Origin: Chloroflexota bacterium | Lineage (GTDB): Bacteria; Chloroflexota; UBA11872; VXOZ01 | Assembly (NCBI GenBank): GCA_963663275.1 | Contig: OY760183.1 | Span: forward strand, 384,001 to 448,000 | DNA: 64,000 bases | Reading direction: 5' to 3' | In this document: piece by piece, positions 1-64,000 of the stretch | Layout: each line of letters opens with the position of its first letter | Position numbering within the stretch: the first letter of the stretch is position 1 | Notes under the pieces: model-generated | What the model was told of the DNA's origin: nothing | The model's input: the letters and a program-made list of their open reading frames with translations, nothing else | The model's database searches: none | Translations under genes and position numbers: made by a program

Positions 1-1009
1 GAAACGTGTTGGCATCATCGGCTGCGGCCAGATTGCCGCCAGAGGGCACCAGAGCGGCTACGGCGAACTAGCGGACCGCATCAGCGTCGCCGCGGTAGCG
101 GATCCGGCGGCGGAGCGGCGCGGCCTGTTGGGCGACCGGTTTCAGATTCCGGACGCGGCGCGCTACGACGACTATCGCGACCTGCTCGCCCGTGACGACC
201 TGGACTTCGTGGACATCTGTCTGCCGCACCACCTGCACCATCCGGCCACGCTCGCCGCGGCCGCGGCCGGACACAACATCCTGCTGGAAAAGCCCATCGC
301 CGCCCGTGAAGACGAGGCGCTGGAGATGATCGCCGCCGTCGAGCAGGCCGGCATCGTCTTCTCGCTGATCCACAACTACTCGCGCCAGCCCGTGCCCGCC
401 CGCATTCTGGAACTGGTGCACGGCGGCGCCATTGGCTCTCCCTACCTGGTGCGCTACGAAGGCTTTGGCAACTATCACTATTTGGGCACCGCGGCCTACG
501 ACCCGGCCTGGCGGGCCGAAGCCGGACGCGGCGGCGGCGGCGCGCTGCTGGACAACGGCTACCACAGCATCTACCTGGCGCGCTACGTGATGCAGTCCGA
601 GGTGCGGGAGGTCTTTGGCGCGGTGGGCACCTTTGCCCGCGACTTCGAGGTGGAAGACACCGCCCTGGCGCTGCTGCGCCACGAAAACGGCGCAATCACC
701 TCCATCCAAAACGGCTGGGGCGCGGACCGGAGCATGCCGGCCCGCGAAATCCAGGGTTCCACCGGGTCGATTCTGCTCCGGGGCAACGCGGAACGTCCCA
801 TCGAGCTATGGAACGGCGACCGCTGCGAGTATCCCGCGCCCATGCCCGCCCAGCCCAGCGACTACGCGCAAATCTTCAGCGCCTACTGCGACGCGCTGGA
901 CGGCGCCGGCCCCGTGCCCACCACCGCCGCCGACGGCCTGATGAACCTGCGCATCATCCTGGCCGCCTACGAAGCCAGCCGCGCGGGCCGCGTGGTGACG
1001 CTCCCGTAG
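1..1009 (+). CDS. Gfo/Idh/MocA family oxidoreductase (5' end lies just outside the window)
   Basis: Frame open from base 2: KRVGIIGCGQIA (Rossmann motif), LLEKP and GGGALLDNGYH family motifs. Confidence 0.9.
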   Translation, partial: KRVGIIGCGQIAARGHQSGYGELADRISVAAVADPAAERRGLLGDRFQIPDAARYDDYRDLLARDDLDFVDICLPHHLHHPATLAAAAAGHNILLEKPIAAREDEALEMIAAVEQAGIVFSLIHNYSRQPVPARILELVHGGAIGSPYLVRYEGFGNYHYLGTAAYDPAWRAEAGRGGGGALLDNGYHSIYLARYVMQSEVREVFGAVGTFARDFEVEDTALALLRHENGAITSIQNGWGADRSMPAREIQGSTGSILLRGNAERPIELWNGDRCEYPAPMPAQPSDYAQIFSAYCDALDGAGPVPTTAADGLMNLRIILAAYEASRAGRVVTLP

Positions 1010-1161
1010 TTCATAACCGTCAAATGGAGTTGTGTCGCGCGGCAGCGTGTAGTACACTCACACGTCAAGAGAATTGCACGTTGCTTCTAACATTCCGCTG
1101 CCTCAAACTCGAATCGGACACGAATTCAGCCATTCGTTTGGATATATGAAAGGTCTCCTCT

Positions 1162-1545
1162 ATGAACGCGGAAGAGCAAGTGCAGCAAGAGCAGGAAGAG
1201 CAGGAGCGGGTAGAACCGTCCAGCGACAGGCAGTTGCGCCGGGTAGTGCAGGCCATGGTAGAGGTGAATCCGGAGCTTAGCGAGCGCTATGGGGAAGAGT
1301 TGGCCCGCTCGTTCGTCGAGCGCCTCCACACCGTCATCGACCAGCGTATCGAGGCGAGATTTGGGATGCCGGGAAGCCGCCCGTACTCGCTGCTGCTGCC
1401 CCTCGTTTCGCTCGTGATCGGCCTCTTGGGAATGGCCATTATCGGCGTCACCGGCGGCCCCTTCGTGGGCTTCGGCACGATCCTCTCCCCCTGGATCCCC
1501 ATCGTCGCCATCAACATCATCTACGCAATCCGCACGAGCAACTGA
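1162..1545 (+). CDS. Small membrane protein (acidic N-terminus, 2 C-terminal TM helices); paralogue of 3084-3446
   Basis: ORF with RBS-like AAGG; shares the ERLxxVIDxRxEAR motif with 3084-3446. Confidence 0.7.
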   Translation: MNAEEQVQQEQEEQERVEPSSDRQLRRVVQAMVEVNPELSERYGEELARSFVERLHTVIDQRIEARFGMPGSRPYSLLLPLVSLVIGLLGMAIIGVTGGPFVGFGTILSPWIPIVAINIIYAIRTSN

Positions 1546-1583
1546 GGCCGCGCCGCAGTAGCCGCCCCAGCAGGCGACTCAAT

Positions 1584-1700
1584 CCCTCTCCCTGGGCAGA
1601 GCACACGCGCAAAAACTCCCTCTCCCTGGAGAGAGCACACGCGCAAAAACCCCCTCTCCCTGGAGAGAGCACGCGCGCAAAGACCCCCTCTCCCTGGGAG
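1584..1700. repeat. ~3.5 tandem 34-bp units built on the CCCTCTCCCTGG hairpin half
   Basis: ccctctccctggagagagcacacgcgcaaaaac-like units start at 1584, 1618, 1652 and 1686. Confidence 0.85.
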
Positions 1701-2966
1701 TGTAGAGCCCGGGGACATAGGTAACACATTTTCAGGGACATAGGTTACACCATAAGGCATGGGAATTCGTCACTAGAGGAGGACGACCATGTCGTGGAAA
1801 GTGAGTACACCTATGTCTGAGCGGGAAGAGTTTATAGCCGTGATGCTGACGGGTGAGGTGAGCATGAGCGCACTGTGCAAGCGTATGGGCATCAGCCGCA
1901 AGACCGGCTACAAGTGGCGCACGCGCTACAGGCAGGGCGGGATGGAGAACCTGGGGGACCGGTCGCGGCGTCCGCACACCAGCCCACAGCGCACGCGTCC
2001 AGAGATGGAGCGGCACATCATCGCCTTGCGCCTGGCACATCCGGGGAAGGGCGCGGACGCGCTGGGCCGGATGCTGCGGAACCGCGGCTACGCCGACGTG
2101 CCCGCCAGGAGCACCATCAACGCCATTCTCAAGCGCCACGGGTTGATCGACCCGGCCGAGAGCGCCAAGCGCATGCCCTTCATTCGCTTTGAGCGCCCGC
2201 TGCCCAACGAACTCTGGCAGATGGACTTCAAGGGGCATTTCGCCATGTCTCGCGACCGCTGCCATCCGCTCACCGTGCTCGACGACCATTCCCGCTACAA
2301 CCTGGCTGTGGAGGCCTGCGCCGACGAGCGGGGTCAGACCGTCCAGGAGCGCCTCACCCGCGTCTTTCGGCGCTACGGCCTGCCTGCGGCCATGCTCATG
2401 GACAACGGCGCCCCCTGGGGCAACGACAGCGCCCATCCCTTCACGCCGCTCACCGTCTGGCTCATGCGCCTGGGCATCAAGGTGCTTCACAGCCGTCCCT
2501 ACCATCCCCAGACCCTCGGCAAGCTGGAACGCTTCCACCGCTCCCTGAAAAGCGAAGTCCTGGCCGGTCGCACCTTCACCAACCTGGAGCACTGCCAGCG
2601 CGCCTTCGACGCTTGGCGGCACTTCTACAACCGGGAACGCCCGCACCACGCCCTCACGCTCAACACGCCCGTCAGCCGGTACACGCCCAGTCCACAGCCC
2701 TTTCCCGAAACGCTGCCCCCCATCACCTACGCTCCCGACGACCAGGTGCGCGCCGTCGACGTCAGCGGCCGCATCTCGTTCCAGGGCAAGACCCTCCGCG
2801 TGGGGCGAGCTTTCGCCCACACCCGCGTCGCCCTGCGACCCACGCAAACCGACGGCGTCTGGAACGTATACTTCGCTGTCAATCCGATAAGAACGGTAGA
2901 CCTCAGTGAACAAAATGTGTAACCTATCTCCCTGAATAACTGTTACCCATGTCCCCGGACTGTACA
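1701..2966 (+). mobile_element. IS481-family insertion sequence with 5-bp TSD GGGAG
   Basis: Ends TGT...ACA; IRs TGTAGAGCCCGGGGACATAGGTAAC and (rc) TGTACAGTCCGGGGACATGGGTAAC; second internal IR; GGGAG at 1696-1700 and 2967-2971. Confidence 0.93.
1789..2922 (+). CDS. IS481 family DDE transposase
   Basis: N-terminal HTH (GISRKTGYKW), WQMDFKG, LDDHSRY, MDNGAPW, PQTLGKLERFH, YNRERPH. Confidence 0.95.
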   Translation: MSWKVSTPMSEREEFIAVMLTGEVSMSALCKRMGISRKTGYKWRTRYRQGGMENLGDRSRRPHTSPQRTRPEMERHIIALRLAHPGKGADALGRMLRNRGYADVPARSTINAILKRHGLIDPAESAKRMPFIRFERPLPNELWQMDFKGHFAMSRDRCHPLTVLDDHSRYNLAVEACADERGQTVQERLTRVFRRYGLPAAMLMDNGAPWGNDSAHPFTPLTVWLMRLGIKVLHSRPYHPQTLGKLERFHRSLKSEVLAGRTFTNLEHCQRAFDAWRHFYNRERPHHALTLNTPVSRYTPSPQPFPETLPPITYAPDDQVRAVDVSGRISFQGKTLRVGRAFAHTRVALRPTQTDGVWNVYFAVNPIRTVDLSEQNV

Positions 2967-3083
2967 GGGAGAGGGCCGGGGTGAGGGGAAAAGCGCGAAG
3001 CCGTCCGCGCCCGGCATCAGGCGCGATTTCGCCCGGGCGCGCGAGTGAACGACACCGGAGCAGACGCGCGGAGGACAAAGCGC

Positions 3084-3446
3084 ATGAGCAGCAACTCGCC
3101 GGAGCAAGACAAGGAAAAACAACGGGAAGCCGACCGCAACCGCGATGAGTTGCACGCCATCCTCTCGGCCCGGCAGGAACTCGGCGCGGAGTACAACGAC
3201 GAACTGGCCGACATGCTCATGGAGCGCCTGGATGCCGTAATCGACCGCCGGGTGGAAGCGCGCCTGCAGAACGTCTCCAAGAGTTCTCTCTCGCCGGCCG
3301 TGCCGATTTGCTCGTTTATCTTTGCCATTCCGCTGACCGCGATCGCGGCCACTTTGGTCGGACCCGTGGGCGTGGCTATCGTCTGGGTCGCATTGATAGT
3401 AGTCAACATCCTCTACTCCGGCAAGAAGATCAGCGACATCTTCTAG
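3084..3446 (+). CDS. Small membrane protein; paralogue of 1162-1545
   Basis: GGAGGA RBS; ARQELGAEY...MERLDAVIDRRVEAR followed by 2 TM helices. Confidence 0.75.
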   Translation: MSSNSPEQDKEKQREADRNRDELHAILSARQELGAEYNDELADMLMERLDAVIDRRVEARLQNVSKSSLSPAVPICSFIFAIPLTAIAATLVGPVGVAIVWVALIVVNILYSGKKISDIF

Positions 3447-3507
3447 CAGGTCCCGGTAGCACTTCCCGGCATGTTTGTGACACCATCTGGATGGAGGACA
3501 AGAAGAG

Positions 3508-3744
3508 ATGGAGAACTACGAGTTCTGGGCCACCATCGCCACCGTCGTGCTGGCCGCGATCGCGGTTGCCGCGTTTGTTACACACGGGCAGAATAACCTG
3601 CGCAACGAACTCCGCTCAGAAATACGCGAACTAACTACACGCGTTTCCAGTCTTGAGCAGCGCGTAGCCCGCCTGGAAGGGTTGTTCGAGGACATACGCG
3701 CGCTCTTCCGGCGCGGGGAAGCGACCAAAGAAGAACATTCGTGA
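3508..3744 (+). CDS. Small protein with N-terminal TM helix and coiled coil
   Basis: GGAGGA RBS; hydrophobic helix then LRSEIRELTTRVSSLEQRVARLEG heptads. Confidence 0.7.
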   Translation: MENYEFWATIATVVLAAIAVAAFVTHGQNNLRNELRSEIRELTTRVSSLEQRVARLEGLFEDIRALFRRGEATKEEHS

Positions 3745-3787
3745 ATCGCCCCTGCGAACGGCTATACGCCACCTTGCGCGGTTCTTT

Positions 3788-3851
3788 TCACCCTTCGACG
3801 CGGCTCAGGGCGAACGTCCCTCGTGCAGACTAGAAGATTGTAAACAGGCTC
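3788..3851 (-). mobile_element. Partial copy of the GAGCCTGTTTAC-ended MITE
   Basis: Matches the end of the 53787-53958 copy and ends gtaaacaggctc|taa. Confidence 0.7.
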
Positions 3852-4807
3852 TAAGACACGGTTGAGTCCGTTATCCGTACCGCGTAATGGAAGACCTCGT
3901 TGAGGAATGCAATCCATTCCGCGCCGTCATGGGCCAAGTCGTCCAGCAAGAATACCTTGACAACGCCCATGTCATCGAGCCTGGCTTTCATTTCCGGTGT
4001 AACGACGCCCGCGACCAGGAAGTTAACGCAATTCGGCGGCGTCGCTTCAAAGCTCTTCTGCATCGCGCCCAGACGTTCGAGCGCGCCGGCCGGGTCTTTG
4101 CCCCCCTTTATCTCAATCGTTGCGACCAGCCTCTCATCACCCCCGGTGTCTTGTCGAAACAGGATGTCCGGCTCGGAGCCAAAGCGCATCCGGTAGCCAT
4201 TTGGCAACCGGAACTCCGTTTCTTCTTCATCCTGAGCCAACACCAACCGCCGGCTTTCCAGCCAGTTCCTGATCCGAGTCTTTACCAGGTTTTCGGCGTC
4301 GCGGCCGATAATGTTGCGAAACGTCCCATCCAGCCCTATGCCCATGTTGGCGATGATGTTCCGATAGCCGTTCTCTAGGCTCCAATTCGTCGTGCCCTCG
4401 ATAATTGAGGAAATCACGGCATTGTAGAGCCGGGCTACGCGCAGGCTCTGCTCGTCTCCGATGGGCGCTTTGCGCGAGCCGTCTTCCCAAGAGGACACGG
4501 GCACGGCAATGTCCGCCACCCGCTTCTGCGGCAGCAACGCTATCCCACGGTAGTATTGCGAGGTTCGAGGATGTTCTCGGAGAAGCAGGGGATGGGCGAA
4601 CACCAGCTTGGGATCTATACCGGAAACCGCAACGCACTCCCACGCCTGCTCGCTGATCATCAGTTCGTCCAATGGCCCGAAATCCAGCTCTCCCCTGAAA
4701 CTCTCGATCAACGTTCTCAGGTCTTGATCCGTCCGTTGCCGGATTCGCTCCGCCATCAGCGTTGACCTGAGCCGCGCGTCGTCCAGGCCGTTCACGTCCG
4801 CACCCAC
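3851..4807 (-). CDS. Type II restriction endonuclease, XcyI-like
   Basis: PD-(D/E)XK core SEPDI...IEIKGG; overlaps the end of the adjacent methyltransferase gene. Confidence 0.7.
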   Translation of the reverse strand: MGADVNGLDDARLRSTLMAERIRQRTDQDLRTLIESFRGELDFGPLDELMISEQAWECVAVSGIDPKLVFAHPLLLREHPRTSQYYRGIALLPQKRVADIAVPVSSWEDGSRKAPIGDEQSLRVARLYNAVISSIIEGTTNWSLENGYRNIIANMGIGLDGTFRNIIGRDAENLVKTRIRNWLESRRLVLAQDEEETEFRLPNGYRMRFGSEPDILFRQDTGGDERLVATIEIKGGKDPAGALERLGAMQKSFEATPPNCVNFLVAGVVTPEMKARLDDMGVVKVFLLDDLAHDGAEWIAFLNEVFHYAVRITDSTVS

Positions 4808-6183
4808 CTATAGACGCATTTTCTGATCTCGCGCCTCCCAAAGCGGCCCATTTGCTGGCTGGAGTTGCCCTTGCCCCGGGGCAGCATCCAGATATTCTCG
4901 CAGACGAATCCCGACTGCTCCGCAAAGTCGGACAGGATAAGGTCTACCGGCGCTTCTTCGCCGTGGTACTGGACGTTGTCGTTCACCATGATTACGGCGC
5001 CGCCCGGGCGGATTACCCGGCCCAACTCCGCGACAACGAGCGCCATCTCCTGAAAGTACCCTTCCAGCAGCCTGATCACGTGCCTGTTGCTCAACTCGCT
5101 TACGTGCTCTTCGAGTATCCCGAGCACCTCGTGGATGGCTGCCTGATTCCGGTACATTGCCAGCGCGCCATCCAGCAGGCCGGGATTCCCACTGTATACC
5201 TGGCGCAGCCACGAGAGTTTCGACTTGCTCTCCACGGTTGCGGACAACATCCGCTGCCGCAGGTCGCTGAAGCCTTTCTGATCGAAGCCAAGCCAGGCGA
5301 GTTCCAGCGCGTACGTGCGCGTGTAGTCATATCTGTTGGCGTAGGGAGGCGAGGTCAGCGCCATGTCGAACTGCGCGTCCTCCAACGCTTGCATCGAGTC
5401 CAGACACGACCCGGTGATCAACCTCGGACTGCCGCCTCCGTACTCTTGCTTGAGTATCTCTATGTCCTGGGACATCTCGAACAACCGCGCTCCCAGCGCC
5501 TGCTCGAACGAGAGAATAGGCCCCTTGTGCACCTTCGCCCTCAGGTTTCGACCGGACCGGTAGTCCCAGCGCAGGTACTGGCCGTCCTTGCGCGTATAGC
5601 TCACGTCTTCGAGGACTGTCATGCATGCCACGTTCAGCAGCGTTTGCAGCACACGATCATCAATGGAAGCAATGAACTGCCGGGCCTTGGCAATGGCAAT
5701 CTCCGTCGTCTCCGGAAAGGCCGCCTGCGTGATGGCGACGTGGGGGAACGCAAATCCCGCGGGCGCCGGTTCATCGGACGAGATTCTGCCAATCAGTTCG
5801 CTGCCCACGGCTTCGAGTTCCGTCTTGGCTACCCCGTTAGCGGCATGGGCGATCGCATTGCCTACCAACACGCCAACGGGCATTATCTCGATCCCCGTCG
5901 CCGCGCTCCCCTTGCTCGCGGCAATCAATGGCGTGGTGCCGATGCCGGCGAAGGGATCGAGCACGGCCGCCGGTTGGTGTTCGTCGATGAACCGCTCCAC
6001 GAGACCGCTGGAAAAGCCCTCCTTGTACTTCATCCACCGCAGACCGGGAACCTGACGGTTTCCCTGATAGGAAACTGCTTTGCGGCTGAAGCCGGCGTTG
6101 ACGGATATGCGATCCCCGAAGCGATCGTTAAGCGCCTGGCGGCCCGCAACGCTGCCTCCATTGGGAGAAATCAGCGGCTCCAT
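4792..6183 (-). CDS. Site-specific DNA amino-methyltransferase (probably N4-cytosine)
   Basis: Motif I DPFAGIGTT precedes motif IV TSPPY. Confidence 0.88.
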   Translation of the reverse strand: MEPLISPNGGSVAGRQALNDRFGDRISVNAGFSRKAVSYQGNRQVPGLRWMKYKEGFSSGLVERFIDEHQPAAVLDPFAGIGTTPLIAASKGSAATGIEIMPVGVLVGNAIAHAANGVAKTELEAVGSELIGRISSDEPAPAGFAFPHVAITQAAFPETTEIAIAKARQFIASIDDRVLQTLLNVACMTVLEDVSYTRKDGQYLRWDYRSGRNLRAKVHKGPILSFEQALGARLFEMSQDIEILKQEYGGGSPRLITGSCLDSMQALEDAQFDMALTSPPYANRYDYTRTYALELAWLGFDQKGFSDLRQRMLSATVESKSKLSWLRQVYSGNPGLLDGALAMYRNQAAIHEVLGILEEHVSELSNRHVIRLLEGYFQEMALVVAELGRVIRPGGAVIMVNDNVQYHGEEAPVDLILSDFAEQSGFVCENIWMLPRGKGNSSQQMGRFGRREIRKCVYRWVRT

Positions 6184-6402
6184 CTATGTGGACTCCTGTC
6201 AATGGTGGGACTATGTCCGTTTACTGCTAGGCGTGTGGACGCGGCCGTAGTTCTCTATGACAGTATACGCGAGAGCCGCGCCGCCATCCCGTAGCGCGGG
6301 GGCTTGTCCCCCGCCTCTTTGGGGGGGACTGACGCCTTGGGCCGCGGCGGAACGCGGGAATCCGCGCCGCCGTTGCCCATCGCCGCAACCGGGGTTGGGC
6401 CG

Positions 6403-8028
6403 TTATCTTTGCCCGTCGCTGATGCCGCTGATGCGGGTGTTGATGGTATGCCAGCCGGAAGCGCCGTTGGGGGCCGGCGCAAGTTTCGTTTCGTCCTGGA
6501 GTTCGCCGTCGCCGTCGGTAGCGCGCACCCGGATCGTGTAGCCGGCCGCCACCGGCGGTTCCCACGTAGTCTTCCATTGCACCCACGAAAACGGGGCCAG
6601 CGCCTTGCCGAGTTGCGCCACCTGCCAGTTATCGCCCTCGTCGATGCTGACCTCCACCTTGCTGATGCCGCGACTGCCCGCAAAGGCAATGCCGCCAATC
6701 AAGACCTCCCGTTCCACCTTGGCGCTCACCGTAGCGCCGTCGCGGGGCGCGTCGATGCGGGACATGGTTTTGATGATGGCCTCGTCGCTCCAGCCGCGCT
6801 GTTGCCAGAAGCCCTTGAAATCGTGGTCCACCGGCTCGATGCGCGTCAGCCACTTCACGTTCTTCATACCGTAGATATTCGGCACCACGAGGCGCACCGG
6901 GAAGCCGTGGTTGTTGGGCAAAGTCGCGCCGTTCATGCGGAACGCCGCGATCACGTTTGGATCCTGCGCCTTCTCCAGCGGGATACTCTCCTGGTAGCCG
7001 TCCGCCGCGTGCAGCACGATGTCTTTCACGCCCGGCTGGATGCCGGCCTGTTGCAGCAGGTCCCACAGCGGCACGCCTTCCCAGAACGCGTTGCCGATCA
7101 GATCGCCGCCGACCTCGTTGCTGATGCACTGGAGCGTGCAGTACTGCTGCTGGGTGGGCATGGCCGTAAACGTCTCGTAATCCAGCGTCATCCGGTTATC
7201 CACCATGCCGGTGATGGTCAGGTTCCAGTCGTTTACGTCAACCGTGGGGTCGATCATGTTCTTGGAGATGACGTAGAACTCATCGTTGGGGGTCACCAGC
7301 GGCTCCAGGCCCTCGAAGCCTTGCTGGAAGATGGGAGTTTCCTCGCCGCTGGGAGAGGTGGTGGTAGTTATCACCGGCTCGGCCAACGTCGCCTGGGACT
7401 GCGCGCCCAGCGCGCGGTTCAGCGCGTACGCCCCGCCCACGGCCAGGCCGGACGCCGCCAACGGCGCCAGCGAGCGGCGGGAGAGCATGTTCTCAGAGCC
7501 GGTGGCCAGCGCCTCGGCCGTGAACGGCTGCCGCACGAACGCCAGCGTCAGGCCGAACGCCAGGAAAGCGATCACGTCGGTGGCCGCGGCGGCGTACGCC
7601 GGCGCGGAGGCGTCCAGGCCAAAGAACCCGCGCAACACGAACGGCGACATAGTCACCGCGTACACCAGCCACAGCGCCAGGCCGTAGCCAAGGCCGTAAA
7701 GCAGCGTCGCAGACGTGCGTTCGCTGCCGCCGCCGTCGGGGCTGAGCCGGGCGAGGAGCCGCCCGTAGAGCAGCCCCAGGAGGCCGCCCGCGCCCACGAT
7801 GGCGATGAGTATGGCATAGAAGTTGAGCTTCTTGGCCAGCGTGCCCAGCACCTGCACCACCGCCTCGAAGAGCGCCGGCGGCACGAAACTCAGGATGCGT
7901 TCCGCCACCGCCTCCGGCAAGGCGGGAACCTGCCAGATGAAACGCGCCACGAAGTATATCGCCAGAAAGACCGCGGCGGCAATCGCGCCGGACAGAAACT
8001 CTCTGCGCCAGGATGCGGTCGAGTCCAT
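6403..8028 (-). CDS. Membrane-anchored molybdopterin-dependent oxidoreductase (sulfite oxidase family)
   Basis: N-terminal TM helices, internal SRR motif, TLQCISNEVGG, HGFPVRLVVP, GMKNVKWL. Confidence 0.88.
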   Translation of the reverse strand: MDSTASWRREFLSGAIAAAVFLAIYFVARFIWQVPALPEAVAERILSFVPPALFEAVVQVLGTLAKKLNFYAILIAIVGAGGLLGLLYGRLLARLSPDGGGSERTSATLLYGLGYGLALWLVYAVTMSPFVLRGFFGLDASAPAYAAAATDVIAFLAFGLTLAFVRQPFTAEALATGSENMLSRRSLAPLAASGLAVGGAYALNRALGAQSQATLAEPVITTTTSPSGEETPIFQQGFEGLEPLVTPNDEFYVISKNMIDPTVDVNDWNLTITGMVDNRMTLDYETFTAMPTQQQYCTLQCISNEVGGDLIGNAFWEGVPLWDLLQQAGIQPGVKDIVLHAADGYQESIPLEKAQDPNVIAAFRMNGATLPNNHGFPVRLVVPNIYGMKNVKWLTRIEPVDHDFKGFWQQRGWSDEAIIKTMSRIDAPRDGATVSAKVEREVLIGGIAFAGSRGISKVEVSIDEGDNWQVAQLGKALAPFSWVQWKTTWEPPVAAGYTIRVRATDGDGELQDETKLAPAPNGASGWHTINTRISGISDGQR

Positions 8029-8302
8029 AGGTACCTTCCCCCATTGCTATGGTATGATGACTTGACTTCATCGTATCACAGAGATATTGGATAAGTATCC
8101 TCTCCACCTAAGAACTTCCTGAGAGAAGTTTGCCCCAAAACGTCCCAGGCAGTAGAGTCTGTGGGTAGCGAAACTTTAGCGAAGAGCGTAGACTGGTTAG
8201 CCATAGGTAGAGTATGCTCATTGCCGAAGCAACCCTCGCCATTTGCAGCAGCATCGTATGCGCGGCGCAAGCAGCGCCTTGCAGGACGGAGGTAACCGCA
8301 TT

Positions 8303-9736
8303 ATGAACGAAAAGACTATCCAATCCGGCCGCTCGCGGCGCAGTGTGCTCCGCAGCATGGGCGCGCTTGGCCTGGGCGCGGCCGCCGCCGCGCTCGGTTC
8401 GGCGTGCAGCGGCCTCAACCGCCGCCGGTGCGACGGCCCGTGCGTCCCCACGCCCACGCCCATCATCCCGATCACGCCGACGCCGGTGCAGGGGCCCATA
8501 CCCATCATTCGCCGGCCCGGCCTCGTCACCTTCTGGACCTGGGCCGCCGGGCCCACCCGGCAGTGGCTCACGGACGTCCACGACCTGTTCGCCGCCCGCA
8601 CGGGCAACACGCTGGAACCGGTCTTCCTGGGCAGCCAGCGCGCGGTGGAAAGCAGGCTGGCGCAGGCCACGGCCGCGGGCGACGGCGCGCCGGACGCCGT
8701 GCACGTGCCCATGGGCGCGCTGCCGCGCTGGGCGGAAGCCTCGCTGGTGCAAGACCTCACGCCCAACCTGAACTGGCCGCGCACGGTGAACCTGGCGCAG
8801 TTCGCGAAGGGCGTCCTGCCCTACGCTTCCGTGGACGAAAAGACCTACGCGATTCCCTACGACGACCCGCAGGCCATCGGGCTGGCGCTCAACGCCAAGC
8901 ACATGGATGAAGCGGGCGTTACCGTGGACGTGGAAGCCTTCAAGCAATGGGGCTGGGATAACCTGCGGGAAACCGCCCAGGCCCTCACCCAACGGCAGGG
9001 TGACCGCATCCAGCGCCCGGGCATGCACGTCAGTTCGAACTGGCTCCAGGTCCTCACCTGGCTCTACAGCAACGACACCGGCTTCTTCCAGAATAACGCC
9101 GACGGCGGCAACGTGGTGGTGAATAACCCGGACGCCCAGGCTACGCTCCAGTTCCTGGCCGACATGGTGACCGAGGATAAGGTGAGCGGCGAGCCGTCGC
9201 CCTACGTGGACTCCGCCAGCGTCTTCGTGCGCGGCGGCGCCTCCATGGCGGTGGTGAACGCCGACGCGATCAACCACGCCGTGCGCGTGCACTCGGAGCA
9301 ACAAGCCGCCACGCCGGAACTGCCATTCCACTGGCTGCCCCTGCCCACAGGGCCCAGCGGCAGCGCGCCCGCCACCCAGGTCTGGTCGCACCAGATCGCC
9401 ATTCCGGCCGCGGCCGGCAATCCAACCTCCGGCTGGGACCTGCTCACGTTCCTCTATACGCGGGAAACGCTGCAAGACTACCTGGGCAGCACCGGCATGA
9501 CGCTGCCGTTCAAGCCGCAATGGAAGTATCCCATGGCGAAGCTGGTGACCACTTTCACCCCTACCTACATGGAGTACCTGGACCTGCTGGACCAGGAAAG
9601 CCCCTCGCCGGTGCTGGGCCGCGACGCCTTGGCCCGCAACCTGGCCCAACCGCTGCGCCAAGCCATCTCCGGCGAACGACCGGTGGCGGACATGATGCCG
9701 GAAATCGAACGCGCCGTGCGCACCGCAGTCTCCTAG
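8303..9736 (+). CDS. Extracellular sugar-type solute-binding lipoprotein (Tat signal)
   Basis: GGAGG RBS; SRRSVL twin-Arg, LGSAC lipobox, APD and YAIP motifs of family 1 SBPs. Confidence 0.82.
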   Translation: MNEKTIQSGRSRRSVLRSMGALGLGAAAAALGSACSGLNRRRCDGPCVPTPTPIIPITPTPVQGPIPIIRRPGLVTFWTWAAGPTRQWLTDVHDLFAARTGNTLEPVFLGSQRAVESRLAQATAAGDGAPDAVHVPMGALPRWAEASLVQDLTPNLNWPRTVNLAQFAKGVLPYASVDEKTYAIPYDDPQAIGLALNAKHMDEAGVTVDVEAFKQWGWDNLRETAQALTQRQGDRIQRPGMHVSSNWLQVLTWLYSNDTGFFQNNADGGNVVVNNPDAQATLQFLADMVTEDKVSGEPSPYVDSASVFVRGGASMAVVNADAINHAVRVHSEQQAATPELPFHWLPLPTGPSGSAPATQVWSHQIAIPAAAGNPTSGWDLLTFLYTRETLQDYLGSTGMTLPFKPQWKYPMAKLVTTFTPTYMEYLDLLDQESPSPVLGRDALARNLAQPLRQAISGERPVADMMPEIERAVRTAVS

Positions 9737-9780
9737 AGCATACCAGCGGCCCGACACACCCGCCCCGCCGGACAAGCGCC

Positions 9781-10357
9781 CCGGTAGCGCAGGTTTGTAA
9801 CCTGCGTATTCGCCTAGGTAGCGTAGGTTTCCAACCTGCGCCCGCCTCTTCATGCACTCCGGAAGCGCAGGTTTCCAACCTGCGCCCGCCTCTTCATGCG
9901 CTCCGGTAGCGCAGGTTTGTAACCTGCGTCTTCACTCCGGTAGCGCAGCTTTCACTCCTATCGGCCGTAGCGCGGGGGCTTGTCCCCAATACTGTCGCAT
10001 TAACGTAGCGCGGGGGCTTGTCCCCCGCCGGAATAAGAGAAATGCTAACGAAATGGATTGACCCTACGGAAGACGCAGGTTACAAACCTGCGCTACCGGA
10101 GAAACGAGCGTTGTTTTCACTCTCATTGTGTTTAATGCGACAGCATTGGGGCTTGTCCCCCGCCTCTTGGCGCACGCTCCCCCGTAGGGGCAACCCTTGT
10201 GGTTGCCCTCTTGTTTGCGCTTGCCCTCCTGCTTATGGTTCCCCCATGCCGTTCTACCTACGGCGCCCTTCTCGGATCCCGGGTTGCGCGTGCCCGCACT
10301 CCAGGCCACAAACATGGCCGCCCTGCCTTCCTGGGCGACCACCAGGGTCGCCCCTAC
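9781..10357. repeat. Cluster of GTAG-type REP-like palindromes from three families
   Basis: CCGGTAGCGCAGGTTTGTAACCTGCG (several copies), GTAGCGCGGGGGCTTGTCCCCCGC, GTAGGGGCAACCCTTGTGGTTGCCC. Confidence 0.85.
9988..10147. mobile_element. 160-bp MITE (IS4-like) inserted into a REP with an 11-13-bp duplication
   Basis: TIR AATACTGTCGCATTAA / TTAATGCGACAGCATT; GGGGCTTGTCCCC at 9975-9987 and 10148-10160. Confidence 0.75.
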
Positions 10358-10407
10358 CGCCTAGCCCACACGGCCCCAGGCAAGGCGCACAGTTGCGATA
10401 AACTTAA

Positions 10408-10452
10408 CAAAAGAGAACGGCGCCAACGCAGCGGTTGACGCCGTTCTCTCTT
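10408..10452 (-). terminator. Intrinsic terminator downstream of the tRNA-Ser genes
   Basis: Stem agagaacggcgccaac/gttgacgccgttctct followed by a U-run on the minus strand. Confidence 0.7.
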
Positions 10453-10462
10453 GCATAACCTT

Positions 10463-10556
10463 TGGCGGAGGGGGAGGGATTCGAACCCTCGGTGGAGCTA
10501 CTAACCCCACAATCGCTTAGCAGGCGACCGCACTAGACCATCTATGCGACCCCTCC
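10463..10556 (-). tRNA. tRNA-Ser (anticodon GCT)
   Basis: rc GGAGGGGTCGCATAG...GTCGC-CTGCTAA-GCGAT, long variable arm, GGTTCGAATCC, encoded CCA. Confidence 0.95.
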
Positions 10557-10742
10557 ATAAACGCATCCCACGGCTCCCCACACACCGGATTTGCCGTCTC
10601 CCGTCGCTCGCGGGACACAGTTAGATTGTAACACATCGAGTCCAGCGGCCTCCTGGGCCGCTCGCGCCGCGCCGGCAGCGCACACTGCCGCTGCCGCCGT
10701 CAGGCCGGCGCCGGACAGCGGCCACATTCCTAGCCGAGACTC

Positions 10743-10828
10743 TGGCGGAGGGGGAGGGATTCGAACCCCCGGACCTTTCGGTCAATGGTTTTCAAGACCA
10801 TCTCCATAAACCACTCGGACACCCCTCC
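10743..10828 (-). tRNA. tRNA-Ser (anticodon TGA)
   Basis: rc GGAGGGGTGTCCGAGTGG...ATGGT-CTTGAAA-ACCAT...GGTTCGAATCC...GCCA. Confidence 0.95.
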
Positions 10829-10980
10829 ATGCCTTAAATGATACCAGGAGCGCGCGGCCTAGAGCGCGGACTCAGCGCGAAAACGCGGGAAGATTGCGAC
10901 AAGCGCCGGCGCGGTCCAGCATTCTCACCCTTGACCCATGCCAGTGCGCGCGGGGCATCGACGCCCAACAGGCAGGTCCG

Positions 10981-11280
10981 TCACGCCTCGGCGGCGTCCG
11001 TCTCCGCAGCCTCCGGCTTGCCGAGGTTGAAGCCGCCTTCTTCCGAGAAGCTCAAGACAACGCCGTCCAGGGTGCGCAGGCTGAGCTTATCCACCAGCAC
11101 CTTGAGGCCGTGCTGTTCGCTGACCGCGTCGTTCTTGCCGGGCTGCTCCTCGCTGGACATGCCGAACTGCATGCCCTCCGCGCCGGGACGCACGAACACG
11201 CGCAGGTACATTTCGCCCTCGCCTTCCGCTTCCATCTGCGACTTGATGAGGCGCGCGGCGGCTTCCGTTATCGTGAACAT
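10981..11280 (-). CDS. HesB/IscA-fold (A-type Fe-S carrier-like) protein lacking cysteines
   Basis: TITEAAA...LRVFV...GLKVLVD...LDGVVL pattern; no Cys residues. Confidence 0.75.
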   Translation of the reverse strand: MFTITEAAARLIKSQMEAEGEGEMYLRVFVRPGAEGMQFGMSSEEQPGKNDAVSEQHGLKVLVDKLSLRTLDGVVLSFSEEGGFNLGKPEAAETDAAEA

Positions 11281-11458
11281 GCTTTCTCTCCTCGCTGTGG
11301 GACTCCAGGGGGCTTGTGAGTCCAGCGTTCAGCGTAGCACGCGGCCTAGCCGCCGTAAACAGCGCGAATCCGCCGCTTGACCCCCCTCACCCTAACCCTC
11401 TCCCCCAGCGGGAGAGGGGACAAGAGCAACTGCCCGCCTCCGGTTCCCTCTCGCCCGG

Positions 11459-11600
11459 CTGACAGGGATATGCAGGTGTCATTCCGAGCGGAGCGAGGAA
11501 TCTAGAACCGACGTTTTTGCAGCGAAAGCCTTAGATTCCTCTCTCCGCTGCGCTCCGTTCGGAATGACACGTGAAATCGGATGTAGAATGCACACCCCTC
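11459..11600 (+). mobile_element. CTGACAGG-family MITE, degenerate right end
   Basis: Matches 40705-40850. Confidence 0.75.
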
Positions 11601-11961
11601 CCTCGCTCAGGCTGTGACAATTGAGGCGGCTGGATGGCTCCGGTTCCCTCTCCTGGGGGAGAGGGTTAGGGTGAGGGGGCAGTAGCCGCGAGGCGGGCGT
11701 TTGGGTATGCTGGACGGAGACGGGCGCAAGGGCACGCGGGCACCCGCAACGAGGACACATCGCGTCCAATGGCATGACGCCCGCAACAAGGGCGCATTGC
11801 CTTCAACAACATGGTGTCCGCCGTTTGGTAGTTTGGTAGGGGCACGACATGTCGTGCCCCTACCAAACGCAATAGGAACAATCGAGCGCCGCCGCCAGCC
11901 GAGCGCCGCCGGCAATCGACCGCACCGGCAATCGACCGCGCCGCCAACGGGAGCAACGCAC

Positions 11962-12687
11962 GTGGGGCAAGAGAGCATCGAACCGCGTTTAGACCCCTCG
12001 CAGATCACCGAGGCCGACATCGCGTATCAGCGCAGCCACAGCAACAAGCGGAACTGGTTCTGGTACTTCATCGTTGGCGGCCTGGTGCTGCTGCCGCTCT
12101 TCCATCTCTATCTGGGGTTGCGCGTCAGGGGCGCCAAACCGCCGCGCACCGGGCCGTTGCTCATCATCTGCAATCACCGCAACAACCTCGACCCGTTTGC
12201 CGTGGGCGTGGCCTGCCCGCACCGGGCGCTCTCCTTCATGGCCAAGGTGGAACTCTTCCGCATTTGGCTGTTGCGCGTGCTGCTGCCCCGCTGGAGCACC
12301 TATCCCATCATCCGGCAGACCAACGACGTGCGCAGCGTGCGCCTGCTGATGCAGTTGCTCAAGCAAGGCGAGGCGGTGGTGCTCTTCCCGGAAGGCACCC
12401 GCAGCCGCAGCGGCGCGGTCGGCCCGTTCAACGCCGGTTTCGTGCGCATCGCCGTGCGCCAACGGATACCGATCGTGCTTGGCGCCATCCGCAACACCGA
12501 GAAGGCGCTGCCGCGCGGCAGCAAGTTCCCCCGTCCGCGGGTGGACATCAGCGTCACCTTCGACGAACCGCTGGAACTTGACGAGCACTACGGCAAGAAA
12601 CTCACCGGCGAGGAAGCGGACGCAATCGCGGAATCCCTGCGGCAGCGCGTCGTCGCCCTGCTGGATGAGGGGAACGCGCCCGCCTGA
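11962..12687 (+). CDS. plsC: Lysophospholipid (1-acyl-sn-glycerol-3-phosphate) acyltransferase, PlsC family
   Basis: NHRNNLD, FMAK and FPEGTRS motifs; start assumed at GTG 11962. Confidence 0.85.
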   Translation: MGQESIEPRLDPSQITEADIAYQRSHSNKRNWFWYFIVGGLVLLPLFHLYLGLRVRGAKPPRTGPLLIICNHRNNLDPFAVGVACPHRALSFMAKVELFRIWLLRVLLPRWSTYPIIRQTNDVRSVRLLMQLLKQGEAVVLFPEGTRSRSGAVGPFNAGFVRIAVRQRIPIVLGAIRNTEKALPRGSKFPRPRVDISVTFDEPLELDEHYGKKLTGEEADAIAESLRQRVVALLDEGNAPA

Positions 12688-12808
12688 GCTAACCCCTGAG
12701 TCCCTTGTAACGCCGGTCTTGCGCTTCCCCGGCGGGCCGCCCCGTTGTTCCCGCCGCCGCGCGTCCGGTACAATGAGAGTGGACGCGGCGCGGAGCGGAA
12801 AGGCTGCA

Positions 12809-13669
12809 ATGAACATCATCCTGGCGCAAGAGATGGGCTTTTGCTACGGCGTCAAGCGCGCGATCGAGATGACCCAAGAGGCGGCGAAAGAAAAGGGCGC
12901 GCTCTACACGCTGGGACAACTCGTGCACAACCCGTCCGTGATCGAGCGCCTTGGGCAGGACGGCATCGAGGTGGTGGCGGACATGGAGAGCATTCCCAAG
13001 GACGGCACTGCCACCATCACCGCCCATGGCGCCGGCAAGGCGGTCACGGAAGCAATCGCCGATCACAACCTGGCGCTTATGGACGCCACCTGCCCGATCG
13101 TCTCCAAAGTGCATCGCATCGTGCAGGAACACGCCGAGCGCGGCTATCAGATTCTGATCTTCGGCGACCCCACCCACAAAGAGGTGCGCGGCATTCTGGG
13201 CTGGTCCGCCGGCCGCGGCGTGGCCGTGGCCAGCGCCGCAGAACTGGACTCCGTGCGCTTGCGCCGCAAGATCTGCCTGGTCTCGCAGACCACGCAGACC
13301 GTAGAACGCTTCCGGGCGGTGGCCCGCCGCCTCATGGACCTGGCGCTGGAGGACGCGCTGGAGGTGCACGTGGTCAACACGCTCTGCTTCGCCACCACCA
13401 AACAACAGGCCGCCGCGCGCGACATTCTGCCGCAGGTGGACGTGATGATCGTGGTGGGCGGCCGCAACAGCGCCAACACGACCCACCTGGCGGAGATTTC
13501 GCACGAGGCGAACACGCCCACCTACCACATCGAATCCGCCGCCGAACTCGATCCCGCCTGGTTTGCGCATACGGAAAACGTGGGCATCACCGCCGGCGCT
13601 TCCACGCCGGATTGGTCGGTGCACGAGGTGGTGGACTGGCTCAAGGAACTGGACGCGGTCTCTTCCTGA
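12809..13669 (+). CDS. ispH: 4-hydroxy-3-methylbut-2-enyl diphosphate reductase
   Basis: GFCYGVKRA, VHN, TAHG, DATCP, SQTT, NTLCFAT, GGRNSANT, GITAGASTP. Confidence 0.97.
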   Translation: MNIILAQEMGFCYGVKRAIEMTQEAAKEKGALYTLGQLVHNPSVIERLGQDGIEVVADMESIPKDGTATITAHGAGKAVTEAIADHNLALMDATCPIVSKVHRIVQEHAERGYQILIFGDPTHKEVRGILGWSAGRGVAVASAAELDSVRLRRKICLVSQTTQTVERFRAVARRLMDLALEDALEVHVVNTLCFATTKQQAAARDILPQVDVMIVVGGRNSANTTHLAEISHEANTPTYHIESAAELDPAWFAHTENVGITAGASTPDWSVHEVVDWLKELDAVSS

Positions 13670-13728
13670 GCGCCTTTCCCCCGATTGCGTTCTACAGCCG
13701 CGCGCAGCCTGGCTCCTTCCACGCAACC

Positions 13729-14460
13729 CGTAGCGCGGGGGTTTGTCCCCCGCCGGGGCACTCCGCACCGCAAACCAGGACGCAGGTTACAAACCTGCCC
13801 TACCGGACCGGGGACATTCCCTATTGGTGTCGCTCTTACGTAGCGCGAGGGCTTGTCCCCCGCCGGGACACTCTACACCGCAAACCAGGACGCAGGTTAC
13901 AAACCTGCGCTACCGGACTGGGGGCGATCCCTAATTGGTGTCACATCAATGTAGCGCGGCGGCTCGTCAACGCGGTGTAGGGGCACGACATGTCGTGCCC
14001 CTACACCGCGTTGACGACAGGTCAAACATATTAACAGCGCGGTTTCGCCGTGGTTGCCTAAGTCAGAAGTTAATGCAACAGCATTGGGGCTTGTCCCCCG
14101 CCTGGGTTCTCCGCACCGCAAACCAGGACGCAGGTTACAAACCTGCGCTACCGGAGCGGGGACATTCCCTTTTGCCGTCACATCAACGTAGCGCGGGGGC
14201 TCGTCAACGCGGTGTAGGGGCACGACATGTCGTGCCCCTACACCGCGTTGACGACAGGTCAAGCATATTAACAGCGCGGGTTCGCCGTGTTTGCCTAAGT
14301 CAGAAGTTAATGCAACAGCATTGGGGCTTGTCCCCCGCCCGGCGCTCCACACCGCAAACCAGGACGCAGGTTACAATCCTGCGCTACCGGAGCGAAGACG
14401 CGGGTTGCTATCCTGCGCTACCGGAGCGAAGACGCGGGTTGCTATCCTGCGCTACCGGCG
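13729..14460. repeat. Composite REP/MITE region with a ~237-bp duplication and two 54-bp perfect palindromes
   Basis: Palindromes at 13964-14017 and 14201-14254; TTAATGCAACAGCATT MITE ends; several REP copies. Confidence 0.85.
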
Positions 14461-14749
14461 TTGCGGTACTCTGAATGCTCCCTACTCCCTGCCAGGAAAC
14501 CGAACGCGCCATCACCGGGGAAGAACTCTCACGCCGCGGCCTTCGCTTGCTCGCGATAATCACGTCATCCATCCTAGCTGACGCGCGCGCGGCGCCATCT
14601 TCTCCCCAAAACGCCCCGCGCAGTGTACAACCACCGCGCTTCTGGAGTACCGTAGAGCCAGCAGGCAAGCATAGCGCGCGGTTGCGGCTCTGTCGCGGCG
14701 GCGGCGGGGCGCAGCGCGCGGAATCGTACAGCCAGCGCAGGGCAATTCT

Positions 14750-16108
14750 ATGAGCGCGACATCCGAACAGCCGGACGTTGAGGCATCGCCGGAGGACGCC
14801 ATTGCCGCGCCCAGCGGCATCGTCGCCCTCATCGGGCGGCCGAACGTAGGCAAGTCGAGCCTCTTCAACCGACTGCTGGGGCGGCGCCAGGCCGTAGTGG
14901 AGGACGTCCCCGGCACCACCCGCGACCGCGTCTACGGCGTGGTGGAGTGGCAAGACCGCGCCTTTTCCCTCACCGACACCGGCGGCATTGCCGAAGAGCG
15001 CGACGAACTGGCCGAATCCGTGTACGGGCAGGTGCAAGCGGCCATCGCGGAGGCCAACGTCATCGTCTTGGTGGTGGATACGCCCGCCGGCATCACGCCG
15101 CAGGACGAGGAGATCGCCGCGCTCCTGCGCAACACGCGCAAGCCCGTGGTCGTCGCCGCCAACAAAGCCGACAACCGGCAGACGCATCTGCAAACCTACG
15201 AGTTCTACGCACTGGGCGTCGGCGACGTGGTCTCGCTCTCGGCGCTGCACGGCCTGGGCACCGGGGATCTGCTGGACGCCGTCTGCGCCCACCTGCCGCA
15301 AGCGGCAGCGGCGGACGCCACCGAGGCGCTGCCCCAGTTCGCGATCGTCGGCAGGCCGAACGTCGGCAAGTCGGCCCTGCTCAACGCCATGCTCGGCGAC
15401 GAACGCACGATCGTCAGCGACGTGCCCGGCACCACCCGGGACGCCATCGACACCGTGGTGACCTACGACGACGAGACCGCCGTCCTCATCGACACGGCCG
15501 GCATCCGGCGGCGGGGCAAAGTGCAGCGGGGCGTGGAATCCCATAGCGTGCTGCGCACCCTGCGCGCGCTCGACCGCTGCAACGTGGCCCTGCTGGTGGT
15601 GGACGCCGCCGAGGGGCTGACGGCGCAGGACGTGCACATCGCCGGATACGTCAATGAAGCCTACAAGGGATTGGTGGTGGCGATCAACAAGTGGGATCTG
15701 GTCTCCGGGGACGCCGGCGAGGCGCAGCGCCTGGTGCGGCAGCGGCTCCGCTGGATGCCGCACGCGCCGTCGGTCGTCATCTCCGCCAAGACCGGCTTCC
15801 ACCTGGGGCGGGTGTTGCCCGCTGCCTTGCAGGTCTACGCCGAGCGCGGACGCCGCATTGCCACCGGCGCGCTCAACCGCGCGCTGCGCGCCTGGCTGGC
15901 CGACCGCACGCTCTCGTCCAGGCGGCGGCGGCTGAGCATCTACTACGCTACCCAGGCGAGCACCCATCCCCCGACCTTCGTCTTTTCCGTCAACGATCCC
16001 GCGCTGGCGCACTTTTCCCACCGCCGCTTCCTGGAGAACAACATCCGGCGGAGTTTCGGTTTCGACGGCACACCGCTCCGGCTGCTCTTCCACGACCATC
16101 ATGGCTGA
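14750..16108 (+). CDS. der: Ribosome biogenesis GTPase Der (EngA)
   Basis: Two GRPNVGKS P-loops, two GTTRD motifs, DTGG/DTAG, C-terminal PPTF. Confidence 0.97.
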   Translation: MSATSEQPDVEASPEDAIAAPSGIVALIGRPNVGKSSLFNRLLGRRQAVVEDVPGTTRDRVYGVVEWQDRAFSLTDTGGIAEERDELAESVYGQVQAAIAEANVIVLVVDTPAGITPQDEEIAALLRNTRKPVVVAANKADNRQTHLQTYEFYALGVGDVVSLSALHGLGTGDLLDAVCAHLPQAAAADATEALPQFAIVGRPNVGKSALLNAMLGDERTIVSDVPGTTRDAIDTVVTYDDETAVLIDTAGIRRRGKVQRGVESHSVLRTLRALDRCNVALLVVDAAEGLTAQDVHIAGYVNEAYKGLVVAINKWDLVSGDAGEAQRLVRQRLRWMPHAPSVVISAKTGFHLGRVLPAALQVYAERGRRIATGALNRALRAWLADRTLSSRRRRLSIYYATQASTHPPTFVFSVNDPALAHFSHRRFLENNIRRSFGFDGTPLRLLFHDHHG

Positions 16109-16727
16109 TCTGCTCTGGTACGCGCTCTTCATCGTCATCGGCTACCTGGCCGGGTCCATTCCCAGCGGGTGGCTGGTGGCGCGCGTCTTCCACCGCGCGG
16201 ACATCCGCGAGCACGGCAGCGGGCGCACCGGCTCCACCAACGTGTGGCGCACGTTCGGCGTGGCGGCCGGCATTGCGTCGTTCGTCGGCGATACGCTGAA
16301 AGTCATCCTGCCGCTGGTCGCCCTGCGGCTGGCGCTGCCCGGCAATCCGACCGGAGAGGTCATCACGGCGCTGGCGGCGATCCTGGGCCACAACTGGCCC
16401 GTGTTCATTGGCTTTCGCGGCGGCCGGGGAATCGTGCCGGGCGCGGCGGGCCTGGCCTTCATGGCGCCGCCGCTCATCGCCGTGCTGTGGGTGGTCTTCC
16501 TGCCGGTTATGTTCATCAGCCGCTACGTCTCCCTGGCGTCGCTCACCACCGTCGCCGCGGCCCCGGTTCTGATTGCCCTCGCCATGCTTTGGTTCCAGGT
16601 GCCCGTGGCGTATTTGGTCTACGCCGTGGTCGGCGGCGCGGTCATATTCGTGCAGCACCGCGACAACATTGCCCGGCTCATGGCGGGCACCGAGCGCCGC
16701 ATTTCGTTGAGCCGGAAGAACACGTAG
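16101..16727 (+). CDS. plsY: Glycerol-3-phosphate acyltransferase PlsY
   Basis: GYLAGSIPSG, DIREHGSG, GHNWPVF, FRGGRG, HRDNIARL. Confidence 0.95.
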   Translation: MADLLWYALFIVIGYLAGSIPSGWLVARVFHRADIREHGSGRTGSTNVWRTFGVAAGIASFVGDTLKVILPLVALRLALPGNPTGEVITALAAILGHNWPVFIGFRGGRGIVPGAAGLAFMAPPLIAVLWVVFLPVMFISRYVSLASLTTVAAAPVLIALAMLWFQVPVAYLVYAVVGGAVIFVQHRDNIARLMAGTERRISLSRKNT

Positions 16728-16764
16728 CCGCCTATTGCCTTTTCGCCGCTGAGGAAGAGGAGCC

Positions 16765-17562
16765 GTGCCGCCAGCAAACGACCGCGCCGCAACGCCTGAG
16801 CAAGGTGACGACCGGCCGGGCGCATGGGAGGCCTCCGCCGCGGAGGTCACGATCACCGCGCTCCGGCCACGGGGCGCGAAGGCGCACTCCTTTACGGTGG
16901 AACTGAGCAATGGCGAAGACCTGCGCCTGCGGGCGGAGACCGTGGCCGCGCGCGGGCTCAACGTGGGGGATTCTGTGGACACCGCCGCCGTGGCCGCCTG
17001 GCAACGGGACGACGACAACCGGCGCGCCGTGGAAGCCGGCCTCACTTTCATCTCCTACCGGCCCCGCAGCGCCAAGGAAATCACCGACCACCTGCGCAAG
17101 AAAGCCTTCGACGACGACGCCCGCGACCATGCGATCCAACGTCTCACGGCGTTAGGCTACGTGGACGACGCGGCGTTCGCCCGCTTCTGGGTGGAAAGCC
17201 GCGACACGCACAGGCCCAAGGGACGGCGGGCGCTGGCGTGGGAACTGCGCCAAAAGGGCGTGGCCGACGCGCTTATCGAAGACGCGCTGGCGCGCTTCGG
17301 CGGCGACGAGGCGGCGCTGGCGGAAAAAGTCGCCCGCAAGCGCGCGGCAACGCTGAAGACCGCTGATCCGTTCACGTTTCGCCGGCAGCTTGGCGCGTTT
17401 CTCGCCCGCCGGGGCTTCGGCTACGAGATTACCGAGCAGGTGGTGAACGAGATCTGGGAGGAACGGCGCGCCGGCCTTGAGCAAGCAGGCTTCGCGGAAG
17501 CAAGCGACGCGCAAGCCGACGGCGCTCCCTACGATGACGATGACGCTTTGCATAGGGTTTGA
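16765..17562 (+). CDS. recX: Regulatory protein RecX
   Basis: SYRPRS, LGYVDDAAFA, ELRQKGV, FLARRGF. Confidence 0.9.
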   Translation: MPPANDRAATPEQGDDRPGAWEASAAEVTITALRPRGAKAHSFTVELSNGEDLRLRAETVAARGLNVGDSVDTAAVAAWQRDDDNRRAVEAGLTFISYRPRSAKEITDHLRKKAFDDDARDHAIQRLTALGYVDDAAFARFWVESRDTHRPKGRRALAWELRQKGVADALIEDALARFGGDEAALAEKVARKRAATLKTADPFTFRRQLGAFLARRGFGYEITEQVVNEIWEERRAGLEQAGFAEASDAQADGAPYDDDDALHRV

Positions 17563-17588
17563 AGTGCGACCCCGCAACCTCGTATGAT
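17559..17588 (+). promoter_or_regulatory. Putative sigma70-type promoter of the Uma2 array
   Basis: TTGAAG-18 bp-TATGAT upstream of an AAGGAG RBS. Confidence 0.45.
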
Positions 17589-17623
17589 GGGTACAACCGG
17601 AGCCGCAGCAAAGGAGAGCGGAC

Positions 17624-18172
17624 ATGGCAAGTTCAGCGCCCACAGTCAAACTGACGTATGCGGACTACTGCAAAACGCCGGACGACGAGCGCTACGAGTT
17701 GTTGGATGGAGAGTTATTCGTGACCCCAGCGCCCAGAGAAGTCCATCAAAGAGTTTCGCGAAACCTAACCGCTCTGCTTTGGCAGTTGGCTAAAGAGTCC
17801 GGCGCGGGCGAAATCTATGCCGCTCCTTTCGACATCGTGCTGTCAGACACCAACGTCGTGCAGCCCGATCTGACATTCGTCTCCAGCGAGCGCGCCCACA
17901 TCATTACCGAGGCGAACGTGCAGGGCGCTCCCGACCTCGTGATCGAAATTCTCTCTCCCTCCACCGCCGACCGGGATATCACCGTCAAGCGCGAGATCTA
18001 CGCCAGGCACGGCGTGAAGGAGTACTGGATCGTGGACACCGACGCCAAGACGGTGACGGTGCTCTTGCGGGATTCCCAGGAGTTTGCGCTGGTAGGCGTG
18101 TGCGGCGAAGGCCAAACCCTGGATTCACCGACGCTTAGGGGATTTACGATCGACCCAGGTGAGATCTTCTAG
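17624..18172 (+). CDS. Uma2 family (DUF820) endonuclease, copy 1
   Basis: RYELLDG, QPDL, PDLVIEILSPST, EYWIVD; 182 aa. Confidence 0.92.
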   Translation: MASSAPTVKLTYADYCKTPDDERYELLDGELFVTPAPREVHQRVSRNLTALLWQLAKESGAGEIYAAPFDIVLSDTNVVQPDLTFVSSERAHIITEANVQGAPDLVIEILSPSTADRDITVKREIYARHGVKEYWIVDTDAKTVTVLLRDSQEFALVGVCGEGQTLDSPTLRGFTIDPGEIF

Positions 18173-18246
18173 CGCGTACACACTTCCACTACTACTGAGG
18201 CGACCCGCGCGCGCAGTGCGGCCGGCGCCGCAAGAGGACGGCAACC

Positions 18247-18795
18247 ATGGCTACCCCTACACCCGCTGTCAAGCTCACGTACGAGGATTACTGCAATACC
18301 CCGGACGACGAGCGTTATGAGCTATTGGGTGGAGACCTCGTCATGACCCCAGCGCCCGGAATGGCACATCAAAGAGTCTTGGTGAACCTTACCATTCTGC
18401 TAGGGCTGTCGGTTAGACGTACCGGTGTCGGCCACGTCTATATTGCGCCCTTCGACGTGGTACTTTCGGATACGAACGTGGTGCAGCCCGATCTGCTGTT
18501 CGTTTCCAACGAGCGCGCGCACATCATCACCGAGGCAAACGTGCAGGGCGCGCCAGACCTCGTGATCGAAATCCTCTCTCCCTCCACCGCCGACCGGGAC
18601 CTTACCGTCAAACGCGCGCTCTACGCCAAGCACGGCGTCCAGGAGTACTGGATTGTAGACATCGACGCCAGGACGGTGACGGTGCTGCTGCGGGATTCCC
18701 AGGAGTTTGCGCTGGTAGGCGTGTGCGGCGAAGGCCAAACCCTGGATTCACCGACGCTTAGGGGATTTACGATCGACCCAGGTGAGATCTTCTAG
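18247..18795 (+). CDS. Uma2 family endonuclease, copy 2
   Basis: Same motifs; 182 aa. Confidence 0.92.
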   Translation: MATPTPAVKLTYEDYCNTPDDERYELLGGDLVMTPAPGMAHQRVLVNLTILLGLSVRRTGVGHVYIAPFDVVLSDTNVVQPDLLFVSNERAHIITEANVQGAPDLVIEILSPSTADRDLTVKRALYAKHGVQEYWIVDIDARTVTVLLRDSQEFALVGVCGEGQTLDSPTLRGFTIDPGEIF

Positions 18796-18872
18796 CGCGT
18801 ACACACTTCCACTCTTGGGGACTGGAGCAGTCCTCTTGTAGAATGCGGTTGGCGATAGAAAGGGTGTCAACC

Positions 18873-19421
18873 ATGGCTAGCTCTACACCTGCTGTCAAGC
18901 TCACGTACGAGGACTACTGCAATACCCCGGACGACGAGCGCTATGAGCTATTGGATGGAGACCTTGTCATGACCCCAGCGCCCAGAGAGGTTCACCAAAG
19001 GGTCTTGATGAACTTCTCCTACCTGCTCTTTCAGGCCGTAACGCAAGCCAAGTCGGGCCGCGTCTACGCCGCGCCCTTCGATGTCGTGCTATCGGAAACG
19101 GACGTCGTGCAGCCGGACTTGCTATTCATCTCCAACGAGCGGGCACACGTCATTACCGAAGACAACGTCCAAGGCGCGCCGGACCTCGTGGTCGAAATCC
19201 TCTCTCCCTCCACCGCCGACCGGGATCTCACCGTCAAGCGCGAGATATACGCCAGGCACGGCGTCAAGGAGTACTGGATCGTGGACACCGACGCCAGGAC
19301 GGTGACAGTGCTGCTGCGGGATGCCGCAGGCTTTATCGAGATAGGCGTGTGCGCAAAAGGCCAAACCCTGGATTCACCAACCCTTAGTGAGTTTACGATC
19401 AACCCGGACGAAATCTTCTAG
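18873..19421 (+). CDS. Uma2 family endonuclease, copy 3
   Basis: Same motifs; 182 aa from ATG 18873. Confidence 0.92.
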   Translation: MASSTPAVKLTYEDYCNTPDDERYELLDGDLVMTPAPREVHQRVLMNFSYLLFQAVTQAKSGRVYAAPFDVVLSETDVVQPDLLFISNERAHVITEDNVQGAPDLVVEILSPSTADRDLTVKREIYARHGVKEYWIVDTDARTVTVLLRDAAGFIEIGVCAKGQTLDSPTLSEFTINPDEIF

Positions 19422-19492
19422 CGCGTGGACGTTTCCACTACCGAGGCGGCCCACTCACAGCCTGCTGCTTGCGCCGCGAGAGGACGACAACC

Positions 19493-20041
19493 ATGGCTAC
19501 CCCTTCACAAGCTATCAAGCTCACGTACGAGGACTACTGCAACACCCCGGACGACGAGCGCTACGAACTCCTGGATGGAGACCTGTTTATGACCCCTGCG
19601 CCGCGCGTAAGCCACCAGAAAGCGGTAATCAAGCTGGGCGCGCGCCTCTACTACTTTGTGGAGGAACGCGAACTGGGTGTCGTCTTGTCGTCTCCCTGCG
19701 ACGTAGTGCTGTCGGATACGGACGTTGTGCAACCGGACTTGCTGTTCGTCTCTAATGAGCGAGCACACATCATGACTGAGGAAAACTTCCAAGGCGCGCC
19801 CGATCTCGTCGTCGAGGTTCTTTCACCCTCCACCGCCGACCGGGATCTCACAGTCAAACGCGCGCTCTACGCCAAACACGGCGTCAAGGAGTACTGGATT
19901 GTAGACACCGACGCCAGGACGGTGACAGTGCTGCTGCGGGATTCCGCAGGCTTAATCGAGATAGGCGTGTGCGGTGCGGGCCAAACCCTGGATTCACCGA
20001 CACTTAGTGAGTTTACGATTAACCCGGACGAGATCTTCTAG
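19493..20041 (+). CDS. Uma2 family endonuclease, copy 4
   Basis: Same motifs; 182 aa from ATG 19493. Confidence 0.92.
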   Translation: MATPSQAIKLTYEDYCNTPDDERYELLDGDLFMTPAPRVSHQKAVIKLGARLYYFVEERELGVVLSSPCDVVLSDTDVVQPDLLFVSNERAHIMTEENFQGAPDLVVEVLSPSTADRDLTVKRALYAKHGVKEYWIVDTDARTVTVLLRDSAGLIEIGVCGAGQTLDSPTLSEFTINPDEIF

Positions 20042-20112
20042 CGCGTGGACGCTTTCACTACCGAGGCGGCCCACTTACAGCCTGCTGCCTGCGCCGCGAG
20101 AGGACGACAACC

Positions 20113-20661
20113 ATGGCTACCCCTTCACAAGCTATCAAGCTCACGTACGAGGACTACTGCAATACCCCGGACGATGAGCGCTATGAGTTGTTGGATGGAG
20201 AGTTATTCATGACGCCAGCGCCGCGCGTGCGCCACCAGAGAGCAATCAGAAAGCTGAGCGGGCAGCTTGACCTCTTTGTGGAGGAGCACACATTGGGGGA
20301 GATCTTCTTCTCTCCTTGCGACGTAGTGCTCTCAGAAACTGACGTCGTGCAACCCGACCTGCTGTTCGTCTCCAATGAGCGCGCGCACATCGTCACCGAA
20401 GACAACGTCCAAGGCGCGCCCGACCTCACGATCGAAGTCCTATCTCCCGCCACCGCCGACCGCGATCTCACCGGCAAACGCGCGCTCTACGCCAAACACG
20501 GCATCCAGGAGTACTGGATCGTGGACACCGACGCCAGGACAGTGACGGTCCTCTTGCTGGATGGCGCAAGCTTTGCGGAGATAGGCGTGTGCGCAGAAGG
20601 CCAAACCCTGGCCTCACCCACCCTGGCAGGATTCACAATCGACCCGGACACGATCTTCTAG
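20113..20661 (+). CDS. Uma2 family endonuclease, copy 5
   Basis: Same motifs; 182 aa. Confidence 0.92.
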   Translation: MATPSQAIKLTYEDYCNTPDDERYELLDGELFMTPAPRVRHQRAIRKLSGQLDLFVEEHTLGEIFFSPCDVVLSETDVVQPDLLFVSNERAHIVTEDNVQGAPDLTIEVLSPATADRDLTGKRALYAKHGIQEYWIVDTDARTVTVLLLDGASFAEIGVCAEGQTLASPTLAGFTIDPDTIF

Positions 20662-20720
20662 CGTCAACGCCCCGCGGCTTGATGTCCATCGTGTGCGCCC
20701 CGTCGTGAGCAATGCCCGGT

Positions 20721-22235
20721 CTACGCTTCTCCCGCCGCCGCGGAACCGTCATCCGGCAGAGCGCCTTTCAAGGCCGGATACACGGCCAAAAACACCTCGC
20801 ATTGCCGCTCGTACACAGCGGCCAGGCTTTCATCCGGCGCGTAGGTCGCTTGGATTGGCGGCCGCCACGCGGCAAGCCGGTTCAGATCCGCCTTCCCGGC
20901 GGCAACGAACGCCAGCATAGCCGCCCCTTGCGCCGCGCCGTCGCCGCTCTCGCTGACGGCTAAGGAACGCCGCAGCACGTTCGCGAGCGTCTGCGCAACC
21001 GGCGGGAACGCCGCGCCGCCGGTGACCGTAAGCGGGGAAATCTCCACGCCCAGGCGCGTCTCCATCTCCCCAACCACGTTGCGCAGCGCGAACGCGATAC
21101 CCTCCACCACCGCCCGCGCCAGTTCGGGACGCCCGGCGTCCAGGTTCAAACCGGAGAAGGCCCCCCGCGCCTCGCGGTCCCACAGCGGCGCGCGCTCGCC
21201 CATCAGGTACGGCAGAAAGACCGCGCCGCCCGCCCCCGGGGCGCTCTCGCCGGCCAGTTTCACCAGTTCTTCAACAGAATCCAGCCCCAGGAGCGCCGCC
21301 GCCCAGCGCAGGGTCGCGCCGCCGGTCAACGTCGGCGCCACGTGCAGGTAGCGGCCCGGCAAGACGTGGCGGCGCGTATAGAAACGCGGGTCAGCCACCG
21401 GGCGCTCCGTGCAGACCGTAAACACGCCGGTTGTGCCCAGCGAGAGCAATCCCGCCCGCGGCGTTGACAGGCCCGCGCCCACCGCCGCCGCCTGCGCGTC
21501 CGCGCCGCCCATGGCGACGGGCGCGCCCGCCGGCACGCCCAACTCCGCCGCGGTCGCCGGGAGAACCTCACCAATTCTGGCCTCGCACGGTAGGTGCGGC
21601 GGCAGTTTCTCCGGTGGGATGCCCACCCGCCGGCACCAATCGTCCAGCCAGCGCGGCGGCTCGTCCAGCGCGAAAAGTCCCGTAAGCTGAGCGTTGGCCC
21701 AATCGATCCCAAAGGCGCCGGTGAGCCGGTGCGCCAGGTAGGTCGTCAGGGAGCCAAGATAGGCGCAGGCCGCCACCAGTTCGGGCCGCTGCTCCACCAG
21801 CCACGCCATGCTGCTCAGCGTCGTGCTGCCGCTCTCGACGCGCATGCCGGTGCGCTTGACGATGCTCGACTGGCTCTCGCCCGCCAGAATGCGCTCCACC
21901 TGCGGAACGCTGCGCTTATCTTCATAGATGATGCCGTTGCAGAGCGGCGTCCCGTCCGCCGCCAGCGGCGCCACCGACGGCGCGAGCGAGGTGAGGCCGA
22001 TACCCACAATGCGCCGGCGCGCGGCAGCGCCGGGCAGCGATGAAAGCGCCGCCTGGCAGGCGGCGGCCGCGCCTTCCCAGCAGCGGTAGAAGTCAATCTC
22101 CGCCCAGCCGGGCCGCGGGCGTTTGATTCGCGTGGGCGCGCTGCCCCGCGCCGCGACGCTCCCCGCGCGGTCGCAGAGGACTACCTTGGTCGCGGTGCTG
22201 CCGACGTCGATGCCAATGGCGTATTCAGGAGACAT
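20721..22235 (-). CDS. FGGY-family carbohydrate kinase (xylulokinase-like)
   Basis: IGIDVGSTATK, GGADA, SLGTTG, FLPYLMGERAP. Confidence 0.9.
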   Translation of the reverse strand: MSPEYAIGIDVGSTATKVVLCDRAGSVAARGSAPTRIKRPRPGWAEIDFYRCWEGAAAACQAALSSLPGAAARRRIVGIGLTSLAPSVAPLAADGTPLCNGIIYEDKRSVPQVERILAGESQSSIVKRTGMRVESGSTTLSSMAWLVEQRPELVAACAYLGSLTTYLAHRLTGAFGIDWANAQLTGLFALDEPPRWLDDWCRRVGIPPEKLPPHLPCEARIGEVLPATAAELGVPAGAPVAMGGADAQAAAVGAGLSTPRAGLLSLGTTGVFTVCTERPVADPRFYTRRHVLPGRYLHVAPTLTGGATLRWAAALLGLDSVEELVKLAGESAPGAGGAVFLPYLMGERAPLWDREARGAFSGLNLDAGRPELARAVVEGIAFALRNVVGEMETRLGVEISPLTVTGGAAFPPVAQTLANVLRRSLAVSESGDGAAQGAAMLAFVAAGKADLNRLAAWRPPIQATYAPDESLAAVYERQCEVFLAVYPALKGALPDDGSAAAGEA

Positions 22236-22374
22236 AACCACCACCAGCGGGGGTCGCTAAAGACACCACAGAAGACGAAGATGGATTCCGGCCTGCGCCG
22301 GTAAGACGGAGTCCGGCGGGCCATGCCCATGGCAATCACCCTGGCCTTGCCAGGCGGCGCCGCATCGTCAGACG

Positions 22375-23457
22375 CTAGCGCCGGATGCGCGCCGAGCCGC
22401 CGGCCGCGAACGCGCGCACGTCGTCCACCGTTGCCATCGTGGTATCGCCGGGGAACGTCGTGATCAGCGCGCCGTGGGCCCAGCCCAGTTTCACGGCCTC
22501 CGCCGGTTCTTCACCGGTGATTATTCCGTAGATAAGCCCCGACGCGAAGCCGTCGCCGCCGCCGACGCGGTCGTACACGTCCAGTTCGGCGGTGGGCGCC
22601 AGGTGGGTCTCGCCGTTGATCCAGGCCACCGCGCTCCAGCTATGCCGGTTCGTCGAGTGCACCTCGCGCAGTGTGGTCGCCACGATCTTCACCTGCGGAA
22701 ACTGGGCCACCACCTGGCCGATCATGGCGCTGAACGCGCTGGGGTCCAGCTTGGAGGCCGCGGCCACCTCCGGGCCGGGTATGCCCAGACCCGTCTGCAG
22801 GTCTTCCTCATTGCCCACCAGCACGTCCACGTTCTCCACGATGCGCCGGTTCACCGCGCCGGCCTGGTCTTCACCGCCCCAGATCTCCCAGAGTTTGGCG
22901 CGAAAATTGAGGTCGTAGGAGACGATCGCGCCGGCCGCTTTGGCCGCCCGCATCCCCTCGATGATCACCTCCGACGTGGTGGGCGAGAGCGCCGCAAAGA
23001 TGCCGCCGCTGTGGAACCAGCGCACGCCGCCGGCGAAGATCGCCTCCCAATCGAAGTCGCCGGGCTTAAGTTGCGCCGCCGCCTCGTTGCAGCGGTTGTA
23101 GAAGACCACCGGCGCGCGCACGCCCTGGCCCCGGTCGCTGTAGACCGTCGCCATGTTCGGCCCGTTCACGCCGTTGTGTTCGAAGTGCTTGTAGAAGGGC
23201 GTGACCCCCATCGCCCGCACGCGCTCGGCAATCAGGTGGCCGATGGGATAATCGGCCATGGCGCTGACCACGCCGGTGTCCAGGCCGAAGCAATTGGCCA
23301 GGTTGGCCGCCGTATTGAATTCACCGCCGCTGACGTGAATCGCGCACGTGTTCGCTTTGCGGAAGGGAATGATCCCCGGATCGAGCCGGTGCACCAGCGC
23401 CCCCAGCGAAACGAAGTCGCGCTCCGCGTCCGCGTTGACTGTCAATCCGTAACCCAT
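22375..23457 (-). CDS. PfkB-family sugar kinase (2-keto-3-deoxygluconate kinase-like)
   Basis: SGGEFN, YDLNFR, GNEED, DRVGGGDGF. Confidence 0.88.
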   Translation of the reverse strand: MGYGLTVNADAERDFVSLGALVHRLDPGIIPFRKANTCAIHVSGGEFNTAANLANCFGLDTGVVSAMADYPIGHLIAERVRAMGVTPFYKHFEHNGVNGPNMATVYSDRGQGVRAPVVFYNRCNEAAAQLKPGDFDWEAIFAGGVRWFHSGGIFAALSPTTSEVIIEGMRAAKAAGAIVSYDLNFRAKLWEIWGGEDQAGAVNRRIVENVDVLVGNEEDLQTGLGIPGPEVAAASKLDPSAFSAMIGQVVAQFPQVKIVATTLREVHSTNRHSWSAVAWINGETHLAPTAELDVYDRVGGGDGFASGLIYGIITGEEPAEAVKLGWAHGALITTFPGDTTMATVDDVRAFAAGGSARIRR

Positions 23458-23511
23458 CTCGCGCTCCTTTCCCTGCTATCGTCCCTCGATGACCGGCGCC
23501 GTATCCCGCAA

Positions 23512-23870
23512 CCCCCGCAGTCCCACAACTCCGGTTGACCTACTACTACTCCCGTAGTCCTACTACTCCGGTAGTCCCTCAAGTCCGGTTCTCCTTCAAG
23601 TCCGATTTTGCCAAAACTCCGGTTGTCCCTCATATCCGGTAGCGCAGGTTTGCAACCTGCGTCCGCCACCGGCCCGGCCGCAATTTCGCGCCCTCCGGCG
23701 GGCGGAAAAGCCCCCAAAGCTGCCGCTCAAAACCCATGAGCACTGTACTACCCGTTCGTGCTGAGCCTGTCGAAGTATGAACGGGTAGCGCAGGTTTGCA
23801 ACCTGCGTCTTCCTCCGGCCCGGCCGCACTTCCCTGTCTTCCGGTAACGCAGGTTTGTAACCTGCGTCTT
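23512..23870. repeat. Degenerate ~17-bp tandem array followed by REP palindromes
   Basis: ctccggtagtccctcaa-like units at 23512-23640, then GTAGCGCAGGTTTG(C/T)AACCTGCG copies. Confidence 0.65.
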
Positions 23871-23890
23871 CCCCCGGCGTCACCAAAGCC

Positions 23891-24952
23891 TCACAGGCGG
23901 CCCGAAAGCGAAGGTATCCCCAAAGTCTCCGCCATAGCGTCCAGGTCTTCCACGATTTCGGTCGCGAAGGCGATGCCGTCACGCAGGAAGTTTGCTTTGC
24001 GCTCCAGTTCGATCTCGCCGGGCAGGTAGATGCGCTCCACCCCTTTGGCCTTATCGGCATGGCGCATCTGGCGGATTTGCGTATCCATGCGCCGTTTGAA
24101 CTCGTCCACGTCCATCATGTGGCCCACGTCCAGCGCCATGAAGAGTTGGCCCATAGCCTGCGGCGTATTGGGAATGCCGCCCCGGCGCACGTCCTGGCCG
24201 AAGAGCGCGCCCGTCAGCACGCCGCAGAGCGCGTCCAGCACCACCGCCAGGCCGTAGCCTTTCGGCCCGCCCACTGGCGCCATGAGCGTAGCGATGCTTG
24301 GGTCCGTCGTCGGTTCGCCGGTGTCCGTGAACGCCCAATCGGCGGGTATCGACTCGCCTTTGCGTTTAGCCAGCGCCACCTTGCCCGCCGCCACCACGCT
24401 CACCGCCATGTCCAGCATCAGCGGGCGTTCTTCATTTGCGGGAATGGCGTATGCGATCGGGGTGTTGCTCAAGCTGGGCGTCACGCCGCCCCAGGGCGCC
24501 ATCACCTGGATGCCATTAGTGGAGCAAAAGCCGATGGCGTCGTGGTCCAGCGCCCGCAGCGTGTAGAAGGCGGCCGCGCCAAAGTGGTTGCTCTCGCGCA
24601 CGCCCACCGCGCCGATGCCGAACTGCTTGGCTTTCGCGATTGCCAGGTCCATGGCCTGCGCGCCCGCCACCTGCCCCATGGCGTTGCGCGCGCTGATGAG
24701 CGCAATGGCCCCGCTGTCGCTCACCACTTCCGGCGCGGCGGTGGGGTCGATCGAACCCACCTGAATCCAGTTGGCGTAGAGCGGCAGAAAGTTGCTGCCG
24801 TGGGTAAACACGCCCGTCAGGTCGGCGTGCACCAACGACTCCGCCACCAACGCCGCGTCCGCCGGCCCCATGCCGACGCTGCCCAGCGCCTCAGCATCGA
24901 AAGCCTCCATCACCCCGGCCGGCACGCGCACGATTCCAGCTTCGTCCGACAT
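23891..24952 (-). CDS. Ldh_2 family (malate/L-lactate-type) oxidoreductase
   Basis: ADLTGVFTHG, SNHFGAA, SNTPIA, LDMA, GGPKGYGL. Confidence 0.9.
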   Translation of the reverse strand: MSDEAGIVRVPAGVMEAFDAEALGSVGMGPADAALVAESLVHADLTGVFTHGSNFLPLYANWIQVGSIDPTAAPEVVSDSGAIALISARNAMGQVAGAQAMDLAIAKAKQFGIGAVGVRESNHFGAAAFYTLRALDHDAIGFCSTNGIQVMAPWGGVTPSLSNTPIAYAIPANEERPLMLDMAVSVVAAGKVALAKRKGESIPADWAFTDTGEPTTDPSIATLMAPVGGPKGYGLAVVLDALCGVLTGALFGQDVRRGGIPNTPQAMGQLFMALDVGHMMDVDEFKRRMDTQIRQMRHADKAKGVERIYLPGEIELERKANFLRDGIAFATEIVEDLDAMAETLGIPSLSGRL

Positions 24953-24970
24953 CGATTGGTCTCCCTTAAG

Positions 24971-25074
24971 TGCGTTCAACGCGATTGTTCAGCCCGGTTG
25001 TTCCGCGCAATAGTTCAGCCTGATCGTTCAGCACAACTGTCCAGCGCAATTGTCCGGTGTGATTGTTCAGCCGC
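24971..25074. repeat. Eight degenerate 13-bp tandem units
   Basis: tgcgttcaacgcg/attgttcagcccg/gttgttccgcgca/atagttcagcctg/atcgttcagcaca/actgtccagcgca/attgtccggtgtg/attgttcagccgc. Confidence 0.7.
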
Positions 25075-25603
25075 AAGGCATACTCCTCATCCGTTCGCCC
25101 TGAGCGTGTCGAAGGGCGCCCGTATGCCGCGGCAGTAGCCGCAATGCGTATTGAAGCCGTCGGTAGCCGGCAACCGTTCTTGCCGCATGGCAATTGCAAG
25201 CCTCAGCCTACGCGCCAACTTGGGGCGCACGCCCTGCCAGTATAGCACCCGCGCCGCCGCGAGGCGGATTCGGCTGGGTTCTGCGCGCGGGTCACGCGCT
25301 CCGCAAGCTGTGCCGGTCGTTCTGCGCACAGCAAGGGGTATGAAACGCGCTGCCTGAGCATTCCGGTTCTCAAAGCATTCTCCACTTGCCCGCCGCCCCG
25401 AGACACCGCTTACGCGAGCGGATGCTAGCCAAACAAAGGGGATTCCCTATAGCGGCATACCTGACAAGTCTGAGAGAATTCATACAGCCCACGTGCTCCG
25501 TTACCGGAAACTACCTTGACGTGCTCGATCACGTTGTCTAGCGTAGAGGGCATAGCGGGCAGCGCGGCATCGTCAATTGCGCAAAGGGCCGGAGGGATAC
25601 GCC

Positions 25604-28102
25604 ATGAAACGTCTTGCGGTACTCATCGGCTTTGCCTTGTTCCTGTTCATGCCGGCTTCCCTCTCGGCGGCGGAGTGCCAGTTCGTCCTCGGCTTTGCGA
25701 CCCTCCGCGACCTCATCGGCCACGACTTCGTCGGCGAGTGCCTGGAAGACGAGCACTACAACGCCACCGGCGACAGCGTGCAGCAGACCACCGGCGGCCT
25801 CCTGGTCTGGCGCAAAGCCGACAACTGGACCGCCTTCACCGACGGCTACCGCACCTGGATCAACGGCCCCAACGGCCTGGAACAACGCCTGAATACCGAA
25901 CGCTTCCCCTGGGAACCCGACTACGCCCCCGGCGGCGGCATCGCCACGCCCACACCCGCGCCGACACCTCCGCCCGCGCCGACACCTCCGCCCGCGCCAA
26001 CACCTCCACCCGCGCCGACACCCCCGCCCACGCCAACGCCCCCGCCTGACCCGGAGACGATTCACAGTGCCAAGCGGGCCTTAGCGGCCCTCTGGTGGGT
26101 ACAGGATGGATTGACGAACCTGGAGGAACGCGCGGTATCTTCCTTGCAAAGGCTGGCGCAAGAGCATCCCCGGGCCTTGCTGGCGCTTGTAGGAAAGCCA
26201 AAGGCGTGGCTGCCGCCGCGCTTCCAGGCGGATCTGTCAATTTACAGACCACTGTTGGCCCTTAGCGCCATAGATGAATCTGTGGTGGCGGAGTTCAGCG
26301 ACGTGCCCATGCTCAGGGAGAATGTCGCATTCACACGGGAAGCCCTCTCTATGCTGGCCTCGGTGTCGCAATCTAACCCGTCGTTTGTGCGAGAGGCTTT
26401 CTCTCATCCCCCGTTGCACGATACCTATGTGGCCGATGATGCGGTACGGCTCATGTTGTTCATTCTCAAAGCGGAAGACCCGGAGGCGGCTGCGATGATC
26501 GAGGCCCTGCCTTGGATCCGGGACGGAATAAACGCTCCTCCGTACTTGGATAGGAGTTCGGATGACGATCCGTCCGTGTTCGAGCGGTCTCATGCGCACA
26601 ACTTGGTGCTCTTGGCGCGCAACTCCCGGCAGACGTTCATCGAATTGATGAGCAAGGCCTGGATTCAGGACGGCCTGACGCAAACCGAGCATCAAGTGCT
26701 CTTCAACATCTTCGACCTGGTAGGAAACGACGTGGCATCGGCGCGCAAACTCGTCGCGATGCCCTTCCTGGAGACCATCGACGGCGGCGAAATCGTCATC
26801 CTGCAGTCAATGTCGGAGTGGACTTGGACCATAGACTACGTCCACGAGCGGTTTCTCGCCCATCCGGCGTTGTCCGGCGGCATAACCGACGAACACAAGG
26901 CAGCTATGGTCCTGGTTGGCTTGGAACTCGCCTACCCGGAAGAAGCGGCGATCATTGCCGCGCTGCCATGGGTCCAGGACGGCGTCACCGAAGAAGAGTT
27001 CGACGCTTTCCACCAGTTCCAGTGGATTGCCCTGGAATCCCAGGCACTGTTGCGCGCGCTAATCCAGAAGACTTGGGTTCAGGACGGCCTCACCACGGAC
27101 GAGCATTACGTGCTCTTCTATTTCTGGCGTTTCGCCAGTCTGCTCGATGACGAGGCGGCCTTGCTGCGTATCCTCGAGATGCCGTTCCTGGATGCTGTTG
27201 ACGGCGTCGACGCCGCGGCGCTCGGCTCTCTGTTCAGTTTGGGCATTTCGCGCGGCCAGACCTACCTATGGGAAGTCTTGTCTCACCCCACGCTGCGCGG
27301 CGGCATCAGGGATGAACACGCGGCCATCGTTGCGGTGCTCAGCGCCGTGGACTCTGTCGCGCCGGATTTGGTGAGTCCTATGCTCCATTCCGGGCAGGCC
27401 ATCGTCGAGCGGCGCGTACTCTCGTTGCCCAATCTTGGCCAGATAACGCTGGCAGTCATCCCCGCAAGCCAGCAGACGCCCAGCACGACAATGCAATGGC
27501 TGGAGCACGCGGTCCGCAGCCACGTGGAGTTCATGGGCACGCCCTCCCCCAGGAGCCACTTTGCCCTTTGGGTCCACGATAGAGCCGGCGTCAGCAGAGG
27601 GCCAACGGGGATTTACGGAATCCGCAACGTGGATAGCGCTAGCGAAATCGCCTATAGAACAGCGGGCGCCTACTGGCGCGCTGCGCCGCGGTGGCTTGCC
27701 GAAGGCACCGCGATCCTGCTGGAGAAAGTCTCGGAGCAGGCGCGCACTGGCACACCCATCACGCCGCGTGGAAGCGGCGAGTGCGCTCAAGCCAGGAATA
27801 TCGCCCACCTCGACCGGCTGACCTCTGACTCGCGCGACACAGGGAATTGTCCGTTCAACCTGGGGTCGGGCCTGTTCGTGGATTTGTACCACAGCCTGGG
27901 GGTTGAGGCGTTCCGGCAGGACTTCCGCAGCTTGAACCTGAAGTTGAGGAATTCCGAGCACTACGATGAGTGCGTCGGTATCGAGCGCGGCGTCTGCTAC
28001 GTGAAAGCCGCCTTTGTGACCGATGCGCCTCCGGCCCATGCGGCAATCGCAGAGCCAATCATCAACCGCTGGTACTACGGCTCGGCGCGTAGAGCCAATT
28101 AG
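25604..28102 (+). CDS. Exported protein: ECQFVLGF N-terminal module, PT linker, LPWxxDG repeats, degenerate gluzincin-like C-terminus
   Basis: Signal peptide, GGAGG RBS, repeated ALPWxxDG/MPFL/HPxLxGGI motifs, IAYRTAG...WLAEG. Confidence 0.8.
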   Translation: MKRLAVLIGFALFLFMPASLSAAECQFVLGFATLRDLIGHDFVGECLEDEHYNATGDSVQQTTGGLLVWRKADNWTAFTDGYRTWINGPNGLEQRLNTERFPWEPDYAPGGGIATPTPAPTPPPAPTPPPAPTPPPAPTPPPTPTPPPDPETIHSAKRALAALWWVQDGLTNLEERAVSSLQRLAQEHPRALLALVGKPKAWLPPRFQADLSIYRPLLALSAIDESVVAEFSDVPMLRENVAFTREALSMLASVSQSNPSFVREAFSHPPLHDTYVADDAVRLMLFILKAEDPEAAAMIEALPWIRDGINAPPYLDRSSDDDPSVFERSHAHNLVLLARNSRQTFIELMSKAWIQDGLTQTEHQVLFNIFDLVGNDVASARKLVAMPFLETIDGGEIVILQSMSEWTWTIDYVHERFLAHPALSGGITDEHKAAMVLVGLELAYPEEAAIIAALPWVQDGVTEEEFDAFHQFQWIALESQALLRALIQKTWVQDGLTTDEHYVLFYFWRFASLLDDEAALLRILEMPFLDAVDGVDAAALGSLFSLGISRGQTYLWEVLSHPTLRGGIRDEHAAIVAVLSAVDSVAPDLVSPMLHSGQAIVERRVLSLPNLGQITLAVIPASQQTPSTTMQWLEHAVRSHVEFMGTPSPRSHFALWVHDRAGVSRGPTGIYGIRNVDSASEIAYRTAGAYWRAAPRWLAEGTAILLEKVSEQARTGTPITPRGSGECAQARNIAHLDRLTSDSRDTGNCPFNLGSGLFVDLYHSLGVEAFRQDFRSLNLKLRNSEHYDECVGIERGVCYVKAAFVTDAPPAHAAIAEPIINRWYYGSARRAN

Positions 28103-28162
28103 ATTAACCCATCAGGCCCGCTGGCGGGGCGCATCCCGGAAATCCCCCCGCGTCCGCTCGGG

Positions 28163-29221
28163 TCAGGGGCCCGCCTCGTCGGGAGCCGGTTTGCGCCAGA
28201 CCGCCCGCAGCAGCAGGCCCGCGATCAACAGGCAGATCGCCCCGGACACGCCCAGCAGCAGGAACGCCGCCACCGTATCCAGGAAGTGCAGGCGGCTCAC
28301 GCTTTCGGACAACTCTTTCAGCGCCACGGCCGCGCCGCCGCTGAGCACGGTCACGCCGAACAGACCGCGAATGCGCCCGGGAACCACGAAGCGGGTTGCC
28401 GTGGCCCCCACCTGCGCGCCCGCCGAGGCTGCGGTCAGCATGATGATAGCCATGAGCAGGTCCACGTGGTTGCCCAGGGCGTAGATGAACGTCCCCACCG
28501 AGCCGGTGATGATGATCTGAAAGAGGTCGGTGCCGATGGCGATCACGGTGGGCACGCCCAGCACGTAGACCAGTAGGGGCATCAGGATGAACCCGCCGCC
28601 CGCCCCCAGCAGCCCGGCCATGAAGCCCACGCCGAAACCGACGCTGAACGGCACGAATACGGAGATGCTCTGAATCTCCGACAGGGGCAAGGCTACCCGG
28701 GTGGGCGTGCGCCCCCGTCCCGGCAGCCAGACGGCATGGGGCGGGATGCGCAGCGACTGCACCGTGCGCGCCAGGCTTGCGGTGGAAACCGCGTCGCCGG
28801 CCGCGTCCGCGCGCCGCCGCACCTTGAAGTAGTCGTAGACGATGAACGACCCCAGGGCGCCCAGAAAGACGACGTACACGTACCGGATCACCGGGCCGAT
28901 GATGCCCGCCTCCAGCAAGGCCACGTTCAGCCGCTCCGCCAGAATCTCGCCGGGCACCGTGCCGCAGACCATCAGCAGCCCCAGCCGGAAGTCCACGTGG
29001 CCCAGGCCCTTGTGCTTCAGCATGTTGATGATGGAGGAACCCATCACCAGGGTGAGGCCGGTGCCCACCGCGAAGATGGGCGGCACGCCGAAGACCAGCA
29101 ACCCCCCGGTAATCAGGAACCCGCCGCCGACGCCGAAGAAGCCGCCCAAGGTGCCCACGATCAACCCCAGCATCACCAGGAGTACCGGGTCCACCGCCAC
29201 GCCGGCATTGGGAAAGAACAT
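28163..29221 (-). CDS. Sulfite exporter TauE/SafE family protein
   Basis: Duplicated GFFGVGGGFL / GLLGAGGGFI motifs, AIGTDL. Confidence 0.9.
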   Translation of the reverse strand: MFFPNAGVAVDPVLLVMLGLIVGTLGGFFGVGGGFLITGGLLVFGVPPIFAVGTGLTLVMGSSIINMLKHKGLGHVDFRLGLLMVCGTVPGEILAERLNVALLEAGIIGPVIRYVYVVFLGALGSFIVYDYFKVRRRADAAGDAVSTASLARTVQSLRIPPHAVWLPGRGRTPTRVALPLSEIQSISVFVPFSVGFGVGFMAGLLGAGGGFILMPLLVYVLGVPTVIAIGTDLFQIIITGSVGTFIYALGNHVDLLMAIIMLTAASAGAQVGATATRFVVPGRIRGLFGVTVLSGGAAVALKELSESVSRLHFLDTVAAFLLLGVSGAICLLIAGLLLRAVWRKPAPDEAGP

Positions 29222-29224
29222 CGC

Positions 29225-29410
29225 CTACCCCCGCCCGTTGGTCCGGGCGCGACTCCCGGCCCAGGCCGATACGACCCACCGCAGGACCATTTCCCAGAGG
29301 ACGTAGAGGCCCAGTCCGGTACCCGCCACCACCGCCATGACCGACAAGGCCCACAGCAACGGCCACCGGCTGCTGAAATCTTGCAGAAAGTCCGTCAGCG
29401 CATCGTACAT
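29225..29410 (-). CDS. Small single-TM protein directly upstream of TauE
   Basis: MYDALTDFLQ...PLLWALSVMAVVAGTGLGL; 3-bp gap to TauE. Confidence 0.55.
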   Translation of the reverse strand: MYDALTDFLQDFSSRWPLLWALSVMAVVAGTGLGLYVLWEMVLRWVVSAWAGSRARTNGRG

Positions 29411-29664
29411 GCCACCCAGTATAGCCAATGGCGCCTTGCCCATGTCGGCGCGGGATTCCCGCATCGATGCGACGGCGCGCGCGGAGATGCGCCTGCGGAG
29501 CCGCCGCCTGCGTGATATACACTCGCCCGGAAGAAGCCGCGATTGCCGGTCCATTCACTTGTCAGTAGTATTATGCCCAAGTACACTGAGCGCATCGGCA
29601 GGGAAGCCTGCATAAAGACGTCTGTAATCTCGATGGCGGTGCGCGAGAGACCGGAGAGACGCCC

Positions 29665-32190
29665 ATGAAACGCCTCGCTCTACTCTTCGCCTTTGCCCTC
29701 TTCTTGTTGTTGCCCACGTCCGTTCCCGCGGCGGAGTGCCAATTCGTCCTCGGTTTCGCGACGCTGCGCGACCTCATCGGCCACGATATCGTCGGCGATT
29801 GCCTGGAAGGCGAGCATTACAACGCCACCGGCGACAGCGTGCAACAGACCACCGGCGGCCTGCTGGTCTGGCGCAAGGCCGACAACTGGACCGCCTTCAC
29901 CGACGGCTACCGCACCTGGATCAACGGCCCCAACGGCCTGGCGCAGCGGCTCAATACCGAAGTCTTCGACTGGGAGTTGGCGCACGCTCTGGAGTCATTG
30001 CCCTGGATACAGGATGGATTGAACGACAATCAGGAGCGATTTGTATCCGATACGCTCCACGGATGGGTTGATCAATTCCCTCTCGTAGCTTGGGAACTCG
30101 CTCAGACACCGTGGATGCGGTCCAGCCAATTGAATATTCCCCGCGTGCACTACTATTGGATGATTCAGTACATCGATACAGTTGTTCGGATCGATGAAGC
30201 AGCCGCGTTAAGGCTAATCAGGATGCCGTTCACGCAGAGCGTTGCTTTCGGCTCTACCAGCGCGTGGAGAACCCTGGCTCAAATAGTCGCCGCTGATCCT
30301 GAGGGCTTCGCTGCGCTCCTCGCCGATCCCAGGCTGGCTGACGGCATTCGCAGCGATCAGGCGGCGGAAGTCTCCGCGATCTATCTGGAAATGCTCGACC
30401 CTCCGGCGGCCGCCGCGATCAGGGGAATGGCATGGACGTATGAAGACCCATGGCGCGCCCATGAATTGAGAATCCTGGCTCAGATGTCGCCCCCTGTTTT
30501 CTGGGCTTGGATTGCCCAATGTCGTTCCTACCACGACCGCTGCCCCGGTACTTTGACGTCCATTACCGAATTGGCCCAGGCCGATGAGGAATCGGCATTG
30601 CGGATCATTAAGATGCCCTTCTTGAGCACCTGGAATCAGGGCAGCGACCAAGCGGTGCTAACGTATGCCGCGCACCTGGCCGAGGAAGACCCGGCCAGCC
30701 TCCGGCAAGTCCTATCCCACCCGAAACTGCGCGGCGGCATTACGGACGACCACATTACAACCTTCGCCCTGCTCGTCCTGGGAGTGGAGCGCCCGGAAGC
30801 GGCGGCCGCGATTATGGCCTTGCCGTGGGTCCGCGACGGCGTGCAACGGCCCGTAAGAGCATATGAGGTACACGCTGGAGATCCAGCGCAGTGGGAAGAA
30901 GACGTGGCGTTGAGCCTGGTGAGTATTGCCTGGAACTCTCCGGAAGCGGCGCTGGCGCTGGTGGGGAGGCATTGGCTGCGCGACGGCGTAAGTTGGGACG
31001 AACAACAGGTGATGAGTCAACTCCCCTGGCTGGTTGGGCCTGATCCGGCAACAGCCCTGCGACTTGTAGAAATGCCTTTCCTCGCGGTGTCCGCGTCAAA
31101 AGACGATTCCAGCATCATAGGCAATCTGATGGACATGGTGACGTATAGCCCAAACCCGGATAAGCCGGCGGTCCTGCGCGAGGTGCTCGACCACCCGTGG
31201 CTGCAAGGCGGCATCCGGGACGGCTACCGTCATGTCGTGGAGTTGCTGGCTGTCAGCAGGCAAAACCCTGAGATAGCGGCAGCCATCGAATCCTTGCCCT
31301 GGATCCAGGACGGCATCGACGCCTCTGAATTGCAAGCCATGACCGTCCTCTATGGGGTAGCCCTGCAAGCGCCGCATTATATCCCAATCCTGGTTTCACA
31401 TCCTTGGGCGCAAGACGGTCTCGACGCGGCCGATCAAAACAGGGTGCGCAGAGTTGTGGCAGAAAGATTCGGGCCCCAGCCCACACCCACGCCGTCCGTA
31501 CCACCGGCGGTCATCGCGGCGCAACGGGCGATAGCCGCCCTGCCTTGGGTGGAGGACGACGTCGAGAAACCTCCGGACTGGGGAACAGCCAGGGTGAGCA
31601 CACTCGAGCGTCTGCGCCGAGCACATGACAATTTGCAGCAAATCGCCGAGCATGCTCCGGAAGCGGCGATGGCTCTCGTTGGCAAGCGTTGGCTGCGCGA
31701 CGGCGTGACATCGTGGGAAGAGGAAGCGCTTCGCTACCTTGCCGAAATCGCTGAGTTTGACGCGGCATCGGCTCTGCAGATCGTGGAAATGTCCTTCCTC
31801 GCAGCGTCGGTAACGCGTGAGGATGCTAGCATTCTGGACACTCTGAGAATCATGACGTACTACAGTCCAAACTTGAACAAGCGAGAGGTCCTGCAAGAGG
31901 CGCTCACGCATCCCCTGCTGCGCGGCGGCATCTGGGACGGCTACCGTACTCGCGTGGAGTTCGTGGCGATTGGCATACAGTCTCCTGGGGTTGGGGCGGC
32001 CATCTACTCCTTGCCCTGGATCCGGGATGGCGTTGAAGGCGCTGAATGGCAAGCCATTACCGCCCTCTATGACGCATCGACGCGCACGCCACACTTCATC
32101 TCTGAATTGATCTTGTATCCGTGGGTGCGAGACGGCCTCAACAAGGACGAACAAGACAGGGTTCGGAAACTCATGCAGGACAACTATTAG
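29665..32190 (+). CDS. Exported protein with the same ECQFVLGF module followed by LPWxxDG repeats
   Basis: Signal peptide; about 80 aa nearly identical to the 25604 protein; internal duplicated block. Confidence 0.8.
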   Translation: MKRLALLFAFALFLLLPTSVPAAECQFVLGFATLRDLIGHDIVGDCLEGEHYNATGDSVQQTTGGLLVWRKADNWTAFTDGYRTWINGPNGLAQRLNTEVFDWELAHALESLPWIQDGLNDNQERFVSDTLHGWVDQFPLVAWELAQTPWMRSSQLNIPRVHYYWMIQYIDTVVRIDEAAALRLIRMPFTQSVAFGSTSAWRTLAQIVAADPEGFAALLADPRLADGIRSDQAAEVSAIYLEMLDPPAAAAIRGMAWTYEDPWRAHELRILAQMSPPVFWAWIAQCRSYHDRCPGTLTSITELAQADEESALRIIKMPFLSTWNQGSDQAVLTYAAHLAEEDPASLRQVLSHPKLRGGITDDHITTFALLVLGVERPEAAAAIMALPWVRDGVQRPVRAYEVHAGDPAQWEEDVALSLVSIAWNSPEAALALVGRHWLRDGVSWDEQQVMSQLPWLVGPDPATALRLVEMPFLAVSASKDDSSIIGNLMDMVTYSPNPDKPAVLREVLDHPWLQGGIRDGYRHVVELLAVSRQNPEIAAAIESLPWIQDGIDASELQAMTVLYGVALQAPHYIPILVSHPWAQDGLDAADQNRVRRVVAERFGPQPTPTPSVPPAVIAAQRAIAALPWVEDDVEKPPDWGTARVSTLERLRRAHDNLQQIAEHAPEAAMALVGKRWLRDGVTSWEEEALRYLAEIAEFDAASALQIVEMSFLAASVTREDASILDTLRIMTYYSPNLNKREVLQEALTHPLLRGGIWDGYRTRVEFVAIGIQSPGVGAAIYSLPWIRDGVEGAEWQAITALYDASTRTPHFISELILYPWVRDGLNKDEQDRVRKLMQDNY

Positions 32191-32394
32191 GAACCGGCAA
32201 TGCCCGAACGAACCGGCGGCGTTCTCCTTTGTCAAGAGTGCTGCCATTTGACGATAGCAGTGCGTTCGCCGCGCAGGCGCTGAGCCGGCTCAACAACCTC
32301 CGTGCATTGAACGAACCGGATCATCGTCCGGCTGGTCTTGTCACACCTATCTCCGCCGCAGACTCCGCGGCCGATGCTTGACTAGTCGAGACGC

Positions 32395-33612
32395 TCATTC
32401 CGCTTCGGCATCGTCTCTTTGCCGTTCTTCCTGGGTGCGCAGGGTATCCAGTTTCAGCAGTTGGCGGTCCATGGCGCGGCGTCTGGTGCCGGTGAGGGTA
32501 TCGAAGTCGTTGGACAGGCGTTGGAAGTCGGTTTCCAGCTTATCCAGGGCCGCGGCGTAGCGCGACCATTCTTTAGAGAACGCGGTCAGCAAGGCGTGCA
32601 TCTCGCCCGCCGCCTGTTGCATCGCGAAGAACTCGGCCGCCTGGCGAATCACGCTCAGCACGCCGAACAGGCTGAACGGCGAGCAGAGGATCACCCGGCT
32701 TTGCAGGCTGTGTTCCAGCAGCGCGGCGTCGCGTTGCAGGATGAAGCCGTACACCTGTTCCAGCGGGATGAAGAGCAGGGCGCAATCCACCGTATTGGCG
32801 GCCGGGTCGATGTATTCGCGGGAGGCCACCGCCTTCACGTGGCCGCGCACGTCGCGCAGAAACTGCTGCTCCAGCCGCTCCCGCGCTTCATCGGACTCCG
32901 CCTCCAGCGCGCGCAGGTAGTTATCCAGCGGGAACTTGACGTCCATGTTCAGGCAGAGCGCCTTGGGCAGGGTGAAGGTGAAGTCCGGGCGCGTGCCGGC
33001 CGCGGTGGTGGTCTGCTTGGTGTAGTGGATGTTGGGCAGCAGGCCGGCGGCGCGCAGCACGTCCTCGGCCATGCGCTCGCCCCACGCGCCCCGGGCGCGG
33101 CTGTTCGCCAGGGTCTCGCGCAGGCTCTGGGTGGTCTCCGTCAGCCGCTGGGTCTGTGCGGCGGTATTGCGGATTTCCGTCGTCAGGGCGCTCAGCCGCT
33201 CACCGCTCTGCGCCTGCACGTCGGTCATGAGCGTCCGCACCTGCTCCAGCGTGCCGCCCATCTGTTCGAGTTGCTGGTCGATCAGGCGCTTCTTGCCCTC
33301 CAGTTCCTGGGCGGTCTGCGTCTGCTGCGCGCCGAGTTGGCTCTTGGCGATCTCCACCAGTTGGTTGGTGCTCTGGTTAAGCGCCTGCAAAGAGAGCGTG
33401 CCGAACTGGTCGGCCACCTGCTGCAGCAGCGCCTGCGCCTGTTCCTGCTGGGCGCGCTCGGCCTGGCCGCGGATCTGTTCGCCAATCTCCTCGGCAGTGC
33501 GCCCGCGCCAGAGACCCACCAGCCAGGCCAGGACGAGACCGAAGATCAGTCCGATAACCAGCCCGCCTATGCCGCCGATGATGAGTTCGGCGAAATCGAT
33601 TGCGCTATTCAT
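32395..33612 (-). CDS. rmuC: DNA recombination protein RmuC
   Basis: N-terminal TM and coiled coil, RGAWGE, RPDF, MDVKFP, LFIP. Confidence 0.92.
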   Translation of the reverse strand: MNSAIDFAELIIGGIGGLVIGLIFGLVLAWLVGLWRGRTAEEIGEQIRGQAERAQQEQAQALLQQVADQFGTLSLQALNQSTNQLVEIAKSQLGAQQTQTAQELEGKKRLIDQQLEQMGGTLEQVRTLMTDVQAQSGERLSALTTEIRNTAAQTQRLTETTQSLRETLANSRARGAWGERMAEDVLRAAGLLPNIHYTKQTTTAAGTRPDFTFTLPKALCLNMDVKFPLDNYLRALEAESDEARERLEQQFLRDVRGHVKAVASREYIDPAANTVDCALLFIPLEQVYGFILQRDAALLEHSLQSRVILCSPFSLFGVLSVIRQAAEFFAMQQAAGEMHALLTAFSKEWSRYAAALDKLETDFQRLSNDFDTLTGTRRRAMDRQLLKLDTLRTQEERQRDDAEAE

Positions 33613-33619
33613 GCCAACA

Positions 33620-33850
33620 TCCCCTCACCCCGGCCCTCTCCCCCAGGAGAGGGAGTGGAAAGAGTCCTTCTTGCCCCCTCTCCCCACGGAGAGGGGGCGG
33701 ACAGCGTTTTCTTGTCCCCTCTCCCCACGGAGAGGGAATGGACAGCGTCTTTCTTCTCCCCTCTCCCAAAGGGAGAGGGTTAGGGTGAGGGTCTGCCGGC
33801 TGCCTTCCTTGCCTTTTCTCCTCACCCCGGCCCTCTCTCCAGGGAGAGGG
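33620..33850. repeat. Tandem CCCTCTCCC-N-GGAGAGGG hairpin repeats (~41-bp period in the middle)
   Basis: Five hairpin copies visible. Confidence 0.8.
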
Positions 33851-33989
33851 GGTATGTATTCTATAATCGGCTTCACGTGTCATTCCGAACGGAGCGCAGC
33901 GGAGAGAGGAATCTAAGCCGTCTCCCTGCAAGAATTTCCCCTTTAGATTCCTCGTTCCGCTCGGAATGACACTTGCCTACCCCTGTCAG
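33847..33989 (-). mobile_element. CTGACAGG-family MITE, one end truncated
   Basis: Ends gcctacccctgtcag; internal GTCATTCCG inverted pair. Confidence 0.75.
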
Positions 33990-34131
33990 CCCCAGAGAGA
34001 GGGAGAATAGAGAGTTCTTCTTGTCTCCTCCCAGGGAGCGGGAGCCATTCGCGCCCGCCGCATCCCTTATGCCAAGCCCCGGCGCGCCCGTTCGCATCCC
34101 TCCAGGCCCCGGGGCGCGCCGGTTGTCTTCC

Positions 34132-34926
34132 TCACGCCAGGCCGCGGCGCGCGCCGGCGTCGATGTCTATCGACGTGCCCGTAATCATCGCCGCGTCGTC
34201 GGAAACCAGGAACGCCACCAGGTTGGCCACGTCTGCCGGCGCGGTCACGCGGCCCAGGGGGTTTGGCGCGCGCATCTCCGCCGCCGCCTCGTGCGCCGGC
34301 ACGCCTTGCAGCCGTTCGATCTGGGCGGCCATATCGTCGATCAGGCCGGTTTCCGTCAGGCCGGGATTTACCATCACCACGCGGATGCGGTCCTGGGCCA
34401 CCTCATCGGCAAACGTCTTCGTAAACGCCAGCAGGCCGGCGTTCATCACACTGGCGATCGCCAGCCTGGTGGAAGGATCGTGCGCCGAGCCGCCGCCGAC
34501 CAGCACAATCGCGCCGCCGCCGCTTTGGCGCAGGTAGGGCACGGCCTCGCGCGCGGCGCGGATGTAGCCCACCAGTTTCAGGCGGATTTGCTCCTCCCAG
34601 GCGGCGTCCGGCACGTCCAGCGTGCCGCCGATTACGCCGCCGCCCGCGCAGGCCACCAGCGCGTCCAGCCGTCCCAGTTGCGCGTGGGCCGCGCGCAGTC
34701 CGGCCTGCACCTCGTCGAGTCGAGTCACGTCGGCGGTCACGCCCACGGCGCGGCGGCCGCTCTCCGCCGCGATAGCCTGGGCCGCCTCCCGTACGGTATC
34801 CGGCGTGCGCGCCAGCAGCGCCACGTCCGCGCCCCGCCCGGCCAGCGTGTGCCCGATCGCTTTGCCGATGCCCCGGCTGCCGCCCGTAACAGCGGCCGCG
34901 CGGCCCTCGAAAGTCCGCGAATCCAT
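34132..34926 (-). CDS. Short-chain dehydrogenase/reductase
   Basis: TGGSRGIG, VNPGLTET, VAFLVSD; lacks the canonical YxxxK motif. Confidence 0.88.
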   Translation of the reverse strand: MDSRTFEGRAAAVTGGSRGIGKAIGHTLAGRGADVALLARTPDTVREAAQAIAAESGRRAVGVTADVTRLDEVQAGLRAAHAQLGRLDALVACAGGGVIGGTLDVPDAAWEEQIRLKLVGYIRAAREAVPYLRQSGGGAIVLVGGGSAHDPSTRLAIASVMNAGLLAFTKTFADEVAQDRIRVVMVNPGLTETGLIDDMAAQIERLQGVPAHEAAAEMRAPNPLGRVTAPADVANLVAFLVSDDAAMITGTSIDIDAGARRGLA

Positions 34927-35039
34927 TGCTCTTCTCCCGAATTCATGGCGGCGCCGGGCGCGCCCGGCGCCGTGCTTGTTGGCTACACTGCATTCATGTT
35001 ATAATTGTTGAAGCGTATAGGCGCTATTTGTCAGATGTA

Positions 35040-35125
35040 CGCAATCATGATTGCGATTATTCAAAGAGTATTCTGCACTTTGCGTTTAGCCGCGCCTTGC
35101 TCGCTTGCGGCGCAATTGATACAAT
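35040..35125 (+). promoter_or_regulatory. Operator-like palindrome and promoter for the ABC exporter operon
   Basis: Perfect 16-bp palindrome CGCAATCATGATTGCG (35040-35055); TTGCTC-17 bp-TACAAT (35097-35125). Confidence 0.5.
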
Positions 35126-35242
35126 GAGTCCTATGTAGCATAGCCTATCCCGCCAATTGCCGCTGCCGGCGGCAATACCGCGCCGGCCGCCCGGCGGAGC
35201 GCGCGGCGCGGAGCGAGACCCGATCTACCTTACGCAGTTCGC

Positions 35243-37201
35243 ATGGATGGAGAGAAGACCGTGGCCAGATGGCAGAAGATCGCGTTGCTGATTGTCGTAT
35301 TGGCGGCGCTCGCGGCCGCGGGGCGGTTCGTCGTCTTCCCGCGCCTGACCGGCGGCAGCGGCGACGCGGTTGCGGTGGAAGAGACGACCTTCGTCATCAT
35401 CGGCCGGGGGACGCTCAAGTCCACGGTCACCGCCTCGGGCAGCATCGTCTATCCGGAGCAGGTGGCGCTCGGCTTTCCGGTCTCGGCGGACTTGCGTGAG
35501 ATTCTGGTCGCCGTGGGCGACCAGGTGGCGGAAGGCGCGCCGCTGGCCTCCATCGACGATACCGATCTGCGGGTCATCGTGCGCGAGAGAGAAGCCGACC
35601 TCCGCACCGCCGAACTGAACTACGAGAAACTGGCGGAACCGGCCCGCGCTGAAGACGTGCGCACCAAAGAACTCGCCGTCGCCGACGCCGAAGCCAGGCT
35701 GGCGGAACTGCTGGACGGCCCCGAGCAAACCGCCGTCAACGACGCGGAAACGGCCGTGCTCAGCGCCCAGGTCGCCTACGATCGAGCCAGCGCCTCGCTG
35801 CAAGCCCTGCTCAATCCTAAGGAGAGCGACGTGGCTGCCGCCCGCAACGAGGTCAAGAACGCGGAAGCGTCCCTGGCGGCGGCGCAGGAGAACCTGGACG
35901 CCCTGCGCGCCGGCGGCACCAACGCCCGCATCAAGAGCGCCGAAAACGCCATGCGCATCGCGAATAACCGCCTGAACGAGGAAAGAGAGCGCATCAAGAC
36001 CAAGATCGACGACCTCCTGGAAGAGTTGGAGGACGCCGAAGAACGCCTGGTGGACGCCAAAGAAGACAATGACCAACAGGACAACGCCTTCACCCGCCGC
36101 GCCCTGGAAGAGGCGCAAGAGGACTACGACGAGGTGAAGGAGCGCGTGGACGAAGAGGTGGCGGAATTGGAGCAGCAACTCCTGCCGGGCCCGCCCTCCG
36201 ACACGACCGCGGCGGAACTGACCGGCGCGGCGCGCGAGGCGCGGTTGGCCTATGAAAACGCCCGTGTGTCGGCTATGGACGGCGAGGAAGCGGCCCAGCG
36301 CAGCGTGGAGAGCGCCGCGCGCACCCTGACGGCCGCCAAGGATAGGCTGGACGCCTTGCTCAACCCCGATGCGGCCGACGTGACCCTGGCCGAAAAAGAA
36401 GTGGAAAGCGCCCGCCTGACCCTGGAAAACGCCCAGGACAATCGCAACGAGGTGCTGGAAGGCCCGAAGAGCGATGAAGTGGAGAGGGCGCGCAACGATC
36501 TGGAACTCAAACGCCTCGACCTGCAAGAGACCCGCGCCGGCGCCGCCTCCGAAGACCTGGAGTTGGAAGGCCTGAAGGTCGAACGCGCCCGCCGCAACCT
36601 GGAAGCCGCCCAGCAAGACCTGGCGGACGCCACCCTGCGCGCGCCCTACGCCGGCGTGGTGGCTGAAGTGCAAGGCAACGTGGGCCAGAAACCGGGCGCC
36701 GTCGTGGTCACGCTGGTGCGCACCGACCGGGTGGAAATGCACGCCCGCGTGGATGAGGCGGACGTGACCAGCGTGATGAAAGGCCAGCCGGTCTCCGTCA
36801 CCCTGTTCGCCGCGGCCGACGCGACCTTCGCCGGTACCGTGGATACCATTTCGCCCGTCTCCACCACCGAGCAGGGCGTGGTGCTCTATCCCATTACCAT
36901 CCGGCTGGAACCGGGCGACCCGCGCCTGCGCGGCGGACTTTCCGCCAACGCTACCATCGAAATCGCCAGCCGCAACAACATCCTGCTGGTGCCGAACCGC
37001 GCCATCCGGCGGGAGGGCGACGAGCGCGTGATCTACGTGCGGCAGAGCGGCAATATCCTGGAGCGGCGCGTGGTCGAGATTGGCGTGCGCGATAACGAAT
37101 ACTCCGAAATCGTGAGCGGCGTGAGCGAAGGTGAAGAGGTGGCGATTCTGCCGCGCACCGGCGGCACGATCGGCAGCGGCTTCGACGTGCGCACCCGCTA
37201 A
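35243..37201 (+). CDS. Efflux periplasmic adaptor (HlyD/MacA-like) with a long coiled coil
   Basis: TM anchor, VAVGDQVAEG, LRAPYAGVV, VDEAD, LLVPNRAI. Confidence 0.9.
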   Translation: MDGEKTVARWQKIALLIVVLAALAAAGRFVVFPRLTGGSGDAVAVEETTFVIIGRGTLKSTVTASGSIVYPEQVALGFPVSADLREILVAVGDQVAEGAPLASIDDTDLRVIVREREADLRTAELNYEKLAEPARAEDVRTKELAVADAEARLAELLDGPEQTAVNDAETAVLSAQVAYDRASASLQALLNPKESDVAAARNEVKNAEASLAAAQENLDALRAGGTNARIKSAENAMRIANNRLNEERERIKTKIDDLLEELEDAEERLVDAKEDNDQQDNAFTRRALEEAQEDYDEVKERVDEEVAELEQQLLPGPPSDTTAAELTGAAREARLAYENARVSAMDGEEAAQRSVESAARTLTAAKDRLDALLNPDAADVTLAEKEVESARLTLENAQDNRNEVLEGPKSDEVERARNDLELKRLDLQETRAGAASEDLELEGLKVERARRNLEAAQQDLADATLRAPYAGVVAEVQGNVGQKPGAVVVTLVRTDRVEMHARVDEADVTSVMKGQPVSVTLFAAADATFAGTVDTISPVSTTEQGVVLYPITIRLEPGDPRLRGGLSANATIEIASRNNILLVPNRAIRREGDERVIYVRQSGNILERRVVEIGVRDNEYSEIVSGVSEGEEVAILPRTGGTIGSGFDVRTR

Positions 37202-37306
37202 CCGCCCGCGGCGTGCACGGCGGGCGCGGCAGCACTACGGCCCGCCGCCCGCAAGCGTCGTGCGAAAGCCGCACGCAAGCGCCGCGCGAAAGCTGAGAAG
37301 AGAGCC

Positions 37307-38251
37307 ATGCGCCAGACGGTAATCGAAACCACCGAACTCAGAAAGACCTACGTGATGGGCGATTCTGAGATCCACGCCCTGGACGGCGTCTCCATTCAGA
37401 TTGGGCGGGGCGAACTGCTGGCAATCACCGGCCCTTCCGGCTCCGGCAAGTCCACGCTCATGAACATCCTCGGCTGCCTGGACCGCCCGGACGGCGGCGT
37501 CTACCGGCTGGAAGGCGAAGACGTCTCCACCCTCAACGACAACCGCCTGGCGGAAATCCGCAGCCGCAAGATTGGGTTCGTCTTCCAATCGTTCAATCTG
37601 CTGCCCCGCGTCAACGCCCTGGAGCAAGTGGAACTGCCGCTGCTCTACGGCGGCGGCCAGCGCGAACAGCCGCAAGAGCCGCCGGCCGCGCCCGGCGCAG
37701 GCCGCGAGGGCGCCGCGCTCACCGGCCAACGCGAACAGCGCGCCGCCGTGGCCCGCAAACTGCTGCTGCAGCGCGGCGGCAGCCGCTGGCGCGACCGCGC
37801 CCGCGAAGCCCTGATTGCCGTGGGCCTGGAAGACCGCATGAACCACAAGCCCACGGAACTCTCCGGCGGCCAGCAGCAGCGCGTCGCCATCGCCCGCGCC
37901 CTGGTCACCGACCCGGCCATCATCCTGGCCGACGAACCCACCGGCAACCTGGATTCCCGCACCAGCGACGAGCTTATGGCCCTGCTGCTCACCCTCAACA
38001 GCGACCGGGGCATTACGGTGGTCTTCATCACCCACGAGGACGAGATCGCGCGCCGCACCAACCGCATCATCCGCATGATGGACGGCCGCATTGCCGCCGA
38101 GGAGCGCGGAGATATGGCTGGCGGACCGGTTTCCGCCGCAGCGGTACGTTTCGGTGATGCCGCGGTGAATGCGCCAACCGGTGGCGGCGCGCCGCCTCTT
38201 GGGCGCGCGGAATCAGCGCCGTCACGTCAGCCTGGTGAGGCGCGCTCGTGA
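37307..38251 (+). CDS. ABC transporter ATP-binding protein (MacB/LolD-like)
   Basis: [29 protein letters not shown]-switch. Confidence 0.95.
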
Positions 38252-39504
38252 ATTTTGCCACGCTAAAGGTAGCAATCAGCGCGCTGGCCGCCAATAAACT
38301 GCGCACGAGCCTGACCCTGCTGGGCATGATCATCGGCGTGGCCTCGGTCACCGCCCTCATGTCGATCGGGCGGGGCGTAGAGAAGCAGATCACCGGCGAA
38401 CTGCAAGCGACCGGCACCAACGTGCTCTTCATCTTCAGCGGACGGCCCAGCGGTTCTTCCAGCGAGAGGCCGACAGAACCGCTCACGTACGACGACGCGC
38501 TTGCGCTCGAAGAGTTGACGTGGGATGGAACGCTTGAAGGAGTGGCCGCGACGGGCAGCGAGCGCAACCTGAACGTGGTGGTGCGCGACAGAGATACGCG
38601 CGTCTCCGTGAGCGGCGTGACCGCCAGCTATCTGGCGGTGAATAATCTCACGCTGGCGTACGGACAGCCGCTTTCCGACGCGGATCTGGACGCCCGCGCC
38701 ACCGTGGCCGTGCTGGGCGCCAACGTGGCCGCGGAACTGTTCCCGGAGGACGATCCGATCGACCAGACCATCCGCGCCGAAAACCTGCGCTTGCGCGTGA
38801 TTGGCGTGCTGGAGGAGCAAGGCGGCGGCGCTTTCGGCGGCAGTCCCGACGACGTGGTGCTCATCCCGATCACAACCGCCCACGCCCGCCTGAGCAGATG
38901 GGTAACCGCCCGGGGCGAACAGCCGGTCAACAGCATCAGCGTGGAACTAATGGACGCGGAAGAAGAGACGATCAATGCCGGCTCGGCCGCGATCCGGCAA
39001 GTCCTGCGCGAGCGCCACGAGATTCCCGATGAGGAAGATGACGACTTCATCATCATCAGCCCCACGGACCTCATCGCGGCGGTCAGCGGGGCCTTGGCGG
39101 TCTTCACAGCCTTCCTGGGCGCGATTGCCGGCATATCCTTGCTCGTAGGCGGCATCGGCATCATGAACATCATGCTCGTCTCCGTTACCGAACGCACCCG
39201 CGAGATCGGCATCCGCAAGGCGGTGGGCGCGAAACGACGGGACATCCTCGTCCAGTTTCTCGTCGAAAGCGTCGTGGTGAGCATATTGGGAGGCGTGCTG
39301 GGGATTCTGTTCGGCGCCTTGATCTCCTTCGGCATCGCCCAGATTCCGCTGGGCGGCGAAGGCGAAACCCTGCAAACGGCGGTGACGCTGGACATCATCC
39401 TGCTGGCCGTGAGCGTCTCGGCCACGGTGGGCATCTTCTTCGGCATCTACCCCGCCAACCGCGCCGCCCGCCTCGACCCCATCCAGGCCCTGCGCTACGA
39501 ATAA
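38248..39504 (+). CDS. ABC transporter permease (MacB/FtsX family)
   Basis: [42 protein letters not shown]. Confidence 0.95.
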
Positions 39505-39640
39505 CCGTCCCGCAACCCCGGGGCCTCCTGTCCCCTCTCCCCATGGGAACTCGGGAGCCTCTTGTCCCCTCTCCCCGTGGGAGAGGGTTAGGGTGAGGGT
39601 GAATCGGCTCCTATGGGACTAACTGACAGGGAGTACCACT

Positions 39641-40252
39641 GTGAAACAAGAAACTTCGTACGACGAGCGGTATGCCGCCCAGGAGTACCATTGGGGCACA
39701 AAACCCTCCGCCATTTGCCAGCGAGTCCTGCGGTTGGCGCCGTCTGACGGGCCGGTGTCGCTGCTTGATATTGGCTGTGGCGAAGGCAGAAACGCCGTCT
39801 ACTTTGCGCGCAACGGCTATGCGGTTACGGCGTTCGATCTGGCGGAGGCAGGGGTGGCAAAGACCAAGCGCCTCGCCGCCGCCGCGAGTGTGCCGCTTGC
39901 GGTCTATCAGGCCGACATGAATGAGCACCGGCTGGAAAAGGACTTCGACGTCCTGTTCTCAACCGGCGTGCTGCACCTTGTGCCCCGCGGGCTGCGACAG
40001 GAGGTCTTCTGCCACTACAAGCGGCACACGAATTGCGGCGGGCTGAACGTCTTCTCCGTTTTCGTCCGCAAACCCTTCATTGGCAAAGCGCCTGATAGTG
40101 ATCCGGGCGCGGAGCCCTGGCTCTCGGGGGAACTCCTGACGCTCTACCATGATTGGAAGATCGAGTACTGCACTGAAGAGATCTTCGACTGCATGTCCGG
40201 CGGCATTCCGCATCAGCACGCGATGAACCGGATGATAGCGCGGAAGCCATAG
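39641..40252 (+). CDS. Class I SAM-dependent methyltransferase (TehB-like)
   Basis: LLDIGCGEGRNA. Confidence 0.85.
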   Translation: MKQETSYDERYAAQEYHWGTKPSAICQRVLRLAPSDGPVSLLDIGCGEGRNAVYFARNGYAVTAFDLAEAGVAKTKRLAAAASVPLAVYQADMNEHRLEKDFDVLFSTGVLHLVPRGLRQEVFCHYKRHTNCGGLNVFSVFVRKPFIGKAPDSDPGAEPWLSGELLTLYHDWKIEYCTEEIFDCMSGGIPHQHAMNRMIARKP

Positions 40253-40278
40253 CGCCCCGCGCCTGCCCCCTGCGAGAA

Positions 40279-40437
40279 CTGATAGGGGTATGTATCCTAT
40301 ATCCGACTTCACGTGTCATTCCGAACGGAGCGCAGCGGAGAGTCGCTAAGAGCGCGGATTCTAGAGATGCTGATTTTGCAGCGTGGCAACTTAGATTCCT
40401 CTCTCCGCTCGGAATGACATTTACATACCCCTGTGAG
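40279..40437 (-). mobile_element. CTGACAGG-family MITE, diverged, with ~11-bp TSD
   Basis: Flanks ccctgcgagaa / ccctgcgagag. Confidence 0.75.
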
Positions 40438-40704
40438 CCCTGCGAGAGGGATTAGTCCTCACCCCATTGCCGCCGCCTGGAACTGATCAGCGCCGTACTG
40501 CCCGTTCGTGCTGAGCCCGTCGAAGTATGAACGGGCAGTACCGTGCGGCATAGCCAACCCGCCGCTCACCTTTCCACAGGCTCAATGCCTGCCCCGTACC
40601 TGACACGGGGACGAACGGCCACGCGCGTGCTCATCCACTTCTCAAGACTTGGTGAGACAGTGGAGTACATTACCCCCTCACCCCGGCCCTCTCCCCGGGG
40701 AGAG

Positions 40705-40850
40705 CTGACAGGGGAAGGCAAGTGTCATTCCGAGCGGAGCGAGGAATCTAGAACCGACGTTTTTGCAGCGAAAGCCTTAGATTCCTCTCTCCGCTGCGCT
40801 CCGCTCGGAATGACACGTGAAGTCGGATGTAGAATGCCTACCCCTGTCAG
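40705..40850 (+). mobile_element. 146-bp CTGACAGG-family MITE with 12-bp TSD
   Basis: TIR CTGACAGGGG/CCCCTGTCAG; CCCCGGGGAGAG on both sides. Confidence 0.88.
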
Positions 40851-40885
40851 CCCCGGGGAGAGGGAGTCATCTTCGCACGCTAGAG

Positions 40886-42388
40886 TCAGGCACTAACCCA
40901 GACTGGCGTCGTCCAGGCGCACTGGCCGTTGCGGGCGGCCAGGCGGACGTAATAGTAGTCCGTGGGCCGTTCCGGTTCGGTATCCACCACGGCAGCGCCA
41001 AACGTGTAGTCTTGCGCGGGCACGGCGCGGTGGATGCGCACGGCCGGGCTGCGGAAGCCATCGGTATGGTGGGCGCGGGTGGCGGTCAGCAGGTCGGCCA
41101 AGGTGTGTTCCGCCGTGTAGCCGTTGGCGGTCAGCGTCAAGGTCGCCCCCACCGGCATCTCCACGTGGAGGACAAGACCCTGGGTGGTAGGGTGGCGGGT
41201 GGTCACGTTGCCGCGAGTTACCGAACGCCACGCCGCGTGTTGCGCCGACTGTTCCTCCACGGCGTGGGGGATGGTCTCGGCCACGCCTTCCACCTGCTCG
41301 TGGCGCAACACCGGATCGCCGCGGAAGCACGTTTCGCAATCCAGGATTTCACCGTCGTTCACCCGCGCCGCCATCTCCCAGTGCGCGTCCTGGTCTACCG
41401 CCGACCAGCCCCACTCCAGGCGCACCTTGGCCCGCAGGCGGCGGCTCTCGTCCGGCAGGGTGTAGCTGGGCAACGGCGCCCAGCGCCGCCAGACCCGGCT
41501 GTTCTTGATAACCTCGATCGTATCCCAGAAGTCGGCACCCTCCGCGCTGACGCTGATTTGCCGCTTGCTGCCCTGGGTCTCGCCGCCCAGCATAGCCTCG
41601 TTCACGTGGAACCCCAGCGCCATCTTGTCGCCGGTCACCGCGTAGGTGCGGCGGTTCCAGAGGGCGTCCCAGACGGCGTCCCGCGAAAGTTCAGCGGCGT
41701 AGACCGCCAGCCGGCCGTCGCCGTAAGATCCCGGATAGCCGGAGTGCTGGTCGGTGGAGGCCACGATGCCGAAGCGATGACCCCGCTCCAGCCCCGCCTG
41801 GATGGTGCTGTCGTGGTCGCGGGGGCCCATGGTGTTCAGCATGGGATAGGGCGCTTCGTCGCTCTCCGAACAGCCGTGCATCGAATAGGTCTCGACGATG
41901 GGCGAGTGCGCCGGATCGTAGGCGTCCCAGTTGATGCCGCGCCCGCCCAGCGGATAGCCGATGTGGTGAGGTTCCAGGATGAACGGCTGCCCGGTCTCGA
42001 TGAGGCTACTGCGCAGGTCTTCCAAAGTATCGCCGCCCAGCAGCGGCCCGTGCGTGCCCTTGTACAGCACGTGGTGGTCGCCGTAGCCCCGCGAGTGCCA
42101 CTCGTAGCTGAGAAACGGGATAAAGCCCCCGCCGTCGTCGAACGACGCGAACGTCTCCTGCACGGTGTCCCAACCGGCGTGCAGTTTGGCGAAGCCGGCC
42201 TGGTGGTAGTCGATGATCGCGCCGAACTTCTCCCGGTCGGTGGGGATGTCCGGCCAGAAGGCGTGGCCGGTGACGGACGCAAAGTCAAGCTGCTGCCGCG
42301 CCAGCGTCAGCGCCCGCTCCAGGCTGCCGTGCCCGTAGCTGATGCCGCAGTGGTTGTGAATGTCTCCCCAATAGAGTTGGTATTGCAT
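40886..42388 (-). CDS. PHP-like metallohydrolase (DUF3604-like)
   Basis: WGDIHNH, LDFASVTGH, SYEW, ASTDQH. Confidence 0.75.
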   Translation of the reverse strand: MQYQLYWGDIHNHCGISYGHGSLERALTLARQQLDFASVTGHAFWPDIPTDREKFGAIIDYHQAGFAKLHAGWDTVQETFASFDDGGGFIPFLSYEWHSRGYGDHHVLYKGTHGPLLGGDTLEDLRSSLIETGQPFILEPHHIGYPLGGRGINWDAYDPAHSPIVETYSMHGCSESDEAPYPMLNTMGPRDHDSTIQAGLERGHRFGIVASTDQHSGYPGSYGDGRLAVYAAELSRDAVWDALWNRRTYAVTGDKMALGFHVNEAMLGGETQGSKRQISVSAEGADFWDTIEVIKNSRVWRRWAPLPSYTLPDESRRLRAKVRLEWGWSAVDQDAHWEMAARVNDGEILDCETCFRGDPVLRHEQVEGVAETIPHAVEEQSAQHAAWRSVTRGNVTTRHPTTQGLVLHVEMPVGATLTLTANGYTAEHTLADLLTATRAHHTDGFRSPAVRIHRAVPAQDYTFGAAVVDTEPERPTDYYYVRLAARNGQCAWTTPVWVSA

Positions 42389-42440
42389 GAAGGACTCCTC
42401 ATCTCCTTTTGGCGCCCTTACTCGTGCCGCGCTGTCTATG

Positions 42441-42737
42441 AAGACCTTTGCACAACTCCGTCATTCCGGCGCAAGCCGGAATCCAGGCCACTCTTACAAC
42501 TAAACATGGCATGAAGTCAATCCCTTTCACCCCCATCCCAACCTTCCCCCTCGATGGGCTGACAGGGGTAGGCAAGTGTCATTCCGAGCGGAGCGAGGAA
42601 TCTAGAACCGACGTTTTTGCAGCGAAAGCCTTAGATTCCTCTCTCCGCTGCGCTCCGCTCGGAATGACACGTGAAGTCGGATGTAGAATGCCTACCCCTG
42701 TCAGCCCTCGATGGGGAAGGGGTTATGCAAAGGTCTC
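42441..42737. mobile_element. GAGACCTTTGCA-ended (IS5/IS1106-like) MITE carrying a nested CTGACAGG MITE
   Basis: Ends aagacctttgcacaac / gttatgcaaaggtctc; an empty version lies at 58163-58302. Confidence 0.8.
42559..42704 (+). mobile_element. 146-bp CTGACAGG MITE with 11-bp TSD CCCTCGATGGG
   Basis: Duplication at 42548-42558 and 42705-42715. Confidence 0.9.
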
Positions 42738-42779
42738 CTATAGGTTTGGATTTTCGCGGACCGGAGCGGCTGATGGCAT

Positions 42780-43331
42780 TTAGTCCAGCTTAGCCAAGTT
42801 GTTTTCCGGTACCCGGCGCAGCGCGGCGGGGATACGCCCGCTCAGCCGGTTTTGGGCAAGGTACAGCCGTTTCAGATTAGCGAGGTTGCCCAACGCGCTC
42901 GGTATCTCGCCACTCAACCGGTTGTCGTAGAGGACCAATCGTTCCAGGTCCTTGAGATTGGCTAATTCTGGCGGTATCGCTCCGGTCAGTTGGTTCTGAA
43001 AGAGGACCAGGTGTTTCAAGCCGGTGAGTTTGCCCAGTTCCGGCGGAATTTCCCCGGTCAACCGGTTCTGCGACAGGTACAACTCTTTCAGGTGCGCAAG
43101 GTCTCCCAATGCCGGCGGCATCTCCCCACGCAACCGGTTGTCATTCAGATGCACGTGCGTGACGCGGCCGTGCTCGTCGGTGGTGACGCCGGGCCACCTG
43201 CCGATGGGCGCGTCGGTGAGCCAATTGCGGTTCGACTTCCAATTCGCGCCATCCGCGGCGGTGTAGAGGGCAACCAGCGCGGCCCGCTCCGCGGGACGTT
43301 CGTTACGGTTTGTCGGCGCCGGCCTGGCCAC
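42780..43331 (-). CDS. Leucine-rich repeat protein (plant-type LRRs)
   Basis: ERAALVALY...W cap followed by LxxNxLxGxIPxxLGxL repeats. Confidence 0.88.
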   Translation of the reverse strand: MARPAPTNRNERPAERAALVALYTAADGANWKSNRNWLTDAPIGRWPGVTTDEHGRVTHVHLNDNRLRGEMPPALGDLAHLKELYLSQNRLTGEIPPELGKLTGLKHLVLFQNQLTGAIPPELANLKDLERLVLYDNRLSGEIPSALGNLANLKRLYLAQNRLSGRIPAALRRVPENNLAKLD

Positions 43332-43475
43332 TCAGGCTTCTTTCCGGGCGAACGCTGCGAACTCGCGCAGGCGGGCACTGTTTCGATAGTGATTCATCGA
43401 GCAACCCAGTTTGGGCACGCCTTGCGGCGGTTGTAGATGCGTTTCCATAGCAGCCAAGAGCGCGCCGTCATCTTC

Positions 43476-43784
43476 TCAACGGTCGAGGTCGATCCAGACG
43501 ATGTCGCGCTCGATGGCGCGGCGAAAGCGTGGCCGCAGCGTATCCAGCATCAACACGTCTACGTGCCGGCCGAATTGCGCCTCCAGGTAGTCGATTACGG
43601 CGAAGTACCCCCGCAACGTCTGGCGCTCCGGCGGCAGGTCGATTACGACGTCCAAGTCGCTGTTGCCGCCCGCCTCATCACGCGCCACCGAGCCGATGAT
43701 GCCAATGGCGGCGACGCCGAGAGCGGCTATGCCCTCCCGGTGTTGCGTGATGGTCCGTATTGCGTCCTCTTTCGTCAACGACAT
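43476..43784 (-). CDS. Minimal nucleotidyltransferase (MNT)
   Basis: GSVARDE...SDLDVV...VDVL. Confidence 0.85.
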   Translation of the reverse strand: MSLTKEDAIRTITQHREGIAALGVAAIGIIGSVARDEAGGNSDLDVVIDLPPERQTLRGYFAVIDYLEAQFGRHVDVLMLDTLRPRFRRAIERDIVWIDLDR

Positions 43785-43952
43785 GGCACAAGTCTAGCAT
43801 ATCCCCGATGCGCCCTCGTTTCGACCCAACTCACTGCGCACGCCGTTTCCCGCAAGCCGCCGCGTACAGGCGCGGGCCGCGCGCCGGAAAGACCCGCGCC
43901 CACGCCGCGCGTGCTACAATTGGCGCGGTACCCGCCGGCAGCGCGCGTCTAA

Positions 43953-44125
43953 GAGCCTGTTTACGATCTTTCTGTCTGCACGAGGAACGTTCGCCCTGAG
44001 CCGCGTCGAAGGGTGAACGGTACCACCGCAAGGTTGCATACAGCCGTTCATGCTTCGACAGGCTCAGCACGAACGGTCTCTATCGGATTTGCTAACTCCC
44101 TCATAAGCAGATAGCAAACAGGTTC
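43953..44125 (+). mobile_element. 173-bp MITE, IS5/IS1031-like, TSD TAA
   Basis: taa|GAGCCTGTTTAC ... GCAAACAGGTTC|taa. Confidence 0.85.
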
Positions 44126-44139
44126 TAAGGAGCAAATCG

Positions 44140-44406
44140 ATGGCGGAGGCAGACAACGGCAACGAGACCCTGGAAGTGTTCAAGAAGGCCGGCTTTACCG
44201 AGCCTCAGGCGCAGGCCCTGGTCGACATGTTGGAAGAATCGCGGCGCCAGACCGTTACCCAGAACGACCTGCAGGCGCTCGAACTGCGCATAGAGCGGCG
44301 GCTGCAACGCCAGACCTCCATGCTCCTCCTCTTGCACCTGGCGCTTGGCGCCCTGGTGATTCTGGTTGGCGTGCTCGTAATCGCTATTCTCGCGTTGATC
44401 CTGTAG
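44140..44406 (+). CDS. DUF1640-like small coiled-coil/TM protein
   Basis: KKAGFTEPQAQAL, VTQNDL, C-terminal TM helix; TAAGGAG RBS. Confidence 0.7.
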   Translation: MAEADNGNETLEVFKKAGFTEPQAQALVDMLEESRRQTVTQNDLQALELRIERRLQRQTSMLLLLHLALGALVILVGVLVIAILALIL

Positions 44407-44491
44407 CCACCCGCCTGTGTGGAGCGGCGCGCCGCCGCCGGGGCATTGGTTCCCCGCCGCCGGTAGTCTTTGCGGCCACGCCCCGCCGGCA

Positions 44492-45625
44492 TCACACCGC
44501 GGCCGGGACCCCGGCGTTCTGAAATATCTCCTCCAGGCGCGCGATCACCGTCGGCACCTCGCTCAGGCGCAACTCGACGGGATCGATGTAGAAGAAGCCC
44601 TCGTCCACGTGGTGCGCGCGGGGGTGGATGGACGGCGTGCCCGCTTTCAGCGCGTCGCACACCGCTGCCGCCGTCGTACCGGCCACGGCCGGATCCACGA
44701 TGATCTTCGCGCGGGACTGCGGATTGCCGGTGATGTCCGGTTCCGCGATGGCCGTGACGCCGGGGACGTCCGCCATCGCTGCCACAACCGGATCGGTCTT
44801 GGCGTCCATGTCCGCAACGTAGGCGTCGCGGTCGAATGTCCGCAGCCACTCCATGGTGGCGATCACGCTCACCACGCCCTCTTTGGTCGGTTTCATGGCG
44901 CGTCCCAGTCCCATGCCCTGGAGCGCGGCGGCGTCTATCAGAGCGCGGCTGCCGGCAATCACGCCGGCCGTAAAGCCGTTCAGGTGCTTCTGGTCGCTGA
45001 AGACCACCGCGTCCGCGCCCTGCTCCAGCAATTCCCGCGCCAGAAACGCCTCCGCCGCGCCGTCCACGATCACCGGCACGCCGTGACGGTGCGCGATTGC
45101 CGCGAACTCCGCGAACGCAAGCTGGTTGTGCTGCACGGTGTGGTGCGAGAGCACGAAAACCGCCGCTGCGGTATTGGCGGTGATGGCCCGCGCCATGTGG
45201 TCGGGCAGGGCGCGGTTCACCTCGCCAAACTCGACCGCCGCCGCGCCGGTCATGCGGATCATCTGCGTAACCGGCGCGCCGAAGTTGACGGCGTGGCCTT
45301 TCTGGATGATCACCTCGTCTTTCATGCCGGTGGTGTCCGGCAGGCTGAGCGCCTGGCCCAGGTCGTCGCCGGCCATCGCGCCGGCGCAGGTCACGGCAAT
45401 GCCGGCCGCGGCGCAGTGGGTCACCGTGCCGGCCTCCGCCCCGGTGGCCTCCGCAATGGCCGCGTCCGCCGCGCGCAGCAACTCCGGCATCTCGACGAAC
45501 TCCGACATGGCCTCCACCACCCGGCCCACAACCTCCGGCGGCACCGCCGCCGCGCCCAGATGCGTCATCTTGCCGCAGGCGTTGATGATCGGCGTCAGTC
45601 CGTAACGTTCGTGGAATTGAGACAT
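44492..45625 (-). CDS. SelA-related PLP-dependent enzyme (DgaE-like)
   Basis: IINACGKMTHLG, IVDGAAE, FSDQK, GLGRAMK. Confidence 0.8.
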   Translation of the reverse strand: MSQFHERYGLTPIINACGKMTHLGAAAVPPEVVGRVVEAMSEFVEMPELLRAADAAIAEATGAEAGTVTHCAAAGIAVTCAGAMAGDDLGQALSLPDTTGMKDEVIIQKGHAVNFGAPVTQMIRMTGAAAVEFGEVNRALPDHMARAITANTAAAVFVLSHHTVQHNQLAFAEFAAIAHRHGVPVIVDGAAEAFLARELLEQGADAVVFSDQKHLNGFTAGVIAGSRALIDAAALQGMGLGRAMKPTKEGVVSVIATMEWLRTFDRDAYVADMDAKTDPVVAAMADVPGVTAIAEPDITGNPQSRAKIIVDPAVAGTTAAAVCDALKAGTPSIHPRAHHVDEGFFYIDPVELRLSEVPTVIARLEEIFQNAGVPAAV

Positions 45626-45994
45626 TCTTCCCTCTCTTCTATCGCCCTCTTCTATCGCAGTCGTGAAATCCCTCCGCCTGCTCGTTGCGCAAGACATCGC
45701 GCGCCGTGGGGCAATTGCCCGCGGCCCCGGCAGGCGTGAAACCGGCGCCGCGCGCCGTTCGTCCGCTTTGCGCCGTGCCCCTGACAGCGTACGGGCCATG
45801 CGCAACCTTACCACCTAGTGTAGGCACGCGCCTACGGCCAGACAACCCCAGTCAGCCTCTCCCTGGGGAGACCTTTGCATAACTACAAACGGCAGGCGAG
45901 AGATCTTCCTCTCCCTGGTGAGAGGGCCCGGGTGAGGGGGCAATGGTTTCGCATCAGAAGGGAGCGATACACAGTAGGATACCCCGCCCGGCTT

Positions 45995-46048
45995 GTCCAG
46001 CGCCGGTGTAGGGGCACGACATGTCGTGCCCCTACACCGGCGCTGGAC
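45995..46048. repeat. 54-bp perfect palindrome around GTAGGGGCACGACATGTCGTGCCCCTAC
   Basis: gtccagcgccggt-core-accggcgctggac. Confidence 0.9.
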
Positions 46049-46099
46049 GCGTTGCAAGACGCGGCAGACCGGCATTAGACCGCATTCAAGCCCTCGCAC

Positions 46100-46128
46100 T
46101 TGACTTTTCGCGCCCAATCATGCACAAT
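46100..46128 (+). promoter_or_regulatory. Putative promoter
   Basis: TTGACT-17 bp-CACAAT. Confidence 0.5.
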
Positions 46129-46174
46129 TCCAGTTTGGTGACGTGTTCAACAGAAATAGAAGAAGGAGATGTGA

Positions 46175-47587
46175 ATGGACACAAGCACCGTGGTAAGCAG
46201 CATCACTCGCCGCCGGATACTTGGTGGCTTTGCCGTCGGAGCCGGGGCCGTGCTTGCCGCAGCGTGCGGCGCTGCCGGCACTGCGGCGCCCGCCGAGGAA
46301 GCGCCCAAGGAAGAGCAGCCGGAGCAGAAGGCCGAGGCCGCGCCCGCCCCGCCCGAAGAGGTTTCGATTCTCTATCTCACCTACACGCGGCCGGCCCGCA
46401 ACGAGGCCGAGCAGGCGCTCTATGGCGGCTTCCAGGAAGCCAACCCCGGCATCACGCTGGACATCAAGATCGTGGATGGCGGCGGCACCGGCGTGCGCCA
46501 GAACATCCCCATTCTCTTTGCCGCCGGCACGCCCGTGGGTCTCTTCGAGAACACCTGGGGCACCTGGCTGCAGTTCGTGGATGGCGATCTGATCGCTCCG
46601 CTGACCCCGCTGATGAGCCGCGACGGCATCGATCCCTACGAGACGTTCATCGCCGAGGGCGTGGACTTCGTCTCCAACCAGGGCGTGACCTGGGGCTTCC
46701 CCGCCAGCATGTCCGTGGACACGTGGGCGTACAACAAGAACATCTTCGATGAGGCTGGCGTGCCGTATCCGCCGTCCGATCCGGCCGACGAGAGTTGGAC
46801 GATGGAAGCCTACATCGACGCCATGGAGAAGCTCACCAAGGGCACCGAGCAGTTCGGTATGCGCCGCGGCTACACCGGCTTCAACACCTTTGGCATCGGT
46901 GACGGCACCTTCTTCGGCGGCCTGGCCTGGGACGCCGAGAACAACAAGGCGACCATGAACAACGATCACTACGTCCAGGGCATCAACTTCTGGATCGACA
47001 TCGTGGACAAGTTCCGCGTGATGCCCACGGGCGAAGAGCATAGCGCCATCGTCGGCGGCAGGAGCGGCCACCCGTTCTTCACCACCGGCGCTTTTGGTAT
47101 CTCCGTTATGTTCGTGGTACCGCCGGAAGCCAAGGAAGCCGCGTTCGACTGGGGCATTGGCGCGCTGGCGTACACCGGCGAGCCGCCGAATCACTCCGGC
47201 CGCCACTACACCCACGCGGTCTTTGCCGGCAACACCGACCACATCGACCAGACGTGGGAAGTGATGAAGTGGTTCCTGGAAGGCGACAACGGCCTCACCT
47301 ACCTCGAGGTGACCGGCCACGTGGTTACGCCGATGCTCCACCTCTTCGACCAAGCCAAGTCGCACTGGGAAGCCAAGTACGACGGCAAGGTGGACGGCAC
47401 CACGTACTTCCTGGAAGCCCAGCACACGCCGCAGTCCGGCCACGGCATGTTGAAGTACTCCAACTTCTACGACATCCGCGACGTGCTGCAGCCGGTCTAC
47501 AACAGCGTGCGCGCACGCGAGGCCTCCATCGAGGAATTCCTGCCTTTCGCAGAGAAGACCATCAACGAGGACCTCAAGGTCGAGTAG
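46175..47587 (+). CDS. Extracellular solute-binding lipoprotein (Tat)
   Basis: TRRRIL, LAAACG, YNKNIFDEAGV, WTME. Confidence 0.88.
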   Translation: MDTSTVVSSITRRRILGGFAVGAGAVLAAACGAAGTAAPAEEAPKEEQPEQKAEAAPAPPEEVSILYLTYTRPARNEAEQALYGGFQEANPGITLDIKIVDGGGTGVRQNIPILFAAGTPVGLFENTWGTWLQFVDGDLIAPLTPLMSRDGIDPYETFIAEGVDFVSNQGVTWGFPASMSVDTWAYNKNIFDEAGVPYPPSDPADESWTMEAYIDAMEKLTKGTEQFGMRRGYTGFNTFGIGDGTFFGGLAWDAENNKATMNNDHYVQGINFWIDIVDKFRVMPTGEEHSAIVGGRSGHPFFTTGAFGISVMFVVPPEAKEAAFDWGIGALAYTGEPPNHSGRHYTHAVFAGNTDHIDQTWEVMKWFLEGDNGLTYLEVTGHVVTPMLHLFDQAKSHWEAKYDGKVDGTTYFLEAQHTPQSGHGMLKYSNFYDIRDVLQPVYNSVRAREASIEEFLPFAEKTINEDLKVE

Positions 47588-47646
47588 CCACGGCTACGGC
47601 TGCCAAACGCTTAGTTTCACGAGCGTTTGGGAGTATGCGACAAAGA

Positions 47647-47680
47647 AGGAGGGTCACCCATGGGGTGACCCTCCTTTGGT
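47647..47680 (+). terminator. Intrinsic terminator
   Basis: aggagggtcacc-catg-gggtgaccctcct followed by a T-rich tail. Confidence 0.75.
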
Positions 47681-47765
47681 TTGTTCTCGATTCAGTCCTG
47701 CTACCCCGCGACGAGCTAATGTCCCATTGGCCCAATGTCAGCCGTGAGCAACGCTGCCTCCCCCC

Positions 47766-47911
47766 CTGACAGGGGTAGGCAAGTGTCATTCCGAGCGGAG
47801 CGAGGAATCTAGAACCGATATTCTTGCAGCGAAAGCCTTAGATTCCTCTCTCCGCTGCGCTCCGCTCGGAATGACAATAGAAGTCGGATGTAGTATGCCT
47901 ACCCCTGTCAG
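47766..47911 (+). mobile_element. 146-bp CTGACAGG MITE within a C-tract
   Basis: Full TIRs; flanked by poly-C. Confidence 0.85.
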
Positions 47912-48166
47912 CCCCCCCCCCCCCATCAATGCGGAAACCGAAAGGTGCTCGGGATAGTTTCTGATTTGCCGGATCAAATAAGGGGCATCGCCATACGCTT
48001 CCATCGCTGCGTTGGCGGCATCGGCGTACGTGGGGTAGAAACCAACCAATTGCCGGTCATGGAACACCACCCACTTACCAAAGTGATTCTCCTCAAGCTC
48101 CTTGCGCATTTCATTGTACGCCGCGATGTTGTCCTCTAAAGAAGCGGCAGGCTGTGCAGCAGCCAC
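47786..48166 (-). CDS. DUF5678-like small protein whose 3' end runs into the MITE
   Basis: LEENHFGKWVVFHD...YLIRQI; last ~40 codons are MITE-derived. Confidence 0.6.
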   Translation of the reverse strand: MAAAQPAASLEDNIAAYNEMRKELEENHFGKWVVFHDRQLVGFYPTYADAANAAMEAYGDAPYLIRQIRNYPEHLSVSALMGGGGLTGVGILHPTSIVIPSGAQRREESKAFAARISVLDSSLRSE

Positions 48167-48508
48167 GATCTCTTCCTTTCGAGTTTACGCCTCTATGTCC
48201 CTTCCGCTAACACAAGCATACCATAGCTTCTGAGTGGCACAGGAGGTTTCCGCAAATCGCCAGGCGTGGTGTCTGTGTGGGATTTGTGTACTCTATTTGT
48301 GTCACTTGGGTGCGCTTCCAGCGTGTTTCGCGCAATGCGGGTTGAACAATTGACCGTCCTGAGCAGGCCAGGGCCGCATGCGAGTCGCGGGCATTTGCGG
48401 TACTCCGCATACGGCGCAGCCGGTATACTAGAGCCAGCGCTTTGCTTCGATAGCGCGAAATGTCGTCACGGCAGGGTATTCGCCGTATGCTTACGTGAAC
48501 GGGATACC

Positions 48509-50224
48509 GTGAACACGAATGCGGACGTGACCCACGAGCCCGACGAGTCCTGTCCCCCAGGGCTGACGCTCGGTGTGGCGTTTCAGGGTGTCCTGCTCTC
48601 CCTGCCGCCCACCGTGCTGACCATGTTGCTCTTCGCGCGCGCCTCGGGCCTGGGTGACGGCTATCTGGCGTGGTCCGTGCTGGCGGCGGTGGCCGTCAGC
48701 GGCTTGACCACAGCCCTCCTGGCGGCGCGTCTCGGTCCGATCGGCGGCGGCAACATCCTCATGGCCGGCGCCGCCCCCAGCTATCTCGCCATCGGACTCC
48801 TGGCGTTGGAGCAGGCGGGCCCGGCCACGCTCGCCACCCTGGTGGTCGTTTCATCGCTGTTCAGATTCGGCCTGGCGGCATCGCTGCCCCGCCTGCGCCG
48901 CGTCATCACGCCGGTGGTCTCCGGCACGGTCATCATGCTGATTGCGGCGAGCGTCTTGCCGCTTACGGTGGGTAAACTGGAGCAGGTGCCGGCCGGCGCG
49001 CCCGCGCTGGCCGGACCGGCCGTAGCCGCCATTACCCTGACGGTTGCCGCGGTACTGGGGCTGCGCGCCTCGGGCGCGCTGCGCCTCTGGACTCCGCTGA
49101 TCGGCATCCTCGTCGGCTGCGCCGCGTCCGCGTTGTTTGGCATCTACGATCCGACGAGCCTTGTGGAAGCGCCGTGGCTCGGCGTGCCGGAGGTATGGCT
49201 GCCGGGATTCGACGTTTCGCCGGGCGCGGAGTTCTGGGCATTGCTCCCGATGTTTCTCATTGTGTCCCTCTCGGGCGCGATCAAGTCGGTGGGTTCCAGC
49301 GTCGTCGTGCAGCAGGTCTCGTGGCGGGAGCCCCGCGTAACCGACTATCGGCGCGTGCAGGGCACCGTCAACGCCAACGGCATCGGCTCGGTGCTGTCCG
49401 GGTTTCTGGGAATCCTGCCCACCGGCACGTACGCCGCCACCACCGTATCGCTCACCAACTTCACCGGCGTGGCCGCCCGCGCGGTCGGCTACACCATCGG
49501 CATCATGCTGGTCGTCCTGGCGCTCCTGCCCAAGCCCATGGCGCTGCTCCTCACGGTGCCGGACCCGGTCACCGGCACCTACATGCTGATGATCATGGGC
49601 CTGCTCTTCGTGGAGGGTCTGCGCACGGTGTCCCAGGACGGTCTCGACCAGCGCAAGGTGCTGATCGTGGCGCTCTCGCTGGCGATCGGCATCGGCCTGC
49701 AGAGCGAAAACGTCATTGCGAAAGTCATTGGCGGCGCATGGGGCCTGGTGCTGGGCAACGGTCTGATCATCGGCGCTATCACCGCGCTCCTGCTGACCGC
49801 GTTCATCGAACTGGTGGCCCCGCGCCGCCGGCGGCTGGAGATTTCGCTGGACATCAGCGCGCTGCCGCGACTCGATGAGTTCCTGGAAAAGTTGGCCGCC
49901 GGCCTGGGCTGGAATGAGTCTTCAGCGAACCGGCTGCGTCTGGTAGGCGAAGAGGCCCTCTCGAGCTTGCTGGGAGACGAGGAGGACGATAGTCCCAGAC
50001 GTTTGATCGTGCTGGCGCGCCCGGGCGCGGGCATGATCGAGCTTGAGTTCATGGCGGTGTTGGCCGAGGAGAACATCGAGGACGCGCTCGCCTACATGAG
50101 CGAGCAGTCGGACGCGCCCGAAGCGGGTGAAATCTCCCTGCGGCTGCTCCAGCACTTCGCCTCCGGCGTGCGCCACCGCAAGTATCAGGGCATCGACATC
50201 GTGACGGTCGAGGTGCCGCGCTAG
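48509..50224 (+). CDS. NCS2 (xanthine/uracil) family permease with an extra C-terminal soluble domain
   Basis: HEPDE N-terminus, ITPVVSGTVI, about 12-14 TM helices, TNFTGVAAR; about 130-aa tail. Confidence 0.82.
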   Translation: MNTNADVTHEPDESCPPGLTLGVAFQGVLLSLPPTVLTMLLFARASGLGDGYLAWSVLAAVAVSGLTTALLAARLGPIGGGNILMAGAAPSYLAIGLLALEQAGPATLATLVVVSSLFRFGLAASLPRLRRVITPVVSGTVIMLIAASVLPLTVGKLEQVPAGAPALAGPAVAAITLTVAAVLGLRASGALRLWTPLIGILVGCAASALFGIYDPTSLVEAPWLGVPEVWLPGFDVSPGAEFWALLPMFLIVSLSGAIKSVGSSVVVQQVSWREPRVTDYRRVQGTVNANGIGSVLSGFLGILPTGTYAATTVSLTNFTGVAARAVGYTIGIMLVVLALLPKPMALLLTVPDPVTGTYMLMIMGLLFVEGLRTVSQDGLDQRKVLIVALSLAIGIGLQSENVIAKVIGGAWGLVLGNGLIIGAITALLLTAFIELVAPRRRRLEISLDISALPRLDEFLEKLAAGLGWNESSANRLRLVGEEALSSLLGDEEDDSPRRLIVLARPGAGMIELEFMAVLAEENIEDALAYMSEQSDAPEAGEISLRLLQHFASGVRHRKYQGIDIVTVEVPR

Positions 50225-50292
50225 CGAACAGCCAGAGGCGCGGCTGCTTCACGCTTCGATGAAGCGGCAAGCGCCCAATACCGGCAGTCCCA

Positions 50293-50570
50293 GGGTGAAC
50301 GGCGGTCTAGTTTGCGCCGCACTCTTCTTCCCGTTCGCCCTGAGCCGCGTCGAAGGGTGAACGGCGGGTTGGTTTGCGCCATACTCTTCTTCCCGTTCGC
50401 CCTGAGCCGGGTCGAAGGGTGAACCGCGGGTTGGTTTGCGCCGTGCTCTTCTTCCCGTTCGCCCTGAGCCGGGTCGAATGGTGAACGGCGGTCTGGTTTG
50501 CGCCGTACTCTTCTTCCCGTTCGCCCTGAGCCGGGTCGAAGGGTGAACCGCGGGTTGGTTTGCACCGCGC
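50293..50570. repeat. ~4.5 tandem 62-bp units containing the CCGTTCGCCCTGAGCCG-GTCGAAGGGTGAACGG palindrome
   Basis: Unit starts at 50293, 50355, 50417, 50479 and 50541. Confidence 0.9.
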
Positions 50571-50949
50571 TGTACTACCCGTTCATACTTCGACGGGCTC
50601 AGTACGAACGGATAGTACAGCGCCCGTCCCCGGTGTAGGGGCACGACATGTCGTGCCCTTGTAGCGGTATTGCCCGCAGTCTGAGAACTCCGCGCCGCCC
50701 CGCACCTTGCCGCTTGAATTCACGTCGTATCCCGTGCCGCGCGTGCAATCGCGCAAGACCGCTTGGCAAAACGAGCCTTCGATTTACCTGTGCCGGCCTG
50801 ATTCCTCCACGTCTTACCGCGCCCCACGCCACTTGATTCGTCCGGAGCCATGACAGCGCTGTCGGCGCAGTATACGACGCCTCAATCTCGATGGAGCAAG
50901 AAACCCGGCGAACCACAGGAAAGTTCTCCAAAAATCGCCGATTAACCGC

Positions 50950-50978
50950 TAGACAAGAACGCAGGCCTGCGCTAGACT
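50950..50978 (+). promoter_or_regulatory. Putative promoter giving a ~280-nt leader
   Basis: TAGACA-17 bp-TAGACT. Confidence 0.45.
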
Positions 50979-51262
50979 TCAGTCAGATGTATTGCCTCTC
51001 AGTGTTCGTGAGTACAGCGGAAACGATCCGGCATACTCGCAGAAAGGAGGCATGACTACGTCGGTTTCTGCTTCATCGCTTGTGCTGCGCGAGAGGGGTC
51101 GTGTCTCCTCCGCACTACCGCTTTCAAACAAGCCCACCGATCCAATTCGTCTCACTCTTCTGGTGACCCGGTGCGGCCAGTCAGCTTATTTGCACGCTGG
51201 ACAGGCGAGTACTCCTGGCACACGCTTTTCGCAACCGTTGATTTACAGAAGGGAGTCTTCGG

Positions 51263-52618
51263 ATGAAAGCAACAGCGCTTACCCTCAGCCGACGACGCGT
51301 ACTTGCGGGGCTGGCCGGCGCCTTGCTGCCGCTGGCTGCATGTGGAACTGTAGCCGCACCTACCGCTGAGCAAGCGGAGGAGATGGAAGAGAAAGCCGCA
51401 CCCGCCGCCGAAGAAGCGAAAGAGCCTGAAGTGCAGGTGGCGAAATGGTTCTCCGCGTCCTACGGCGGCGGCAGCTTCGACCCGGTGCAGCAGGGACTCG
51501 TTGACAGCTTCAACGAGTTGGACGCCACCTTGCAGGCCGAGTACGTCATCGTGCCCGGCAACCAGCAGGCCTGCATCGAGAAAGTCCGCACCGGCCTGGC
51601 GGCCGGCGAGCGCGACATCGGCATCTTCAATTGCAGTCCCATCTGGCTGGCGAACATCGGCACGGCGGGTTTGGCGGCGGAGCTCGACACTCTGATTGCC
51701 CGCGACCAGGTAGACTTGACGGAATATGCCGATCTGGCAATCAATGCGCACCGCCTGCAGGGCAACCTCGTCGCTATTCCGCACTACGTCAATAGCCTCA
51801 TCACCGTCTACAACAAAGACCTGATGAACAAACTCGGTGAGGAATTGCCGGTGGATTCGTGGACGTGGGACGACTTCCTCACGTTGGCGCGCAGGCTGAC
51901 GACCGGCGCGGGCGCGCAGAAGCAGTTTGGCGTCGCCACGGTGCCGCGGGGCTTCAATCCCAATACGCCGTGGATCTGGATGGCGGGCGGCAGCACCTAC
52001 GACGACGAAGAGAACCCGACCAAGTCCACCATGTCGTCCCCCGAGACCCGGGCCGGGCTGCAGTGGCGCGCCGACCTCTACCACAAGCATCAGGTAACGC
52101 CGCGGCCCGGCGAGGTGGAAGGGGACCTCTTTAGCGGTGGGGTTTCGCCGCTCATCGTCACCACCGGCGCGGCCATGTCCCGCTATCGCGGCGACCGGGT
52201 GTCGTTCGCGTGGGACGTGATCGGCATTCCCGCCGGGCCGACCGGCCGGACGACATTCGCGGGCAGCTACGCCCAAGCGCTCTATAGCGACAGCAGCACC
52301 AAGGACGCGGCGTGGGGCTTGCTCAAGCACGTCACGGGCCGTCCGGGCGCCTTGGCCATGTTGTCGGTTTCGCTCTCGGTGCCGGTCTACACGCCGGTGG
52401 CGCAGAACGAATACCGCAACGCCGACGGCCAACCCGACGGCATCGATAACGTCCTGAACTTCCTCACCTACCTGCGCGGCCTGCCCAAGAATCCGAACAT
52501 GATCGCCATTTACGGCCCGGCCTACGGCACGCACCTCGGCCACATCTGGACCGGCGAGATGAGTGTGGAAGAAGCCACGGCCGCGATGGACACCATCGTG
52601 GACGGCGAGTTGGGTTAG
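51263..52618 (+). CDS. Extracellular solute-binding lipoprotein (Tat)
   Basis: SRRRVL, LAACG, YNKDL, WTWDDF, DAAWGLL. Confidence 0.88.
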   Translation: MKATALTLSRRRVLAGLAGALLPLAACGTVAAPTAEQAEEMEEKAAPAAEEAKEPEVQVAKWFSASYGGGSFDPVQQGLVDSFNELDATLQAEYVIVPGNQQACIEKVRTGLAAGERDIGIFNCSPIWLANIGTAGLAAELDTLIARDQVDLTEYADLAINAHRLQGNLVAIPHYVNSLITVYNKDLMNKLGEELPVDSWTWDDFLTLARRLTTGAGAQKQFGVATVPRGFNPNTPWIWMAGGSTYDDEENPTKSTMSSPETRAGLQWRADLYHKHQVTPRPGEVEGDLFSGGVSPLIVTTGAAMSRYRGDRVSFAWDVIGIPAGPTGRTTFAGSYAQALYSDSSTKDAAWGLLKHVTGRPGALAMLSVSLSVPVYTPVAQNEYRNADGQPDGIDNVLNFLTYLRGLPKNPNMIAIYGPAYGTHLGHIWTGEMSVEEATAAMDTIVDGELG

Positions 52619-52655
52619 CGTTTTCCCAACCGCTTCGGCGCCACAGAATCGGGAA

Positions 52656-53087
52656 TCAGACCCCGGTGCTGCCGAACCCGCCGCGATCGCCGCCCCCGAA
52701 TTGCGCCACCTCTTCCCACGCCACGCGCGGCGTCGGCACGAGCAGCGCCTGGGCGATCCGCTCGCCGCGTTCCACGGTCACGGGCGCATCCGTCACGTTA
52801 TAGAAGAGCGCCTGGATCTCGTCGCCGTCGCCGCAGTAGTCCTGGTCGATGATGCCGACGCCGTTCGCTTTCAGCAAGCCCTTGCGCGCGGGCGTGCTGC
52901 TGCGGCTCGCGACGATGAGCGCGTAGCCCGGGGGTACCTCGATCACCACGTTGCAGGGCACCCGCGCCGTCTCCCCCGGCGCAATCGTCACGGCTGAGCG
53001 GGCGCTCAGGTCGAACGCCACCGCGCCAGCCGTGGCGTAGCGCGGCAGGGGAAGCGTGGGGTCGATGCGTTTGACGCGCACGTTCAT
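52656..53087 (-). CDS. dut: dUTP diphosphatase
   Basis: AFDL, SRSS, GIIDQDY, RIAQ, RGGFGSTG. Confidence 0.93.
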   Translation of the reverse strand: MNVRVKRIDPTLPLPRYATAGAVAFDLSARSAVTIAPGETARVPCNVVIEVPPGYALIVASRSSTPARKGLLKANGVGIIDQDYCGDGDEIQALFYNVTDAPVTVERGERIAQALLVPTPRVAWEEVAQFGGGDRGGFGSTGV

Positions 53088-53104
53088 GGCAGGTAATAGC
53101 GCCT

Positions 53105-53533
53105 CTAGGCAAAGGAGCGCCGGAGCAGCGCCAGCCATTGCAGGAAATATCCCCACTCGGAGTCGTACGGAGTTTCCGCCAGCGGCCGGTCCGGGGCGGC
53201 GACGCTCGTCCGGCCCGGCGCGTTGGCCGCGCGGACGCCGTCCAGCGGCAGCAAGACCAGCGATTCCCCCGGTTCCACCAGCCCCAGCCGCTCTTTGGCC
53301 ACGGTGCGGATGTAGGCCTCCGTGCCCCGGCGGGTCAACTCCTGTTGCAGGGCGGCGTTCTCCGCTTCCCGCGCCGCCAGCCGCTCCTCCAGCACCAGCA
53401 CCCGCTGGTTGACCTCATAGCTGTTCAGCACCCGCGCCGGAAAGCCGGTGAGCGTGACGGCAATGGCCAGACCCGCCGCGATGAGCACGTATTTCGTTAC
53501 ACGCGCCGGTGTCCGTTTGTCGGGGATGCGCAT
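53105..53533 (-). CDS. Septum formation initiator family protein (FtsB/DivIC)
   Basis: TM helix, coiled coil ENAAL, AKERLGLVEPGE. Confidence 0.85.
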   Translation of the reverse strand: MRIPDKRTPARVTKYVLIAAGLAIAVTLTGFPARVLNSYEVNQRVLVLEERLAAREAENAALQQELTRRGTEAYIRTVAKERLGLVEPGESLVLLPLDGVRAANAPGRTSVAAPDRPLAETPYDSEWGYFLQWLALLRRSFA

Positions 53534-53786
53534 CGTGCTACGGCCTCGCCTACGAGTTGGAACGCCTTGCAGCGCCGCGCCGGCCTGTGCGTTGGCGGAG
53601 TGCGGGAGAACTGCCGCGCCGCGCGGAAGGATTGCCGCGCCGCGCGGGCTGCGCGCGCTGCCGGAAGCCGGGGTCGGACGCGGCGCCGGAAACATGAGGA
53701 CGGTCCCGCTGCCGCGTTCTCCACACGTGATTCTAGCACAAACGACGGCGGATGAGATAGCGGCCCGGCGCGACCGGCGGCCGTTA

Positions 53787-53958
53787 GAACCTGTTTACTA
53801 TCTGCTTATGAGGGAGTTTGCAAAGCCGATGTAAACCGTTCGTGCTGAGCCTGTCGAAGCATGGACGGTTGTTTACCAACGTGCGATGGTTCCAATCACC
53901 CTTCGACAAGCTCAGGGCGAACGTCCCTCGTGCAGACAAAACGATCGTAAACAGGCTC
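53787..53958 (-). mobile_element. 172-bp IS1031-like MITE, TSD TTA
   Basis: tta|GAACCTGTTTAC ... GTAAACAGGCTC|tta; inverted relative to 43953-44125. Confidence 0.85.
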
Positions 53959-54837
53959 TTAGTCCCGCGCCGGTGTCGCGTACTCCCTCTCCCAGGCGCG
54001 GAACTGCCCCACGTTCACTACCTCGGTGAACTCGTCCAGCGTCGTCATGTCGGTCATGGTATCGGTGGTGCCGTGCTCCTTCAGCGCCGTGTAGACGCGC
54101 TGCATGGCGCGCGCCGCGGAAAACAGGCTCGAGAGCGGGTAGACCACGATCTTGAAGCCGATCTCCGCCAGGGCGTCCGGCGAAAGCACCGGCGTCTTGC
54201 CGCCCTCGATCATATTGGCAAAGAGCGGCGCGTCCGGGAACGCCGCGGCCACGGCGTGCAGTTCGTCCAGCGACTGGGGCGCTTCGATGAAGACCACGTC
54301 CGCGCCGGCCTCGTAGTACGCGCGGCCGCGCTCCAGGGCGTCCTCCAGGCCCAGCACGGCGCGCGCGTCGGTGCGGGCGATGATCACCAGGCCGGAATCG
54401 CCCCGCGCTTCCACGGCGGCGCGCACCTTCTGCACGTGGTCTTCCATCGGAATCACCCGCTTGCCCTCCAGATGGCCGCACTTCTTGGGCCATTCCTGGT
54501 CTTCCAGAATGATGCCGGCCACCCCCTGCGCCACGCACTCGCTCACCGTGCGTATGACGTTGAGCGGATTGCCGTAGCCGGTGTCCATGTCCGCCACCAG
54601 CGGCACGTTCACGCTCCGCACGATGTTGTGCACGCGGTCGAGGATTTCGCTGGCGGTCATCAGGCCGAGGTCCGGCACGCCAAGGGCGCTGGCCGCAAAG
54701 CCGAAGCCGGTCGTAAAGACGGTCTCGAAGCCGGCCTGCTCCGCGAGGCGCGCGCTCAGGCAGTCGTACGCGCCGGGCAAGACGACGATACCGGGTTTTT
54801 CGATCAAGGCCCGCAGTCGGGCGGAACGCTCATTCAC
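53959..54837 (-). CDS. Isocitrate lyase/PEP mutase family enzyme (2-methylisocitrate lyase-like)
   Basis: GAYDCLSA, ADMDTGYG, EDQEWPKKCGH, IARTDA. Confidence 0.9.
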   Translation of the reverse strand: MNERSARLRALIEKPGIVVLPGAYDCLSARLAEQAGFETVFTTGFGFAASALGVPDLGLMTASEILDRVHNIVRSVNVPLVADMDTGYGNPLNVIRTVSECVAQGVAGIILEDQEWPKKCGHLEGKRVIPMEDHVQKVRAAVEARGDSGLVIIARTDARAVLGLEDALERGRAYYEAGADVVFIEAPQSLDELHAVAAAFPDAPLFANMIEGGKTPVLSPDALAEIGFKIVVYPLSSLFSAARAMQRVYTALKEHGTTDTMTDMTTLDEFTEVVNVGQFRAWEREYATPARD

Positions 54838-54964
54838 AGGGCATGCTCCTTGCGCTTCACTTCTTCTACCAGGGATTGCATGGGTCCATAGGGATATTGT
54901 AGCCGTAGGCGCATGTTCGCACACGATAGCGGGATGGTTGGTTGATCTATGTCCCCACAGGGTC

Positions 54965-54994
54965 TTGACAAACGGCTCCTAACGGGGATAACTT
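54965..54994 (+). promoter_or_regulatory. Putative promoter
   Basis: TTGACA-18 bp-TAACTT. Confidence 0.5.
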
Positions 54995-55094
54995 ATACGC
55001 AGCGGAGTTAACGCTTACGGAAAGGAGGGAGATTCCCATAAGCCCCACGTGGCAGTGATCCGCGTGACTACAGTTTTGCTTCAAGCTCAGGAGG

Positions 55095-56514
55095 ATGAAA
55101 AGGGGATACCCGAAACCGATTCACGCGGCGACGCCTGTTCGGTACCGTCGGCGCATTCTCGGCGGGAAGCCTCTTCCTCGCTGCCTGTGGCCAGCAGATG
55201 GCAGCGGAACCCAGCGGAGACATGGCCGAGGAAGAGACGGTCAAGGCGGAGGAAGAGAAGCCCGCCATGGCGGAGCCGGTGGAAGTGCAATGGCTCACCC
55301 ACCACAACAGCCGCCAACTGGACAATGTCGACGGGCTGGTCAAGGAGCCGTTTGAAAACGATAACCCCGGCATCACGCTGAAGTGGATCATCTGGACCGG
55401 CGACCGCCGCGAGTTTCTACTGACGCTCGTAGCCGGCGGCCAAGCGCCGGATGTGGCGTGGCTCACCGACCCGGCGCTCACGGCCCTCCGCGCGGTGGAG
55501 GCCATCGACGACCGGGTGGCCAAGGACCAGATTGATCTCAGCCCCTTTCCCCAGACTGCCATGGACGCCTGGTTCCGCCGCGACGGCAAGCTCTTTGCGC
55601 TGCCGAACCAGTCGGGCGGCGACTGGCCCGTAGCGCCCACCAATAAGCGCATGTATGAAGAGATCGGTTTGAACCTGCCGCCCAACGACTGGACGGATCC
55701 CGACTGGGACTTCGACCGCTTTACCTCTGAAATGAAGCTGCTGACCAAGGAAGACGGCGGCAAGACCACGCAGTTCGGTCTGCTGGGGGCGAGTCCGGTC
55801 TTCCTCTTCATCGACTGGCCGAACTTCTTCGACACCGAGTGGATTGCCGACGACAACCGCACGGTGGTTTCCGACGATCCCGCGCTCGTGGACGCCTACG
55901 AGCGTTTCTTCACGATGGCGATCCAGGACCGCTCGGTGGCTAAGCCGGGACAGGTCAACGATCTGTTCGGCACAAATGTCAGGACGGCGTTCGTCGAGGA
56001 GCGGGGCGCCATGCTGCGCAGCGCGCCCGGCGGTTTCTTCATGGTGTTGGAGGCCATCCAGCGCGGCGCGCCGTTCGTCTTCAGTCCCGTCGTGCGCGGC
56101 GCCAGCGCGCGGCCGGTCTCGCCCCTGAACCTGGACGGCAACGGCATCGTGGTCGGTTCCAAGCAACCCGACGCCGGTTGGGAGCTTATCAAGTGGGGCA
56201 GCCGCACCATCAACTGGGCGATCTCGCGCGGCACCGGCTTCCATCGCGTGGACTTCTTCGACGAATGGGCGGAGAACATCTACGGCGATAAGGACTTCCA
56301 AGCGGAAGTGCGCCTGGAGGTCTACCGCGACGCCCTGCAGTACGCCGTGCCCGCGGGCCGCTCTTTCCGCTCCGCCGCCTACAATCAAATCCGCGACCAA
56401 CTCATCAATCCGACCTTCGCGGACCTCTTCGCGGGCAACGTGACCGTGCAAGAAGCCCTGCGTGGCATGAAACAGCCGATGCAAGCCCTGGTCGACGAGG
56501 CCCTCGCGCGCTAG
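55095..56514 (+). CDS. Extracellular solute-binding lipoprotein; start codon out of frame with its Tat signal (frameshift)
   Basis: In-frame KGDTRNRFTRRRLFG...LAACG precedes ORF 55198 but follows a TGA; ATG 55095 is shifted by one base at AAAAGGGG. Confidence 0.75.
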
Positions 56515-56609
56515 CCGGCGCACACACCCATAACCGGACGCAGTGAGAGACTCCCATCTCCTTGGGTTACCCCCTCTCCCCGAGGAAACTCCCCCTTCCT
56601 GGCTTAGCT

Positions 56610-56975
56610 CCCTCTCCCTGGGGGAGAGGGCCGGGGTGAGGGGGAATCCCCTAATGCGGCCCGCGTAAAACGCAAACTCCCCCGTAGGGGCAACCCTTGT
56701 GGTTGCCCTGCTACCCCGTCGTTGCCCTATTGCGATGGACAACCAACACGCCATCCCCTCGTACGGGCATCCCTTGTGGTTGCCCTGCATCGCGGAATCA
56801 ACCTGCGCGGCCGCCCTTTCGCGCAACTGATCCAAACCCGCATTGGGCGCGACCCTTTGCCGGAAAACCACGTAGGTCTCCCCCTTCCGGGCTCTCTGGG
56901 CAACCACAAGGGTTGCCCCTACCGGGTGGTAAATGCCCACGTTGACGTGGGCGACCACAAGGGTCGCCCCTACCG
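56610..56975. repeat. CCCTCTCCC hairpin plus four GTAGGGGCAACCCTTGTGGTTGCCC-type REPs in two inverted pairs
   Basis: Copies near 56684, 56760, 56898 and 56950. Confidence 0.8.
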
Positions 56976-57118
56976 GGGCCGATGCGGACGTGGCCGCGGC
57001 GGGCCGGTCTCACCGCTTGGGCAAGCGCGCCCCCGAATGCGCTATAGTGGAAGAGTACCCAGTCACACGCTCACTACGCCTTTGTCGCGTCACGCTGAAA
57101 GATAATCACCGGCTCACC

Positions 57119-57781
57119 ATGTCTACGCGAACCGGCGCGCTCGCGCGCCGTCTCAGGGCAATGCGGCTGCCCATTGCGCTCCCGCTGGCGCTGGGTTTGG
57201 CCGTGGTATTGCTGAGCGCGTGCGGGCCGCTCGCGCCGCCGGCCGCGACGCCGGCCCCAACGGCAACACCCACGCCCATACCGACCGCAGCGCCCACTCC
57301 GACTCCGACCGCCATGCCCGCGCCCTCGCCGACTGCCGTTCCGCAGCCGACCGCGACCGCGCCAGCGGCCCCGACCCCCGCCGCGGCGACGCCGACCGCC
57401 GCGCCCACGCCCATACCGACCGCGCCGCCTCCCACTCCCCCGCCGACGCCCTCGCCCACACCCACGGGCCCGGAAGCGGAACTGGTGGGCGATTGGGAAG
57501 GAATGCTCAAGGTGCTTGGGTCTGAGGTTCCCATCAGCGCCACGCTGCGGCTGGACGACGGCGAACTGTGGGGCACGCTGGACGTAGCCTCCCGGCGCAT
57601 CGAGGACCTGCCGTTCAAGGTCGAAATCCAGCCGGACGGCGGCATTCGCTTCGTCATCCCGCAAGAGGACGGCGACCTCGCCTTCGACGGCAAGCTCGAA
57701 AATGGGGTCGTCGCGGGCAAGTTCAGGATAGGCCTCATTGGCGGCACGTTCACCCTGGAACGCGCCCCATCCGGCAATTGA
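57119..57781 (+). CDS. Lipoprotein with a Pro/Thr-rich linker and a small beta-rich domain
   Basis: LLSACG lipobox, long PT repeats, LVGDWEG. Confidence 0.75.
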
Positions 57782-57858
57782 CGAGACATCCTCTCCCGGC
57801 GTGACAGCCTTTGCCTAACCCCCGGCAGGCAGGCAAAGTGACACCCTCTCCCCGAGGG

Positions 57859-58004
57859 CTGACAGGAGTATGCACTCTCTATCCCACTCCACGTGTCATT
57901 CCGAGCGGAGCGCAGCGGAGAGAGGAATCTAAGGCATAGCCCCGCAAGATCAGCACTTTAGATTCCTCACTCCGCTCGGAATGACACTCGCCTACCCCTC
58001 TCAG
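57859..58004 (-). mobile_element. 146-bp CTGACAGG MITE, diverged
   Basis: ctgacaggag ... cccctctcag. Confidence 0.78.
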
Positions 58005-58162
58005 CCCATCAAGGGGGAAGGTTGGGATGGAGGTGAAATGAATTGACTTTATACTAGTGTTAGCTGAAAAGGCACCCTGGATTCCGGCTTCCGCCGGAAT
58101 GACGGAGCTATGCAAAGCTCTCCCGAGGGAGAAAGCAGGCAAAATGACACCCTCTCCCCGAG

Positions 58163-58302
58163 GAGACCTTTGCATAACCCCTTCCCCATCGAGGGGGAAG
58201 GTTGGGATGGGGGTGTAAAGGCTTGAAAGCAGGCTATTCTTAGTTGTAAATGCAGTCTGGATTCCGGCTTCCGCCGGAATGACAGAGTTATGCAAAGGTC
58301 TC
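58163..58302. mobile_element. 140-bp GAGACCTTTGCATAAC MITE inside the CCCTCTCCC hairpin
   Basis: Perfect 16-bp TIR; CGAG on both sides; degenerate copy at ~58005-58122. Confidence 0.82.
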
Positions 58303-58391
58303 CGAGGGAGAGGGCCGGGGTGAGGGTGAATCGCCGGAACACAGGTGCAGCGCCCGCGCGGAGAAGCCCGTCTTCCGCGCACGTACAGCCC

Positions 58392-59156
58392 TCACTCCCC
58401 TTTGAATTCCGGCTCCCGTTTCTCCACGAACGCCCGCAGTCCCTCCTGCGCATCGGCAGAAGCGCGCACGCGCTCGAACAAGCCGCTCGCCAGTTTCACC
58501 CGCTCTTCCAGGCCCAGGTTCTGGCCGCGCACGGACGCCTCTTTCATGCCGCGCGTTGCCAGCGGCGCATTTTGCGCGATGGTTTGCGCGTATTCGGCGG
58601 CCGTATCCGCCAGCGCGTCCAGGGGCACCACCTTATTCACCAGGTGCAGCCGGTGCGCCTCCTGCGCGCTGATGAACGCGCCGGTCAGCAGGTATTCCAG
58701 CGCGTAGTTCAGCGGGATGCGGTCGGCCAGCATGGAGGGCCCGCTGATGGAGCTAATGCCGCGCTTGGCCTGAGGCCAGCCGAATTGCGCGCTCTCGGCG
58801 GCGATCCTGATGTCCGAGGCCAGCGCGATGCCGCCGCCCTGGGCCAGACAATAGCCGTTGATGGCGGCGATGATGGGCTTCCAGATGCGCGTCTGCATCA
58901 CGTAGAGGTCTTCGATCGACGTGCCCGGCGCTTCGTCGCCGGAGGGGCCGCCCATCTCCTCCAGGTCGTGGCCCACGGAGAAGGCCCGCCCCGTGCCCGT
59001 GATTATGGCCACCCAGGCGTCGCCGCGCGCGGCAAAGTCCGCGAACACGCCAAAAAGCTCCTCCCGCATAGCGCGGTTGATCGCGTTCAACTTCTCCGGC
59101 CGGTTCAGCGTGATCCGAGCCACCTTGTCGGCAACGGTGTATTCGATGAAGGACAT
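58392..59156 (-). CDS. Enoyl-CoA hydratase/isomerase family protein
   Basis: LNRPEKLNAI, AFSVGHDL, KPIIAAING, DAQEG. Confidence 0.92.
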   Translation of the reverse strand: MSFIEYTVADKVARITLNRPEKLNAINRAMREELFGVFADFAARGDAWVAIITGTGRAFSVGHDLEEMGGPSGDEAPGTSIEDLYVMQTRIWKPIIAAINGYCLAQGGGIALASDIRIAAESAQFGWPQAKRGISSISGPSMLADRIPLNYALEYLLTGAFISAQEAHRLHLVNKVVPLDALADTAAEYAQTIAQNAPLATRGMKEASVRGQNLGLEERVKLASGLFERVRASADAQEGLRAFVEKREPEFKGE

Positions 59157-59265
59157 AGTGATTCCTCGTGACTCATGAACTTTGCAATGCTGGGGTTGTT
59201 TCCGCTGTTGCGCTTTGGACGTCCGTCCCACTTCCTCCGCCTGGCCGAGCCGCAGCGCGGTCTCC

Positions 59266-60537
59266 TTACGCCCCCAGGAAGCCCTCGTCGTACAAGACCG
59301 AGCGGAAGCCGTGTTCCGTTGCCCAGCGGATGGCGGCCTCGGTCTTGGCGGGCACGTTGGGTTGGTAGTGGGGCAGGTGGGTGCGGAAGTATTGCTCGTG
59401 CACCATCAGTTCCAGCACCTCGCCGCGGTGGGGGTCTTGAGCCACGGCATCCAGGTGGGCCGTCACTTCCTCCGGCGTCTTGTGGCTGTTGATCACTTGG
59501 TCGTGGGTAACGAAGAGCAAGTCCTCGCTGTAGTCTTTCCAGTAGTCGTGGGTGTTCAGATAAGCGGTGGTAGCGGCATCCAGGTAGTAGTTCACGCGGG
59601 GCAGCGGATCGAAGACGAAGTAGCCCGCCAGGCCCCAGATGCCCTCCTGGCGCAGCGCGCGGCAGCCCAGGCGGGTGCCCTCGCCCCAGTGGAGCGTGGT
59701 GAAGTGCGACCACGCCTCCTCGCCGGCAAAGCGCAGCGTCTCGTCCCGCACCTGGCGGTAGTCGGTCAGCAGTTTCTCCGCCGACGCTTCCTTATACGGG
59801 TCCCGCGGCTGGTCGGCGCGGGCGTGGAACGAGAGTTGCAGCCAGCCGGCGTTATCGCGCCACTCGGACTTGTACGTGTCCGGCATCTGGCGCAGGTCGA
59901 AGTCCTCGCAGGCGTAGTAGATGTTGATGTGGGTCTTCGTGCCGTAGCGGTCGCGCAGATCGCGCATGAAACCCAGGTAGAAGTTGTCGAAAATGGACTT
60001 GGGCCGCTCGAAAGCCAAGTCGCGCAGAAAATACACGTCGTCATCCAGCGAGAAGCGGTAGCGCGGGAACGAGCGTTGGTCCCAGAGCACCGTGACCGCA
60101 TGCGTCGCGGTCTCGCCGCCGCGTTCCGCCACCGCCGTGAGCGTGGTCTCGTGAGCGGTCAGGGTAACGTCCGCCGCGAACGTCGCGCCCACAATCGCGG
60201 CCTGGATACCGCCATCGCCCGCGACACCGTGCGACCTGACCGCGCCGCGTTGCAACTCACCCCCGCCGTTCTGGCCGCCATCCGCGCCAGCGTGCAACTC
60301 ACCCCCGCCGCCTTGCGACCCGCCCGCGCCAGCGTCGCCGCCGTTGCTTTGGGAGCCACCTGCGCCGCCCTGCGACCCGCCCGCTCCGCTCTGGGCGCCG
60401 CCCGCGCCGCGCACCGTCACCGTATCCGCCCCGCTCACCACGCCCCGCACTGTCACGCGCAACCCATCCTCATCCTGCCGCCCATCATGCCGATTGAGTA
60501 TCGCGCCATGTATCGGCGTCGTAATCTGCACCTGCAT
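59266..60537 (-). CDS. Hypothetical protein (Ig-like N-terminus with Gly-rich insert; possible deacetylase-like C-terminal domain)
   Basis: FSLDD, LSFH and ELMVHEQY motifs; GC-typical codon usage. Confidence 0.65.
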   Translation of the reverse strand: MQVQITTPIHGAILNRHDGRQDEDGLRVTVRGVVSGADTVTVRGAGGAQSGAGGSQGGAGGSQSNGGDAGAGGSQGGGGELHAGADGGQNGGGELQRGAVRSHGVAGDGGIQAAIVGATFAADVTLTAHETTLTAVAERGGETATHAVTVLWDQRSFPRYRFSLDDDVYFLRDLAFERPKSIFDNFYLGFMRDLRDRYGTKTHINIYYACEDFDLRQMPDTYKSEWRDNAGWLQLSFHARADQPRDPYKEASAEKLLTDYRQVRDETLRFAGEEAWSHFTTLHWGEGTRLGCRALRQEGIWGLAGYFVFDPLPRVNYYLDAATTAYLNTHDYWKDYSEDLLFVTHDQVINSHKTPEEVTAHLDAVAQDPHRGEVLELMVHEQYFRTHLPHYQPNVPAKTEAAIRWATEHGFRSVLYDEGFLGA

Positions 60538-60703
60538 GGGATACCACTGCCTCCTCCACTGCTAGCTGCCGGATACCATAACCAGCATAAACGACTGGTC
60601 TTCTGTAGATTAGCACCTCATGCGCCTTGCAGCAGCATTCATCCAGGCAGAGTCTTACTTGAACTCTCCTTTGATCTCCTGAGTTGCTTCTACCACTGAA
60701 CCA

Positions 60704-61192
60704 CTAGTCTTTCTCTAGCTTCAACCACTTGATGGATTCAAGATTCTTGAACTTCCCTTTGGCCGCTTCTCTCGACATTGTGGTCGTTGGCCACTTTCCT
60801 TCAGGAATTTCCACGAATACTACTTCCCCATCCCCTTCGGTGGCGTATAGCCCTTCTTTCTGATACCAGTCTAAGGCAACGTATACGTCTTTCCTTTGAG
60901 CATGAGATAAACTCACTGTCCATCTTTCTAAAGCAACGCCAACTTCTCTTATCATGTGGTTGTACTGTGCGGCGCGCAAAGTGTCGGCTTTCATCATCAT
61001 ACACATGCCTGGGTGGTATGTATCTTTGGCTTCCATGACACGTTTTCTTCCGTCTATCAAGATTTCACGGATTTGTCTCGCGTCTCGACGCTGAGCCAAT
61101 CTCTGGCGAACATATCCAGCCAGCCCTAGAATGGCCGTAGCTGTCAAAGCTGCAATCAAACCAGCTACGGCACTCTGCGTTATTGATTCCAT
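60704..61192 (-). CDS. Low-GC hypothetical membrane-anchored protein
   Basis: 162-aa ORF with N-terminal TM helix; markedly AT-richer than its neighbours. Confidence 0.6.
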   Translation of the reverse strand: MESITQSAVAGLIAALTATAILGLAGYVRQRLAQRRDARQIREILIDGRKRVMEAKDTYHPGMCMMMKADTLRAAQYNHMIREVGVALERWTVSLSHAQRKDVYVALDWYQKEGLYATEGDGEVVFVEIPEGKWPTTTMSREAAKGKFKNLESIKWLKLEKD

Positions 61193-61251
61193 TTGCCTTC
61201 TTTAGCCTACTCGGATCGCCACTTGTGGTTAGATGGTTTTGGAGAATCCAC

Positions 61252-61440
61252 AAAACAATGCCCCACTTCATAGCGTCGCTTGTACACCTCTGTTTTGTAC
61301 TACCAAGGCGTCAAAAGGTTCTTGGGCGGCGACACAACCGGCGTGAACCCCAAGTCGGCAGCTAGTTGGCGGGTCTCATCACCCGCATACACACGATCCA
61401 TCACCAGAAACGGCTGCTCCAGACTGCCTCCTACGCCGAG
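61252..61440 (-). pseudogene. IS5-family transposase remnant
   Basis: Minus-strand translation LVMDRVYAGDETRQLAADLGFTPVVSPPKNLLTPW*YKTEVYKRRYEV; in-frame TAG at 61302-61300. Confidence 0.75.
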
Positions 61441-61561
61441 CAAAGCGAATACCGTATACTAGCGTAGACAAACAACCCCCTACAGATAATGATAGCAAGA
61501 AAGCAATCGGCCCGTCTGCGCCGTAATCAAGAGTAATCCGGAAAGCGTTTGCGTCCGCGAC

Positions 61562-64000
61562 ATGAAAAAACGAGAAGACTTCCAAAACCGGGCGTTGGCC
61601 CAACTGCTTACCGCACAGGGCGTGCCGTCGGACTATGAGCAGCGTGCGGGCCGCAAGCGGATGGACGTGGTCGCGACCGTGGACGGCCTGCGCGTTGTGC
61701 TGGAGGCGGAGACCGGCTTTCACCGCAAGGCGCAGGCTATCAAGGACGCCGACGCCCGTTTGCGCCAGCAACTGACGACGGTCGTATTCGCGGTCTGCTA
61801 TCCGGAGGGCGTAACGGAGGAGAATCTGGCCGCGGCCACGCTCACGTGGACGATGCGCATGAAAGCGGGAGCGCCGTCCGGCGAGTGGGCGACCGGCAGC
61901 GTAGGTGAACTGGCGCGGGCAGTGCAGCAGGCGCCGCATTCCCTCAGCGGCGCGGACGTTGCGGCGCAAATGCTCTCGGACGACCTGGACGAGGTGGTGC
62001 AGCGGCTGAAACTGCACGACCGGCAAGCCTTGGCGCTGGCGCTCGACCTGCCCGCCACCAAGCCCGGCGCAGGAGGCAAGGAAGACAGCTACTTCGTCGC
62101 CGCCAAGCGCGCCATGCTGGTGGTGGCTACGGCGATGCTCTTCCACCAGCGGGTGCAGGAACACCTGCCCGACCGGCCTCCCGACGGTTTCGACGGAGCA
62201 TGGCCGCCGGCCAGCGCCACCGACTGCGCCGAGCGCAGCGCGCCGATCAACGCCTTCCGTGAAGCGTGGCGCGCCATCCTGGCCGTGGACTACCGCCCGG
62301 TCTTCGAGACCGGACGGGTAGCCTTGGCGGCGCTGGCAGCCAACCCGGATAACGGCCAAGCGGTCCGCAGCTTAGGAGAAACGGTAGCGCGGGTTTCAGA
62401 GCGCGTGACGGGCCTGCGCCATGATCTCTTGGGGCGCATCTTTCACCGCGTTCTCGATACCGCCCGCTACGACGGCTCGTTCTACACCTCCACCGCGGCG
62501 GCGGTGCTCTTGGCGTCGCTGGCTCTCCGCGAACAAGACGCCGACTGGTCCGACGCCGACGCCGTTGCCGCGCTGCGGATCTGCGATCCCGCCTGCGGCA
62601 CGGGAACGCTGCTCATGGCTGCCGCCGAGCGCATCCGCGACCTCCGCAACGCCGCCGGGCGCGGCAACTCCGCTGAGGAAGAAGCGCTCGGCTTGATCCT
62701 GGTAGAGGACGTGCTATGGGGCTACGACGTGAACCTGACCGCCACGCACATGGCCGCCAGCACGCTGGGCATGTTGTCCCCCAAGACGAAGTTCGACCGC
62801 ATGAACGTTCACCGGGCGCTGCTTGGCGTGTTCGACGGCATGCCCTATCTCGGCTCCCTGGATTTCCTCTCCGGCCAAGCCCGTCTCGCTTCCTGGCCGT
62901 CCGCCACACAGCAGGTTGAAAGCGAGCGGGAAGAAGCCGAGCCGCCGCCGCCAATGGACCTGGTGATCATGAATCCGCCATTTACTCGTGATAGTCTCCG
63001 TCATGATCAGTTCACCAGCAATGACGAAGAGAGCATAAAGCAGCGGGAAAAGGAGCTATTTTCGGGACAGGACTATAGAGCAGCAGCCCGTCTTCATTCC
63101 TCAGGTGGCGCATTTGCAGTCTTGGCCGAAAAACTGCTAAAAGCCGATTCTGGCACACTGGCGTTAGTTCTACCTTCCGTGGTCCCTACTGCGCCAGGGA
63201 ATCTAGAATTGCGTAAGTACATGGCGGAGCGGTTCCACATAGACACTATCGTCAGTTCCCACGACCCGCAGCGCATCTTCCTCTCGGAAAACACCAGCAT
63301 CGGCGAGATCCTGCTGATTTGCCGCCGGTGGCGCGGCGGACCCAAGCCCCCAACGCGGGTGGTCAACTTGGCGCACAATCCGGCTACGCCCGTAGAAGCC
63401 CTGGACACCGCCGCGCGCATAGAGCGCACGTCTTGGGCGGACGAAGCGCAATCACATGACTTTACCGTGCAGCGCGTAGACCCTGCGCGCATCCAGCGGG
63501 GCGACTGGTTCGCCGTCAACTTCCTATCGCCGTTTCTGGTGGAAGCCTATCGCACGCTCAGCGAGACAGAGACGGCATCCGTTCCGATGGTGTCGTTGAG
63601 CGATCTCGCGGAAGTTGGGCCGGAAGGAAGACGCATACGGGACTCGTACAGGCGCTCGGACATGCCCACCAAATCAGCCCGCCGTGCCCTCTGGCACCAC
63701 AAGTCGGACGTGACGGTGTCTATGCAAGCGAAGACCGACTCGTACATCGAACCCAAGAAGACGAAACGCCACCTCGCCGATCGGTATTGGAAGCAGCGCA
63801 GCCGCTTGCTGCTCCCTCATCGCCTTTGGTTACCCTTGGTACGTGTCGCTGCCGTCATGCTTCCAGAACGGGCCGTCGGCTCAATCTGGACTCCCTGCCG
63901 ACCCCACCAACCGGACATTGCCAAAGCAATATGCCTATTCCTGAACTCCACCCTCGGCCTGCTGTCTCTCCTGGGCGGACGTGACAATCGGAAACCGTCT
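61562..64000 (+). CDS. Fused restriction-modification enzyme (type IIG-like, N6-adenine MTase); runs off the window
   Basis: ATG 61562; N-terminal MDVV...LEAE, GSFYT, CDPACGTGTLL, VIMNPPFTR and LNSTLGLL all in one frame; absent from the ORF track because no stop is reached. Confidence 0.85.
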   Translation, partial: MKKREDFQNRALAQLLTAQGVPSDYEQRAGRKRMDVVATVDGLRVVLEAETGFHRKAQAIKDADARLRQQLTTVVFAVCYPEGVTEENLAAATLTWTMRMKAGAPSGEWATGSVGELARAVQQAPHSLSGADVAAQMLSDDLDEVVQRLKLHDRQALALALDLPATKPGAGGKEDSYFVAAKRAMLVVATAMLFHQRVQEHLPDRPPDGFDGAWPPASATDCAERSAPINAFREAWRAILAVDYRPVFETGRVALAALAANPDNGQAVRSLGETVARVSERVTGLRHDLLGRIFHRVLDTARYDGSFYTSTAAAVLLASLALREQDADWSDADAVAALRICDPACGTGTLLMAAAERIRDLRNAAGRGNSAEEEALGLILVEDVLWGYDVNLTATHMAASTLGMLSPKTKFDRMNVHRALLGVFDGMPYLGSLDFLSGQARLASWPSATQQVESEREEAEPPPPMDLVIMNPPFTRDSLRHDQFTSNDEESIKQREKELFSGQDYRAAARLHSSGGAFAVLAEKLLKADSGTLALVLPSVVPTAPGNLELRKYMAERFHIDTIVSSHDPQRIFLSENTSIGEILLICRRWRGGPKPPTRVVNLAHNPATPVEALDTAARIERTSWADEAQSHDFTVQRVDPARIQRGDWFAVNFLSPFLVEAYRTLSETETASVPMVSLSDLAEVGPEGRRIRDSYRRSDMPTKSARRALWHHKSDVTVSMQAKTDSYIEPKKTKRHLADRYWKQRSRLLLPHRLWLPLVRVAAVMLPERAVGSIWTPCRPHQPDIAKAICLFLNSTLGLLSLLGGRDNRKPS

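Follow-up and report, generated by a model that had tools for sequence, protein, structure and literature searches.

The locus described here raises the question of why a genome should carry five copies of one gene in a row that are alike over most of their length and diverged in a single short segment. Within the window, by which we mean the whole 64,000-nt stretch of Chloroflexota DNA that was analysed, the ORF list gives five intact Uma2/COG4636 genes on the + strand, each of 182 aa, with a period of 620–626 bp (start-to-start distances of 623, 626, 620 and 620 bp). Copy 1 lies at 17624–18172, copy 2 at 18247–18795, copy 3 at 18873–19421, copy 4 at 19493–20041 and copy 5 at 20113–20661; copies 3 and 4 are counted from in-register ATGs inside longer ORFs that open at 18843 and 19469. 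A DNA alignment of the five units shows that the spacers (18173–18246, 18796–18872, 19422–19492 and 20042–20112, + strand; 71–77 bp) are part of the repeat unit, and each has a purine-rich stretch at its 3' end, before the ATG. The ORFs, the Pfam matches and three RecX domains all agree with the preliminary description of such an array behind recX, and the motifs and all five variable strings quoted there are present in the translations. By alignment of translations, copies 2–5 are 80, 75, 68 and 68% identical to copy 1, and divergence among the five is concentrated at aa 38–67 (helix alpha1, loop and strand beta1), which correspond to 17735–17824 in copy 1, 18358–18447 in copy 2, 18984–19073 in copy 3, 19604–19693 in copy 4 and 20224–20313 in copy 5. 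One segment is indeed far more diverged than the rest, as first described, but the rest is not quite as invariant as it had seemed: aa 150–157 form a second, lesser variable patch, and the C-terminus comes in two sub-types. A consensus scan places a promoter-like site just 5' of copy 1 (17559–17588, + strand; TTGAAG, 18 nt, TATGAT), but the scan for promoters and terminators is at chance level, with 1 promoter-like site found vs 0.9 expected by shuffling, and gives no sign of function; an Rfam search of 16500–21500 returned no match at E ≤ 0.1. Logan contigs from four sequencing runs over 16800–21500 are short and broken in the repeats, and most of their joints are of low likeness or multi-mapping.

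PF05685 (Uma2) is matched over the whole domain by all five copies (E between 7.1e-39, for copy 1, and 8.1e-37; 126.8–133.5 bits where 27 is the cut-off), and the matches span profile positions 4–170 of 172. The AF2 model of copy 1 (pLDDT 94.2) has a helix at 39–59 and a strand at 62–66; its best Foldseek match is 6okh (TM 0.92, E 7.7e-23), followed by 9y1l, 1wdj and 3ot2, and a profile search of PDB sequences leads to the same four entries. By AF2 and Foldseek the array protein has a PD-(D/E)XK fold like that of solved Uma2 members. Residues H41, P81-D82, E108 and K122 are invariant across the five copies, and across 84 sequences there is no variation at H41, D82 or E108 and conservation of at least 90% at K122; in the model E108 lies in strand 105–109 and K122 in helix 115–128. 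In their account of the family, Feder and Bujnicki (PMC551604) give H43/D83/E111/K127 as the active-site residues of all3650, an H-PD-EXX-K variant, and describe the active-site Lys of Uma2/COG4636 as having migrated to the following helix. By motif order and model secondary structure, rather than by alignment, H41/D82/E108/K122 would be the H-PD-EXX-K site of the array proteins, and all five copies are probably active nucleases.

The surroundings of the array are ordinary and stable. Its conserved upstream neighbour is recX (16765–17562, + strand; RecX_HTH1/2/3, E 4.4e-18, 5e-15 and 1.1e-09), and its conserved downstream neighbour is a convergent FGGY sugar kinase gene (20721–22244, − strand; FGGY_N and FGGY_C domains). 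The order der-plsY-recX-[Uma2]n-fggy-pfkB is found in this genome and in 14 of 15 same-genus relatives (the 15th, G009, ends inside the array; a further genome, G014, was not part of this set), with one Uma2 copy at the locus in 9 of the 16 genomes and 5, 4, 3, 2, 2, 2 and at least 2 copies in the others. The array locus is a genus-conserved housekeeping site rather than a defence island, and the earlier proposal of a defence array does not agree with this setting. None of 142 neighbours of Uma2 homologues at 75 loci of other taxa is RecX, so the adjacency to recX is genus-specific, and repair as a general explanation of that linkage was rejected. GC is 0.58–0.60 in the array vs 0.68–0.71 in the flanks. 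A horizontal origin, as low GC could suggest, was set aside. The GC3 of Uma2 matches that of the flanks in most relatives (e.g. 0.66 vs 0.66); only two high-GC species show Uma2 GC3 lagging the flanks (0.73 vs 0.87).

One published hypothesis, which includes tandem duplication, would make the array a by-product: Feder and Bujnicki (2005; PMC551604) propose a selfish element, whose nuclease nicks or cuts DNA and in this way promotes recombination as well as the tandem duplication of its own gene. Uma2 homologues do occur in many phyla as single genes amid unrelated housekeeping genes, and tandem runs of two or more are present in 11 of 79 loci of other taxa. The family is also very large, with 7901 of 8000 scored candidates at E ≤ 1e-10 in one search, 11 matches in this genome, 33–75 first-look candidates per genome in a related Chloroflexota genus and, according to the same paper, over 2% of the genes of one cyanobacterium. 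But while the genus diversified the gene has kept to a single chromosomal position, mostly as the single copy noted above, and purifying selection acts on all copies. There is no mobile-element gene next to the array: the closest transposase, some 15 kb away, is of IS481 type (1789–2919) and is the only recombination-type gene among the 37 ORFs between 128 and 42388, which include no reverse transcriptase or invertase family. A selfish origin would, in particular, leave the diversity of the aa 38–67 segment unexplained, and we regard it as very improbable.

The diversity of the segment is better approached through its history. Segment types are common to several species, whereas outside the segment the genes cluster by species or by array. 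The helix type of copy 3, for example, is found in 8 genes of other species, and an AU test on scaffold columns rejects a clade made up of the 9 genes that have a helix type in common (delta lnL 122.5, p 1.2e-11). Between the relatives G007 and G004 there are 33 nt differences in 87 within aa 40–68 and 23 in 459 outside, with pS of 0.80 in the segment and 0.14 in the scaffold, which amounts to a clean segment swap; whole-segment replacement is seen when G007 is set against either G004 or G005. Within a shared helix type the synonymous divergence of the segment is below that of the scaffold (e.g. 0.24 vs 0.52), so a shared type reflects descent and not convergence, and the segment types appear to be old, conserved classes common to species rather than products of free hypervariation. 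The segment does differ in every copy of the array, as had been stated, but not maximally, with copies 1/2 and 4/5 related in this region (pN 0.36 and 0.28). Copies 1 and 2 have a pS of 0.037 over aa 148–182, the C-terminal 35 codons, vs 0.37–0.58 elsewhere. Copy number and helix-type content both vary between species. In the literature searched on the family we found no published description of this segmental pattern, in which the scaffold is homogenised and helix alpha1/beta1 types are kept and swapped.

A structural role for the segment is suggested by modelling. The preliminary description had proposed mapping the variable helix onto predicted structures; on the predicted monomer it is helix alpha1, adjoined by strand beta1, and on the predicted homodimer these elements lie at a two-fold interface. 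The homodimer model scores 0.42, vs 0.00 for the best control, and passes a mark that 20 of the 30 proteins solved as pairs also attain, as does 1 of the 23 with a single-chain structure; its runs share at least 88% of contacts, with a partner pLDDT of at least 84. Most likely, the segment forms a two-fold homodimer interface beside the catalytic His41, and the Uma2 copies would dimerise through this surface. The predicted interface residues are 36–40, 42–43, 45–47, 49–50, 53–54, 63–70, 80 and 94–98. The solved relatives 6okh and 9y1l have two chains per entry, and the homodimer model may pass through likeness to them.

Three or more different residues are found among the five copies at 13 of 28 interface positions vs 12 of 154 others (Fisher p 2.7e-06). 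Of 42 within-array pairs (10 arrays, two genera), 40 are less identical at the interface than over the remaining residues, and this holds for 22 of 36 single-copy orthologue pairs; the pairs are not independent of one another. Residues 55–61, the C-terminal half of the helix, are equally variable yet lie outside the confident interface. The pair 50–53 has the top mutual information (rank 1 of 595), a value uncorrected for entropy or phylogeny in the two highest-entropy columns, which stand at i and i+3 in one helix; its side-chain volume correlation (−0.13) is not significant. Since the segment is predicted to form the interface, the copies are best read as dimers with different pairing surfaces, and an earlier hint of diversity at the level of oligomers fits, because the segment coincides with this predicted interface. 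Strict insulation of every copy is not the rule, however, as copies 1, 3 and 6 of the array in G026 have nearly identical interfaces. In the Uma2/DUF820/COG4636 literature searched we found no published description of an overlap between the variable segment and a predicted dimer interface, and no biochemical study of any member of the family.

It is also conceivable that the contrast between segment and scaffold has no functional meaning, with the segment being the least constrained surface of the protein and homology-dependent conversion homogenising the rest but stalling at high divergence. Among 79 homologues, entropy is 2.07 bits at aa 43–61 vs 0.59 in the core, and the per-column entropy of the five copies tracks that of the homologues (r 0.68); aa 38–67 is also the most variable segment across the subfamily, and lower constraint therefore accounts for some of what is seen. 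Mosaic tracts are obvious, and in this array pS is raised in the segment too (0.61–0.73 vs 0.39 elsewhere), as if conversion tracts skipped it. Nei-Gojobori counts by region and interface class give dN/dS below 1 in every comparison, which counts on the neutral side as well. With dN/dS never above 1 in these counts, episodic positive selection is neither demonstrated nor excluded, the synonymous sites of the segment being near saturation, which makes the segment dN/dS ratios weak.

Yet several observations are hard to accommodate in a purely neutral account. In 36 pairs among nine single-copy species dN/dS is 0.11 at the interface vs 0.17 in the rest, so interface residues are not free to drift. 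Interface codons in between-species pairs with the same helix type have a dN/dS of 0.14 (pS 0.28), a constraint like that on the rest of the protein, although these pairs were picked by helix similarity and the figure is biased downward. The whole-segment replacement in G007 means that conversion tracts can extend through the segment, which has nonetheless stayed diverse. Moreover, the contrast recurs in an independent array of another genus: the pN ratio of interface to elsewhere is 3.3 in this array, 2.3 in the six-copy array of that genus and 1.2 in single-copy orthologues. Taking both sides together, we hold the neutral reading to be rather unlikely.

If the diversity is functional, it might serve defence, with the variable helix of each nuclease reading a different DNA or other foreign target, possibly multiplied by hetero-oligomers. 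Roles that have been proposed in print for Uma2 include phage defence, besides a selfish or 'solo toxin'-like element. The array copies match four models of PDC-S03, a single-gene candidate in PADLOC (best E 8.3e-43; 8.9e-42 for copy 1), with E of 8.3e-43 to 3.1e-40 for the model PDLC04832. The species differences in copy number and helix-type content are in keeping with a repertoire, as are old, conserved helix types, which useful specificities would be. The segment begins at His41 and adjoins active-site strands, so that changes at the interface could reposition both active sites, and in other taxa about 10 of the 142 genes neighbouring a homologue resemble RM or TA genes (e.g. HsdR-like, Type ISP, HicA, TumE).

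PDC is, however, a candidate label. Payne et al. (bioRxiv 10.1101/2024.01.29.577857) present the set as untested and as chosen for the occurrence of some members inside BREX, DISARM or type I RM systems, whereas the array, with der, plsY, recX, FGGY and PfkB genes as neighbours, is neither within nor beside any defence system. A literature search on the name PDC-S03 found no paper, and a PADLOC search around the array gave no match within 11 kb except a generic GTPase similarity of Der. The array is also without a cognate methylase or immunity gene, and here the preliminary description was right that neither a methyltransferase nor an antitoxin is adjacent. No DNA methyltransferase is encoded between 6184 and 39640; the closest methylase (4795–6183), 11.4 kb off, overlaps its own XcyI-like endonuclease gene in a type II RM pair (3854–6183). 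Each unit holds one Uma2 gene, and the spacers are too short for an antitoxin ORF. In the dimer model, finally, the variable face packs on the partner subunit and would not be free for DNA. The idea of a diversified repertoire had been offered with a test of its own, namely that it would fall if the segment were equally variable in dispersed genes without positive selection, the array were fixed across strains and neither activity nor phenotype were seen. With dN/dS below 1 and the segment variable throughout the subfamily, the first part goes against a repertoire, while array content is not fixed between species (n = 1–5). The intact array, diverged segment and species-variable content thus remain of that idea, and the old, conserved segment types and family-wide variability count against it. 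We consider a defence repertoire distinctly unlikely.

The locus had also been put forward as an undescribed system, which it is not. Cassettes of paralogous COG4636 genes have already been noted (Makarova, Wolf & Koonin 2009, PMC2701414), and the PDC-S03 label exists. The array resembles such cassettes in its Pfam match, in the fold of 6okh/9y1l/1wdj/3ot2, in the H-PD-EXX-K set and in consisting of tandem paralogues, solo genes without methylase or antitoxin; it differs from the published ones in its genus-conserved site behind recX. It is no new system but a well-documented example of a kind already known. Among better understood enzymes, the archaeal Holliday junction resolvases Hjc/Hje and the type II restriction endonucleases share the PD-(D/E)XK catalytic fold with the array. 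In both, dimerisation brings a pair of active sites to the same substrate. Hjc structures (2wiw, 2wcw, 1ob8) are matched weakly by Foldseek, with E of 0.06–0.14, and the likeness is at the level of the fold only, as the array proteins carry their Lys on the following helix and have no methylase partner. The hsdS target-recognition domains of type I RM are a case of a specificity segment that escapes homogenisation under concerted evolution. In hsdS-like families and in the array alike, a constant frame is kept alike by recombination and a short segment occurs in distinct, exchangeable types, but the array is without an invertase or recombinase, and its segment is predicted to serve protein pairing.

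The explanation that we favour, with somewhat more confidence than doubt, is a paralogue cassette that arose and is maintained by unequal crossing-over and gene conversion and encodes dimeric Uma2 nucleases with differing pairing surfaces. The starting point would have been a single Uma2 gene between recX and the FGGY kinase gene across the genus, from which unequal crossing-over may have produced a lineage-specific tandem cassette of five Uma2/COG4636 PD-(D/E)XK nucleases, which are probably active. Recurrent gene conversion and crossing-over would keep the gene bodies alike within one genome, while the segment of about 30 codons (aa 38–67) would persist as a few old, individually conserved types that are reshuffled among copies and species. 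The copies would then be dimeric nucleases differing in their predicted pairing surface, and could form homodimers insulated from one another or, alternatively, heterodimers in a limited range of combinations. Beyond the anatomy, synteny, mosaic history, dN/dS below 1 and fold that this analysis establishes, the segment may also affect substrate choice, as the interface geometry may change the orientation of the two active sites towards a substrate. A bolder version would make the segment an exchangeable specificity cassette that sets subunit pairing and active-site spacing, so that each homo- or heterodimer has another DNA target and five genes give a combinatorial repertoire of up to 15 dimers, kept diverse by selection and reshuffled between species through recombination of segments. 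We think this version quite improbable, but were it true, an innate-immunity-like or self/non-self system would have been built from one small fold.

The locus amounts to a natural experiment, in which a single structural element accounts for nearly all the differences between five intact copies and relatives carry 1–4 copies at the same site. Through pairing matrices and exchanges of the helix, it offers a direct way into the family's first biochemistry. Should the element prove to be a pairing surface, the array would be a clean case of interface divergence between paralogues under concerted evolution; if it instead sets target choice, the label of defence candidate would gain a mechanism.

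The array comprises five co-oriented forward-strand Uma2 genes behind recX at a period of about 620-626 bp (start-to-start distances of 623, 626, 620 and 620 bp), an arrangement confirmed by ORFs and Pfam, and the motifs and five variable strings quoted in the preliminary description all proved correct in the translations. Copies 1 (17624-18172), 2 (18247-18795) and 5 (20113-20661) appear in the ORF listing as 182-aa proteins, and copies 3 and 4 as longer ORFs from 18843 and 19469, with in-register ATGs at 18873 and 19493 that give 182 aa. By protein alignment copies 2-5 are 80, 75, 68 and 68% identical to copy 1, with differences clustering at aa 38-67, hereafter the variable segment, and in a smaller patch at aa 150-157; by DNA alignment the 71-77 bp spacers are part of the repeat unit and are similar among units 2-5. 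The Pfam Uma2 profile (PF05685) aligns with all five copies from position 4 to 170 of its 172 (E 7.1e-39 to 8.1e-37), and array copies match four PADLOC models for PDC-S03, a single-gene phage defence candidate (best E 8.3e-43). Payne et al. describe the PDC set as 145 putative candidates (bioRxiv 10.1101/2024.01.29.577857), and our literature search found no mention of 'PDC-S03'. An AlphaFold2 model of copy 1 (mean pLDDT 94.2; alignment of 84 rows, being the five copies and 79 of 120 listed homologues) places the variable segment in a helix (39-59) and a strand (62-66). The solved relatives found with a profile of the five copies, 6okh, 9y1l, 1wdj and 3ot2, were also those found by Foldseek, with 6okh at the top (TM 0.92), and Holliday junction resolvases and type IIG/IIL enzymes gave weak matches only. 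Because H41, P81-D82, E108 and K122 are invariant in 5/5 copies, all five look catalytically intact, a prediction from residues; motif order and secondary structure suggest that these residues form the H-PD-EXX-K site proposed for COG4636 by Feder & Bujnicki 2005 (PMC551604).

Upstream of the array lie recX, with three RecX domains, and farther off PlsY and Der; downstream, on the opposite strand, are an FGGY kinase and a PfkB-type kinase. Array GC is 0.58-0.60 against 0.68-0.71 in the flanks. The order der-plsY-recX-[Uma2]n-fggy-pfkB is kept in this genome and 14 relatives, the locus having been compared in 15 of the 16 other species of the genus (G014, 69% complete in 490 contigs, was left out). 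The preliminary description suggested comparing array content, and between species we find one to five copies at this conserved site: five here, four in G011, three in G008, two in G003, G001 and G012, at least two in G009, whose contig stops within the array, and one in nine species. A gene order common to the genus with a copy number of 1-5 indicates that the Uma2 gene has long occupied a housekeeping site and that the array is a lineage-specific expansion. Of the 11 Uma2 matches in our 3.53-Mb single-contig genome, five belong to the array and six are dispersed; a smaller pair of a different subfamily, about 200 bp apart, lies outside the window on the reverse strand (G000:C1:1410023-1411122, G000 being this genome). 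The protein search at E <= 1e-20 found Uma2 in 25/41 genomes, among them every one of the 16 other species in the genus. A second Uma2-rich genus of the class carries arrays of 6, 3, 2 and 2 copies at another site, adjoining branched-chain amino-acid permease genes; these copies belong to the same subfamily, at 60-65% identity. Among 79 loci from other taxa, including Chloroflexota, Vicinamibacterales, Latescibacterota and Gemmatimonadota (4/79 from genomes already examined), tandem runs of at least two occur in 11, every run of at least three being in a record that bears the label Chloroflexota or Dehalococcoidia. Neighbours of 75 of these loci (142 ORFs) are heterogeneous and mostly metabolic, about ten being RM- or TA-like, and RecX is among the nearest neighbours in 0/142. 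Earlier papers predict the fold of the family and describe its horizontal spread and proliferation, with methylase linkage not found (Feder & Bujnicki 2005, PMC551604), list 114 COG4636-COG4636 pairs (Makarova, Wolf & Koonin 2009, PMC2701414), class the family as a putative endonuclease that has undergone multiple transfers (Steczkiewicz et al. 2012, PMC3424549) and record its expansion in Thermus (Omelchenko et al. 2005, PMC1274311). The array, put forward as an undescribed system, is genuine and well formed, yet of an already known kind. Feder & Bujnicki also proposed that these genes are selfish elements whose cuts may yield tandem duplications (PMC551604); a selfish, self-duplicating nuclease would suit the tandem copies, the genus-wide residence at one site speaks against it, and we hold this reading very unlikely.

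Several features of the surroundings deserve mention in their own right. The sole defence-type genes within ~20 kb of the array are a reverse-strand type II RM pair at 3854-6183, in which an XcyI-like endonuclease gene (3854-4807) overlaps a methyltransferase gene (4795-6183; PADLOC MTase_II, E 2.2e-108), adjoined by an IS481-type transposase (1789-2919). Two paralogous forward-strand 841-aa ORFs (25577-28099 and 29665-32187), neither of which matches Pfam at E <= 1e-5, share ~100 near-identical N-terminal residues that open with a hydrophobic stretch resembling a signal peptide, and beyond these come internal repeats with a recurring 'LPW(I/V)(Q/R)DG' motif; the two are 37% identical over 624 aa, and one only has a Pro/Thr/Ala-rich linker. 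An RmuC-family gene of recombination-related nuclease fold (32398-33612, reverse strand; Pfam E 1.3e-63) lies 12 kb downstream of the array, to which no link is evident. Four 'sponge metagenome' sequencing runs (X2, X3, X4 and X6) contain short contigs that match parts of 16800-21500 with 90-100% likeness, including a 132-base piece in X2 with zero differences at 17591-17722; the pieces are very short, and there may be close relatives in the sponge habitat.

The hypervariable segment of the preliminary description stands insofar as it stays diverse while the array's other variable regions have been homogenised, but across the subfamily, too, it varies more than any other part (2.07 bits over aa 43-61 vs 0.59 in the core, 79 homologues). 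Column by column, entropy in the five copies correlates with that in the 79 homologues (r 0.68), with regional values, respectively, of 0.77 and 1.96 at the N-terminus (aa 1-8), 0.47 and 1.47 at the C-terminus (aa 148-182), and 1.31 and 1.78 in the variable segment. The proposed check for positive selection gave no dN/dS above 1 in any comparison, by simple counts in which saturation and recombination limit inference on selection. Over all 36 pairs of nine single-copy species dN/dS is 0.11 in interface codons (those of the predicted dimer contact) vs 0.17 in the rest, and among the five copies 0.34 vs 0.19. From these entropies and ratios it follows that the segment is constrained within type, that is, within a class of segment sequence, and differentiated between co-resident paralogues. 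A neutral reading, with the segment under low constraint, accords with its variability across the subfamily and less with the low ratio among single-copy species, and we consider it unlikely. The target-specificity defence repertoire proposed earlier has the PDC-S03 matches beside it and the absence of dN/dS above 1 to set against them; we think it quite unlikely.

The copies are old paralogues under purifying selection (whole-gene dS 0.48-1.07; dN/dS 0.19-0.32), and their history is patchy: between copies 1 and 2 pS is 0.037 over aa 148-182 and 0.37-0.58 elsewhere. On a scaffold tree, with segment columns removed, genes cluster largely by species or array, unlike segment types, which are common to several species; an AU test on scaffold columns rejected a clade of nine same-type genes, a group chosen after an earlier tree was seen (delta lnL 122.5, p 1.2e-11). 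Among three single-copy species with scaffold pS of 0.12-0.16, G004 and G005 carry one type and G007 another, G007 and G004 differing at 33/87 nt within aa 40-68 and 23/459 outside, with synonymous divergence of 0.80 in the segment. Since residue-level selection cannot raise synonymous divergence, exchange or differential retention of the segment accounts for the rise. In same-type genes of different species synonymous divergence is lower in the segment (0.24-0.29) than in the scaffold (0.48-0.52), so types are inherited and convergence is ruled out as their origin. Unequal crossing-over among tandem copies would generate copy-number changes, chimeras and homogenised scaffolds. In this species and G011, both high in GC and holding the largest arrays, Uma2 GC3 is 0.72-0.73 against 0.87 in flanking genes, and in the other species about 0.63-0.68 against 0.65-0.70; arrays seem to lag a recent genomic GC rise, or to have got sequence from lower-GC relatives.

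Mapped onto the predicted monomer and homodimer, the variable helix and its segment coincide with the predicted interface, near the catalytic His. The homodimer prediction for copy 1 reached the tool's mark (score 0.42; best control 0.00), as did 20/30 proteins solved as pairs and 1/23 solved as single chains, and the pass may be partly due to solved relatives; contact agreement between runs was at least 88% and partner pLDDT at least 84. The predicted interface (36-40, 42-43, 45-47, 49-50, 53-54, 63-70, 80 and 94-98) sets one face of helix alpha1 on its symmetry mate (50-50', 53-50', 53-46', 46-49') together with strand beta1, and in the model Q42 contacts partner residues 65-69, adjoining invariant D70. 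At least three different residues occur among the five copies at 13/28 interface vs 12/154 other positions (Fisher p 2.7e-06), and interface identity is below that of the rest in 40/42 within-array vs 22/36 orthologue pairs, the pairs being non-independent. Residues 46, 50 and 53 are R, A and W in copy 1, V, I and G in copy 2, M, Y and F in copy 3, I, A and Y in copy 4, and R, G and D in copy 5, a pattern that might hint at matching of size and charge about the two-fold axis; in a covariation test, side-chain volumes at positions 50 and 53 showed no significant correlation (-0.13). Residues 55-61, the C-terminal half of the helix, are equally variable and lie outside the confident interface.

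We lean towards reading the array as a paralogue cassette of dimeric nucleases, in which recombination among copies would keep the gene bodies similar while the pairing surface would persist as distinct types. This and the three other readings can hold together, and none is mutually exclusive. At listing level, our literature search found no functional study of the Uma2/COG4636 family. The present analysis adds a site conserved genus-wide with one to five copies, a segmental mosaic history of those copies, and the overlap of the variable segment with a predicted dimer interface placed next to the catalytic His.
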